Assembly (NCBI GenBank): GCA_904063045.1
Contig: CAJFCJ010000019.1
Coordinates: forward strand, 796,570-860,569
DNA from: Dimorphilus gyrociliatus
Taxonomy: Eukaryota > Animalia > Annelida
Reading direction: 5' to 3'
Length of the DNA stretch: 64,000 nucleotides
The position numbers and the translations under genes were made by a program. Within the stretch, counting starts at the first letter, position 1, and every line of letters begins with the position of its first letter. The notes under the pieces were generated by a model that was not told the origin of the DNA, ran no database searches, and worked only from the letters and a program-made list of their open reading frames with translations. Shown in pieces: positions 1 through 64,000 of this stretch.

Positions 1-159
1 CTACGTATTAAAACTGTAGGGAATGTTGCTACAGTATATTTAAACAATCGTCTCCTAGTCCAAGTTCAAATACCGAGTAGCGTACCTTCTAAAGGCTTCG
101 TAGGCTATGGTACAAGTAGCGTAGGCCTAGCTGATTTTGATAATCTTGGCATAAAATAG
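1..159 (+). CDS. 3' end of a galactocerebrosidase-like (GH59, C-terminal lectin domain) gene, truncated by the window edge
   Basis: Frame 1 from base 1 reads LRIKTVGNVATVYLNNRLLVQVQIPSSVPSKGFVGYGTSSVGLADFDNLGIK* (TAG 157-159). This resembles the GALC C-terminus pattern G-W/F-x-x-x-G-T-x-S-x-x-x-A-x-F-D-N. Confidence 0.65.
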   Translation, partial: LRIKTVGNVATVYLNNRLLVQVQIPSSVPSKGFVGYGTSSVGLADFDNLGIK

Positions 160-827
160 ATTAAAGAAACCTAATTGCGAAATAGTTGAAGGAAAAAATA
201 GTTAAATAGACAAAGAAAAAAAGAGGTGATCTACCTTTTTTTTCTTGTTTTTTTTTTGCTGATTTTGCTGATTTTTTTTATCTTCCTTTTATTATTTGAA
301 GATAAACAACGTATTAAAATTTCACTTAATATACTTATTTTTAAAGTATGTTTGTCTTTCTACCTGATTTTTATAAAACAAAGCTCAATAAATATATAAA
401 TAATTTTTTTAAATGATTAAAAAGAAATACTGCGGTAAAGATAGAAAGCGATGATTAGAATTTTTATGATCTATTATTAATGATTTATCTACCATTTTAT
501 ATTGTAAATGATAAATGAATATAAAGAGATTTTTGGATTAATTTTTAATAAATTCTAACGAAAATATTAATTATTATTTGCTAATAATTTTCTTTTCAAA
601 CGACATCTGTAGTGGGATTATGAGCATTGACTTTTTTTCACATTAGCAATCGATCATTCTAAACGTTCAAAAGTTCATACCGATTTAAAAAGGAAAGATG
701 TTGGGGTGTCGATTAGTTCGATTTATTAATTGGCCACTAAATACTCAAGTATAGTAGATGGCGCTTGATTAGCCCTCTTTTATAATTTTATTCTTTTACT
801 TATGAACAATTTGTTATCAGGATAACG

Positions 828-1325
828 ATGCTCAGATTATCTAGAACACCAAGATTAAGTAGTAAGGCGAGAGCCGAGGCGGTTTTAAGAGAATATCCTA
901 AGCAGCAATATTATAAATCATCATTCAGTCGTTATTTTATGGCGTCGAATTATAGGGACAGAATTAAAGTTAATGCTCAATTTAATGTTGTAAAGAAGAT
1001 GAATGTTGCTGGTAGCCTTACCGACAGTAAGGATATGGAACAACTGTATCAACCAATGTGTTGGCAAAAAAGGATGAAAGCTACTCTTGAGAAAACCAAA
1101 AGCTCATCAAAACCGTCTAACTTCCTAAACGCAGATCAAGTATTAAAAGCTATTGATAAAACGAAACAGACACCAAGAAACGAAAAAATTAATATACTTA
1201 TAAAGAGACAGGAAGAAATTGCGGAAGAAAGAAAAAAAAGAGTGGAAATGATTAGGAGTAGAAATACGGGAAGTTCTACGACTCCCCTACCTCCGCCACC
1301 TACCGCAGCAGTCTTGAGAACTTGA
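828..1325 (+). CDS. Uncharacterised basic 165-aa protein, single coding exon
   Basis: A 166-codon ATG-initiated ORF in very AT-rich DNA. An acceptor-like TTATCAG lies 7 nt upstream of the ATG, and AATAAA follows at about 1449. No family recognised. Confidence 0.6.
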   Translation: MLRLSRTPRLSSKARAEAVLREYPKQQYYKSSFSRYFMASNYRDRIKVNAQFNVVKKMNVAGSLTDSKDMEQLYQPMCWQKRMKATLEKTKSSSKPSNFLNADQVLKAIDKTKQTPRNEKINILIKRQEEIAEERKKRVEMIRSRNTGSSTTPLPPPPTAAVLRT

Positions 1326-4300
1326 AAACTTCCAAGTAACGCTAAGAAAGATTAAAAATGTTTAAAAATACTATAGCATACTTTAATAGGTTTAATTAAG
1401 CATATTAATATTAATACTCTTTATATCTGTAAATAGTATCCTTGAATTAATAAATGATAAATGAACTTTTTATTCATATAGCAGTTTTATAATTAGCTAG
1501 TTTATTAATCACCAAATATAGTTCGAAGCAATCCATTTTATAATTCGCTATCCTATATCTAACATTTCACTCTTTTTCTCTCAGTTCATTTTTTCCTAAT
1601 TTCATTTAAGCTCATTCTTAAATAGTCAATGAACACGTTTCAGCAAATATCCCTATAGAGAAAACTACTAATAGAATGAGTAATATTTTCATCTATTTCT
1701 ATATATTAGTATATCTAATATACAGTATATATGCCCTACATATACTGTATATATACATAAAGACTAGCTTATTTTCGTACTGTCTGTAATCGAAGAACAT
1801 GTCCCTTTACGAATAAACATATTAATTACTTGATAAATTTAAACTGGTTATATTTATAGTTAATTCTTTTTATCTGTATTTCTTGTTAAAAGAAAATTTC
1901 TTTGGAACACAGTTAGTCAATCCCTTTTCCTTTCTTTTGATATTAATTAATAGAGCTATTTAAATTATAGCTAACCAGTTTCGACAGTGAATGACCGGAA
2001 ATATCACTTGAAGTGTTTCGAACGAATAAAATGTAAGCCTAGTTTTTAATCATTTGAAAGTATTTGATAAGTACAGGTGGCGCGTTTATAAGAAAATGAT
2101 GTAAGTCACATATTATTACTACATAAAGAGTAAACATTTTCTATAAAAATCAATAGATTATATAAGAATCATTAAAACTAATATAAGATTAATCATTGAC
2201 AAATAGGACACATAGAAAGATACTAATTATCTAGTTTATAATAATGTATATAATGATAAAATAAGGAAAAAGTACATATATAACTATATATGCGTAAAAA
2301 GGACTAATTGATACTAGAATTTTTTTTTCAATACTCCTATTAGTTCATCAATAATTCAGTTTTTTTAACAGATTTCAATAAATTCCTAGTTTTAAGATCT
2401 TCCTCTATCTCTTCCTCTAATCGTCTCTGTAATCAATTTAAAAATTCCTTTCAAAAAACTTCAGCTTTCATATTTTTTAATAGTAGAACTTCCTCTTTTA
2501 CCTTTATCTTTATAAATATTTCATTTTGATTAAATATTTTTTTAAAATGATTTCTTTGTTATTATTTTATTAGATATCTTATCAACTCTTGCATAATAAA
2601 CAATTATCGCCTAATTCTCCTTAATATTCTTTGACACGCGTACTTACATTTTTTATTGTTTACCTTTAGATTAAAAATCAAAAATGATAAAGAAATCAAT
2701 TATAAAATAATTCTTTCCTTTAAAAAGTAAGCTATAATGATTTTTTTTAAGGCTTCAATAAATATTAATAAAGTTCATTATTTTTTGTAATTGACATTAA
2801 AAAATATGTCTTTTATATCTTTCTAAAAAAAATGACAATGTTTATTATTAGTTTTTTCTTCCTATAAATAAAATCTATCTTAAACTGCTTAAATACATTT
2901 TTTCATTCTTTTTTATTATTTTATGTGAAAAATAAAATATATATACTGTATATGCTGTATATAGGTATTATAAACTCTTCTACGTTTCTCAATATTATCA
3001 ACACCGATTATATGGGGAAGGAAGAAAGGGAGATTAGCTTAGATTAATAACAGTAAAAGAAAAGCAAGTTTTTTTAGCTTACACGTAGATTATTTCCTAG
3101 AATGTTTTTTACATTAGATAGAAAAACATAGATAATGTAAACAAAAGAGGAAAACAGACAACAATAAGAATTTCATCTGTCTTAGTGGAAATATATTATG
3201 GTTTTAATTCTACGGTCTGACCTAAATATTTTTTCAATTTCGTAGTCACATTTAATTGATTAATATAGCCATCTACCGGATTTTCTCATATTTTTATTAT
3301 ATCAATCTATATCTTTTAAACTTTCTATAGAGATTGATGGCCAATTAATTAAAACTATTACTCTATTTCCTTTACTTCTGATAGAAAAAAAATATATATA
3401 TACTGTATACTGTATATATACCGTATATATAGGCTTTAAGTAGAATTTAAAATTGTATTAAATAACTTGTTCGAGTCCTAGTTTTAGGATAATTAGCATT
3501 GTAAGCATTGTAAATGTTCTCTAAATTAAACTGCTAAACATGGTATGCAGTATGGCACTTTACATTGTTCAAAACTATTCAAAGTTATATAATATATATA
3601 TGCATAGTTTAATTTAAAATAAATACAAAAGAAAGATTGTTTTTAGTATAAAATTACTCAAATTAAATCACAGTCTTTATATATAAACTTTAAAATACTA
3701 GCAGTTTTATCAAAAGTAGATTTTAGTACTTCCAGGTAAATTATTATAGGAAATAAATTAAAGAGAAAATGTTATTACGAACTCATTTCATTTTAAGCTT
3801 ATCTTCTTCTTCCTTTCATTAAATAGTGGAGCTTGTCAACTTTGTTGAAAGTAAAGGAGAAACCTTTCAAATATCTCTGACTTTAAGATGGACTTAAGAT
3901 TTTTCTATTTTCCCTTGAATTCTTGTAATAGTTTTCTCAGAAAGTTGAACTATATTATTAATTTAGTAAAAAAAACCAAGATCAAAAGAATTTCTATCAA
4001 GAGACTTAAAGAGGAATAGTGACTATTGCATTGTAATCTACCTCTGGAACATAACTTTTTGAAATTTTATATTATAGTATTTTAATACCGCCTCTATCCA
4101 AACGATAAATATTTTATTATCTTTAAAAGATTATATATTATGTAATAAATTATTGCATGAAAATGGTAACCATGAACGATAAAATAGGTTTTATGAATAT
4201 TATTAAGAACAATTTGAAGCTTCGAAAAACATGGCGGCTGCCTAATTCTTTTCTGCGAGATTATCTTTAATAACTTTTGGAGTATTTCAAATATTAACGT

Positions 4301-4473
4301 TCTTTTGTAGCACCTGAAAACATTTGAAACAGCAAAGCCTCTTATATTCATAAAAAGGTATTTAATCTTTGATTAGTTTTTGCTAACTTTAAAATACAAT
4401 ATATAAATATTAAACTTTCTTTAACTTATGCTTGCACCAACACAGCTTCAAGATAGTTATACCAAAAATTATC

Positions 4474-6568
4474 ATGTTTACACTTGAAGGAATTGCTTAT
4501 AATTGTCTGATACGAAACTTTCAAACACTAATGGATGACTCCAAGTCGCGTAAAAGACTATTTTCCGCAACTATTCCTCCAATTATTGCCGAGAAAGTAT
4601 TGCACCAAATAAATGAATATTACTTGGGTGTTCCACCAAATATTTTGAAACATTTTACAAAAAATAACACTATTTTAAAGGATATTGCAATAAACGGGAG
4701 ACGAATAAAAGGGATCACTCTAATGCAATTTCTTAGAGGACATAATCTAAACAGTGCCGCCTTGATAAACTTCAATCTGATACGCGTTGAAAAGTGGATA
4801 AAATATTTAAAAGTATCAACTCTAAAACAACTTTCATTGGAGGGATCCTGCTTTCTGGACCGAATTGTTGTGCAAGAAGAGAATCATCATGAACAAGGAG
4901 GTGAAGAAACCAAGAGACTAAATATGGAATTACTCCAAACAAAGCCCCCTTCTTATAAGGGCTTAGGTTTCAAATGTTTGGTTCAACTTAGTCTGGCTAA
5001 CACGGACATTAATGATGTTCACTTCCTCCACTTCACGAAAGATTGTCCACAGTTACGTCACCTTAATATTTCATCAACAAATATTACAGATTTACGACTT
5101 CTTGAGAAATTTCAAAATTTAGAATCTCTCGACTGTTCTTATCCAAATAGTACGAATGTCTACGACACTTATTTGGCCTTATTAAAACTAAAATCCCTAA
5201 AAGTATTGGATATATCAAAGTCAGACCGTATTGGTTATGGTGCACTGATTTTAAGATACAAAGGTCCTAATGAAAAAGGTTCGAGCACTTCCACAAAAAC
5301 ATCGAAGTCTAAAGAAAAGGATTGGCATCTATCTGACTTTTTAAATAATGCGATGTGGGAAAATATGACTCATTTTAATCTCTCTGGAAATTGGAGTAGA
5401 CCAATCAAAAGCATCAGGCATGTTGATCATAAATTAAATGTTTTACTCTATCCCTTGTAAAACGTCCTAAGTCTTTCTTTCCTTCCCATAGCAATTTCAT
5501 AAATAATCATAAAAAATTAGAATTCTTTGGATTAGATGGCTGCAGAGTTGATGAGAGAAAAGTAAATGCATTAATAAGAAATGGAAAAGTTCTTGAGCAA
5601 CTGACAGTAAACTTTTACAATTATTAACCATTTAGTTCTACAGTTTCATTGCTTTATACTTTATAGAATTTCTCAAAAGATAAAATTGAAAATGCTATTA
5701 TGAGAATGAAATGCCCTGAACTTCAGAACAGATATTCTGAATCGTTTGTAGAAAACTTAAAAATACCAAGAATATATGGTAATCTCAACTATGACAATAT
5801 GATTAAAGATATCTTGCAGGAGAAGAAATTAGATATTTGCGAAGTGAGATAATTTTTTTCTCAAGCACAATCAGTTAATATAAATCATATTCTTATGTCT
5901 GCATTTGTAGGTTATGGCTCATCAATTAAATGCCATGAAACATACTGCTTTTCTATATCATGATGCAACGAAAATATTTGGCAGCTGCTTTCTTGTTATT
6001 GACAGCATTGATATCTCCGAATCAGAATATTTTCTTAGTATTCTAAAATCTTGTTCTCAGATATTCATAAATCACTCTAATAAAAGTTTTAGGGATAAAA
6101 ATATACATCATCTATTAAATATTTTCACTAAATACTACAAATATATTCATATGGTATAAAGATGATATTATTGTTTGAAGTGCTAATACTCGAAAATTGT
6201 CTTTCAGATGTTTGACGTAGGTGATTTTTTCAGTGGACTCTTTGATGTAGAAAATGCAAATTCAAGCGATTCATTCGGAGGATCACTTGCCGAATTTCTT
6301 CATGTTTTAGATAAGGAAAAGGTATTAATTTTATTAACCGAATTGGCATCTTCATTAAAGTTGGCTTTGTCTGTAGCTGACTGAAGACAACTGGTCAGAT
6401 CTATGTGACGATCTTACACGTATGTGTGATTGGACGTATAGTCACTATCATTCAGCTTTAGAGAAGGAGGTTTATGGTATCATAGAATATTGCGAGGACA
6501 AATTTTCTTGGGAATTTGATCATTACAACTTTTTTGAGCCTACCGAATCAGATGAGGACTATTACTAA
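4474..6568 (+). CDS. ZYG11/ZER1-like LRR protein, paralogue A (6 exons, about 594 aa)
   Basis: Exons 4474-5417, 5492-5606, 5667-5843, 5911-6153, 6208-6321, 6377-6568 join in frame (intron phases 2,0,0,0,0; intron 1 is GC-AG). N-terminal BC-box-like TLEGIAYNCL, LRRs (LSLANTDIND, LNISSTNITD, LDCS, LDIS, FNLSGN) and a ZER1-like LEFFGL. Confidence 0.75.
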
Positions 6569-7280
6569 TAAACTCATTCTCACATTCTACCTTGAACACA
6601 TAATTATATAATCTTTTTTTTTCCAAGATTTGTACTTGTTAAAAATGACATGTAAACTATTAGTTTATTTTCAAAATGATTTAAAACCTGTAAAACCATT
6701 ATTTTTTTTTGAATAAATCCTTTCTGGAATATGATTGGCTCCGGGAAATAATAGTCTAATTATTCTTTAAAAATTCTTAAAATCAACCGTCATAAATATC
6801 TTATATACCTATAGAGGGCACTAATTGTGCCATTACTATAACCGCCATGAAAAGTTAATCTAATATGGAGGTCTCAATTGGAAGTATGTGAGATACTTTT
6901 AATTGTTTTCTACTAAAGATGTAAGTAATTAATATATATGTTAAAGGTAAAGCTATTTCATTTAAACAAAATATATATATTCACATAATTGAAAAGTGAA
7001 GAAAAAACTTAAGTAGATATAGCTTCAAATTCTTTAAAATGTATACTCACACGTATATATACTCACATATAAGATTTTGTTCTAGTACATTCTTTAACTT
7101 TTTTCATTCTCTCTACAAATATAGTTATTTAACGGAGACTACTGGAAAAGGTGAGAATATAAAGAAGAAAGAATTATCAAGAAAAGTTAATCTTTAGCTT
7201 TTATTGGAGTAATTTTTGAGTATATTCTCACCGCATTCCGGCTATTACATATTGGAACATTTTTGACGGTTGAACCAGTT

Positions 7281-9441
7281 ATGGACGATTTGTGGAGTTT
7301 AGAAGATTTTGCACTTTTCTCTCTGGTAAAAAATTTTCAGAAAATTCTTAGAAATGAAAATCAGCGTCGGCTACTACTGAAATCAAGAATTCCAGTTATA
7401 TTCGGTCAAAGAATATTCGACGAACTGAATGATTATCATTTTGGTATACCGGATGATATCCTATCAGTATTTACGGAGAAGATACTTCCTTTAAAAAATG
7501 CACATATGAATGGTAGACTAACTTCTCTAGTTGGAATTAAGCCGTTTCTATCTGGACAATTGCTATCCACTGTCACGATACAAGATCTGAAAAAAGAAGC
7601 TGTCAAAGATTGGATTATTTATTTGGATACTTCCAAATTAACTGAACTATCTTTAGAAGGTTGTCGATTTTACAGGAAAAAACACAAGCAAAAGACCAAG
7701 AAAACTGGCATTAAAAAAGAATACCAGACAAAAGAACGAAAAGAGAATAGGAAAATTTCTGCTGCCAAGTTTAACAATTTTCCCCCATTCAATAACATAA
7801 TCAAATTGGATCTATCACATTCGGATATAAATGATGCTATCTTCGTAAATTTTACCAAAGGAATGGACAAGCTAGAAATTCTAAATATATCTCACACAAG
7901 CATAACTAACTTGTGTCTTCTCCACAAATTTTCAAATTTAGAATATTTAGATTGCTCTTTCCCGAAAAATAAGGAAGTATACAGCACCTATTTGGCATTA
8001 CTATTGATCAGAAAGCTGAAGTATTTGGATATCTCAAAGTCTAGAAAATTCAAGGATAGTAATACTTATATGAAATATCCTTCGGTAGAAGAATTGCTAA
8101 AAATGCCGGGTGGCAACGAAATACCAACCGACATAAACGTACCAGATATCTTTTTTACTAAAGTACATTGGCGAACGTATGATTTTCTAGAATATGCAGA
8201 ATGGCCTGATTTACTTGTTTTTGATATGACTGGCCACTGGGATTATGTATCTCAAAGTGTTAAGTAAGCAATTATATCACATTTGCACTTTTAATTAATA
8301 TAATTATGTAAGCATTTCTTTCTTGTTTAACAGCAAATTCATCCAATTTCACTCAAAACTAGTTTATCTCGGATTGGGCTATTATGATCTTATGTGCCTA
8401 AATTCCTTGGCAACCAAAGACTCTCGTGTTGAAGATTTAACAGTTAGGACTTTATTTTTACCTATTAGCAGTATAAAAACTTATTTAACTCAACTTTTCA
8501 TCTAAATTCCTTACTAGAATCTCTCACATTACGATAAAGTTATTGGTTCAACTGGTAAACTGAATCCTAAAATGAAGAAAAGATATCGTAGACCATCTCA
8601 TATGTACTTTTTTCTGGATAGTAACCCAAGTGACGATGAGGATGATGAGAACACTGAATCTTTCAATCATTTTGAAGATAATTTTGAAAATGTATCGAAA
8701 AATTCAATTAATAATTTCAAAGAGAGACTAAAGGGTAAAGAAGAGTTATTGTGCGAGGTTGCTTTTTAATTTTACTTGCTGATTAAACGCTATCTAAATT
8801 CTTTGCAAACAGACACTAATTAATAGACTTGATTGGATTAGGCGAACGGTTACTGAAGAACTTAAAACCAAAAGAGAACTGGGTCTATGGTGTATGGTAA
8901 TCAGTTGCTTGGATATAAAGAAATCGAAAGATTTCTTATATATCATAAAATCATGTGCCAGAATTTACTTGCATAATAGAGAATCGAATCACTGGGGTAT
9001 TTTTATTCAATATTTTATAGAATTGTTGGGTAGATACCTTGCGTATTTCAGAATGGTATAATTTTAATAATTAAGATATTTAAACTTAACCTTACTTGTT
9101 ACTCTTTCATAGATATGCAATATTACTGATATCTATGAGCTGATTTTTGACAAAGGGAGTAATTACAGCGATTCATTTTATGCGGGGGTCTTGAAAAATT
9201 TTCTTAGGACCCTCGACATTGAAAACGTTTGTATCTTTCTTTAAATTAAACCTGAAGTTTTGAGCACTTATTGAAAAGCAAACACTTTTTCTTATTATTT
9301 CAGCTACCAAAGGGAGAACTGATAGCGCTTTGTAAAGGTATCAATAAAACAGGTAGATGGTGGACGAATACCGAACAGAGTCACGATTTGGAGTTTTTAG
9401 TAAACAAAATTATCACTACTTGTAGCAGCAAACTACAATAA
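7281..9441 (+). CDS. ZYG11/ZER1-like LRR protein, paralogue B (6 exons, about 608 aa)
   Basis: Exons 7281-8263, 8334-8442, 8518-8757, 8813-9055, 9113-9226, 9304-9441. Same phases as paralogue A, with exons 4 and 5 of identical length (243 and 114 nt). SLEDFALFSL BC-box-like motif and the same LRR series. Confidence 0.75.
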
Positions 9442-10049
9442 TTGTTTATTACGTTATTATTTGAGTTTTTTTTGACAACCAAGTTAACATAACATATTTT
9501 ACATACAAAAATTATTCAATATATGCTAAATTGTAATTCTTTTCGAGTATTACAAATGGCTATGTTGTTATATATCATTGATTAAAAAAAGATTTTCTAA
9601 CCAATTTCATTTGCTAACAATAATTCTGTTATACTTTCAAAGGGCTTCTGTAAAAGCTTATTTATAGCAAAACGTTTTTTGATATTATATTAATAAACAC
9701 TTGTTCACATGTTTGAAAACCAATCTTATATAATTACATAAAAAAATTCTGTAAAGCTGTCTAAGATGGTAATTTAAACCAAGAAATAACATTAAGGTCT
9801 AGTGTTGCAACAACTGACTATTGCATATTTTTCGACTGGTTTGATAAAATCATAAAATCAGTTGCCTGTCCCGTTAATCAGTCAGTCAGTTATCATTAAA
9901 TGTATGATATACAAACACTGTATTACAAATGTACAAATTATGATTGATTTAAGAAAAACTGTTTAAATTAAAGATTAAAAATATAAGGCAGTATTTTATT
10001 TAAAAGCACTTTAGCAGTGTATATCTATAAGATTAACTATTCTTAAATA

Positions 10050-12174
10050 TTAATTCGATTCGTCAGAACATTCAATAGATTTATCCGAATCGGAATTATT
10101 TAAAGATGACGAATCAATATTAAATATTTCCCTAAATTTATTAAACTTTTCTAAATTAACTTCAATATGAATATTTTTCTCAAGTTTTCTTCTTCCTCGA
10201 TCTAAAATGATGAAATTTTCTTGCGACAGCTGGAAGTAGTAAAACAAGAACATTAATCATATGTAAAATAATGAAATATATTAAACTGACATTTTCCAGA
10301 TCTAGTCTTCCTAGGAATTGTTTCAAGTATATCCCATATGTATTTTTAGTAAGATAATCATATTCATCGTAATAATCTACTTTTGAAATATGAAACATCT
10401 TCCGATAAATAAGATTAGTATTAGTTACCTTGACAAATAGAAGTAGGTGTGATTAAATGATTGATTTAAAAGCATTTACAATTATATAATTCAAATAAAC
10501 AAACTTTAATAAAGTATTTATGATATTTCTCAAATAATTGTAGAAATCCATAATCCAATGGACTATTCGGAAATAATTCATTTTGTAAGAAACTTTCACC
10601 TATTAATTCTATTATTTCTAGGAAATAATCAGATTTTTCTAAATCCATACTTAGAGCTTTCAAACAAAAATCTCCAAGTTCAAAATCCTGAGTATAAAAA
10701 GTTGATTTTTCAAAGAATAACTGTTCAAGTAAACTCTAAAGAGGAAAAATTGAATTATAAATTAAGGATGATATTAATAAATAGAGACCATTTCAATTTG
10801 ATTACTATTCTTCTTTTTAATATAATTATCCTGATAGATTTTAACCTTTCCAAAGAAATTATCTAAAAACATTTCGAAATGTTCATAATCATCCGGATCA
10901 TCAAAACCATAATCGAAAGAGTCTTCGTTCTGATGGAAGTGTTCATAAATTATTGACAAAGACATATCGTTTCTGCAATGATTCTCCTCATATTTACGAA
11001 TATCCTGAATCGAATGAACGAATGGAAAAGTTTTTGTTTTAATAAAGTAGGCCAAGCCGTTCGTTAAGACAAAAACAATTACTTACAAGTAAATTTTCTC
11101 TGTTTATATCAAAAGTTGATGCAGATTTTTTGGTTGAAGAGAATCCAATGAATGTTAAATTTTTGTGATTTTTAATGAATATCCTAGGATAAAGAAGATA
11201 GTTTGTTTGTTTGTCTTTCAATAATAGGAATTATTAAATATTTCAATATATTTTTACTCTATACTAGTTGGCGAAAGTTTCCATTTTCCTATAAAATATA
11301 TAAACGTTAGATCGTTCCATTCGGCCATCTCGTAGAATAGCGACATATCCCAAACATTTTTTATTCTAAATCGACTAGGTACTTCTAAATAGGCTTTTAT
11401 TTCTTCTTCATTTAGGAAATTTCTGATGAACGAAGGAATTTGAAATGTCCAACTAGAAACGTTGTACAATTGTCTTTGAGAACCAAATTTAATATATTTT
11501 AATTTATTTAAACAATGAAGATGTATATAATTTTGATAAGATTCAATTGATAAATCGGAACAATCCAAATATTGCAAGTTTTCTAATCGTTTTAATAGTC
11601 TAACATCAGTAATATTTGTTTCCGAAATATTAACGTTTCTCAATTGCAAAGCATCTCTAGTAATAATGAAAAATAGATTATCATCTATATTACTACCTAA
11701 CATATTTAATTCTGTTAAATTCTTCAATAAAACCTTATTTAATTCCGTATTATCGATAGATTTATAAATTTTACTCTTCTTTTCGTATTTACACCTGTGA
11801 ATTGATAATACTTTTAATATTTCACAATCCAAATAATTCAATAATTCTAAGATGGTCATAGATTGAAAATAATCAATGCAAAGATTTTGAATTTTGTGAT
11901 ACTTTAAAAATTCCAAACATTTATTATTCTTTATATTCTGATCACCAAATCTTATTTTACATAATTGATGACTTTTAAGGTGAAAAAAATTCAAAAAATT
12001 CTCAGGTATCCCACCATAAAAACTATTCAATTTATTAAATAATCTTTCGCATATTATTGGAGGAATTTTATTTTCCTTAAAGAACCAAAGAAATAAAGGA
12101 TTCTCTTTCAATTTATTAAAATTTATTAATATATAGTAGAAAGCCTGTTCTTCCAATTTTGATATTGGTACCAT
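10050..12174 (-). CDS. ZYG11/ZER1-like LRR protein, paralogue C (6 exons, about 577-587 aa)
   Basis: Exons 12174-11258, 11183-11087, 11004-10789, 10720-10505, 10428 or 10398-10291, 10229-10050. Same phase pattern, KLEEQAFYYI motif and LRRs (LNMLGSNIDD, VNISETNITD, LDCS). Confidence 0.72.
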
Positions 12175-13198
12175 TCCAATTACAAATTATATACAGGTGG
12201 CGTTACAGAGCAAAAAAAAATAAGGCCAAAATTTATATTGAAGTACAATACGTTATCTAAAAGTTTCAGAGGGTAAAAATTGGTTATTTGAGTAGTATTG
12301 CGGAAATACGAAAACAATAACGAATAAGTGTTCTATTTACATTCTATTTACATTCTTTTTTTTTCTAAAAGAATACTACTTTTATCAGTTTGGTTTGTCA
12401 AGAAATTATTAATTATAATATCTAAACCATATTTGGAAACTAAAAAAAACCAATAGAAATCAAGTTAAAAGTGCTAATTGGACGAAATTTTCCTCCGTTT
12501 TAATTTTCTTATATAATGGAATGATGTAAGAAATAAATTATGCATAAAATATATCCAATAGGAGACATTCGACATTTCATTTTACAGGCTTGCTGAATAT
12601 TATTCTAGTTTCTCAAAGCGCTTGATTAACAAACTATGCAATGGCAAGTGTATTCTGTTTCCTTTTTTTATTTCTTTACATTCTAAAATAAGGCCTATTG
12701 TAAGATTGTTTTGTTTTCTCTTTTGTTTATTTTTCCAAGCGATCTTTGATTATAAAGTCGATTTTAATTAATACACTGATGAACAAAAATACACCTCTCT
12801 CTACAGTCTATCATTCCCTTTATCTTCCCCCCGTCGTATACAATTTTACCTGTAAACATCAATACCAAATATGGTAATTAATATATTAAGTCTTTTGTGA
12901 GATATGAACTGGAAGCAATACAATAGGGGAGAGAGAGAGAGAGAGAAGAATAAATTTTTACATAGCAACAGTAAATCGACATGTATTCATATAAACACAG
13001 AGCGGAATAGAGCGGCCTGTAATAGTTGCCATGGATGAAAGGGCACATTTATCGACAACCTTTGAATCCGGGAACTTTGAATATTTCAGCTTATTCATAC
13101 AAACAATATTTATATTTGAACTGGTGTGAACTCCACTGACGTCATAATCGATTCATTTCCAGTATAGTTTCCTTCCTTATAGACAACACACCAAGATA

Positions 13199-14068
13199 AT
13201 GGCCTTTATAATACGGATATTAACTTGCATCGTCGTTTTCTCAGGTAAAGAGAGAATTACCTTCTCAGCGCCATTGATATTTTTTTATTATAAATGGCGT
13301 TTATATATCCCGTACAAGCATGATTCAAGTACGTAAAATAATCCATATTAAATGTGTATTTCAGCTATTATAACGACTGTTTCTACTGACTGCTTGAAAC
13401 TAGTTGGTGAATCATCAACAAAAACTTATAAAGAAAAAATAAATTTGAAAATATTTCAAGATCAATGTGTTGAAATATCAAGTTATTATAGGACAAGTGA
13501 TTACAATCTCAAAATAGGATTCCAATTGTATTCGCCTGATATGAGGTGCAATCAAATAGTAAGAGTCCGCTCAAGTTCGAGTTCAGATAAAGAGTATTCA
13601 GGACGTACAATTAAGTTCTACAAGACTATTGACAGCAACAAAGTGAATATCTATATTCGTGGCTCTTCTTCTTGTGAATATTCAACGTTGGGGATAACAT
13701 ATAGACAATTTAAAACTGATCCCATTCATTCAACAGGAATAGCTGTAAGATTAGCTGGAGGATTAATGAGTTCAACCGCTTTTATAATATTTGTAATTGG
13801 TATAGCTTGTTGTGCTGTAAGGAGAAGGAATAGATTGAATAATAACATTATAGTGACTCGTCCTACGGCTATCCGAACAACTACGATAAGTACGCCGAGT
13901 CAACCAAGTATCGTGGTCAATCAGCCGCCTCCTCTTCCGTATCCGCAGCAAATACTTGATGCTCCACCTTCTTATGAACAAACCATACAATCACCTCCGT
14001 ATCCAAGTAATGGAGCTGCTCCTCCATCGTATTCAGAGGATTTTCAAAAGAGGCAGGTGCTTCCTTAA
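13199..14068 (+). CDS. Type I membrane protein: signal peptide, CUB-like ectodomain, TM, Cys-Cys/basic stop-transfer, PPxY-rich tail
   Basis: Exon 13199-13244 (MAFIIRILTCIVVFS) splices in phase 1 to 13365-14068. Four extracellular Cys, TM GLMSSTAFIIFVIGIACCAV followed by RRRNR, and a tail with PPSY twice plus LPY and PPY. Confidence 0.75.
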
Positions 14069-14952
14069 GCAATTGTAAGAGTTGACCGTTGCATTTGTTT
14101 TATACCTGTTAAATAGGTATCCATGTACTGTGGACCAAGATTTTTAAAAGAGAAACTTTCAATAAATCTTTCTCTGCAGAAAATACTCGAGTGTTTTGTG
14201 TATCAGATTTAAAGAACCAATCAAATTTGAATATTTTTATAACTTTTAAGCATTAATAATTTTTTTAATAATTGTTTTTTCGATACTCATCAACTTTACC
14301 TTTTTTATATAAATACAATATAATATATATATATATATAAGTGTTTTATAATGTTATGTTATTTTATGTTTTTGAAGTCATCCAGAAGTGAATTAGCAGA
14401 CAACGTTTCTGTTACAATTAGTTTTTACTTTCCAGAAGAAATTGATAAGTTGAATAACAATATTTTAACAATATATAACAAACTATTTACGAATCTTAAA
14501 TTGTATTTTTTGTAGTTCAGTTTCTAAGAACAACCTTTTAATTCCATAATTAATCATTAGAATTTCAAAACATATAAATACTAATTAGTATAAATATAAA
14601 TGTCATGTTCATTTTAAACTGAAATTTTTGACGAGAGCAACAAAATTGAGATAATAGGACAAACTTTGAAAACATACTAACACATTAGTAGAATATAGAT
14701 AATAATAATAAAAATCATAGAAAACGCCCAACCAATCTCTCTTTTCATATTTTCTCCTTTGAAAAGTAATTTTGAAATAAGAAAAGAGAGTAGAGAATGA
14801 AGAAATATTATGAATCATACTCTCATTTATAAACGGATAAATGGCAAAAAACTTGAACAGTAGTAATAACTAAATTACTTTCGATATAGACTTATTTGAT
14901 CCTTACAAACTCCTCTTCTCTTTTAAACATACGTCAGTAATTTACTCAATTA

Positions 14953-17699
14953 CTATGGAGCTTTCTTTTGGACAATATTGATCTATCGGATAAAAAAAGA
15001 GAATAGAGAAATAAATTATTTGAAACAATTTTATAATCTATTGTAAATAATTACTTCATTTAATATAACCCACGATGTTCCATTACTATGAGTCATCAGA
15101 CGCATTGTATGTATTTTAGGTACACCCGAATTTAAAACAGCAGATGCCTCTCCACCAAGAGAAAAGTTTGCAACGATGAGGTAGTTGTCCGATGTCTTTG
15201 GATATTTTAGAGCCGGATTTATAACTGATATATCAAATGAAAACATTTCAATAAAACATAAAACAGAAATATATATATATATATAGATATAGTATAGAGA
15301 TTATTAATCTAATTAATTATTATACTACTATAGATTATTAAAATAATTTATAAACCTCCACTTTCAGGCAATAGTTCGATCGTAGTGTTAAAAAATTTAT
15401 CACCAGGATGTTCAGAATTGCCACTTCTGAATAAAAATCTGTAATAAAATAGTTAAAATACTTTATATCCATACCGTCTATTTGTATATTTATATATTAA
15501 TCCTATTACCTTTCGATAAATATAGGAGGAGTAAATTTAATTGTAATATAATCTCCGGCAAATGGAGTAAACGCCCAAAAGAAAGTTTCTCCTATATACG
15601 ATCTTTCTATTGAATACTTTTGATAGACTTTTAAAGATGTTGATAATTCAGCATGGGGATTTCGATGACCTTTATGTAATTGAGGTTTTCCAAAGTCTTT
15701 ATCCTTCAGCTTTTGTACCTTTCCCTTGAGCGATGAATGCGTTCCAATATGTTGAAATAGAGATGGTTTATATCGTCTACGAATTTGCTCTATGTCTTTA
15801 CGACAGCGTTTCTATAAGAGAAAGAAGAAAAACGATTATATATATATATATAAATGTCATTTTGTCAAAACTCACTGCATCTTTCTCTGGATTGCAAACT
15901 TTAACAGATAACAAATGGTCTAGTAGCCAATCAATAGGCTTATCTTTGTAAAACATTATAAAAAATTCCACAACCAGGGGTATATCTGTTGACTTGAATA
16001 ATTTTCCTATAAATCCTAGATAAGAAAACTCTAACATGACCCATTCAGGAGGTGTTTTCTGATTAATTGCAAAGCTTTTTATTAAGGATAAATAGCTATA
16101 TTTAGTTATTATATCGTCCTCAAGCTGTGTTTATAAAAGAGGTAAAGAAGATATATAAATAATAGATTATTTTACTAAATTAACCTGTATATAATACGAT
16201 GCTTTGTTCCTTGCATAAAGCATAAGGAAAGAAAAATCTAAATTTTGTTTGGTTCGCCATTTAACTCTCTCTTTAGAATCACCAAAAGTCTCTTGTAAAG
16301 TATTTAAATTAGGGTAAAATTCTGAAGGTGGGGCAATAACTTCTATCAATCCTTTATCAACAGCAGCAGGAAAGTGCTCTTGTACACTTGCTGCGACTTC
16401 TTTCACATATTTCAAGTCCCATGGCTCAGCAACGAAAACTATAAATAAACAATCATCCTGCTCTTCCTCATTGGAATTTTCTAAAAGAGAGGACAGAGTT
16501 CGAATTAGATAACTCTCCCTCTCTCTCTTTATCGTAGGTATCCCGGCTACTATAGACACTAATTGGAAAAGAAAATAGTTTCGCTTTTCGAAAAGAAAAA
16601 GATTAATTACAGACCTGATTGTCTATTTTTAGACAATGTAAAACTAGGTCTAAGTGCCTGAGGTTTACCAATTATATGCGGTAAATAGTGATAGATACCA
16701 GGGTGTTGGACATCATTTGTAGATATTGCAGATATATTTGAAAGAAATTGTTGCAGTTTAGCCGGGACATTGACGCCATTGCTGTAAAGATTTAAAATAT
16801 TAAAAAGAAGATAGTATATAAAAATAGATAATAATAAGATCGGCAGACAGAGTGTTAAAAGTTCACTATTATCTAACTAATAACTATGTACTAATCCATA
16901 TAGGTTATATGAAATATGAATACATCAAAGATTGCTTTTTATGATTTTCTTATAGAAGCTTGTGTTAAAAAGTGCTCAAGTATTATAAATAAAAATAGGT
17001 TAAATATTTTGCAGTTGTTGATAAAAAACTAGAGCTTTTCTATTATATTTTCATGTACTTTTTTGTAAGTTTAAATGGAAAATTTATTAAAAACATATGT
17101 GAAAGTTTTATTCAATACATCAAATATTAACGTTGAATGTGTTATAAAAGAATTTAATTGATTTATTTATGGAGAAAAGAAAATGAACTACCTTTCGTAT
17201 TGATGATTAACTCTGGTAAGAATAATAGTATATTTTCTTTTAATATCAATAATAACTACATTTGTAGAAATATATATATGAATATATATCTTATAGAAAT
17301 AAAGGAAAACGAGAATAGTCTATGATCAAACCTGTCCTTTCATCTATAAAATGATTTTGTTGGACCAAACGAATACATTACTATATTTACCTATAATTAA
17401 GCTTCAGATTAGCTTTTAGCAGCAACTGTAATTGTTCCTTTAATAAACGTACATCGTTCCAATGGTCCCTACTCAAACCTTCTGTTTCTACTACTTTTAA
17501 TCTTAATTGATTAATTTTTCTCTGAATTGGATCGGATTCATCATCCTCTACAAATTTTTAAAATATCTTTAGTTCAAATCGTTTAAAATGATTTAAAATA
17601 CCAACCGCTCACTTTTGATACTTTTGTGAAGAAAAACACGGCTATTGCTATCACGAACAGAAATATTAAACACGTAGCATCTTTTGTTGTGAATCTCAT
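14953..17699 (-). CDS. MGAT4: Alpha-1,3-mannosyl-glycoprotein 4-beta-N-acetylglucosaminyltransferase (GnT-IV, GT54)
   Basis: Type II anchor [24 protein letters not shown] (ATG 17699), coiled-coil stem, and GT54 motifs [88 protein letters not shown]. Stop at 14955-14953. Confidence 0.92.
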
Positions 17700-18166
17700 C
17701 GATAAGACGATATGTTCTTTTTTCGCCTGCAGATCGAAATATTCCTTAAATTTTTCAGATTTGAAACATTCGAAATTTGTATGTTCGCTTTACACGTTCA
17801 ATCACAAAATTCCCTTCATCAATAAGCTATATCTCTATTCAGAAGCTTAGCTAAAACAGACATTAAATTAAATGCGGTCTTACTGGAATCAGGCCTACGC
17901 CTTTATTAATTCAGAATTCATGACAAAACTGACTTTGTGCTTATGAAAACTGGTAAAAAAACTGGCAAAAAACACACACAACCAGTTTTCTCTTCGGAAA
18001 GTGAAAGCGCGCCAAATTTAATCTTGTGAATGAATTTAACATTATATTTTTATTATTCAGAATATTCTCAATAAGAATACAATTCAAATAACCATTGAAA
18101 AAATTCTAACTATTTGGAAATGGCTTAGAAGCAAAAAAAATAAACGAAAAAAAAAAAAAGGAAATT

Positions 18167-21100
18167 TCACACACAGTTTGTTGTCGTTGAAGAGGAATAA
18201 TAATTATTTACATCGGGCATTGTCTCTTTACATTCTATATCCAAATCTGTTATTGGCATTGGTGGTTTCTTCTCTTTTAACCCTCCTTTTGCCGACAATT
18301 TTTTAACTTTTGCAGTTGTTTTCTCATCATCATTCGCTTGTTTCTTTTTTCTTGGAGTTTTCTTCGTTTTAGGTGATTGAACATTCAAGTTCAGATCTAA
18401 TGTCTGAACTGCAACCTGAGGATCGTCCTGCTTTTTTTGCTTCTTCTTTCGAAAAGCCTTCTTCTCCTGATTAGGGGATGCATCCGATTGAGATGATTGA
18501 GAACCATTTGGAAGAGGGCCTTTTTCGGTAGACGTATCGGCCGTAGTAGTTTCCTTCTTTTTTCTCTTTCTAGGCTTCTTTTCAGGAGTTGTCTGAACAT
18601 TATTAGGTAAACCTAGACTGCTTGGCGGCTCCAAAAATTGTGTTGTTGCCTTTACCTTCTTTGGAGAGGTGGATCTTTTGCGTTTCGGGGACGGTTGACT
18701 TTCAGAATTATCTGGCTCTGTCCCTCCTTCCTTATCTGCTTTCTTGGCTCTCTTTCGCTTTCGTTTAACCTTACCTTCGGGAGACGATAGAAGGGGCTGT
18801 TGAGTTGGAGATGGCGGTTCATTGCATGAAAGTCTTTGTACAGGCAATAATATTGGCGGTTTATCCATACATAGAGGTACTGGATTTGGAGTAAGGCCAG
18901 AATCCTTAGCCTTCTCATTATATATTTCAACTAGACATTTCTTCATATCCTCACAGCAATCGACATTCCGGTGGGAATTTGATGTTAAATTACTTTTATT
19001 TGAAACTGCCACTTGACTAAAGCCCAAAATATTTCTGACTTCTTCATCGGCTAAGACAAGTTTTAATGTAGCATCCGCCTCTTCTTCACCTTTGGCAACA
19101 ACATTTAAAATTTCAAATGATGGATTGATCTTTTGTAGATTATGTTCTAAAATGTCATCGCGAGTAATTTCAATTATGACAGCATCTTGCAACTCCTCAT
19201 GGAACACTTGGGTTTCTGTTTTATTTGGATAATGCAGTCGCATGATATCGTCCAATAAGAAAAATTCGCAAGCGCTTTCGTCCGGACTCGTCTTCAATCT
19301 GTACAATGGTATGTCACCAAAGTCAAAAGCTATTTCTTGTAAATGATCCGTATCCTGTGGTACTTCATCAAAGATTTTTACAGTCTCCAAGTCATCTAAA
19401 AGGTCACTTGTACTGGAAAATTTCCAGACTTCGGTCGTTGTACCCTTTATGTCAGAAATATAATCGTTAAGGAATTTTTTCATTTGGTCAGTCTTTGCTA
19501 GCGAAAGAGGTGTCCTTCCGGAGTACGTTGGAAAGTTAAAATCGGCACCATAAGCAAGAAGTAGCCTGACTAACTGAATATGACCAGCATCAATCGCTTC
19601 GTGTAGAGGTCGTGTTCCATCGTTACAAGTGACGTTAGCATTGGCTCCTGCTTGGAGGAGTAGGTGTCCAATTTTATGATTGCCGTTAGTAGCAACTTCA
19701 TGAAGCGGAGTGTAACCAGCGTGGTCTTTAGCATGTACAACGGAAGAGTCTCTGGTTTTCACTAGCCAACTAGCCGCTTCGTATAGACCAAGACGGCAGC
19801 TTTTATGCAGCATTGTTTCACCCGTTTCTCTATGTACAACGAGTCGTCGAAGTTCTGCTGGACCTTCCCGTAAAGCTGCATTTTTACGAAGGTTCACAGT
19901 TGGGGTATTCGGATCAGAAGTAGGCTGTTCGGCAGCCTTCTTGAGACTCCGTCGTTTTTTCTTTGTTTCCATTATATAACGTAATTTCCTGTTTTTCTTT
20001 CTATGGCCGTATTCGTCTTCGTCATCCTCATCGTCACTGAAAGCAAATTGAGTGGCTATCTCTAAACCCTCACCAAAATCAAAGTCGTCGTAGAAGCGTC
20101 TGGTCGGTGCACTACGTCGGGAGGTTCGTCGATTTTGCGTGGGAGTTTCTTCAGTCAGCTCCTCCGTGTCTTCGGGTTTACCGGTTTCGTCGTCACCTGG
20201 ATCGTCGCAATATTTAAATTGGGCGGCCTTTCTCTGAGATTTTCGTCTGGCGTGCTTAGAACGCCTTTCTTCGTCCTTTTCTAATTCGGCCTCATAGAGG
20301 GCGTTCTTATGGTGGGCAGGAGCTCTTTTTCTCGTCCTTTTAACTTGTTCTTCTTCGTTGCTTTCCTTTCTTTTCCTCTTTTTTCTAGGTGCAACTTCGT
20401 CGTCAGATTGTTTAGCTGCCGGCGAACTATCTTTTGCTTTCAGAGTTTGCTTTCGGCGGCGCTTTTCTTCGGTAGTTTGTTTTGATACAACGTCGGACGG
20501 CAACTGAATTATGGCAATAGGAACACCAGATACTGCTGCTTTTAGAGCACTTTTCTGAAATATGATAATCGCTTTATAACATCTACTAAAAATTCTTATA
20601 GAACGACAAAATCGCAGCCAAATTAAAACAAGTGCGCCCGACGATTATCGTAGAGAATTTTATCGATTGCGATATAAAGCAGCCAACAGACTCATAGACA
20701 CTATTTTGTACTAAATATCGCCATTTGCAATCGTTTTCTCGAATTTTATAATTGTTTACTATATTAAAACCTCTTAAGCAAACCTGTTCTACGAATAAAG
20801 AACATTGGAGCGTTTCTGTGCAATTCATCTAGCAGCCTTAACGGAAAAACATGCTAGTTCAATAATATATAATAAAAACAACACTAGCCCCATCTATCGT
20901 ATGGACGAAATGATTAATATTCCTGCTTTTTGTAGTTGTACGTTTAACACGTCTTACGGCAAAGAGTAGAGAATTTCTATATATATATATAATTTATATA
21001 TATGTGTATATATATTTATATATATATATACATATATGTGTATAAATATATCCTAGACGTATAAGATTTTATACTCGTCTACTACAAAAATACGCAAATT

Positions 21101-21756
21101 GTTTTGAGGTGTAGTTTATTATCTAGCTAAATTTCTCTTACCTGATTAGACTGAGAGCCGTCCTCTGTCGATTCAGCGACTTCTTTACTCGATGACTGTA
21201 ACAAGTCCTGCTTGATCTTTTCGATATTATTTCCGACAGGAAGTATATAACGTGGTAAACCCTTTGACGAAGGTGCTACTGAACCAATCGGGATGATATT
21301 TGTAGTTGAAACAAAATGAAGAATATTTGGAGGGAAGGTTGACTTGTCCGACGTTCCGGAAACACCGCCTTGAGATGTTGAACTCTTCTTTAGCAATGAA
21401 CATTTATTTTGAACCTTTTGCAAAGGGGCTAAGTTAGCTAATATTTGCTGTCCAGTAATCATAGTAGTTCCATCAGTAGTAGAAGTTGGGATAGCCTTTG
21501 CTAATTGTGCATACAATACAGTTGGTTGTTGATCTTTAGGATCTGCTGAGGTTCGACCAAGAATTGGAATCGAATTTTTCAGCAACTGTCCTCCAGATTG
21601 GAGAGCGGCATGAATTTGTAGATGCCCCTGCTCCTGTTTAGAAGGCGTGGAAGTATCTCCGTCACCGGAAGCGTCTGAAGTCGACGGTTTGTCTGCCGAC
21701 ATAACTTCTATCTGTGCTGAAAGATTGGATAATGAATAACTCGAACACTTATTCAT
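18167..21756 (-). CDS. BCOR: BCL-6 corepressor-like protein (ankyrin repeats plus PUFD domain)
   Basis: Exons 21756-21142 and 20554-18167 (phase 0). Ankyrin block ETGETMLHKSCRLG...AGYTPLHE...DGTRPLHEA...LLLAYGAD..TYSGRTPL..MKKFLNDY followed by WKF and a PUFD-like region ending in EEVRNILGFSQV, as in BCOR/BCORL1. Confidence 0.85.
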
Positions 21757-21858
21757 AAACTTTGTTTCATCCTAAAATGTCATTTATTCAAGGCGATTGG
21801 TGAACACCGTATAATACAAAAATCGAGCAGCAACACCAGAAACGAAACGCAGAATGAC

Positions 21859-21869
21859 TGCGCATGCGC
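21859..21869. promoter_or_regulatory. NRF1/Ewg-type palindrome TGCGCATGCGC upstream of BCOR
   Basis: Motif seen about 100 nt upstream of the BCOR ATG. The same core recurs upstream of Cav2, MED29 and WDR5. Confidence 0.6.
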
Positions 21870-24066
21870 GTGGCAGCGGCCTCTCATTTACTTTTGGAAA
21901 ATCGCTGAAACCAACGATAAATTAGTTGCTACGCAAAATAAATCTAGTGAACGTTCATCTTTAGTAACTCAAATTTACGACTGAACCTAACGGGATCGCT
22001 TTACACATAATTTTTAGCGAAATTCGAACGAAATTTACACAGCGCACGAGCGGATGCAGGCCGATTCGGGTTGTAAAAATATGCGTTACGATGACAATCG
22101 ATGTTGGAAACGATGCCAATACTTGAATAGGTATCTCTTATAACCTCTAAGATGTAAAGTTACTGGGGGCGTCTATAAAATTCGAAGATTAAAAGTTGTC
22201 AACAGTTTAACTATGAACGCGTAACTATCAAACAAATGTTCGAAAAATAAACAAGTCCAGCAAAGTCAGTTGGGATGAAAGTTACTTTTCCTTATTTTAT
22301 CTTGAATGAAATTTAAAATTCATATAGATATTACCTTGATTTTCGTGAAGCCAGGGAAGGATAGTTGACGTAGATGTCTGTTTTAGCCAGGTATCCTATT
22401 CTACATTGAATTTTAGACCCTCATTTTCGATTGGAAAACGAATATATTGCAAAACTAGCGCCATCTACACAATAATGAAGCTCTTAATTTTTAATAAGTA
22501 TTGTCCATAGATAAGTTATTTAAATGAATGTAGTTTTTTTAACAGATATCGAAAAATATTCAGTTAATTTTTTTCTATATTTTAATATAATAATAATACA
22601 TATTTTATGCTTAAAAACTCTAATTCTATTTGTCAAAAGCACATTGTTAAGATTCAGTAAAAATTGACCTTGTCGTTAAACTTAACAGCTTTCATCAAGG
22701 TATTTATAGGAAATGTAAACGATACTCGAAAATATGTATTAGAATAACACGATTTTTCTAAAACCTTATTTCTTCCTTAATCTAGTTTCTTTTTCAATTA
22801 ATTAAGATACATTTAAAAGAAGAAGAAGAAGAAAGCAACCCTTTCAATATTTTTTTATTTAGAAAATATTTAAGATTGACAGTTCTATATATTTTAATAT
22901 TATTCAAACAGAAACAGAGAAGATTGACGAGGGGGAGGAGGGGGAGAGAAAGAAAGGCAGAAGGGACTGTAAAACAAGGGGAAAAGGGCGAAAAGAGGGA
23001 GGATTATACGTTATTTAAAAAAGACCCGTCAAAGGCAATGGTCCCTGAGGTATGATGATTAGAAATCTGATCATAATTACAAAGGATAAAGGAGTAAAAA
23101 AACAATATTGTAAAAAATTGAATATTTTTTTTCTCTCTTCTGACACTACTCAATAGAGGGGAGTGTGGTGAAGGAGGATAACGATGACGACGGCGACTAC
23201 AACGATGACGGTGACGACGACCGTGACGAGACAATAGGCCAGGAAGAGGAGCGCATTAAATATAGTTATAAAAAACAACAACAAAACAGAGCTCAACAAG
23301 ATATTTAATAAACATTTTACATTTCGTATACATTTTATTATTGTTTATTAAAACGAAAGAAGAAAATCATCTTTTAATCGATTTAATAGTTTTATATTAT
23401 ATGTAATTAAACTTATATATTTATACAAACTGTTTAAATTCATTATCCTTTAAACTCTTCCTTCCTTCTATTTCTTTAAATAAAAACAAAAACAAAAAAA
23501 AGTTCTCCGTTTCTTTAACTGAATACCAAACAAACAACAAATGTATAAAATACAGCAGCCGAACGATCACGTGACCGTATTAAAAAGAAAAAAAAGATAC
23601 CTCTTGTTAGAATTTACATTGAACATTGATTATTTGTTACAAAGTTGATATGAAAAGAAAATAACAATCAAAATAATAATAATAACTATGATAAAAATCA
23701 CAATAACAGCGATTCGTTTAGATTTGAAAATGCTTAAAGATATAAAACCTGTTTTTGTATGTCACATCTTATTTTCATAAGTTTTATGAATAAATATATA
23801 GAAAGTTAATTGATCAGGTATATTTCTCTCTAAAAGGCTACGATAATCTATTATTGTATACCTTTTTTAAAGCTTTGAATTAAAGTATCAATCCAAACAC
23901 AAAGCTGTCCCGCCAATTGTGGACACCGTAACATTGACTGGAGATATATCCTCATAACCTTGACACTGGCCTCACCGGTCATTTACTCTTTTAATTTTTT
24001 TCCACGTTTTAAGCAAAACCTATTGTAGAATTTGTTTTTGAAAAGATTCAATGACTTTTAGAGACA

Positions 24067-24329
24067 ATGTTTAATAGATTCCAGTTTAGAACGCAAAGGG
24101 GCAGACAAACTTTCGTTTACTTGGGTACTTTCATCAGCATGTCAATATTCTTTAGCCCACAATTATATTATTGGGGAATTAAACCTACTTTGGATTGGTT
24201 TAAATCAGTACAAAAGCCAAGTAAGTAAAACAATATAAATAATAATAATCATAAAAAATCGCTTACTGATGAATAATTAAAGACAATCATAATTTTCTAG
24301 GCAAAAGTATTGAAAATCAAAAGGAGTAG
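24067..24329 (+). CDS. Candidate 60-aa single-pass membrane microprotein (2 exons; absent from the ORF track)
   Basis: 24067-24220 (donor A|GTAAGT) plus 24301-24329 (acceptor TTTTCTAG, stop TAG), 80-nt intron. Product MFNRFQFRTQRGRQTFVYLGTFISMSIFFSPQLYYWGIKPTLDWFKSVQKPSKSIENQKE. Confidence 0.6.
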
Positions 24330-24708
24330 ACTGGCTAATACGTTAAAAATTGTTAAATTATCAACTAACTGAAGGATATTAGGCAAGAGAATAGGAGAAG
24401 AAAACTGCTCCGTTCGAATTATAAATATTCCGACAGAAACATTATTTAAAAAGTATAAAAACGACGATAAAGGACGAAATGAAGTCGATAAAAGAGTTTC
24501 AAATGTGTAACCTTTGTAATTTGTTAATTTTTGTTATTGTTTGCATAAATTATGAAATCTAAGACACTTAAATAATAGTTATCTCACTTGGAATATAAAG
24601 TACCGCTCTTTTTTTAAACTGACACACCTCCACCGTGTCGCAGTAGACTCTTCCTACGCGCTTCCGGTGTAAATAAGCTCTAGGAAGAGAACATAGAAAC
24701 TAGCTTAG

Positions 24709-26564
24709 ATGGCTTTGATGGATGACCGTGCGTTTCTTGTATCTCACGTTCGTAATTCCTTTATTACGGGCGATGATACTAGTATGAGTGAATTGGTATT
24801 GGATGTTGACGAATCTAGCGGCGAACGGCATTCAAGGTTGTCGACAAACGATTCCAAAAGACCTAATACATGGCACATTACAAGAGGAGATACAAGTGAC
24901 ACCGATTCTTGTTGTGAATTGGATACTGAATTACCAAATTCCTATGACATCGTCCCTGACATGGACTTTGGTACTTATTAAATATCATTTACTATCTAAT
25001 CGTAAATATTTGTTGACTTCTTGTAGCATCTCATCGAAGACGTTCAAATACCGCTCAAAGATTAGAAATACTCCAAAGGGAAAAAGTTAGACAGAGTAAA
25101 ATAAAACATGTGGTCTGGAAAGACGTTACAACTCGTAAGTAAAATGTACCAATAAGCTATTTAATTGAAAGAAAAAGAGAAAACTTCAAAAGTCATGCAA
25201 AAGATCAATTAATTATTTTTATTGTATTTTATAATAGCACCTGATCCAACCTTATTCGAGAGAAAACCCATTAAAATTCAAGAAACTGGTAACAGAATTT
25301 CACTATTAACTAAGTTACTGGCAGAAGCGGGAGATGGCAGAACCAATCACTTTTCTGACTATGCTAAATATAATGGCAAAATGGCTCCGGCTGGTACTGG
25401 TACAAAAACAATTGAAATATATTTTACAATGACAACGGATAATCTAAGATTAATGAATATCTGTATTATTGCCAATGCAACTGTTCAAAATTTAATTGGA
25501 TTGTCTTGCTACTTATATTCTCAATCAAATAAGCAACCTCAATTAAAGTAAATTTATAAAATTTTCTTCACCGTCTGACATTTTTAACTCAACTAATTGT
25601 AATTACAAAAATGCAGGGATTCTATCGATCGCTATAGTTTACATATTGTTGACGATGATGGGGAAGTAGAAACGGATTTTCCTTCTTTGGAAAATAAGGA
25701 ACCTATCAGTAAATTTGGATTTAATAAATTGGCTCTTGTCGAAAACAGTCACGAAGTTATCGAAGACGAATCAGTTTTTATAACAATGTAGGTTTATTAT
25801 AGAAGAGTTTAAATAATATATTAAAAAAATAAGTACTAAAGAACGCAGAATAGAATAATTTAAGTATATTTGTTTCTAGAAATATGCCCGGAAGAGGATT
25901 ATCTCGTTTTTCAGTCAGCCCTAAGCAGAGTCTACGTGAAATACTAGAAAAAGTAATTGAACGGAGGAGACTTTTAACCGTTAAAGGTTTAGATTACAAG
26001 TTCGAAAAACAAGACGATCCTGGGGTTACGCTCAATATTGATTCACAAGTCTGTAACTTGGACACAACAGAGTTGTGTTTGATTCGTGATAACAGCGTTA
26101 GGGGAGATATTATTCAAGATGGAGAGATGTCAACTGTGAATTTAAATCCCGATTCCTATAGAAGCTATCAAGTGTCAATGGTAAATAAACTTAGCTGGCA
26201 TACACCATATCAACTAGGCATCTCAGGTGAAAAGATAGAAATCGACCCAGTTGGGAATGGTGGACGCATGTTTCGAACGGCAAGTAAGGCAGTATCTCAC
26301 GAAATACGAAACGTTAAAGCCTGCTATTTAGCCGAAAATAAGTCGAGTCGAGTAATAATTCGTTTAGAGTGTATAACAAATCAAGAGAAGCATATAGACT
26401 ATAATTTTGAATGCGATCCGGAAACAGCTGGTGATATCATAAACCAGGTGAATAATATATTGGAAATCAGAGGATTAGGCCAAAATTGGGATTCAATGAT
26501 GAAAGGAAGAGCAAAAAAGTTAAAAAAGCGTAATACTTTACCAACTTTGTTCAGTACATTCTAA
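24709..26564 (+). CDS. MAPKAP1: TORC2 subunit SIN1 / MAPKAP1
   Basis: Exons 24709-24970, 25027-25134, 25238-25547, 25617-25787, 25880-26564. SIN1 hallmarks MALMDDRAFLVSHVRNSFITGDDT, RRRSNTAQRLE, CRIM region YSLHIVDDDGEVETDFPSL, and PH domain LGISGEKIEIDP. Confidence 0.92.
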
Positions 26565-26776
26565 AATGTTGTTACACTTAGCCTTAATAAATTTTTAGCC
26601 CAGAAAAAAAAACAATTTTGTTATACGTATCGTCGTTTATTCGTCTTTTTTCGGAATAAAAGGAAAAATTAAAAAAAAAAAAAAAGAAAAGAAACAAGGC
26701 TATGGTGGCAGAACGCAAACGCTTGTAAGCATCAACTTTGCATATAATAGAGATAGAGAACGAGAATTAGAGACTT

Positions 26777-29700
26777 TTAACACCAATCCTCATCGTCAGA
26801 TTCAGAATGGGCGTTAACAGTTGAAATAATGAAGTGAGTAGGCGACGGCGACAAGCGCGGAAAGTTCATAGAATTGGGCGACAAAACCAATCGTTGAGGC
26901 TGAGGATCAAGACGTAGCGTTGTAGGTTTGGCCAGAGGCGGTACTGCAGGAAGACGTCTGCGATTTAAATCGCCAGGTGATGGCGATCGAGAACGATCTG
27001 TCAGGTTCGTAGTGCCTCGGTATTCATCGCTTATAATTTCCCGGCTTAACGATGCCGACATTGTTGGAGAAGTCATGCTTGCATGTTGTCGCGGGTCGTC
27101 GCGTCCTGTTAAGTTTAATGTGTTGTAAATGAAAGTCATATGCATTAGAATAATAGATGAAAGCCGCTCCCCTAACAAACACCATCACCACAGCTTTTAC
27201 TTTTTTTACCTGCTTTATATACCGTTTATATAGTATATAAGTAAAAAGCTTCTTTATATATAAAATTCTGTTGATGTTAGGAAGTAGAGGGAAGGGAAGG
27301 AAATGGGATTAGATTACGGGAAGAGACTTATAGATACGAACCCTTAGGTTTATTATAACGACCTCGTCTATCGGCAGATGCTATATTATGTGCTTGATCG
27401 ACAATATCGGATACGGCGGAAGAAAATCCGATGTCGCGGGGAGAGGCAGATCGAGATGGAGGAAGTGGAGGTGGTGGATGATTAATATTCGGCGGTATAG
27501 GATGAGCTTGATGCTGATGATAGTTGCTAGGAGAAGGGTGTTGCTGATGATATTGCTGCTTTTGCTGTAACGACAGGATGTTATTTAGAGCCGATGACGC
27601 TGATTTCGTTATATTTGAGAACATGGATCCTATTCCGCCTAGCGCCACCGGAGGAGCCACAGTGTTTGTTACGCGAATCCTTTGAACGTTGTCGTTCAAT
27701 TCGTTTCGCGTAAATCCTACTGGAGGGGCATGTGTTGAATTAGCGATCGGTATTTCTGATCGTAAGACGGCAGTCCTTCTTTGACCCTAATTTATTTACA
27801 TTATACTCAATTAGAAGATTATAGATATCTTTTTGTAATCTCACTAGAGGAATCTAACTGTTAGGGTGAAAAGCTTTAGCACTCTGTGATTATGCACGAT
27901 TGTCTTATGTAAATATATTTTTTTTTTCTCAGTTTAATATTCCTTTTTTTTTACTAACCGTTCATGCTCGTTATAGCTATCTAAAGCTATAAAAACTGTA
28001 AACTAAAGGCCTACAAAATAAAAGATAATAGATACGTAATTTGCCTCTACTGTCCCGTGAACGGGCTAATAAAGGAGATCTGAAATCAAAGAATTGAGTT
28101 TTAAAGAACAAATAAAAAGCGTTAGTCGATAATGCTTTATATCTAAGGCTGCCCATTAATAATGCTGCAAAATGCGTTTTTTAATTATGATAACTAATAA
28201 AAAATAACTACAAGAAGTCGGAAAAGAAATGAAATTGGCTCTCTTCTACATTTTCTCTTCCCGTCACGCAAATTTCAATTATTAAAAATGGCTGGTTTAA
28301 ATAAGAGAAAAAAGATGGCTTTACCAAAAAATTAGAGAAAATAAGTGAATCGCGTGAAGAGAAAAAGGAAAACGTGCGAAATTATTCTGATAATGTCTAA
28401 ATGTGCGCATGCGTCAAACTTACACGTTCTTCATGAAGTCTACCCCTATTGGATACGTCCCTCATTTCATAGCCTTCACGCTAAAATGGAAAAGGTTAAA
28501 ATTAGAAAAACAGAATTCTTTCAACCCAGGGAGAATTATTTTAACCTTGTATGTAACTCCTTCGTCAACCTTCCGTCTCTGAGCAGAGCTGTTACGACGC
28601 AGAAAAAAGAATGAAGACCGTCTATTCATACTGTACAGGAAATTTATGACATGCATCAAAAATTTGCCGACAACATTCATCTTTTTTTTTTTTGCTAATT
28701 GTAAATTTTTAAAACTAGACAAGAAAAGATAATTTAATACAAGACAACAAAAAGTGAAAGGATACTTCTAAATTATGGGGCTATTTATAATCATAAACGT
28801 CTATATATATATATATATTAGTCTATATATAAATATATATATATATATTCAAATATGAATAAATTATACGCACAAAGCATAACTAAATTTATATACAGAT
28901 ATTAAATATAAATATTTATAGAATATAAGGAAGACCAACTTTTCAGCCCGATAGCCATTTTCGATGTCCGAGTGGGTTGAGTCTAAACTTTGATTGGATC
29001 GGGACAAAGAAGTCTTCATAACTCCCATTAGCCGATTTACGAATGATGGTGGTCTCTGTTTGTCAATAAAAGTCAATTAAGAACGGAAACATATATATAT
29101 AAAAGCTAAAAAATATATAAACAATTCTTTCACCAAGAGAATATATTATAAGTGTATATTTAAAAATATTTCCAAATAATAGAATATTGATATAAATATG
29201 GAGCAAAGAATAATAACTAAAAATAAAGCCCTATGCAACGAAATCAGGGCAAAAACGAATAAATTATGTATATTATCATGTATAAATATGGCGACGAATA
29301 ATTAAAAGAAAAAAAGTAGCATATGGTCTATTAAATATATTGGGATCTGGGTTTAATTGCACTACCTCTTCGTGCAAAATCGTACTATTTGTTGTCGTTG
29401 AATCGCAAAAGCTAGATTGTCTGCTCTGTGTCGAGTACAAATTATCTAAGACAAAAAGAAAAGAATGGGCAATGGGGTTAAGGATCGTCGACCGGAGAAT
29501 AAACGTGCTCGCCATACGCGCAATAACCTCGGCCATAATTGCTGAGATAGTAAAGAATTAAAGACTTTTTTAAATAAAAGAAGCCAAAAGAGAAAGAGAG
29601 AGACAGAAAAGCCAGCATGAGGAAACAGTTAGCTAGTTTTGATAATTCCTGTTAACTGTATATGATGTGTACAGCACTTTTTTTTAATAAGCAAGATGTA

Positions 29701-32700
29701 GGCAGATGAAAGAGATTTAAAGGAAGGATGCGGGGAAAATCTAGTAGATAGGTGGGTGGTTAAAGGAAAGGTGCATGCAAAATCGCAGTTTTTTAAAGGA
29801 TAAAAATATGAAAATATTGAAAAGATTAGAAAAAGAAAGGCTTGCCTCGGTTTCGGCAGAAGGGGAAGTTTCCTGCTGTGAAATTTTGTTTACTTTTAAG
29901 TTAAAGTGACAGGAAAGGAGGAAAAGGTTGAAACTGCAAGGTTTTGGGAGCTCTCCTAGTTAATATTATAAATTTGACTTACCGTTCCCTTAGCTTGATT
30001 TTGTTTATTAACTTTCCAATTTTCTACTATTAATAAACCAGCATAAATTTTTCCAACAGTCATTTTCTGCTGAGATAGCTCCTCATTTAGAGGCACGAGC
30101 AGACAAAGCATCTTCTTGGCTTGTATTGGCCACAATCGGGGAATTGTTTCACGCAACTCTTCATCTTTACGGTCCATTTCCTTACCTGGACCCATTTTAA
30201 TGCTTAAAGATTCACGAATAAGAGCAAAGAGAGTAGTAGTAAAATGAACAGTGCCATCTTCTGCCACTGGCATGTTCATCCGTATTAATTTTCTATAGGC
30301 TAACCGATAAGGACATTTTTTACCAAAACCTACAGGCGGTTCCATATTCCGAAGCATATCATACATGAGAGTATAATGGATTCGTCCACAAGCAGCCGGA
30401 TCCTTTTCCGCCCAAACTCTTATGTATTCGTCCAGATGATGAGGACCAAGAATAGATGAATCCCTCGTCAAGTAATCAAAATTATCCATAATAACCGCTA
30501 CGAACAAATTGAGCATAAGGAAAGAGCAAAGAAAGATAAACGTAATGAAGTATGGCACAGCTATATCCAGACCGCAGGTCATGGTAGAAGTTTGGCAGGC
30601 AGAATCAGTGCAAGTTATATTTTTTATCGCCTTCTCATCACACGGCTTCCCGGACATGCAAGATAACATAATCTGTTGCCAATTTTCTCCGGTTGCACAA
30701 CGGAATAGAAGTATTACAGATTGGAAAAAAGTTCGAAAATTATTATGGCGATTTATCTGAGTACTAGAGTTCAGGTCGATATTGCCAAAAACTTGCATTC
30801 CGATAATGGCGTAGATAAAGAAAAGCATCGCTATTAGCAAACAAACATAAGGCAAGGCTTTAAATGATTGAACAAACGTCCATAGCAGAATTCGGATAGT
30901 GTAGCCTTGACGCAGTAACTTAATTAGTCTGGCTGCTCGGAACAGTCGAAGAAATCCAAGAGAGATGAATTTACTCTGTTAAGGAGGAAAAACAATGGTA
31001 CCCTCGTTAATAATAAATGAAATTATATAGAATGGAATAAAATAAATAATTGTATGGATCTTATGCAAGCAACTCAAGTTAGTGTCTTTTCTAAATTCTG
31101 TCCTATATACAGTTACTGTCATGATTACGTAATTACGTAATATGTTTTTATTTAATGCCACTGCATTAAACTAAAATATAATAATGTAATATAACTAATG
31201 CATCGACAAAATTTTTTCAGTAAACAAAGACTGAACAAAAAAGTTCTACTATAAGATACGCGTCCCTCTCCACTGGCCAGGAACCGAACCAATAAATACA
31301 AACCAGATACATTAAGAAGCCATCATTGGACTCTTTGCCCAACATTCCTGCATTCTATAACAACATTCGAGTGACTTATAGCAAAGGAAAATGATGAAAT
31401 CAATAAGATCAAGTATCTAAAACTACTGGTAAAACAAGACGGAAGCGTTTCAAATGGCCACGTTTATACCTGTTTCCCATCAGGTGAACCTTCCGACGGG
31501 AACTGGAAATTTATATACCAGTCAGACAAAAACAACTCAAATTCACTATACTAGAAAATTGTTGTTGCTTTTTATTATTATTATTATTTGTTCACTAATA
31601 TATAACCATCAATACTGTTTAACTATATTAACAAAACTAATTTGAGGATAAATGCCTCATTGTGTGTTAGTAGAGACTTTAATTACAGTGCAAGATTATT
31701 TTCAACCTAAAAATAACGTATCGAATATTCAAGGCGATCTAAAAAAGTCATCACCACTTTAATCAGTGAGCAATAACATTTAATTTGTCGAATAATATGT
31801 AACTTTATCAACTGCAACAATATTTTTCACAATGATACACTTAATAACTTACTGCAACATTCGGCTGGAGAAAGAAACGTACTCTTGAGAGAAGTTTTAT
31901 AATAATAACAATAAATAATCATAATAACAATATTAACTTGTTAAAATATAATAATAATCATAATAATCAGATTACTGTAAAGCTACCCGATATATAATAT
32001 AGTAATTTTTTACAATGATTAAAACATAATTGAATAACTAAATATTAAAAAAAGTGAAAGGAGAGGGAAAATAATTTCTTATCGTTTTATTTTTTTGCTT
32101 TGTTTTTGTTTCTTTAAAAAAAAACACTATTCATCTCTGCTTTATTGCAGAATTAAAGAGTTAAGGAGATAAAAAAAGAAAACAATAGAAAAAAAAAAAA
32201 GTAATTTTTTTCTTTTCAATAAAACATATATAAATATACAGTATATAAATAATTCAAAGAATCTATAATATTTCTATATGTTTATTTCTTTTCTTTTTTA
32301 TATATTTTAAGAGTTTATAAATTATTTAGAAAATTTGTAATTAGAAAAGAGATATATTGATATACTTAGTTGTAATTATTTACCTGTAATTCGGTTACTA
32401 GTACATCAGTAATGCTTCCTATCACTGTAATAAAATCGAACACGTTCCAAGAATCGCGGAAGTAATTCTGAAATTGGTAAAACTCATCTTAATATTATTA
32501 GTTGTATGATGAATAAATAACACTAACAAAATTTAACCCAAGTCTTATTAAAAATATATGCTATATATATACTGTATATAAATAGGATATAATCCGTTAT
32601 TAAAAGAGATAAGGTAAAGATTAAGGATTATATTTCTTCATTTTCCAAAGATAAAGTTTTTATCATCTATTTATTTTAAAATACAAAAAAAGAAGCTGAT

Positions 32701-35700
32701 AAATAACTAAGGAGTATATTAAAAAAGTGCAATTCCCACTTCCACTCTCCTTCTCTCTCTATCTCTCTCTCTAACTCTCTCTAGCTTTCTCTTTCTCTGT
32801 TCTAAACCAAAAATTAATTCTTTTTTGAAATTTGATTATACTCTCCCTCCTTTATTTTCTAAACCCAAATGGAATAAAAGTAAAATATGAATCGCATTAT
32901 TATAATTGACTTTGAAACTATTTAGTTCGTTCTGGTCTATTGAATTAATGACTATTTTTTTTAAATAACACGAAAGAAAATCTCTATTTGCATTAATTAT
33001 CCCATTAAAACTCATATTTCATTCAGATATCTATTATATTCAATTAGATATTGCTTCCTCTATTGCAGAGGACTATTAAGTTGGGAATTTTGTCTTTATC
33101 TCAGTCCAGTTTTTTTCCTGAATCTGGGTATTAAAAATTTACCATCTTATCCATTTTGTATGTTAAGTCTACCTTACCTTTGTATAATAAGTTGATCAAG
33201 GTAAAATTCTAAACCTCTTTTGATATATATATATATTGTATATCTATGGCTGCAATACATAAATCCGGTAAAAAAAGAGGAGTGATGTTCTCAATAGAAA
33301 AGCATTCTTTCTAACGCTATTAAATATTGATTAAAAGTTGACACAGTACTAATATTTCTCATTTCCTTATTCGAGTACAGGAAAGTATATTTATAAGTAT
33401 ATATATATCTCCTGACATCCTGAACTCTTGTACTATGTGTAACAACCTCATCTCTTAAAAATTTATATATAGTATATATAGCAATATTATACACAAACAC
33501 TTAATTCATGTCAATACTTAAAAACTATTACTTAAGGATGAAATACGGAATCATTTTACTAAATAGTGACAGAGTAAGAATCATATGCACTAAATAGTTA
33601 TACATTGAAATGAAGAAATGCAAAAGGATAAAGGAAGCAACACAAAAAAGTTGACGTATATTAAGTGAAAAGAAAAACTGTATATATATATATAAATAAT
33701 ATTCATATTTGTTAAAAAAATGCTATAGAAATTAGAATATTATTAATATAATAATAATAATAATAATAATGAAATATTAACTAAATAACAGCTAGTAACA
33801 ACAGAATCGTCCACAAGGGATAGCATATGCCTAAATATAAAATAAAATTATAAATAGGACATGAGTGTTATCCCTCCTGAACGCTAGAAGTTTAACCGCC
33901 ACCTTAGGTCCGAACGCGATAATCTTCAATACACATTCGATAGAAAAAAGTATAGTGAAAGCCATATTTAGGTAACCAAGTATGCTGTTATAGCGTAATA
34001 AATCATCCGTCTCCTGTTTATAATACTGAAAACCAAGAAAAGCAGATAGAAACACTCGTGATCCTCTCCAACAATATTTGTCTATTAATATTGTTTTTGT
34101 TGAATATAATAAATAAATAATTGATTGAATTCAAGTTTTTTTTTGCATAACACGCGCAAAAAAATTGTGCAGATGGAGAAGAGAAGAACTCAGTAAATCA
34201 AAAATTCTAAGACTAAGAATAATCCTAATAACAATAAGATCATATATACTAATATATATATATATATATGGACATTTGTACTAAAAAATGCGAAGGAAAT
34301 CCGCCACCTTGCCATTTTACTCGTCTTACCCTAATGCCGAATGCCATCATTTTGAAGATACATTCGATGGTGAAAAGTACCGTAAAGGCTATATTCAAAT
34401 AACGGAGAACTTTGCTGTACGTATCTGATTGTCCATCCACCTGCACTTACATTTTGGGATAATCGGTTTGCATGGTATATGTTTGCATAATAGCATTATG
34501 TTAAGTGACAGGATATATAAATTTATGTCAAATCAATAATATAAGTGTAAAATAACCGTACATACCTTCATCATGAGAATTATGGTATTTAACGCAATCA
34601 TAACCATAATAAAGTACTCAAAAGGTGCCGAGACAACTATTCGCCAAATCCGATATTTAACTGATTGTTTGTTCTTGGGCATATAACGGCAAAGAGGACG
34701 GGCGTTAATGGCGAAATCGATACATTGTTTCTGTAAAACGTCTTATTGATTTTTCTGTCCTTGGTAAATTAAACATGTTGCGTATTACCTGGTTTTTATC
34801 AAGATCTTGATCGACCAGTTCATTTTCACCTTGTTCTTGGAATGTAATGATAATCAAAGCGACGAATATGTTAATAAAGAAGAAAGGAAAGACTATAAAG
34901 TAGACCACGTAGAAAATTGCCATTTCCATTCGATATCCGGGTGACGGACCCCGGTTCTCGTATGTAGAATCCATTGAGTGCTTTAAAACAGCAGGCCAAC
35001 CTTCACCAGTTTGCACCGTGAAAAGAGTCAGCATAGCAGCAAGAACATTGTCGTAATGAAAATCCCATCTATTCCATTTTCTATCATCTACACTCGGTAT
35101 ATTTTTATTCTTGTCATAAACAAAATATTGTCCTTGACATTCTGTCTTGGTATTTTTTGAAGCATCCGTACAATAGAAGAATCTCCCTTTGAAAAGTTGT
35201 ACGGCAATAACAGCAAAGATGAATTGAAATAAAAGGTAGACAATCATTATATTTAAAACATTCTTCAAAGAATTAACTACACAATCGAAAACGGCCTGCA
35301 AGGGGTAGTTAAGTATTAGAATATTTCATTGTTCCGTTACCCAGAAACTTTCTGGCAAACCTTTAGTTTAGGGACCCTATTAATTGTCTTTAAAGGTCGA
35401 AGTACCCTAAGGACTCTCAACGACTTAATGGTATTCAAATTCTTTCCGGCACTTGTGCTATCCCTGTAATAAGCAGAAAATGATACGAATATTAGTTTAA
35501 GTTGAGAATCTTTTTCCCTTCTCAAGTATTATCACTCTCTCGTTCTCATTAGTATTTATGCCTTGCCCAAACCGGAAATGAATAAAAAAAAATAAAAGAA
35601 ACAACGAATCAAAAACGAAAAAGCTTTATACTTGCAAAGTGTCAATAATATATTAATACATTAATTTTGAGAGTTTTATCACTTTTCCTTTCAGAAAAAA

Positions 35701-37871
35701 AACATTTAACACTTACGTAAAGATGAAGGCTACCAAGGCGCAAATTACTACAGTGGCATCCAATATATTCCATAGATCACGGCAATAGGAGCCCGGATGG
35801 AAAATTACGCCCAAATCGACCACCTATAAGAAATACCACCACCAGGTGCAAAGTGTAAGAATCATTGTTTATTCTTTTGTTCTTTTTTTTTGTTCGATAA
35901 TTTTCGCGCGCAAAAAAAAAAAAACCAATGTATCGGTTTTTTTGTCGTGTTATGTTTATTTTTAATTTTTATTTATAATTTAAACAAAAAGAAAAAAAAA
36001 GAAAAGAATTGAAGGTGACATGCTGGGCTTGTGCTAAATATTGGCGGTAGCGAACAAAAGAACGACAAAACTCATGCAAATTGGAGATACATAAAAAAAA
36101 TTAATAACTTACACAAAAGCGTACGCTGTAAGGGCACACACAACGACGGTAGCGTCGAGAACATTCCACAAGTCTCTGAAGTAAGACCCTGGATGAATGA
36201 TCATTCCAAGGTCTATGTTCTGTTCAATTGAGTGATAGGTGATATAGGAGATTAAAATAAAAAAAATTGTAAAATAAAAATGAAGCTTTTCTTTTGTTTG
36301 TTTGTTTGTTCTTTCCTTCTTTTGTTTTTTAAAAATATAACAAATTAAAATATTCAACAGCAAAAAAAAACTAAGGAGGAGGAGGAGGGAGAGTAAAAAA
36401 AATATTTAAAATGAAGAAAGATAGCAAATATAAGGAAATGGAGTAGAAAAAAGATGAATAATTAGAAACGGCGCAAAAGTTCTTTGTACTTCTTTGATTA
36501 AGTATAGAAAAAAAATTTTATTTTTTTTTTTCTACAAACCTTCAAGATCATCTCTACTGTAAAGACTCCAGTAAATACATAATCGAAGTAATTTAATATT
36601 TTATTTCTATAAGACTTCTCATCTACTGGATCTTCTGCTGCAAGTGCAATGGAAGACGCACAAATAACGATCATGATGAATAGATCGAAGTAGCGTAAGT
36701 TAACCACAAAGTGGCAAAAGCGTCGAATACTATATATGTATGAGAAAAAAATTGAAATTAATAGGATTAATTAAACTAAAGGTGGCACTACTCCCCGCCC
36801 ATTGGGAATATCACTATGCATTTTAATTAGCACTTACGGATTAGTTGGCCCGAAGATAAACATGGAGGAATAAGGCAGCATAGGTTTCGGACCAGTAAAC
36901 GTTTGTTCTCCCTCGCCTTCTTTTTCGCTTCCGTCGCTACCATCGTCTTGAGAGAGGGAAAGAAAAAAAATTGGTACCCGGCCGACGACAAGTTAAAAAA
37001 ATCTCTTACAGTTGCAAGAGTAAAAAAAACACACGCAGGAAAAAAAATACTCACCGCTCTCAGCGTCTTCTCTGGCTTCAGTCTCACTTTTTCCAGAGGC
37101 TTTCGCTTTGTCAATGTTACTCTTATTATTTGACGCCTGATCAGTACTGAAAGAGATGCTGTCATTGAACCGACGCTTAGCTTTCGAATCGTGCAAAAAA
37201 AGTAAAGTATTTTTACAAATATAACCTAATACCCCAATAAATTGGTTAATAAAATTAGAGTTTGTAGGCCTACAAACGTGCCTATACTAATTAATTTCTT
37301 CACCATTACGCCACATAATTTCCCTTGAAACAAGCCAATTCAATATAGCGTTGAGCTGAAACGTTTCCGATTAACGCCATTAACGTTTTACTCTTTTTTC
37401 TACTTTCTAATCTACGTGGCTGTAATTTTTTTCCAGACAAACTACGCCTAAAGAGTTCAATAAAGGAGAACAATATAGAACAATCATTATCCTAGCCGCC
37501 TACAGATATACAATGTATACAATATACACTGTAAAAAATATAATACGCTGTATATGTGGATATTATAATAAGCGTAGGAATACGTATAGTTAGATATAAA
37601 ATATATATACCTATTGACATATACATATATATATATAATAAACAATATAGTGTTGCGATCTTTAGATATGACGGTCTATCTATCTGTCTGTCTGTCTGTC
37701 TCTCCGTCTCTCTCCCTCTCTCTCTCTCTCTCTCTGCATATATTTATTTTTATTTATTCATATTTAAGTAAAGTTTGTGTATAAACTACTCATTCTAATA
37801 AGTATATATCTATTTATTAAAGTTATATATATATACAGCAATCCAGCATATAGTGTAGGTATACGAGTGTA

Positions 37872-37903
<32 letters not shown>

Positions 37904-40900
37904 CTAATATATATATGCGAGTGTATGCTGTTCCCAGTGAATTCGATTAGGATTGTTCGAAATCGATATATATGTTATACAGCCGTGCATCTATAAGAAT
38001 TTTTTTTTATAATATACGATATAGAAATTTAACACGCAGCGTTCATCAATTGAAAAAAATTGATAACTCACTAATTAAAGTTCCCAGTCTTAGGGTCTTT
38101 ATTGTTCTGCGGTGACGGTGGACAAATGTTCACCATAGGAGCTCCTCCTGCTCCAATTCTCATATGTGCTGGAGGAAAACTAGTTGGGAATTGCTCCCTC
38201 ATATCCAGTTGCGATTGTTCTTCTTTATTATTCTGATTTAAAAAACCGGAAATTAGTCGGTTAGGAAAGCTTTTGTACAAAGAACAAAAGGATAGATTCA
38301 GCCATTAGATGAAGAGTTTTAAAAAATTGCTAATTGGCTAAAAAAGAAGAGAACTCGTTAAAGCATGCGAACCGCCAGCGTTGAAAAGAGGAAAAAAAGT
38401 AGAAAATAAAGTAATTATTAATCGGATGTGCATTAATCAAAGCGTACTTCGACCTGTGCAACGTGAGAATGACTGTCAAATTGTTGGGCAACTTCGTCTT
38501 TCACCTCCTGCCGTCTCTAAAAAACACGACATAACCACTACTACAACTTTTGTTGGAAGGGGTAGGGAGATAATGATTTTGTTATATTGAATGATTATGA
38601 TTAAGGGCTGATATGCCATGCTAATCTACAATGATTTTAAGCCCATATAAACAAACCTTTTCTTCTTCTTCATCAGCTTCCTCTTCGGCAGCGGTTAATT
38701 CCTGAGCATTTGCCAAGTTATCGACGGCGATAGCCAAGAAAACGTTGAGCAGTGTGTAGTTGCCAAATAATACGAGAACGATGAAATATGAGCAATAGAC
38801 CATTCCTCCACCATGAATTCCTCCCTGAGACTGTATGCCGTTGTACATAACTTCGTTCCAATCTTCTCCAGTTAGTATTTGGAAGACTGTTAACAAGGCT
38901 ATAGGGAACGTATCGAAGTTACTAGAGGGTCTGCCTCCTGGAAAATTCCATTCTCCTCCAAATAGCTGCATCCCGAGTAGAGCGAATATAAGAATAAACA
39001 AGAAGAGAAGGAACAAGAGCGATACGATGGATCGCATGGAATTGAGCAATGATACAACGAGGTTCCTCAATGATGCCCAATACCTAATGCGAATTAGGAG
39101 AAAAAAATAATCGATTATACAAATTCGTTGCACGTTATTGCTAAACACACGCAATATTAATAGGGAAATATACGACGCATTGTAATAAGCGTTGTATAGG
39201 ATGTTTACTTATTCGATCGCTTAAACGATGCGTCGTTTCTTTTTTTATAGAAGAAAAAAATAAAAATAAAAAATTATAGAAGGTTTTTAAGTCACAACAA
39301 CAACCTGGTAACTTTGAATATTCTTAGTAATCTGAGGGAGCGAAGGACACTAATCCCGAAAGAAGTTGAGTTGAACTGGTTGTAGATAACTTCGATGATC
39401 GAACCGAATATTACCTGAAAACCGTGCTAATTTACAGACAACACTAAAGGGAAAATAAACCGTAGATTGTTTTTTATTTCATATTTTTTTTAAAGGGAAA
39501 GAGGCATCAATATGGTAATAGAGATTAGGGATTCTAATACAGTTAAGGGACTGTAAGTAAGGGAAGGTAGGTGCGCAATTCGCTAACGATGACGAAGATC
39601 AATTCGTTCTGTTATTTACAAAAGCTCCCGTCATCTTTAGACGTCCCTCTTGCTCTCTCTCTCTCTCTCTCTCTCTCAGGCTTTCTGTCTTTCTTTTTTT
39701 CTCTCTCTCATTCACTCACTCACCCAGTCACTCACTTACTCAGTCACTCATTCTCTTTCTCTCTTTCCCTCTCCCTCTCTCTCTCTCTAATGGTATTTGC
39801 CTTTTTCTCTTTCAATAGAGAAATTATCATTTATGTGAAATTTTTGAAAACACGGCAAAAAAATAAGTAACAATGTATGTTGTTGGTTTTGTTTACATGC
39901 AGAAAAGGGATAAAATAATGAAAGAAAGAAGACAAAGTTAAGAAGAAGATTGAAAAAAATAGCAATTATAGTAATAATAATAATTCATGCACAACACTTT
40001 GTCTGTGCACGCACCTCGTCACTTTGAATATCCTGAGAAGCCGTAAAGCGCGTAGCACCGACACGCCGAATGACGTGTCCGAGCGGAATTCCGACCAGAT
40101 CACTTCGAATACACTGCCCACGATGACCTAACGCGGTGCATATTTAATAATACGAATGTTTTTTGTTTGTTTGTTTGTTTGTTTTTGCTTAAGGAGCGAT
40201 AGAAAAAGGAGAAGAAGCATTTTAACCGTCACCGTTAGAAAAAGGTGATGAATGGTTGCAAAAAACCCTACATTTTTAGTATTATTGTTAGATATAGGCG
40301 TTGTTAAATAATGCAACATTTACTAGCGCATCGACGGACTATATTTTCACCATGGTAACGGTCCCAATGCGCAAAACGTTTGCCCGAATAGGCCAGATTT
40401 TTTTTCTATTACAACTTCTCTACTGAATATATATATATATATATACTTACCACACAGTCGAAGATATTGAACGAAGACTGAAAGTACATATGAAAACCAA
40501 GGCCGTACATTTTGAATATCACCTCAAATATGAAAAGACTGAGGAACACAAACTCTGCAAAGTCTGCAACGCGATATTTATGAATGAAAATTAGTTGAGA
40601 GTAAATCATTCTTTCCTTACATAGAAATTTTGTTAGCCATTCCGGTTGTCCGTAATGTTCGACTGCTACGCAAAATGTATTGAGAAAGACCAGCACTATA
40701 ACCAACCAATAAAACGTTTGGCACTTAACGATCCGTCGAATCGTAAATCTGTTAATAGTTTCCGATTAATTCGTTATCTAATCAAGGGGAATAAAAAGAA
40801 GAAAAATGTAAGAGCAGATCTTTCGTCATACCTAAACGATTTCTCAGCTCTCCAACATCTAGCGCAGCTTCCCTTATTCTGCTTAGATTTAACCCCGTAG

Positions 40901-43900
40901 CCAGGGCGAGAAAACGGACTACCACCCATGTCAGCAAACAATTCCTCGTCGTAGTCATCGGCTTCTAAGTCATCTGTATCTTTACCCTCTTTAATCCGTT
41001 TCATTTTTCTCGTAGCTGCTCTCCTTCGAGCTGTCAACGGAAAGATCAATTACTCACCCACAACATTAAAAACAGTCAGTATGAACTGGGTGGAATATAA
41101 AGGGGTCATCAGATGACGACGTTAAAAGCGTTAAATTTTCACCACCACGTGACCATGGCGTGCAGTGATTCATAAACGGTATACTGTATACTATATGCAT
41201 GTTTTACAAGTAATTGTGCTTGACCACTATATATTACGGGCGGTTCAAGGAGGACCGTTTAACAATTTGCTATAGTAAAGCCGGCGAGGCTTTTTATCAT
41301 AAAAAGTAGATATCAAGGACCAATCGAGTGAGAATTGTTTAAAAATTCGACTTAAGTGAAAATTGAAATATTAAAAAAGTAGTTTTTATATAAAGAAACA
41401 TAAATATATATTAGTATATTATATAAGCCATGTGTATATTTATATACAGTATATATAGTGTAGATATAGTAAATTGAATGATTCATATTTTCTCTATGAT
41501 TAAAATTCAGTATAATTCTATTCAAATTCAAAAGAAATCGGTTTTACTTTATTCTATATATACTTAGTCATATACAGCATACTTAATTTGTATGCATATA
41601 TAGATATCTGTATATAAATATAAACTGCATATGCGTTTCTGTATATATTAATATTATCAGAATCGATTTGTCCTCGTATAACTTATCTTCCAGACTTTAT
41701 TCCTTTTACATGACGTACTCTACATTCTATTCGGAGAAATCTACAATACTAGCCTTTACCTCTCTTTAAGCCACCAAATAAACCTTTTTCTATAATTGCG
41801 AATGAAAAGAATAGATTTAGAACGATTGTGCACACAACAATAACTATTAACATCATGTACAAAGCAAATTTTTTAATTGTTGTTATTATATTATTAGAAG
41901 ATCTTTATTCATTTTAGAAGCCTCTTTGTGAGAGGTTGAAAGAAAGAGTTAATGGGAACGATAGTGGGAAGGGAAAGCATTGAACCAATATAGTTAAGAA
42001 GAATTTAAATAGTAAGGGCGAGGAGAGGGAAGCAGAAGCGTAAGAAAACGATAATGATGATGAAGAAGAAGAAAAAGAAGAGGCTTAATTATTGGGAGAA
42101 AACGATTAATGATGGAAATATAAAGGCAGCGAAACAGAAAAAAAAAAGAGGGAAAGAAGGAGAAGAATCAGCAATAGTAGCAGCAAAAACGGCAGCAGTA
42201 ATAGCAGACGATGAGAAAGATTTTAAAAAGAATGAAGTAAAAAAAGAGAAAAAAAAGAAAGAAAGAAAAAAAAGATGTATGAGAATACGACTTGTATGAT
42301 AAAAAAAAAGATAGAAATAAAATATTCGCTTATTTGAAATACCTTCCATTATTTTCGCCTTATCCTCCTCGCTTGTCCGTTCTTCATTCAATATGACTTC
42401 CTCTGAGAATCGAAATGTCAAATGAGAAGGAGATAATTAGCCGAAGCTTTTTTCTATAATGAAACGCACCTGCTTTGCAGATCCATTCTAAATAACCATT
42501 TAGTTCTCGTTCAGTTTGCTGTTGCTTGCGTAATTTCAGAAAAGCTCGACGATTTTCGACACGCTCTCTTTCCTTAGCGAATTCCCTGTACGGAATTGTA
42601 TTGATTTTTTTAGTTACGCGTCGCGAATATATCGTGTAGCGCATTAACTATGGAGAAACCGCCTTTTTTTTTTCCTCTTTCTAAAAAGATGAAAAATAAA
42701 TGGAATAGGAATTGCCATCTTGTAGTTCGGAAATGTAAGTTAAGTGTATAAGGAGATCTTTTGTTATTCGCTGGAGGTTGCGGCATTGTATTGGCGCAGT
42801 GCAGTTGGCACAAACAAATCAATGAATGCGGCAGCTGAGTGTAGTTTTGCAGTTGGCCTATTTCGCAAGAGCGACACTCACCCACTTAAAACACCGAGAA
42901 CGAGATTAAGCATGAAGAATGATCCAAGAATAATCAGGGGGAAAAAGTAAATCCAAGTAAAGTTCGGTCCTACGGCATCATTCGTATAATAGAGAACGGA
43001 AGTCCAACCCTCCATAGTAATGCACTGAAAAACGGTCAACATAGCGAATCCTATATTATCGAATGACGTTATTCCGTAATTTGGCCCTTCCCAATAAGAT
43101 CGACATCTCGATCCTTCCGGACAAACAAAACCAGTTACAGACTTCTCTTTGCTGCTCGTCGATTGCATACAAGGTGTAACATTCTCTTCGCCCGCCAAAT
43201 CAAATTCATCTTCCATATGAGTGTTCGATGTATTTTCATATCTGCAGGCCGTGTGAAAAGCACCGCTGTAAAACTCTAGGCCTATGATAGCGAAGATGAC
43301 GATGGCGAAGAGCACCAAGAGGGCGATTTGAGCCAGCGGCGCCATAGCTCGGATGATCGATTTGAGCACAACTTGAAGACCTGTTTAAAGATGCGTATAA
43401 TTAAAGTGGAGAAAAATATGGCCCATATAAAGAGAATGAAGAACTTTAAACAAAGAAAGCACACAAGGTTCATTTGATAGGAAAACAGAAATTTTCCATC
43501 ACCCGATAACAACAGCGACATGCACGAAAAGTTATTAAATTCCGCTCGTATTTCTATTTCTTAGATAGATGAATTTATTGCATGCTTTAAACCACAAAAT
43601 GCTGTCATTTCTAATCATTTTTTTTTCTCTCCCTTCCGTCTTTCATTCTCGTGTTGTTTTTATGTTTTAAAATCCTTAATAAAAGTATAAAGACAAAACT
43701 AGTATTGTATCAATAACCCGCTAGATATATTTATACACTTGATAACCATTACAAAAGAAGATTGTTACATAAAAAAAAATACGGAATCTTTAAATGAAAC
43801 AAAAAAAAAGAAGAAAAAGAATGAAAAGAGACAAGAGAATTCGAAAGAAATAGAATTAATGCATATAATACAATTTTGTTTTTTTTTTTATTTGTTTGTA

Positions 43901-45813
43901 CAAGATCATTTAGAGAAGGAGGGAGAGAGATTGTAAAGATATTTCTTTTTTATTCATTTGTTTTTATTTTTTTAAAAAAAAAATAAAAAAAGACTTTCAC
44001 CCCTTCATGCAATTCCCTTTTGATTTATAAAGGTACCAACTGGGTATCCCAGACACCAGCTTGAGGGGTCTGAGGACTCGAATAGCTCGGAGTATTCTTA
44101 AATTAAATTTTTTACTATCGCTATCCAAAACAATAGTGACTAACCTAAAAGGGAAAATGAAAGGGGTAATGGTTGTGGAAGGTTAAAATACTAAACATAA
44201 AAGGGTGTATAATAGATACACGCGTATGAATAAGAATACAAAGTTATAAAAATAATAATAATAATCATCATCATTATAAAAAAATATCCGTGAAGACGTA
44301 GGTTGGAACTAGGGCTAAAGGTGTGGGTGGTGATGGGGGAGGGAAAAGGGGTTATAAAAACACAAGTGGAAAAAAAAACTGTATAGGACGACGTCGACCA
44401 CTGGATTGCTTACTTTCGAAGCCTGTCACCAGTTTGAGAGGCCTTAATACTCTGATAGCCCGCAGAGCAGCCTGATCAAACCTCGGAATGAAGAGGGAAC
44501 ACAGCCTGAAAACGTAGGAAGAATTTATACGTTATAGAATCGTTAGCACTTTTTTTTTCATCGTATCGATCATTGGTCGTCGGCTGACAGTTTGCTCTTT
44601 TCTCGATAAGGAGGTAAAAGTTTACTTGACATATTTTATTATTAACAATAATAGTAATAATAATAAGACCGCTATCATAATTATTATTCTTCCTATAATA
44701 AAAGGCTAGAGCATGCGAAAAAGAATTTTAACTCACCCGGTTACTACTACTATAAAATCCATTATATTCCAAACGTTCCTAAGATAAGCTCCTTTATGCA
44801 ATACGAATCCTAAAGCAACTATCTTCAGTAAAGCTTCCACGCAAAAAATTCCTAGAAAGTACACTTCAGTTTCCTCCTGCAGAAATTAGAAGGTACGTAA
44901 ATAGAGGGAGGAGAAAGAGAAACGTGTCAAAGAGCGTACCAATTGTATGGCAAGAACGGTCTTGTCCCCTTTCGGCAAATGTTCTTCGAGAGCCAAAACG
45001 ATACAATTGGCGATGATTGTAAGTAGCACCATATATTCGAAAGGCTTACACCGAAGTTAAGGTTAATTACAATAGAAAAATCGTAGTAAAATACTACATT
45101 GAGAGTATATATACAGTAAATTATGTATACATTTTATGAATAGTCTATATAGTCCAACTATAAAAAATGAAAATTATGTCTAGAAACGTAAGCGTTCGTA
45201 AGCGTCTAAATGTTCGTCTACAAACGGCCATGCATCTACGAATGTTTGTACACAAAATCACCAGACACACAATATTATAAATGAAATATTAGAATGAAAA
45301 CACGCTTTGTGCATCAAACGCATGTCATCAAATATATATAAACGTATATTGTAGGGGTCTAGGAGCAAAAAGAGAAAAAAACAGGATAGATAAGAATAAA
45401 TAGGCCAATAGAATGGGCGATGGTATGAATATTTTAAAAAGAAGGCTGAAACTGCTAGCGTTCGATCGATATCGGACGGCGAGCGCTCTGCAGAACTTAA
45501 GCTTCTTTTTATTTTGAAAAACGTTTAACGGATAACCGCGGAGAGTAATTAGAACGTTATGCGAGAGGCAAGCCAATCGATATACACTGCAACAGGTGCG
45601 CGTTTGAAAATGACACGTTCTGGAATGCATGAATTACCCAAAACTATATCCACATATATGTGCACATGCCGTATCTATACATGAATGTTCTGGCTATAAA
45701 TATATACAAAGCTTGTATAAATTGAATATATATATATATATATATACACTTAGTACATAACTGTATATACATATTAACCTTTCCGCTCCTCATATACACT
45801 AAACGTAAGTAGA

Positions 45814-45850
<37 letters not shown>

Positions 45851-45871
45851 ATACGTATATATTTATACATA

Positions 45872-45909
<38 letters not shown>

Positions 45910-46193
45910 CACACTCATACTTAGTAACTGCTGTGTATAAATATGTAAATTATATAAAAGCGAACAACTGAACAAAAAGGATATCCCCATTCGATAATGG
46001 TCTTGGCGTATTTGCGGATAAAGTTGTCCTCGGAGAAAATGAAGAGCGAGCGAGCATTCGACAGGCCGATACCGGGAAGAGAAAAAGCATTTGCTCGTCG
46101 AGCAACATTTCGAAGAGACGTTTCGGCCGAGGCGGATGCTGCCGGACCTCTTCCTGTCGATTCTTCTGTTGCGGCAGCTGTTAAGTTGGCCAT
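26777..46193 (-). CDS. CACNA1A/B/E-like (Cav2): Voltage-gated calcium channel Cav2 (N/P/Q-type, cacophony/UNC-2) alpha1 subunit
   Basis: Core exons: 46193-45985, 45045-44940, 44876-44737, [44505-44414 or 44144-44041], 43380-42882, 42585-42470 ([18 protein letters not shown]), 42402-42343, 41030-40832, 40748-40621, 40563-40451, [40127-40015 or 39414-39305], 39083-38657, 38232-38072, 37146-37055, 36946-36838, 36729-36540, [36219-36113 or 35823-35717], 35463-35361, 35295-34789, 34730-34566, [34440-34330 or 34025-33903], 32467-32384, 30975-29983 (EF-hand, IQ-like [14 protein letters not shown]), 29055-28940, 28630-28546, 28480-28424, 27786-about 27340, 27105-26777. EEEE selectivity filter (TMEGW, TGEDW, TGEGW, TGENW) and terminal ESDDEDWC. 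Linkage of the distal C-terminal exons is not fully resolved. Confidence 0.96.
31304..31864 (-). CDS. Three candidate frame-preserving cassette exons in the Cav2 IVS3-S4 loop
   Basis: 31864-31853 (12 nt, PNVA; TTTCTTTCTCCAG / GTAAGT), 31502-31470 (33 nt, [11 protein letters not shown]; TTTCCAG / GTATAA), 31354-31304 (51 nt, [17 protein letters not shown]; GTTATAG / GTTTGT). All phase 0-0 and stop-free. Confidence 0.55.
33903..34440 (-). CDS. Duplicated (mutually exclusive) exons for Cav2 domain IV S1-S2 loop and S2
   Basis: 34440-34330 [37 protein letters not shown] (111 nt) and 34025-33903 [41 protein letters not shown] (123 nt), each with AG/GT in phase 0. Confidence 0.88.
35717..36219 (-). 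CDS. Duplicated (mutually exclusive) exons for Cav2 domain III S2-S3 loop and S3
   Basis: 36219-36113 [35 protein letters not shown] and 35823-35717 [35 protein letters not shown]. Both 107 nt, phase 0 to 2, both with GTAAGT donors. Confidence 0.9.
39305..40127 (-). CDS. Duplicated (mutually exclusive) exons for Cav2 domain II S3-S4
   Basis: 40127-40015 [37 protein letters not shown] (113 nt) and 39414-39305 [36 protein letters not shown] (110 nt), phase 0 to 2. Confidence 0.9.
39650..39790. repeat. (CT)n / (CACT)n-rich simple repeat in the intron between the domain II alternative exons
   Basis: Direct inspection of the sequence. Confidence 0.8.
44041..44505 (-). CDS. Duplicated (mutually exclusive) exons for Cav2 domain I S3-S4 loop and S4
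   Basis: 44505-44414 [30 protein letters not shown] (92 nt) and 44144-44041 [34 protein letters not shown] (104 nt), phase 2 to 1. Confidence 0.9.
45046..45984 (-). other. U12-type (minor spliceosome) intron of Cav2 with AT-AA termini
   Basis: 5' end GG|ATATCCTTTTT at 45984. Branch site CCTTAAC at 45062-45056, about 10 nt from the 3' end. The frame W-G-P-F-E-Y is restored only if the intron ends ...GTGTAA|G at 45046. Confidence 0.85.
45721..45905. repeat. (TA)n-rich microsatellite cluster inside the U12 intron
   Basis: Direct inspection of the sequence. Confidence 0.85.
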
Positions 46194-46327
46194 CCTGTAT
46201 ATAAGATCGGAGTCAGGGCGTCATTTTGACGCCATTTTTCTCAACGTTCTGTACATCGCAAAACGCGCGTACGCACGCACTCGTAGCACTGTCTAACGAA
46301 TACTGCGCCGCCGCTGTCCTATCGTCA

Positions 46328-46351
46328 TTGGCTTGCGCATGCGCAAGCCAA
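46328..46351. promoter_or_regulatory. Perfect 24-bp palindrome centred on an NRF1/Ewg site; proximal Cav2 promoter
   Basis: TTGGCTTGCGCATGCGCAAGCCAA, 135 nt upstream of ATG 46193. A YY1-like AAAATGGCG on the minus strand lies at about 46231-46239. Confidence 0.6.
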
Positions 46352-47045
46352 ACTTATTAGGCCTGTATGGCTTTTTCGTGAGTAAGGGATGTGTCGATTG
46401 TTCGAAATGAGGTGGACGGCTTCACTGAATAATTGGCTATTTGCATACTAGGCTATAATATCTTGAAATGACAAGTTTCGTTAGATTTACGCAAAATGTA
46501 AATTTGAAAAGACGCCCAGACCCCCTTCAGCTGTTGTTCCATGCTTTTACAAAGCGAATATACTGATCGATAAAAAAAAATTGCGCGTCTAAACAACTAA
46601 CCTACCCTCTCTAAACTGTCAGCGTCATCTGACGCACTTATATGGTTAAAACCTAACTTTTATTTTTTTTTTAGTTAATACAGGTGCTCCTTTTGAAGAA
46701 AACTATAAACTCTAGGTGTCACTAGTAGTCGAGCGGTGTCGCAGTTGTTATTCCATGAGTTTTTAATAAGGTAGATTATTTAAATGGTAAATACATGCAT
46801 CGATGAAACTGCTTAGCAATTCGTAGAAAAAAGGTTGAAAACTTAGGGGGAAAGAAAGCCCTGAGGTCATGGGAGCTGCGACAACGTCATTGTGTTGCCG
46901 TAGACCAGAAAGCTACGGTAACAAATTGCAGCCGTGGGCGTCTAGGCCCTTTTTAACGCACCTTATCAAGGCGTTGCGAGGAGGCGAATTTCGTTGTCGA
47001 CATTTCTCTAATTCGCCACCTATAATTTCTTTTGTACCTACTCAC

Positions 47046-49302
47046 TCGGGATAATGTTTAACCGTCTTCATTTTCGTCTGAACTTCCACACATGTTCGTA
47101 GGTCAGACGTATCCACCGCTCTCCTTCTTGATACAGGCGGAGGGTGGCTGGCGGCACTGTCCTCTTCGGGTTGCGCATAGCGGTTATTACGACGGCTGTC
47201 CCTGTTGGCTGAACGAGGAACATTATAAACTAACAGTGACAAAACTTGTGACACTCATCTATTGGTTGTAAATACAGCGTCACTAACGGAAATTGACGCT
47301 CTCGCAAGCAAAGTAAACGTCCTCACAAACGCATGCACGGAACGCTGTACTTCACTTAAAGAGTTAAAATGAACAAATTCCATCTGTTTTATCGATGAGG
47401 CGGCGTTTCTCCAAGGAATCGATCTTAGAAAGTTAAAGTTTACACGCCTATTCCGTTACCATCGGACGTCGACGTCAATTCTCACAAGTCGTCAAAATGA
47501 TTTGTTTAAATAAAAGCAACTCTCTTTCAAAGAACAACCTGTAGTTTTTTTTTTTTAAACTCATGATACAAATGATTAATATTTTTAGCCTTATTAAAAA
47601 ATAAAAACAAAACGCTTCCATATTTTCTCATTTCCTACGTGACTATCATCTTTGAAAGCGAAACCGAGTTAATAGGCGTATAGTGAATCGCGTTATAAAA
47701 AGGCTAAGGACTCGCAAACTTTGACAGAACAAGAGGAAAAACACAGGAAAGGAGAGAGGAAAAGGAACAGGAAGAATAAAGAAAGAGTCAGATAGAATAT
47801 AGAGACAAACAATTAGAAAAAGAGAATTAGAGCAGAAATAGAAAGAGACATGGTGAGAGAAGAGGTTTCCTTTTTGGCCTTCTCTTTCTAATTCCGTGTT
47901 GACTGTACTGTCACGTTGGGAAAAAGCATCTTTGCATATTTCAGAGGGGTTACCTCCGTAAATTGGAATCATACAAAAACAGTTCGCGGTAGATACCTGT
48001 TGGTAGCATCTTCACAACGTCCGATAGCGATTGACGCGATCGGCGTTCGGTGAGCGTCATTTTGTCAAGTCGGACGCCATCGAAGCGACGTTTGAACGCC
48101 TCCCGTTCCGCCCAAGCGCCATCTGGACGAGATTTGATTGCATTTCGAATTTATTCCTCATTCATCAACACACGATCGGGGCACTTCCTTATATACAGAC
48201 CGCCTTACGTGTAGTCATAAAATATTCATATAGGCTAGATTCAGATGAAATACGCCACCTGGCGACTGTCTGTTCCAGGTAAGGCAAATCGGATTGCGCA
48301 AAACGCGCCGGCAACGTAGCGCGTCTATATTTCGCATTATAAAAGCCTCTAATGCGTTTTATTTGTCGACTGCCGGAGCAGTGAGAGAAAATAGTATAGA
48401 GAGTGCACGGTCAGTGAGGCGTGCGTAAGACGAGTCTTTTCTCTTTTTTTTTTCTCGTTTTCTCTTTAATCCGTTCTCTCTCTCGCACACTCATTTACTC
48501 GGTCCCTCTTTCTTCCTTTCCCCCTCTCTCTCTCTCTCTCGCCTCTCGCTCTCTCTCTCTCTCTTTGACTATTTCTTCTATTCTCTCTCCTTCTCATTCG
48601 CTCTTTATTTTCTTTTTTTTTTTACCGACTTCCCACTCTGTTTTTTCTCCCTTTTTTCTCTCAGTCACTTAGTCTCTTTCGCAGCTACCGTTTTCCTGTT
48701 ACCACCTTAACGCTCTGTTTGTTTCCCTTCTCTTATTATTCTTGTTACTTACGTACTTATATACATACATGTACAAATGCGTGTAAATTTACTTAGCCAT
48801 AGAAACACACAGACATACACTCACTTCTCTCTTTCAATCATTCTATCCCTGTACTAGATATTTATTAGGATATATATGATGTGTATAGACGTCGACGAAA
48901 AAGTGACGATGATTGAATTTTTTATCGATTCGGCCTGCTTTATTGCTCTTCGGAAAAAAAACCCAAGCTGCGGCGGGCGTTTCTTTCAATTTCCAATTAC
49001 ATAATGCACAGACGTTAGTGTAAAAGTGACGTATGTAGAGAAAGGATGCAGGTGGTAACTGACGTCGAACGATTATAACTATAGTAAACGTCAGCAAAAA
49101 TAGTCGGCTTCCAACTTTTCTAATCAGCGTTCGCATTTGATCAATGGCAGTTGAGAAATGAATAATCCATAGACGCTTTACACCATTTATTTTTTTGCGA
49201 GTTGAAACTCGCATTTAAAATAATCTTTTTAACCTTACCTGTGTTGATAAGTTCGTCGTCGTCCTCCTCTTCTTCTTCTCCTTCCAGCTCACTCCTCTTC
49301 AT
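47046..49302 (-). CDS. Candidate upstream coding exons giving a long Cav2 N-terminus
   Basis: 49302-49239 (MKRSELEGEEEEEDDDELINT, CAG|GTAAGG, phase 1), 48122-47997 (126 nt, phase 1-1, CAG|GTATCT) and 47208-47046 (phase 1 to 2, GA|GTGAGT) splice in frame to the acceptor TATACAG|G at 46194, one base before the core ATG. Confidence 0.65.
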
Positions 49303-50623
49303 ATCTGTCCGACGCCCAGTACATCGTCTATATAATTTGCTGGCGTCGACAGTTAGGACACCTGGCGGTGAATTTTCAAAGACCAGTCTTTTGTGCTGAT
49401 TTCGTTTTAGCTTTCGGCGTTTGAGAATCCCTTATTTCTACTTTACTTCTTTACATATTAAAAACATATATGATGATGTGCATAACGATTGTATATCAGC
49501 TTATAGAAATTTATGTGAAAAAGACATGCGCACATTTTGTTGGAGGGAAAACCTCGAACAAAAGGAATCTTAGACGAGCTCGACTCGACGGTATTGTACG
49601 TAGGTAATTACAGAGTATTTAGACGCTCTTCGAGCACGCATCTTTCTGGCCAAGCGTTTGCCCGAATGGAATAACAGAAAAATAAATGCATATACGCGAT
49701 GGACCGATATTTTTTATAATTACAAGCCGCCGGCTCTTACGGGTGGAATGGCGACATTTTCACCCGTTCGACGTCTAGCGGAGAGAAGGTCGAAGACGGT
49801 ACTAATTACGTCCGCTCATCTTCGCATTGATAATCCCATATATGCCGCGTTTGTACAGGCTTCCCACACAGATGCACAGACGCACACATACATACATGTA
49901 TATACATACAATTATATATAAATTTAAATATATATAAATCTATATATACAGTATATATATATATATATGTATGTGTGTGTATGTGTGTGTGTGATATTTA
50001 TATTTATATATATATTAGTATATCTATATATCTGTCTATATATATATACAAACATATATAGATATATACACAGAAGCACACGGCAACGCAATTAAAACGC
50101 AAACAAGAACGCCGCTCAATTATTGGTCGTTGGTTTCATCCTACTTTGCCCCCTCTATCTCTCTTTTCGCAAGCTTTTCAGTCTCTTTTTTATTCATTTG
50201 TCTCCCACTTTCCTTTCGCTTTCTCTTCCGTTTTATTACTTCGTTTTCCGTATGTCTGCCATTTCGTACAATTCTTATTTAAGCGCTGAGTTGCTAGTTA
50301 TAACTGGAGGCGGTACCAAATGCATTTGAAAAGGAGGAAGAAAGAAAGGGCTACGGTGACGCTCAAGTAAAGGCCGATTGGCAAAAAGAGAAGGAACAGA
50401 AACAACGTCTAATTGGAAAAGCACGCAAAAGGCAGTAGAAAAATTTCTTTTTTTACTTTTATCGACATATTTCACAAGTCAGCGCCATCTAGTCGTAATA
50501 ATCGCCTGGGACCGTCGCATCAGCCGTTACGGTTTATTATTTATTTACGACAACGGAAAAATAATTATCAAATGTCGACTAAAGTGTAGAAGTCTATATG
50601 AGTGGATGTTGACCAGCGGATGA

Positions 50624-51218
50624 CTATGGCAAGGTTGATGCTCTAGACATCTGCAAAGCAATGTTCTGATGTTGGAGAGGTTGAGTATGCGAGAGGGAGG
50701 AAGCCGGGAAAGTCGAGTTTTTACTAATCGCTTTAGAGAATTCCACTAGTAAATCGCGAATGATCTGAATGCTCTGAATGTGAGTCTGGGTTATCGTGGT
50801 GTAGTTATTCAGGGAGACTGATTGTAGGGACTGCTGGCTTTTCTGTACATCTACCAATTCGTTCAGATTAAACGGCGCGTGACGTTGGCTGTCGGTCGCT
50901 TCCTGACACACTTCCGCCGCTAGTTTTAAATTGTACTCCAATTGATCCAGTAGGCCATAAGCATTCCCTATTTCTTTGGAAAGAGCTTGGGAGGCAGCTT
51001 GATCAGCCGGCTGTTTACAGTCCTCAGCTTTCTTATGACCCTCTATGAAATCGGCTATTTGAGTGAACAAATTCTGAAATAGGTTATATAAATATATCAC
51101 TTAATCATTTTATATTCACCGTACCACTTACCGAGATGCTTGTCTTTAATTCTGGAAGAGTAGATTTGAAAAAATGAATTGGATCAATTTCCTGATTTTG
51201 AGATGAATTTGCCGACAT
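50624..51218 (-). CDS. MED29: Mediator subunit 29 (Intersex)
   Basis: Exons 51218-51132 and 51073-50624 (58-nt intron). DPIHFFKSTLPELKTSI...YGLLDQLEYNLKLAAEVCQEATDSQRHAP...YTTITQTHIQSIQIIRDLL aligns by eye with MED29 (DPV..YK.LIP.LKESL; YALCDQLELCLRLA; SCDSAKHSP). About 178 aa. Confidence 0.85.
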
Positions 51219-51722
51219 AACTGATATATTTCTAAAAACAATACAGGTCAATAGACAATGCAATAACGTAAACGATAAATCTCAATCAGCGATATTGCGG
51301 GATTATTACTTCAATATCGATATCGACGATTTATCGTATTTCGCAGTGTCCGTATAGAGCACTCCGGCGCATGCGCACTTATCAAGGACACTGTACGCTA
51401 AAAAGTTAATTCGGGACTTGTTTCCTTTTCTATTAGATCTTCTTTTAAAATCATAGTTTAGATTAAATAACACAGAAAGTTTCTTTCTTAGAAATATGAT
51501 AGTGTAAGCTTCTTAGATATTTATAATAATCTGTAACAACAAGGCGATAAGTGGATAGATTGTTAGTTACCTCCTGTTGCGATTAAATTCGTAAACAACG
51601 CACTATATCACGTAATTGTTAGGTTTATGTTATTTTGTAGTCTCTTTAGGGCTTTAGTAATTTGAACTTTCGTATAAAATATCTGTTAATTATCACGATG
51701 TTTTCAAGAACTCGTTGTAATT

Positions 51723-52170
51723 TTACATTCGAAGGAAATCTTAAAAGAAACTAATGAAAAAAATAGACTGAATAATAATATTAATGTTAAGCCTGTAATA
51801 ACAATTGACCAATCGCTCAATACTGCAAAAGAAGCTTATTTCAAAACATCCTCCTACAATATGATTTTTTTAGATGGCATATTGAGTAAAGAACAAGCCT
51901 AATCAGAAAAAATACTACGTGGTAGTTTCTCTCTTTGTAAGACTACCGCATTGCCTATTTCTGCATTATATCCACGTCCATTTGATTATACTAGTGAATC
52001 ACAGGAGATAAAAGACACTGCTTATAACCAATAATCTAATATCCATGAGAAAGTATGTATCTTCATGTTCTATGTAGACGTCAGGTTTATAATCTTCTTA
52101 ACTAACAAGTACCAGGGTAAAATCGCTTAAGAGAATAGTAATCCTACTTTGTATCTATGAATTCGGCTTA
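51723..52170 (+). pseudogene. Possible decayed coding or transposon-derived remnant
   Basis: One frame runs about 150 codons broken only by TAA at three spaced points before a TGA (SKEILKETNEK...VKPVITIDQSLNTAKEAYF...). No ATG start or splice structure found. Confidence 0.25.
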
Positions 52171-53088
52171 AACAGCCTCTATCAAAATCTTTATCAAGTC
52201 TTTATCTGTAAGGTCCATTGCAATTGCTAAAAGACAACAGGGCAATTTCTATCTTTCGTAGACTTAGTTTAGCTTTCGTATAGATTTCGGTAAATAACAT
52301 TTCCGTAAAAATGTATCAATGCTTTGCCTTCCATCCCCCATTCTCCCTCTCTCCCCTTTTCCCCAGCTCCCTTTACTTATAAAACATTAATCGTTATAAA
52401 AGTAAATATATAACTGCAAGCATATTCTCTCTGTCTATCTATCTGTCGCTTTCCCTTTACTTCTCTTTCTCTCCCACTGTCTCTTTCCCTTTGCCTCTCT
52501 TTATCACTTTATCCTCTCCTACGGCTTTTTAGGAGAACAGAAATTATTATTGGGAATAATTATTATTGGAAATAATTTCTGTTGACATTTTGCATCACTA
52601 TTAATCGTCACCAAGCTTCTTATTACTTTTCATAAAAGAGGGAAAAGCGTGTTAGGCATACGGGGTTGCGTTCTTTTTCTCCCCCCGCCCTCCTCTCCCC
52701 TTTTTTTTTGTTGTTTATTACCCTTATCCCCCCTCCCTTCTTTTCCCTTCCCTTTCTTTTTTTTCCTCTTTTATTTTCCTTTATCATAGGGTCAGTAAGT
52801 GGGCTGACGTCACCGTGAGCATTTAGTTTAATTACTTTTGCATATATAACGTTCATATTAAGTAGCGACGGGTCACGATTGTCGTGTGAGATCGTGTTGA
52901 AATGCCGACAATATTGACTTTTACTATAAACTTAGTTTAGCTGCTAAAACGCTGGTGAATAATTCATCCCGGTAGAATTAATTAGGTAATCTCATAAGCT
53001 TGTTGTATTTTTGCGACGTTTGCGAATATAGAATGAGAGATTCGTCTAAACCTGAAATGCGACGGGAATTGTTAAATATTGTTCTTTT

Positions 53089-55094
53089 CTAATCAGTTGA
53101 TGAATCTTCCAAGTGTGGAAAATAAACGGATGGCGTGGGAGCAAATTCTCTTTTTTCTTCCGGTAAATCATCGACTACTTGATAGCAGGAAACTGTACCG
53201 CTTGTTGTTCCACTAACGATGAGCATGGGCTTGGAATGGGGACTTTGTTCTTCCGGAATAAACCTGTTGAAAAGTGATCTTTATGCATTAATCGTCCATT
53301 AATAAATGAATCGACTGCCTACTTGATATCTTCCGGGTCGACGTCAGCAGTCGCTCGATTCTCATACAAATTCAACCACGATCGACCTTGCCCTCCAGCG
53401 TAATGAATACTTTCAAAGTTAGACGCGAGCTGACGGTCGAAAGAATAGATCAAAATCACGCCGGGCCGTTCGTTAGCGACGAACAATAGAGTCTTTTTGA
53501 ATGCCCTGCCCACGTCGACGTTCTCTGTTTCCGGCCCTTTCTTTGCAGACCTGGAACCGGCCGCGCCCTCTGGGGTTTTGTCAATGTCTTTGCCGTTAGA
53601 TCCAAGCACGTATGGAATATGCTTATGAATGTTTTTTTCAATGTCATCACCAGAATCGTATATCAATGACAAATCTGACGCCCGACGGATAGAGTAGCTT
53701 CTGGCCCCGTAGGCGTGCAGAGTTTCGTGCAGTCCATTTTCATCTAGACCGTCAATCGAACTCACTCGTAGCCGACCGATTCTCTCATCGTCATTTAGAC
53801 GCTCTCTCAGTTCATCATTTATAGCGTTTTCTGGAAAGGAGAAAAATCGAACATAATTTTTTTTTAAAAAAAAAAGGAAAGAAGAACGAAAGATAAAAAA
53901 AATCTTCTTAATTTTAAAAAAAAGAACGAGACTAAATAATTCAATGCGAAAAAAATTGTATACACACTTTCTATTAGTTCAGCAATGCTAACACCATCTG
54001 TGAAATTGAGTTTCTCGTATTCCTTCTCTTCACCTTCGTTTGCGGTCAAAATGTATTCTTTTCCTTCAAATTCGAAATATTTTATCGTATCTGGCTGATA
54101 AAGGCTATGTAATGGCAAGTCGCTTAGATGATTGCTTCCATCTAACGAAATACTCAAGTTTGACCAACTTTTGCTGCCTAATCCGTACAGCTCTAAGATT
54201 TCCGCTTTTTCCACATCCATAACCGCAACGGCATTATTTTCTTGTAGACTGATGTAAGCCGTTTTTCCGTCTTTATTCAAGGCTATATACTCAGGCTCCA
54301 AATCCTGGGCAAACGTGGAGCCATTTTTCCTATAAACCCAACGTACGCCTTTGGAAACGTAGTAATCAGCTCTGTTGTTTTAATAAAGGGTTAGTTTGAT
54401 TAAATTCTACGCTAATTATTATTTAAAGGTAATTTTCAATTTACAGATCATTAAATTTTGAGAAATTAGCTCTCTTTAGCTCGTATTGGCCACCGTCAAT
54501 TCGAACAACAGCAATGGAGCCTTCCGGATCAACAAACTGGCCATTTATTACACGCATTTCGCCTTCGACAGCAACTACTAATCTCTTACAATCAGGCGTC
54601 CACTGTAACATATCTGGGACAGCACCTACAGTTACTTCAACCGATAACGCAAGGTCACCAGTTTTAGCAATGTCATAAACAAAAACCTTTCCATCTATAG
54701 GATCCACTTTATTGTCCCATGTGACGGCCAATTTGTCGTCACACACTTCGACGTCCGTCAATTCTCCACCGGCCACACGAGTATAGTGGGTAACGGTTGG
54801 CGAGTATGGGTTGGAAATATCGATGGAATGTATTAAGTCGTTTCCTATTAGTTTGATTTTTTCGCAATGAAATTCACTTATACCCGGTGCTCTATTACGA
54901 AATTAAAACTCACCAACTGTAAAAAGCGCCTTGCTTTTGGCGTGATATGAGCTCTGCTCTGCCACGTCTCGATTATATTCGTACTTCAGGGGTTCGTAGG
55001 AATAAGGAAGGTAGATTGTCGATAATTTCTCTAATCTTATTACACCTGACACTACGCCTAATATCAGAGAAAAAATGAACACTTTGAAAGTCAT
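53089..55094 (-). CDS. msp130-like / choice-of-anchor-I (alkaline-phosphatase-associated beta-propeller) secreted protein, about 555 aa
   Basis: Exons 55094-54914, 54844-54445, 54371-53968, 53830-53323, 53263-53089 (1668 nt, in frame). Signal peptide MTFKVFIFSLILGVVSG and family motifs GAVPDMLQWTPD..LVVAVEGE, DLEPEYI, AYISLQENNAVA, YQPDTI, ILTANEGE, RSAKKGPETE, DPEDI.FIP.EQSP..KPML.VSG..SGTVS. Confidence 0.85.
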
Positions 55095-55380
55095 GATGCT
55101 CTTTCTTAATGCGCATTCATGACTGATTAACTCTCGCATTTTATAGTCACTAACAGCGCCCTTTAACCCCCATTCTAGCCATAAGTGAAGCACGACTAGG
55201 CTGATAATTCGTTACTGGTCATTGTGTATCTATCATAAGTGATATGAAGGACCGTTATCAATTAGAGATAGTATTCTAACTGCAGAACGGTTTAAAGTTT
55301 ATTCTGTTATATGTATACTGCAACGATCGCAACCACACATGGAAAAGAACAATAATAAACAAAGACACGATCTTGAAGCA

Positions 55381-55860
55381 GATAAATATACACATGCATA
55401 TATATATATAATATATAAATTACATTATTATTTATATATTAATATATATACGAATATATTTTATTTTACATATTTGAATGTTCTTAGCTACATATATATA
55501 TGTTCTGTATATATATATATATATATATTATACATATGTTGATCTGTACATGTTCAGGTGACTTTTCGTAACAAAAAAAGAGCAGACCAGTTTTTTTTGT
55601 ATGTAAATTTTGACCAATTTTCCTTAAATATTCAACACATACATATACTTATATATAGCTTTACGCACATATACACATATATATGCATATATAAATATAT
55701 ATATATTTATATATGTGCTACATATATTTATATATATATATGTGTATAAAAAAATATAACTGTATACATATTGATATAAATATATATATTTATGTACACA
55801 TAAAAATAAACATATAAATATATGTAGCACATTATGTATTCATATATTTATACATTTATA
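55381..55860. repeat. Extended (TA)n-rich low-complexity tract between the BET 3' end and the msp130-like promoter
   Basis: Direct inspection. The short ORFs called here are artefacts of the repeat. Confidence 0.85.
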
Positions 55861-56002
55861 ATATTGGATGTGTAGAAAGTAAGCTTATCACACAATTTCG
55901 ATTCGTGAGAAATATGAAGACTAAACCGGCGACCCAGTCGTAGGATAAACAATAAAAAAAATGCACGAAATTTTCTACGCATGTACAACATACGCATTCT
56001 CG

Positions 56003-59000
56003 TCATAGTGACGCTTCGAAATGCGCCATCATATCGCTTTGCGCACTCATATCAATTTGATTTGTCATCTGCAATAAAAAATACAATAAGTAAAATGTGA
56101 CTCGAACATTTTAAATGAAGCTTACAGCTTTACGCCTCCGCCTTTCCTCTTCACGCAATTTTTCCCGATCAATTATCGCAGAATTTGACGGTGACGGAAC
56201 ATTCGAAGTGGAATTCGATTGGAGGGTGGAAGAATGGGCAACAGCTTTTTCCAAGGCCGCTTCCTCTTCAGCCTGTTTTTTCTTGTCAAGCATTTGTTTT
56301 TCTCTCTCTTTGGACAATTTTTCTTGTTGCAAGCGTCGAATCTCTTCTTGCTGCTTTTGGGCATTTTCTCTATCTTTTTTCTCTTTAAACGCTTTCTTAA
56401 ATCGACTAAAATCGTTCATTATATTAGGTTTTTTAGTATTGTCGGTTGAAGATGTCATTTTTGCAAGAGCTGCTAAACCTTTCGGCTTTCCTTCGGTTGT
56501 TGTGTCCTCATCATCGCTTTCACTGCTGCTGGATGCCATAATCGATTTATGCTGTTTTTCAACAACAGTCGGTTGTGCCAGCATGTCACTCAGAGTCGCT
56601 GATGAGGTCTTGGGGGCAATAGTTCCGTTTGATGATTCTGGTATTACAGTTTTTAACAGTTCTGTAGTAGATGTGGGTTCAACGGTTGGCTCTTTTATTG
56701 GTGGATCACGATTCACTTTATTCGGTGATATAGTGATTTTCTAAATAAAATACAATAATTCTGTACATTCCAGCTTACATTTTATTAAGTCCTATAAGAT
56801 ATCTTTTATATATGCATCTCAATTTTACAATCATCATTGTTTGAAATTAGTTACAAGTTATAGCAATTTAATAGAAATGAGTTCGATTACGGAAAAATGT
56901 TTACCTGTCCGGAAGTAGAAACGTGGACTTGGTTCTCAACTCTAGTAGACTTTTTCTTGGCGTCACCTGTGGAAATGGACAATACGCATGCACAAAGGAA
57001 ATTTAAAAAAACTCGTGTGTGTTGCGAGGTAGCGCTATGGAAAATCACGTGTACACGTTGGTTCGTCAATAAATAATTATTTTATTATTGGCTTTTCTCA
57101 AAACAAAGAAATAACACCAGATCAGTCATGTCGATCGTCTAGAAATCACATTAATAATTCTTTCACACACAATTCTAATAAAAAACTATTTACAAAACTA
57201 AACAAATTCTTTTAAAAAAAGAAACACAGTTTCAACAATGGCTATTAAGATTTTTAAAGAAAAGGCGAATAATTGAAGAATGATAAATGATATATTTACA
57301 AGAATGGGGCGGAGGGCCACGAGCGCAGACTGTGTTCCAAGGCCCGAGCTCAATGACCCCCCTTTTGCGTCCCCCCTCATCTTAACATTAAATTAATGTA
57401 AGCACGGCCTCGCAACACACTCTGCGCTCATATATCAAAATACGTCGTCATCCACCGTTAACAAAAAAATATATAGCAAACAATCTTCCCTCTTAGTAGT
57501 TTGCTTTAAAAACTTAATTTTTTTGACTAGTCTAACCTGACTCTGAATCGCTCGAGTCACTCGAGGACGACGACGAACTTCCACTGCTACTATCTGATTC
57601 TGATGAACTACTGCTGCTTTCAGTTAATCGTGAAGCTTCGGCATCTACAACAAAGTAAATAAGTAAAACAAAATGTAAAAAAGTTCTGCTAATTTACCTT
57701 TTTTGTTTGTTGATTTTTTGGTGGTAGGAATTTTGTTGTTGTCCGCAGGTGCACTATTTTCAATATCTTTCTTTTTCTCTGCCAGTTCTTTATTTTTGCC
57801 AGTCGGTTTTCGGGCTATAAAAATAATCATTTATCATATAATTCATTTACCAATTTTTTTAAAACTTACTCCATTGTTTACGAGGTTTCTTTTTCAAACA
57901 AGATAGAACATAAGCTTCCAGCTCTCTTAGAGTAGATGGCTTCAGGGTTTCGAAGTCAATTTCTATCTCATCCGGATTAGAATCGCGCAATGAGGGCTCG
58001 CGCTCTTGAATGATATGAACAACACGTCCCAGTTTATCTCCTGGTAATTTATTTATATCTAATGACAACTGCCTTTTTTCATCATAAGACATGGGCTTTG
58101 CATTATCCTCATCGTCACTGTCGAAAAGGGATGTTGCGTTCTTGTTCTTGACCTTTGAAACTGGTTGTCTTGGTTTTTTGGGCTGTCGAGGCCTCTTTAC
58201 TTTATCTTTCCTAACGCCTTTTCCACCAGCACCTGTACCCGGTTTAGTTTCGGTTTGGGATGCCGATGGTAAGGAATTCATTAATGGCGTCATTGCCACT
58301 GTATTTGTATTCACCGTACTGGAAGGAACCGATGCTATGGGTGGCGCAGGTAACCCTGGGGTTGGATGGACGGCTGGAGTGGCAGATGAGGTAGGAATTG
58401 GCGTTAAGAATGAAACATCAGAGTGAATAGGTTTACGAGCTTTAGATCCTTCTTTAAAAGAAGTATTTGGACGCTTCTTGCCATTTTTGCGACGTTTCTT
58501 TTTCTCTCTACTTGTATTTACCATCTTAATCACCTGTTCGCTTAGCTGTCGTAATTGTTCAGCCATGGCAACTAATTTCTTGGCCCTCTCTTCCTCCTCT
58601 TGTTCTGAATCGGAGGAACCCGTACTGAGTTCCGAATTTGATACGTTTGTTACACTGGGTGCTATACTTTCTGTATCTGTTGGAACTTCTTCAGGCATCT
58701 TAGAAAACTTCGCCTCAAAAACATCCTGCAGTTTGTGTCCCATCACGGCCACTTCGCTGGCCTGTGGATTATATCTATAACAATTATGAAATACTAAGCG
58801 GACGTCTTCTGCGAATTCTTGAGCATTAGCATATTCTCGGTTCTCTAGCTTCGTCTTGATAGTTCCCAAGTCCATAGGTTTCTTTATGATGTCGTGGTAA
58901 TCGTGTAAGCCCAGTAATTTAGCGTCAACTGGTTTGTAGAACGGCCAGCCGTATGCAGAATGCTTTTTCGAAAATAGCTCTTTTACGACGCCTTGACAGA

Positions 59001-60087
59001 ACTTTAATTGTTCACTTAATTTTTCTCGTTTATACTTGGATGAGTGCTGAGCTTGATCGTCTGGGAGATCTTTTCTGGGACGCTTGATTGGTCTCGTGCT
59101 TTCTCTTCGCGTGCCCCCAACGGGACCAGGAGCGATAGAACGGGGGTCTGGATCGTTGAGTTTATCGAAATTCGGATCGAAAATTGATTCGTCCGGCTTT
59201 CGTTTTAATGATCTTGGACAAGGTGTATTAGTACTATCGACATCTATCGGTGTTGTCGTAGGAGTGGGAGCTTGTGCTGGAGGAGGTTGCACAGGAATAG
59301 GAGCCGGAGGTGGAATCTGTGGCACTGGTACGGGCGTTGAAGGCAAACTGTCAGGTGCTTGACCGTTAACAGCGGTGCTAATCACCCCTGATGGAACTGG
59401 TAGGGGGAGTGGGTTTTTAACCACGGAATTTTTCGAAGACGGTTTCTTTCTTTTATGCTGCACTGGCAACTCTACTTCTTCATTTGGCATCTGTGCTATT
59501 TTACTTAAGAATAGTTTTTCTAAAGTTTGTGCCATAACTGTAATATCTTCTCCTGGTTTATTATACACATAACAATTAGTGAACATTCTGTTGAAGTCCT
59601 CGATGCAATCTTTTGCTGAATGGTAGTAGTTCGTCTCCAACCGTCGCTTGATAGTTCCCAAGTCCATCGGCACTCGTATTATCTTATGATAGTCCTGAAA
59701 GTAGCATCGAAAATACAAAAAATAAACTGAACACGTCCTAATAAACAAAATAAAGCTCACAGGCAATTTGAGTTTACTGGCGTCAACGGGCTGATGGAAA
59801 GGCCAAGCAAATTGGTGTTTCCATACAGCCTTCATAACTGTTTTGAGCAAGTATTGAAGTTGATTCGTCAAACGTCCAGGAGTTCGATTTGTCTGTTGAG
59901 ATGAAGCACCTACATCCGTCAACGGAGATGAGTTCGAACGATCTGGGGCACGATTCGCCGAGGCAGTTGCTGACCCGGGATCAGTAACAGGTGAGGGATT
60001 TGAGTGAAAGGGTGTCGCATCAGCCTCACTTTTGACGTTTATTCCAACCGGACTAGCGCCGTTAGTATTTCCGTCTACAGGATCCAT
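56003..60087 (-). CDS. BRD2/3/4-like: BET-family double bromodomain protein (BRD2/3/4/T, fs(1)h), long isoform with C-terminal motif
   Basis: Exons 60087-59761, 59694-57870, 57814-57698, 57644-57537, optional 57380-57300, 56966-56905, 56740-56126, 56068-56003. BD1 ([16 protein letters not shown]), BD2 ([14 protein letters not shown]), ET domain ([18 protein letters not shown]...[13 protein letters not shown]), SEED tract and [24 protein letters not shown]. Confidence 0.95.
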
Positions 60088-60199
60088 TCTTTACCCAAGA
60101 TTATCCGAAAGCTGCCTGTACCGTTGAGCAGCTGTGTTTTACAGCGCTTACCTGTAGGTCAGAATAAAAATTATAAATTGAAATAGTAAAGCGGGAAAT

Positions 60200-62100
60200 C
60201 CCTATGACTCATACTACGCGTATACTATATTATACGATATTCTACAATATCTAACTAATTTTCATAAACAAGTATACGTTATCGATAAGCTAACAAATTT
60301 GCTACAGCAAAAATTGCATTGAAATCCAGTTTACTCCATTTACGCTGGTGAGCGTTAAATGGCAGCCATTTTGCTTGTTCTACTCTACCAACAAAAAATA
60401 TCAGATTCTTAAATAGATCCGCTTTCCAACTTACAAATTTTTCGTTCTTCAGGACCGCGGCAATTTTAAAGTGTAGATGGTACACTTTATTAGGCGTAAA
60501 TCACCGAATATAGTGAGAAAATATTGTTAATACGCAGAGTAACATGGCCGTGCGGCAGTGGCCAGTAGGCGATTTGTAGGATGTGTTTTAGCGCGGCGTT
60601 GCTGAGCGTTTAGGAAAAATGTTGACAAAGTACCATAGAAAAATCATTGGACGACCCTGGTTCGATCCTAGCAGTGCGGATTCTTCTTCCAATCCGTCTC
60701 ACTGATTCGGATATATTCACAACCAGGCTCGAAAACAAAACACAGTTCGGCAGCGTAATACTCAATCCTCGTATAACAACACCGGCTATTGGCTATTGTT
60801 TGTCACGTGATCGAAGCCTTCCTTTGCTACACTTTCTTTAACCGGGCAAATGAGCTTGATAAAACTTCGGATCCCAACTACTCCCTTTAGTATCTTTTAT
60901 TGATAAAGTACAGATAGAAAAATGGATTCAAAATGTAGTTTTGGAGTGAGAATAGCCGTTTTTCCAACTTGCCAAAACGATTTAGTATACTTTAATGGCG
61001 AATTATGTAAAGCGTTTTCTGATTGGTTGACCACTTAGACGTGTGCATAAATTATAACTATAACCTTATTTCTATTTTACGTTATTAGCTAAATTAATTG
61101 TTAAAATGAGTGTATAAACAATATTATTTGATAAATGATTTTACATTTTTTTGACATAATTAAGTGCGGCGCTAAAATAACGAAGTCTAAACGTACGAAA
61201 ATTACTCCTCTTGGGTACGAAAATTTCAAGTAATAAGGAGTTACTTTAGTAGTAAAAAAATACTAGCATTCTCATACACCAGCCTATTGTTAGAAAGCAT
61301 AATATTGGTTAAAAGAAAAGATTTATAAGATCAAAAAAAAAATTATAAAGCTCACAGCTTTAAGTATATATTAGCCAATCAGCATTCTTTTCTGATTATC
61401 ATATGTTTAAAAAAATGCATGTTATGTCAAACAGCTATCGAAACTATTAATTGTACAGAAAAAATAGTTAAGGGAATTATGCCATTGTGAATCGATAGTT
61501 AATATTACCAATCAATTGAGTAAACCCCGACCCGGTATTCCGGATTCGACGCATGCGCATTAAACGCGAAGCGGCCGAGCCGAAATTACTTTTTCTGGAA
61601 CTGTTAGATTATTTCAAGATCGGAGTAAAGAGAAGGTATTTTACGGTTAATATTGTACCTTAACAAACTGTCGACCGAAATGCAAAAACAACGACTTTGT
61701 AGTTTGTGGTATATTTGTCGATGAGGCAATTTCCTCTCTAAATATTTTTATTACTCTAGACTAGCCGCTTTATTCACATCTACGCATGATTTACACTTCT
61801 TTCAATTGTTTCAATGCCTCAAGAATCGATAGAACGGACTAATATGCTCACCAATATTCTATTTCGATAGTTAGTTGCTAACTTCTATTAAGAGCTTATA
61901 AATTCCCTCCAATACAACATATATTGCTATTGAAATAGGCCAAATAAAAACTGAATTGTGCTCTAAAAAAATCATGATCATGCAGTATCCTGGCAATACG
62001 CATGCGCAAAATGCAGGAAATACAATATAATCGAAGATTATATGTTTTAAATATAGCTTATTGAAATATTATTCATATAGTGCGTTTTTTATCCTCCGAT
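60200..62100. promoter_or_regulatory. Divergent promoter region shared by the BET gene and WDR5
   Basis: Head-to-head genes. Several CCAAT/ATTGG boxes (about 61022, 61305, 61376, 61508), NRF1-like ACGCATGCGCA at 61549 and 61998, and a WDR5 5'UTR donor GAGAAG|GTATTT at about 61636. Confidence 0.6.
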
Positions 62101-62165
62101 CGTTTTCGCTATGCAAATTTTTGGCGAAATATGTTTAATAGATTTTATGTTATCGGCAGATTGAT

Positions 62166-63619
<1,454 letters not shown>

Positions 63620-64000
63620 AGACATTAAATCTATATTTCTATCATTAATTTCGATTCATATCATTGTATTATAGAGCATATTACTTTTATGGAGCTTTTT
63701 CAATAAATAAAGAAAATCAAAGAATATTTTCCTTAGAAATATTACCTATAAACTATTGAAGCATCAAACGTAAATAACAAAGGAAATCATGTGTACCACC
63801 TTCAAAAGGTCTCCAGTTGCTTGCAATCTGCAAATGCAACGGCTTTAAAACAATCTGTAATATTAAAGCAGGCAGTAAGAGGCAAATTTATAATAAGAAA
63901 ACAAAGTATCTTTCTCCGGGTTTTAGAGTACAGACGCCACCTACAGGAAACGAATAGAGTATCCTGAACGCATTAAGAAACAAAAACCTGTCAAGTTGAA

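Follow-up and report, generated by a model that had tools for sequence, protein, structure and literature searches.

The 64,000-nucleotide stretch of Dimorphilus gyrociliatus DNA analysed here (the window) carries a minus-strand gene that, judging by homologue scores and names, encodes a Cav2-type (cacophony or ‘type A’) calcium channel alpha-1 subunit. For its C-terminal exon, the matches to Cav2.3, Cav2.2 and Cav2.1 reach 472-450 bits, compared with at most 414 bits for Cav1 and at most 122 for Cav3, and every one of the top full-length homologues bears the name ‘type A subunit alpha-1’ or cacophony; the domain I pore exon did not discriminate among the Cav subfamilies in the homology comparison. 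Pfam detects Ion_trans in the exons tested, from domains I, III and IV, with domain II read from the translations, and matches to GPHH (96 bits) and Ca_chan_IQ (104 bits) show that the C-terminal GPHH/IQ module is present. The four glutamates of the EEEE pore can be read in the translations as TMEGW, TGEDW, TGEGW and TGENW, as can a 14-residue AID motif, the beta-subunit binding site of the I-II loop, at 42471-42584.

The gene contains four short-range tandem exon pairs, one in each voltage-sensing domain, at IS4, IIS3-S4, IIIS3 and IVS2 (all coordinates are window positions, all features lie on the minus strand). Pair I follows a constitutive IS2-S3 exon (44737-44876), which ends in ..ACCGG and whose last codon takes its final base, G, from the start of either partner: I-a (44414-44505, 92 nt; AG / GTAAGC) encodes an alternative IS3-S4 loop and IS4, and I-b (44041-44144, 104 nt) is the canonical IS4 exon, ending GIPS and followed by the weak donor GTTGGT. 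The partners of pair II, II-a (40015-40127, 113 nt) and the alternative II-b (39305-39414, 110 nt; donor GTTGTT), both encode IIS3-S4 and S4 and lead into a constitutive exon reaching from the end of IIS4 to IIS6 (38657-39083), supported by RNA joints and by X6 contig record 12. The II-a loop was read as 14 residues; that of II-b (13 residues) is uncharged, one residue shorter than in II-a, and contains an N-S-T sequon. Pair III lies downstream of a constitutive IIIS1-S2 exon (36540-36729, with the joint 35823/36540 found in both RNA runs, X1 and X6) and consists of III-a (36113-36219, 107 nt), an alternative IIIS2-S3 loop and S3 with a weak acceptor and the donor GTAAGT, and III-b (35717-35823, 107 nt), the ancestral-type IIIS3 exon. 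Upstream of pair IV, the constitutive IVS1 exon (34566-34730) was placed by alignment to a related worm and by a loose end of X6 record 12 that reads ten of its residues. Both partners encode the IVS1-S2 loop and S2: IV-a (34330-34440, 111 nt) ends AFGIR, and the alternative IV-b (33903-34025, 123 nt; donor GTGGCG) starts with Y and ends AFGPK.

All four pairs have the anatomy of a mutually exclusive exon (MXE) cluster, with neighbouring homologous exons of similar length, equal phases within each pair and splice sites of their own, every one of the eight exons being flanked by AG and GT. All eight are open and keep their key charged residues. Exon lengths leave a remainder of two on division by three in pairs I-III and none in pair IV, and partners are 50-73% similar at the amino-acid level and 54-62% identical at the nucleotide level. 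An all-against-all BLASTP scan of minus-strand stop-free stretches of at least 18 aa, covering 26-47 kb of the window, returned four short-range matches, which are the four pairs (361-713 nt apart, E 1e-5 to 8e-16); in all remaining matches the two partners belong to different domains and are separated by more than 4 kb, and no tandem duplicate of a pore, AID or EF-hand exon was detected in the scan. A preliminary description of the locus had placed homologous pairs with intact splice sites and matching phases in all four voltage-sensing domains and none in the pore, AID and EF-hand exons. The AG/GT and phase check and the BLASTP scan bear this out, and the downstream donors described there as weaker in three of the four pairs (I-b, II-b and IV-b) do read GTTGGT, GTTGTT and GTGGCG.

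UGCAUG occurs 31 nt downstream of I-b and, in conserved form, 25 nt downstream of II-a and 36 nt downstream of III-a. A search for competing RNA stems of the docking/selector kind around each pair gave only A/T-rich low-complexity matches. Steric exclusion between partners was rejected because the introns separating them span 269-600 nt.

RNA evidence comes from spliced contigs of the runs X1 and X6, which cover pairs II and III; X6 is about 97% identical to the window (about 3% different) and so stems from another strain or a close relative. In X6, position 39083 is joined both to 39305 (II-b, contig depth 77) and, with II-b skipped, to 40015 (II-a, contig depth 129), each time with GT..AG ends. 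In RNA, either partner of pair II is found spliced to the exon that follows; these contigs lose rare variants, and isoform ratios are not to be read from them. III-b is joined to 36540 and 35463 in X6 record 12 and X1 record 2; III-a is found in no RNA and is skipped in all spliced contigs seen from X1 and X6. In total, three predicted exon borders are matched by RNA joints (39083/39305, 39083/40015 and 35823/36540). A junction of II-b to the upstream exon is absent among the joints listed for the spliced contigs, so that exclusivity of pair II rests on the reading-frame argument developed below. A peptide search for III-a returned no candidate from a collection with hardly any short D. gyrociliatus fragments, so this blank says little, and the exact junction DNA of I-a with the IS5 exon and of III-a with the IIIS4 exon was found in none of the JGI metagenome contigs. 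We infer the use of III-a, I-a, I-b, IV-a and IV-b in D. gyrociliatus.

A related worm, represented by unspliced contigs from other sequencing runs (L001, L002 and L004), has both members of pairs II, III and IV. Its contigs L001 and L003 end about 600 nt before pair I, which lies outside their coverage, and a search for the exact IS2-S3 reading frame yielded no contig reaching it. Exons are 80-98% identical between the two worms, compared with 54-96%, mostly 60-79%, for intron intervals. Synonymous changes outnumber non-synonymous ones in each of the six exons: 2:0 in II-a (98% identical), 5:0 in II-b (P = 0.0013; donor kept), 6:0 in III-a (P = 2.4e-4; AG and GTAAGT kept), 6:2 in III-b, 3:2 in IV-a (95.5% identical, splice sites identical) and 19:6 in IV-b (P = 5e-8), whose S2 helix differs by a single I-to-V change. 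The splice sites of the pair II-IV exons are all kept, IV-b included. These substitution patterns indicate that purifying selection maintains all six exons of pairs II-IV in the related worm.

How old are the duplicates? I-a, read over 24 residues, combines a short IS3-S4 loop with the absence of the outermost arginine and a final GFES, and thus carries every feature of an ancient bilaterian a-type: short loop, lost outermost arginine and a tail G-[FI]-[EQ]-S replacing GIPS. This IS4 pattern is common to Antedon, Schistosoma, Pomacea, Pinctada and Haliotis. It is a minor alternative isoform in the crinoid Antedon and the gastropods Pomacea and Haliotis and is the version used in Schistosoma and Pinctada gene models; the GIPS type, as in I-b, is present in 247 of 256 homologues. 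For pair IV, the nearest homologue of IV-a is a Tubulanus sequence (68%, versus 46% to IV-b), and those of IV-b are Lineus and Lingula sequences; the IVS2 exon tree has too few columns, and orthology of IV-a and IV-b with the types in other phyla is only suggested. An IVS2 pair is also found in RefSeq isoforms of ten molluscs, whose isoform sets carry one IVS2 exon or the other, and some bee, Nasonia and spider gene models hold both exons in tandem. By these comparisons, pairs I and IV are of deep age and predate this lineage. The earlier proposal that, in a compact genome, duplicated exons take the place of duplicated genes fails for these two pairs for that reason.

Nothing corresponding to pairs II and III turned up in the literature searched or among eleven sets of isoforms, the comparison with other phyla having been made through annotated isoforms only. 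III-b is identical to an Owenia sequence at 32 of 35 positions (manual count). The motif EVIY.Q is common to II-b and single Lingula and Tubulanus models, but overall identity is not higher than for II-a, and we do not propose that II-b is older. The Cav2 genes of Littorina, Owenia, Lingula and Tubulanus each exceed 100 kb. A Cav2 channel with pairs in all four voltage sensors was reported nowhere in the literature searched and occurs in none of the eleven isoform sets. The novelty that the preliminary description had tentatively claimed for this arrangement therefore stands for pairs II and III and for the full set of four, and falls for the other two: the IVS2 pair is published (PMC5818475), an IS4 pair is known in Drosophila, and the I-a type is present in Antedon, Pomacea and Haliotis. 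Two of the pairs, I and IV, are thus old and known in other animals, and two, II and III, appear undescribed.

We consider it likely that this is a Cav2 gene with two old, diverged tandem copies of one exon per voltage sensor, all eight coding and selected, from which one copy per pair is taken. As computed, including both or neither exon of pairs I-III shifts the frame into premature stops, and exactly one exon keeps it, which rules out productive double or null forms; in pair IV, both or neither stays in frame. The pre-mRNA would then take one copy per pair, with exclusivity in pairs I-III enforced after the fact, by frameshift into early stops, and in pair IV by splicing control alone, which would be needed because its exon lengths are multiples of three and the frame is safe either way. 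The choice at pair I would alter the outermost IS4 charge and the IS3-S4 loop length; at pair II, the charge, length and glycosylation sequon of the IIS3-S4 loop; at pair III, the IIIS3 helix; and at pair IV, the IVS1-S2 loop and S2. The outcome would be channels with different voltage-sensor properties from one gene. Exclusivity may be strict, the swaps may affect gating, and UGCAUG together with the weak donors may regulate the choice. The 16 or 128 combinations put forward earlier are arithmetic, not observation.

It is conceivable that one or more members, chiefly III-a, are instead dead duplicates, pseudo-exons that never enter productive mRNA. The absence of III-a from every spliced X1 and X6 contig and the poor pyrimidine tract at its acceptor would fit, and the blank peptide search adds little weight. 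However, all six changes in III-a are synonymous, its AG and GTAAGT are kept and the UGCAUG downstream of it is conserved; II-b and IV-b show the same selection pattern, and all eight exons have stayed open with their key charged residues despite the nucleotide divergence within pairs. We therefore regard dead duplicates as very unlikely. That the pairs are assembly artefacts, whether collapsed or duplicated haplotypes or a misassembled tandem repeat, has a vanishing probability: we found no point in its favour, partners share too little of their DNA (54-62%), both members of pairs II, III and IV recur in independent contigs of the relative from other runs, and II-a and II-b both occur in RNA.

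Use of all exons without strict exclusivity is unlikely as well. Pair IV could act as two cassettes, given that its frame holds with both exons or neither and that some bee, Nasonia and spider models contain both IVS2 exons in tandem, and elsewhere both-or-neither forms could down-regulate the mRNA via nonsense-mediated decay. Yet two S2 helices or none would give the wrong membrane topology, the mollusc isoform sets hold one IVS2 exon or the other, with the Aplysia authors calling them mutually exclusive (PMC5818475), and the frame bars productive double or null forms in pairs I-III. Selection of one copy per pair remains our preferred reading. A more far-reaching version, in which pairs II and III arose within this annelid lineage and joined two ancestral ones, forming a four-position, 16-state code that is neuronally coordinated via UGCAUG and weak donors, is possible, and we hold it to be doubtful.

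Cav channels have four non-equivalent voltage sensors, and how much each of them contributes to opening is a matter of continuing debate. The present gene supplies, for every sensor, a natural second version of one segment, and selection keeps no fewer than six of the eight versions. Should the isoforms be expressed and gate differently, they would provide ready-made, evolution-tested swaps for voltage-clamp work; if the 16-state code is true, these would be natural single-sensor swaps with which to ask what each sensor contributes to Cav2 gating. The comparison also shows that both the IS4 and the IVS2 pair go back much further, and are spread more widely, than one would gather from the fly and Aplysia papers: a-type IS4 exons are present in a crinoid, flatworms, molluscs and D. 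gyrociliatus, and the IVS2 pair in molluscs, arthropods and D. gyrociliatus.

Finally, we would like to compare these pairs with exon swaps known from other calcium channels. In vertebrate Cav1.2, exons 8/8a encode IS6, 21/22 IIIS2 and 31/32 IVS3. These exons are mutually exclusive (PMC3060452, PMC5059693), and as in the worm, tandem duplicates exchange one transmembrane segment at a time in a calcium channel of four domains; however, they belong to another subfamily (Cav1), affect other segments, one of them the pore-lining IS6, and leave at least one sensor without a pair. Vertebrate Cav2 also has a mutually exclusive pair, exons 37a/37b (PMC5818475), but in the C-terminal EF-hand region instead of a voltage sensor, and the BLASTP scan revealed no such duplicate in the worm gene. 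Closer to pair IV is the mutually exclusive IVS2 pair published for Aplysia, Crassostrea and Octopus Cav2, in Aplysia the only exclusive pair reported (PMC5818475). It shares with pair IV its position (after ..LMMK, before NYF[RH]D), lengths divisible by three and an initial Y in one of the two versions. The major mollusc version, however, falls into a clade of its own and has an S1-S2 loop that is long and specific to molluscs, whereas IV-a is closest to nemertean and scorpion sequences. The nearest parallel to pair I is Drosophila cacophony, a Cav2 gene whose mutually exclusive IS4A and IS4B differ in S4 charge and set activation voltage and active-zone localisation (PMC11828482, PMC12370356). 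Gene family, segment, exon-swap logic and S4 charge difference are all alike. The two pairs need not go back to one duplication. The IS4 versions recovered from fly and other insects all end GIPS or GVPS, whereas I-a is of the GFES type without the outermost arginine, which the worm has in common with a crinoid, flatworms and gastropods. Moreover, fly cacophony swaps only its IS4 and I-II loop exons and has no pair in domains II-IV, whereas D. gyrociliatus has one in each of the four.

A calcium channel alpha-1 gene occupies the minus strand of the window between about 46.2 and 26.8 kb, and its sequence identifies it as Cav2-type. The large C-terminal exon, in which Ion_trans, GPHH and Ca_chan_IQ are all present, scores 472-450 bits against human Cav2.3, Cav2.2 and Cav2.1 and at most 414 bits against Cav1. 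In the translation, each of the four pore loops contributes a glutamate to an EEEE filter, the I-II loop holds the AID motif, and the closest full-length homologues all bear the name 'type A subunit alpha-1' or cacophony. Amino-acid identity, 64-88% by exon, is roughly equal to molluscs, the annelid Owenia, nemerteans and a brachiopod. The genome of Dimorphilus gyrociliatus has been described as having very short introns (PMC7854359).

Tandem exon duplicates (partners a and b, all on the minus strand) occur once in each voltage-sensing domain, and the eight exons lie where the preliminary description had placed them; each is bordered by AG and GT, and phases match between partners. Pair I covers the IS3-S4 loop and S4 (I-a, 44414-44505, 92 nt; I-b, 44041-44144, 104 nt), pair II IIS3-S4 and S4 (II-a, 40015-40127, 113 nt; II-b, 39305-39414, 110 nt), pair III the IIIS2-S3 loop and S3 (III-a, 36113-36219; III-b, 35717-35823; 107 nt each) and pair IV the IVS1-S2 loop and S2 (IV-a, 34330-34440, 111 nt; IV-b, 33903-34025, 123 nt). 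Partners share 50-73% identity as protein and just 54-62% as DNA, the latter pointing to old duplication events. When all open stretches of the gene were compared with one another, precisely these four short-range duplicates emerged, which confirms the claim that no pore, AID or EF-hand exon is duplicated.

Are these exons used? Public RNA contigs were mapped over 34770-40765, an interval that takes in pairs II and III and the exons on either side. Run X6 matches the window at about 97% identity, with contigs spliced across eight exons. Here, the constant exon border at 39083 is joined to 39305 of II-b (contig depth 77) and, in a separate contig, to 40015 of II-a (depth 129), both with GT..AG ends; a long contig ends exactly at this fork, as expected of de Bruijn assembly at an alternative splice. 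In X6 and in X1, a run identical to the window, III-b is joined to 36540 and 35463. Across this region II-a, II-b and III-b were therefore seen in RNA, and III-a was absent, being skipped in every spliced contig of X1 and X6. X6 transcripts also lack a 57-nt in-frame intron within IIS1-S2 (40564-40620), which if retained would add 19 residues and no stop.

Selection was assessed against a related worm, known from unspliced contigs of runs X2 and X3 (L001, L002, L004) that span IS5 to past IV-b. Identity to the window is 80-98% in its exons and 54-96%, mostly 60-79%, in the intron intervals. In all six exons of pairs II-IV the reading frame is intact and acceptor and donor are both preserved, even where the donor is unusual (GTTGTT, GTGGCG). 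Synonymous changes outnumber non-synonymous ones in II-b (5 to 0; P against neutral change 0.0013), III-a (6 to 0; 2.4e-4), III-b (6 to 2; 0.0057) and IV-b (19 to 6; 5e-8), while changes are too few for the test in II-a (2 to 0; 0.078) and IV-a (3 to 2; 0.088). This pattern is the best argument that III-a is a translated exon, though the spliced contigs of X1 and X6 skip it. For the alternative pairs in all four sensors, coding status is well supported and actual use partly supported.

IV-b has a DNA identity of 80% to L004, compared with 92-98% for the other exons, its divergence being almost confined to silent sites and the loop. Some introns are conserved as well. The one between the IS6 and AID exons (42585-42880) is 94% identical in the relative, with flanking exons at 88-97% and most other introns at 60-79%; it showed no Rfam match, fold signal or inverted repeat with the adjoining exons. 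Introns 38233-38656 and 39084-39304 are about 89% conserved and could be splicing control elements; the latter, between II-b and the next exon, has an 18-nt local hairpin (39166-39183 with 39225-39242). The Logan contigs L001-L007, which come from runs SRR23372216 to SRR23372232 (label: coral metagenome RNA), represent a worm whose exons differ from the window by about 9%. Since these 'metatranscriptome' runs yield long unspliced worm contigs, genomic DNA or pre-mRNA of a small coral-associated annelid must be present in them.

How might a single exon be chosen from each pair? Taking both exons or neither leads to stop codons within a few dozen codons in pairs I-III, and leaves the frame open in pair IV. 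We propose that wrong choices in pairs I-III would be eliminated through the frame shift, and that the choice in pair IV would have to rest on splicing control. Steric exclusion is unlikely because the introns between partners measure 269-600 nt, and a search for competing RNA stems yielded none that was convincing. Three downstream members have weak donors, conserved in II-b and IV-b, the two comparable in the relative. Further, UGCAUG occurs on the minus strand at 44010, 39990 and 36077, which is 31, 25 and 36 nt downstream of I-b, II-a and III-a, on a GCAUG background of about 0.5 per kb; the sites after II-a and III-a are conserved in the relative. This arrangement would fit control by an Rbfox-type factor.

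The pairs differ in their known counterparts. At the exact position of pair IV, RefSeq isoforms of ten molluscs have an either/or exon, and an exclusive exon there has been published for Aplysia, Crassostrea and Octopus (PMC5818475). IV-a and IV-b share 46% identity with one another, less than the 68% and 62% that they respectively reach with sequences from other phyla; an IVS2 exon tree gave no resolved grouping. The Cav2 gene models of bee, Nasonia and a spider (P0235, P0236, P0263, P0240) include both IVS2 exons in tandem, which looks like an annotation error at an exclusive pair. I-a, with its short loop, missing outermost arginine and GFES end in place of GIPS, is of a type that forms a rare alternative among the isoforms of Antedon, a crinoid (1 of its 15), and of Pomacea and Haliotis, and that is the version used in Schistosoma and Pinctada models; it is thus an ancient bilaterian alternative exon. 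At the positions of pairs II and III, no variation is seen among the isoforms of ten molluscs and a nemertean or among the 15 of the crinoid, and the literature searched on the topic contained no paper on them. III-b, identical to Owenia at 32 of 35 residues (by our count), is the ancestral type and III-a the diverged copy. The novelty claimed in the preliminary description consequently falls away for pairs I and IV: both are old, and each is known at least from annotation and from one paper. It stands for pairs II and III, and for the occurrence of all four pairs in a single Cav2 gene, which appear undescribed. Its suggestion that exon duplication replaces gene duplication in a compact genome is unsupported for pairs I and IV. 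Either/or segments of other kinds, none of them present in this worm, occur in the domain IV pore loop region of crinoid Cav2 (Antedon; P0024, P0154-P0167) and in the domain I turret (IS5-P) of nemertean Cav2 (Lineus; P0210, P0358-P0371).

Finally, we would like to consider the consequences for the protein, as read from the translated exons. With I-a, the outermost gating charge is lost and the loop becomes shorter. With II-b, the IIS3-S4 loop is shorter and neutral, and it gains an N-S-T sequon. III-a has substitutions at 10 of 35 residues, in S3 and ahead of it, but keeps the S3 aspartate. The two members of pair IV have loops of unequal length and different S2 sequences, with the S2 glutamate and lysine kept in both. 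By analogy with the well-studied IS4A/IS4B pair of the fly (PMC11828482), we infer that exon choice may affect gating.

What the first reader, a model, noticed from the sequence alone, without database searches (positions are those of the whole stretch)
44414..44505. Alternative IS4 exon neutralises the outermost gating charge
Exon b has the canonical [23 protein letters not shown] (5 basic S4 positions). Exon a reads [23 protein letters not shown]: R1 is replaced by Ala, the S3-S4 loop is 4 residues shorter, and the S4-S5 linker start changes from SGIP to TGFE. Established: S4 R1 neutralisation shifts voltage dependence and can create gating-pore (omega) currents. Inference: splicing switches this Cav2 between different activation ranges.
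Basis: partly seen in the sequence, partly recalled or inferred. Interest (0 to 1): 0.7.

Follow-up and report, generated by a model that had tools for sequence, protein, structure and literature searches.

The report
Ancient alternative Cav2 voltage-sensor exon
A synaptic-type calcium channel gene of a small marine worm has two interchangeable exons for its first voltage sensor, and the odd one, which lacks the outermost positive charge, is an old conserved exon shared with molluscs, flatworms and echinoderms that I found described in no paper.

Summary
On the minus strand, 44414-44505 is a 92-nt exon with good AG/GT splice sites ("a"). The canonical 104-nt exon "b" lies 269 nt downstream at 44041-44144. 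Each keeps the frame alone. Both together give a stop right at the a/b joint, and skipping both shifts the frame, so they are mutually exclusive by arithmetic.

Exon a puts Ala where human Cav2.1/2.2/2.3 have the outermost IS4 arginine (R192 of Cav2.1, the migraine residue). Its S3-S4 loop is 4 residues shorter, and the turn reads TGFES instead of SGIPS.

Exon a is not a local oddity. The same 92-nt exon class, always non-basic at R1, sits upstream of the canonical exon in three other invertebrate genomic contigs. It is spliced into annotated Cav2 proteins of flatworms, molluscs, an orthonectid and two echinoderms. Snail, urchin and crinoid RefSeq isoforms carry either a or b. Synonymous sites are saturated while the protein is kept.

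The insect IS4A/IS4B exons (known from Drosophila) keep R1 and group apart.

Expression in this worm and any gating difference are untested, because the reads tool was lost to a filter.

The parts
44737..44876 (-). Constitutive exon for IS2-IS3 (140 nt), ending ...MDFIVVVTG with two bases of the Gly codon; donor gtgagt
   Evidence: tblastn to mollusc Cav2
44414..44505 (-). Exon a: alternative 92-nt exon for the end of IS3, a short S3-S4 loop, IS4 without R1 (Ala) and the S4-S5 turn TGFES
44145..44413 (-). Intron between a and b (269 nt). It is long enough to be spliced, so exclusivity is not steric
   Evidence: One search found only low-complexity A/T inverted repeats, with no convincing docking/selector pairing
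44041..44144 (-). Exon b: canonical 104-nt exon with five basic S4 positions and SGIPS; weak donor gttggt
44006..44011 (-). UGCAUG (Rbfox-type element) 30 nt downstream of exon b's weak donor
   Evidence: also present at +23 after b in L006, absent after b in L001 and L005, so only partly conserved
42882..43380 (-). Constitutive exon for the S4-S5 linker, IS5, pore loop and IS6 (499 nt), starting (S)[12 protein letters not shown]

Best explanation
Exon a is this worm's copy of an ancient alternative version of Cav2 exon 4, and it is mutually exclusive with the canonical exon b.

Shown:
- The two exons lie in tandem (a first), and each alone keeps the frame.
- Both together, or neither, gives a premature stop. 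Only single-inclusion mRNAs can encode a channel, and the others would presumably be removed by nonsense-mediated decay.
- The a-type class is 92 nt, has Ala/Pro/Ser instead of R1, usually has Gln just before it, and usually has Glu in place of the Pro of the S4-S5 turn.
- This class is conserved under purifying selection in spiralians and echinoderms.
- It is used as an alternative to the canonical exon in annotated snail, sea-urchin and crinoid isoforms.
- It is the only form annotated for one flatworm Cav2 gene, so it should make a working channel.

Inferred:
- Choosing a gives voltage sensor I four instead of five S4 charges, a tighter S3-S4 hairpin and a different cytoplasmic S4-S5 turn.
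- VSD-I is the sensor that follows pore opening, inactivation and G-beta-gamma inhibition in human Cav2.1 and Cav2.2. The a isoform should therefore differ in activation or inactivation voltage, kinetics and/or G-protein modulation, and possibly in where the channel is placed.
- The direction and size of the effect cannot be predicted from sequence.
For: Anatomy and frames.

R1 column: one search aligns Ala12 of exon a with R1 of human Cav2.1, Cav2.2 and Cav2.3. In one search, 13 of 13 a-type exons have A, P or S there.

Orthologous a exons: all are 92 nt with AG/GT ends in L001, L003, L005 and L006. The order exon3-a-b-exon5 is kept in the window, L001 and L005, and a lies upstream of b in L006.

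Selection: 17 synonymous versus 6 nonsynonymous codon differences between the window and L001. Across five genomes pS is 0.67-0.99 and pN is 0.13-0.34. a and b within the window share only 58% of bases over 22 codons, so the duplication is old.

Spread: one search gave about 25 a-type representatives. Searches show a-type spliced to LQVVLKS in Schistosoma, Echinococcus and other flatworms, Intoshia, Pomacea X8 (the other 14 listed isoforms are b), Pinctada, Biomphalaria, Lytechinus X7 (14 b) and Antedon X5 (14 b).

Tree: a-types form one split at 93/89.

Functional weight of VSD-I: PMC12019389, PMC11389781.

Precedents: fly IS4 splicing changes activation voltage and active-zone localisation (PMC11828482). 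R192Q is the outermost IS4 residue (PMC9864995).
Against: A splice-junction search of JGI contigs found nothing. No a-containing fragment of this species appeared in the protein searches.

RefSeq isoforms are computational models, and I could not see their read support.

R192Q has no effect on voltage dependence in oocytes (PMC9864995), so loss of R1 alone may do little.

AlphaFold models of snail domain I with a or b are of low confidence (pLDDT 69 and 71). They show the S4 helix starting at almost the same column, so no gross structural change is predicted.

The crinoid b exon also lacks R1 (Asn), so R1 is not indispensable in this family.
Confidence: 0.72

Rival explanations
1. Exon a matters mainly through the cytoplasmic S4-S5 turn (TGFES versus SGIPS). 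On this view it changes trafficking, localisation or coupling to partners rather than the activation range. The loss of R1 would then be secondary.
For: The turn is the most class-specific conserved part of a-type exons (GFE or GIE in 11 of 13). The insect alternative exon also changes this turn (G to R/K). In Drosophila the choice of IS4 exon decides active-zone localisation (PMC11828482).
Against: The non-basic R1 column is even more constant (13 of 13). Lytechinus a keeps IPS and Pomacea has FQS. The fly work also found a change in activation voltage, so the two effects need not be alternatives.
Confidence: 0.2
2. The a/b pair is the same ancient duplication as Drosophila/insect IS4A/IS4B, with the upstream exon remodelled in arthropods, so this is simply the annelid member of the fly system.
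For: The position in the gene is the same, the alternative exon lies upstream of the canonical one in both, and the S4-S5 turn is altered in both (PMC11828482, PMC12370356).
Against: Insect IS4A keeps R1 and Leu before it, has SRIPS/SKIPS, is 33 codons long like its partner, and carries more positive charge, not less (PMC11828482). In the exon tree it groups with tick and ant canonical exons at 86/73, away from the a-type split at 93/89 (only 30 columns). No arthropod a-type was seen among 3758 full-length candidates.
Confidence: 0.2
3. Exon a is an unused relic in this species: a conserved-looking duplicate that is no longer spliced in.
For: There is no direct transcript evidence here.
Against: The reading frame is intact, the polypyrimidine tract and AG are strong, and the donor is a consensus gtaagc. 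The class-defining residues are kept, and the pN/pS pattern is as for the other species. A silent exon would have decayed over the time that saturated its synonymous sites.
Confidence: 0.06

Closest known systems
Drosophila cacophony IS4A/IS4B mutually exclusive exons (Peixoto 1997, not held; Bell et al. eLife 2025, PMC11828482; PMC12370356)
   Same: A single invertebrate Cav2 gene with two tandem, mutually exclusive exons encoding IS4 and its flanks. The canonical one is downstream. In the fly the choice changes activation voltage and synaptic localisation.
   Different: The fly and insect exons are both 99 nt (33 codons). IS4A keeps R1 and has one more positive charge (Arg/Lys in the S4-S5 turn; seen here in moth, butterfly and ant models). 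Here the exons are 92 and 104 nt and the upstream one has lost R1. The sequences group apart. I could not retrieve the Drosophila exons themselves.
Human CACNA1A R192Q (familial hemiplegic migraine type 1)
   Same: It neutralises the same residue, the outermost basic residue of Cav2 IS4 (PMC9864995).
   Different: It is a disease point mutation in a gene without this alternative exon. Its effects depend on the expression system. The a-type exon also changes the S3-S4 loop and the S4-S5 turn.
RefSeq/GenBank Cav2 isoforms carrying the a-type exon (Pomacea canaliculata XP_025112114.1, Lytechinus variegatus XP_041481260.1, Antedon mediterranea XP_071948425.1, Schistosoma japonicum KAH8859404.1)
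   Same: The exon class is the same: 30 codons, non-basic at R1, spliced to LQVVLKS or LQIVLKS.
   Different: These are database models without a published description that I could find. This window adds an annelid and the genomic a-then-b layout.
S3-S4 loop splicing in vertebrate Cav channels (as discussed in PMC11828482 for Cav2.1 exons 24 and 31; Cav1.1 exon 29 in PMC4886277)
   Same: Alternative splicing next to an S4 segment that tunes voltage sensing.
   Different: Those are cassette insertions in repeats III and IV that leave the S4 charges untouched. Here a whole S4 exon of repeat I is exchanged.

Membership tests
Cav2 (N/P/Q/R-type) calcium channel alpha-1 subunit | Four repeats, each with an S4 segment, Glu in each pore loop (EEEE), and a C-terminal IQ region | tested here: met
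   tblastn hits along the minus strand from 46205 to 30004 cover repeats I-IV. The pore loops read TMEGW, TGEDW, TGEGW and TGENW, and the pre-IQ/IQ region is present.
Cav2 (N/P/Q/R-type) calcium channel alpha-1 subunit | Closer to Cav2 than to Cav1 or Cav3 | tested here: met
   exon a matches Cav2.2, Cav2.1 and Cav2.3 (E 2e-4 to 6e-4) ahead of Cav1 (0.025 or worse); the best tblastn totals are to mollusc 'type A alpha-1' proteins. Exon 5 alone does not discriminate.
Cav2 (N/P/Q/R-type) calcium channel alpha-1 subunit | I-II linker AID with the QXXER G-beta-gamma motif | tested here: met
   the linker reads ...[18 protein letters not shown] at 42584-42471, which contains QQTER. The motif is as defined in PMC11828482.
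Insect cacophony IS4A/IS4B pair | Two tandem mutually exclusive exons at the IS3-IS4-turn position | tested here: met
Insect cacophony IS4A/IS4B pair | Both exons of equal length (99 nt, 33 codons) | tested here: not met
   The exons here are 92 and 104 nt. The fly lengths are from PMC11828482.
Insect cacophony IS4A/IS4B pair | The upstream exon keeps all S4 charges and has one more positive residue | tested here: not met
   Exon a has Ala at R1 and no extra basic residue in register. Insect IS4A reads ...[23 protein letters not shown].
Insect cacophony IS4A/IS4B pair | Exon a groups with insect IS4A in a tree of exon peptides | tested here: not met
   a-types form their own split (93/89), and insect IS4A sits with arthropod canonical exons (86/73). 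The alignment has only 30 columns, so this is weak.
R1-less 'a-type' Cav2 exon 4 of spiralians and echinoderms (class defined in this report) | 92 nt, phase 2 to 1, lying between exon 3 and the canonical exon | tested here: met
   Window; L001, L003, L005 and L006
R1-less 'a-type' Cav2 exon 4 of spiralians and echinoderms (class defined in this report) | Non-basic residue at the R1 column, Gln before it, and Glu in place of the turn Pro | tested here: met
   the window has Q-A and GFE. The R1 column is A, P or S in 13 of 13 a-types.
R1-less 'a-type' Cav2 exon 4 of spiralians and echinoderms (class defined in this report) | Actually spliced as an alternative to the canonical exon | tested here: inconclusive
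   Both forms are annotated in Pomacea, Lytechinus and Antedon. For this species no reads could be laid.

The most novel reading that the evidence does not exclude
The bilaterian ancestor already made two kinds of Cav2 channel from one gene by swapping the S4 exon of voltage sensor I. One was a canonical synaptic form. The other was an R1-less form with different threshold, inactivation or G-protein sensitivity, and it is the natural counterpart of the human migraine mutation R192Q. Vertebrates lost the exon and diversified by gene duplication instead. Insects replaced it with an independently duplicated pair. In this worm all four voltage sensors may be switchable in this way.
Probability: 0.3. 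Interest if true: 0.75.

Novelty: new variant of a known kind. Interest (0 to 1): 0.55.

Why it matters
Mutually exclusive IS4 splicing of Cav2 is treated in the papers I could search as a feature of the Drosophila cacophony locus, described only as absent from vertebrates.

The evidence here points to a different and much older exon class. It is shared by annelids, molluscs, flatworms, an orthonectid and echinoderms, and it removes the very residue mutated in familial hemiplegic migraine.

VSD-I is now thought to drive opening and to mediate G-protein inhibition in Cav2 channels. A natural, conserved R1-less VSD-I is therefore a ready-made probe of how that sensor sets channel behaviour. It is also a lead on how animals with one Cav2 gene diversify their presynaptic and non-synaptic calcium currents.

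It also bears on annotation. Several insect gene models wrongly join both exons, and many invertebrate models show only one.

Tried and rejected
- Two local scripts used the whole window file only as a BLAST subject on the closed machine.
- A search for the exon3-a and exon3-b junctions in JGI metagenome contigs found nothing, which is uninformative.
- A 64-aa typed query could only see short proteins. It gave the first two a-type hits but no spliced fragment of this species.
- I looked for competing RNA pairings that could enforce exclusivity. Only A/T-rich low-complexity repeats turned up, so I make no claim.
- The Drosophila exon sequences were not obtainable. Peixoto 1997 and Smith 1996/1998 are not held. 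The sequences are not in the text or supplements of the 2025 papers. A peptide text search gave nothing. I used mis-joined moth, butterfly and ant gene models instead.
- AlphaFold models of snail domain I with a or b were of low confidence (pLDDT 69 and 71, pTM 0.42 and 0.44) and showed no clear difference. I give them little weight.
- I considered a recent duplication or gene conversion between a and b and rejected it, because they share only 58% of bases over the common 22 codons.
- I did not verify the species. Earlier scan notes name Dimorphilus gyrociliatus. The RNA runs holding the stretch are labelled coral metatranscriptomes. I first took this to mean a cnidarian and then dropped that reading, because the protein is closest to mollusc Cav2.

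Full report
**What is at the coordinates**

The gene lies on the minus strand. Read in that direction, 44414-44505 is preceded by a polypyrimidine tract and AG (ttcctacgttttcag|G) and followed by a consensus donor (A|gtaagc). Its 30 whole codons read [30 protein letters not shown].

The exon upstream (44737-44876, 140 nt) ends ...[11 protein letters not shown] with two bases of the Gly codon. The next large exon (42882-43380, 499 nt) begins with two bases that complete Ser and continues [12 protein letters not shown].

A second exon lies 269 nt downstream of exon a, at 44041-44144 (104 nt; cccttttag|G ... A|gttggt). It encodes [34 protein letters not shown].

**Mutual exclusivity**

Both exons have a length of 2 modulo 3 and the same phases. 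In one search, exon3+a+exon5 and exon3+b+exon5 are open. Including both produces TAG as the first full codon after the a/b joint. Skipping both gives a stop 48 codons on.

The intron between them is long enough to be spliced, so exclusivity is enforced at the level of the reading frame, presumably with nonsense-mediated decay. That last step is an inference. I found no convincing competing RNA pairing.

**Which residue is missing**

A sequence search of solved structures aligned exon a without gaps to [21 protein letters not shown] of human Cav2.2, Cav2.1 and Cav2.3. Ala12 of exon a falls on the first Arg. [quoted passage not shown] Another review numbers it R0 (PMC3372090). No basic residue stands three positions further out in exon a, so its S4 carries R2, R3, R4 and K5 only.

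**The gene is a Cav2**

Repeats I-IV, four pore-loop glutamates and the IQ region are found along 46205-30004. The I-II linker has the QXXER motif (QQTER). Exon a matches Cav2 structures ahead of Cav1. The N-terminal third is closest to mollusc "type A alpha-1" proteins.

Earlier notes of this scan name the genome as the annelid Dimorphilus gyrociliatus. I did not verify that. The RNA runs that hold this stretch are labelled coral metatranscriptomes, which would fit a small worm living on coral or in aquaria.

**Exon a is an old, conserved exon class**

A 64-residue probe across the exon3-a-exon5 joints found two short ORFs that read through a-type exons in other genomes. Their contigs show 92-nt exons with AG/GT ends:
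- L001 encodes [30 protein letters not shown].
- L003 encodes [30 protein letters not shown].

In L001 a canonical exon (…GFDLRTLRAVKVLRPLRLVSGIP, 107 nt) follows, and then exon 5.

Against L001, exon a differs at 17 codons synonymously and at 6 nonsynonymously. Over five genomes synonymous sites are saturated (pS 0.67-0.99) while pN is 0.13-0.34. Flanking intron is at background identity. Within the window, a and b share only 58% of bases over their common 22 codons, so the duplication is old.

**How far it reaches**

The length limits of the word search hid full-length proteins. I therefore ran the exhaustive profile search with the three a-type exons. It returned about 25 a-type representatives.

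Most are ORFs reading through the exon on genomic contigs. Four are spliced into annotated proteins:
- Intoshia linei
- Schistosoma japonicum
- Hymenolepis diminuta
- Antedon mediterranea isoform X5

A region search with the Schistosoma protein ranked every a-type cluster representative above all canonical ones among 3758 full-length candidates. These were many flatworms, Pomacea canaliculata X8, Pinctada imbricata, Biomphalaria, Lytechinus variegatus X7, Antedon X5 and Intoshia. No vertebrate, arthropod, nematode or cnidarian appeared. Only cluster representatives are visible, so this absence is weak evidence.

Cluster members show both forms within one gene:
- Pomacea: 1 a, 14 b
- Lytechinus: 1 a, 14 b
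- Antedon: 1 a, 14 b

The flatworm gene, and the listed Biomphalaria models, show only a. This argues that an a-type channel works on its own.

Two more genomic contigs keep a upstream of b. In L005, which is mollusc-like, the full order exon3, a, b, exon5 is visible. L006 has only the two exons. All five genomic a exons are 92 nt.

In a table of 34 exon peptides the R1 column is A, P or S in 13 of 13 a-types. It is R in the canonical exons, except in Antedon b, where it is N.

**Relation to the fly**

Drosophila cacophony has mutually exclusive IS4A/IS4B exons. Both are 99 nt and differ at 13 residues, and IS4A has one more positive residue. IS4B is needed for the sustained high-voltage-activated current and for active-zone localisation (PMC11828482, PMC12370356).

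I could not obtain the fly sequences. However, four insect gene models (Colias, Mythimna, Choristoneura, Camponotus) wrongly join both exons and so display them. The upstream exon reads …[23 protein letters not shown] (SKIP in the ant). It keeps R1 and adds Arg or Lys in the S4-S5 turn, which matches the published "one more positive charge".

So insect IS4A is not the a-type. In a 30-column tree the a-types form one split (93/89), and insect IS4A sits with tick and ant canonical exons (86/73). This favours a separate origin, but weakly.

**How it probably works**

Three things change together in sensor I:
- One fewer outer charge.
- A loop 4 residues shorter here, and up to 12 shorter than b in other species.
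- The cytoplasmic turn changes, with Pro replaced by Glu.

In human Cav2.2, VSD-I activation resembles pore opening and is the sensor most strongly inhibited by G-beta-gamma (PMC11389781). In Cav2.1, VSD-I seems to drive opening directly and is linked to voltage-dependent inactivation (PMC12019389). Metal binding at an extracellular site shifts Cav2.3 gating (PMC3289959 abstract; that this site lies in repeat I is from my own knowledge and was not checked). R192Q shifts activation and inactivation negatively in HEK cells but not in oocytes, and a cited study reports reduced G-protein inhibition (PMC9864995).

On this basis I expect a-containing channels to differ in voltage range, kinetics or G-protein modulation. 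The fly precedent adds a possible effect on localisation. All of this is inference.

AlphaFold models of snail domain I with a or b are of low confidence. They place the start of the S4 helix at Pro (the R1 column) in a, and one residue earlier in b, with loops of 6 and 8 residues.

An omega current is the least supported part. The residue may lie outside the constriction (PMC3372090), and most a-types have Pro there.

**Regulation**

Exon b has a weak donor (gttggt) with UGCAUG 30 nt downstream. L006 has one at +23, but L001 and L005 have none. This is a lead only.

**Novelty and limits**

I found no paper describing this exon class outside the insect pair. The library lacks most subscription journals. 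The exon is already present in public isoform models.

I rate it a new variant of a known kind. The anatomy and evolutionary claims are solid. Expression here and function are untested.

Noticed in passing
window 40015-40127 and 39305-39414 (minus strand): A second tandem exon pair, for IIS3-S4 (…[18 protein letters not shown] and …[18 protein letters not shown]). The exons are 113 and 110 nt, both 2 modulo 3, each after an AG and before a gt, so they are also mutually exclusive by frame.
   Followed up: partly
window 36121-36324 / 35725-35823 and 34327-34443 / 33897-34031 (minus strand): Further duplicated exon-like hits for IIIS2-S3 and IVS1-S2. All four voltage-sensor domains appear to have a candidate alternative exon, as another note of this scan says. 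Boundaries and frames were not checked.
   Followed up: no
P0327, P0328, P0333, P0337, P0334 (Colias, Mythimna, Choristoneura, Camponotus gene models): These public insect Cav2 models join both mutually exclusive IS4 exons in series. They contain two IS4 segments in a row, which is an annotation error that happens to display both exons.
   Followed up: partly
P0095-P0108 (Antedon mediterranea isoforms): The crinoid's canonical-type exon reads GFDFNTLRAVRVLRPLK, with Asn at the R1 column. Both of its IS4 exons therefore lack the outermost charge.
   Followed up: no
P0026, P0111-P0121, P0125, P0127 (flatworm Cav2): One flatworm Cav2 gene is annotated only with the a-type exon ([31 protein letters not shown]) across trematodes and cestodes. 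It may be a constitutively R1-less Cav2.
   Followed up: partly
one search run list: The RNA runs that hold this stretch are labelled coral metatranscriptomes from several studies. The animal, or a close relative, seems to be a common passenger in coral samples.
   Followed up: no
P0062 (short ORF from the profile search): Another Cav2-like IS4 exon reads …[23 protein letters not shown]. It has Gln at the R1 column but a canonical SGIPS turn, so it may be a different route to an R1-less sensor in an unidentified organism.
   Followed up: no
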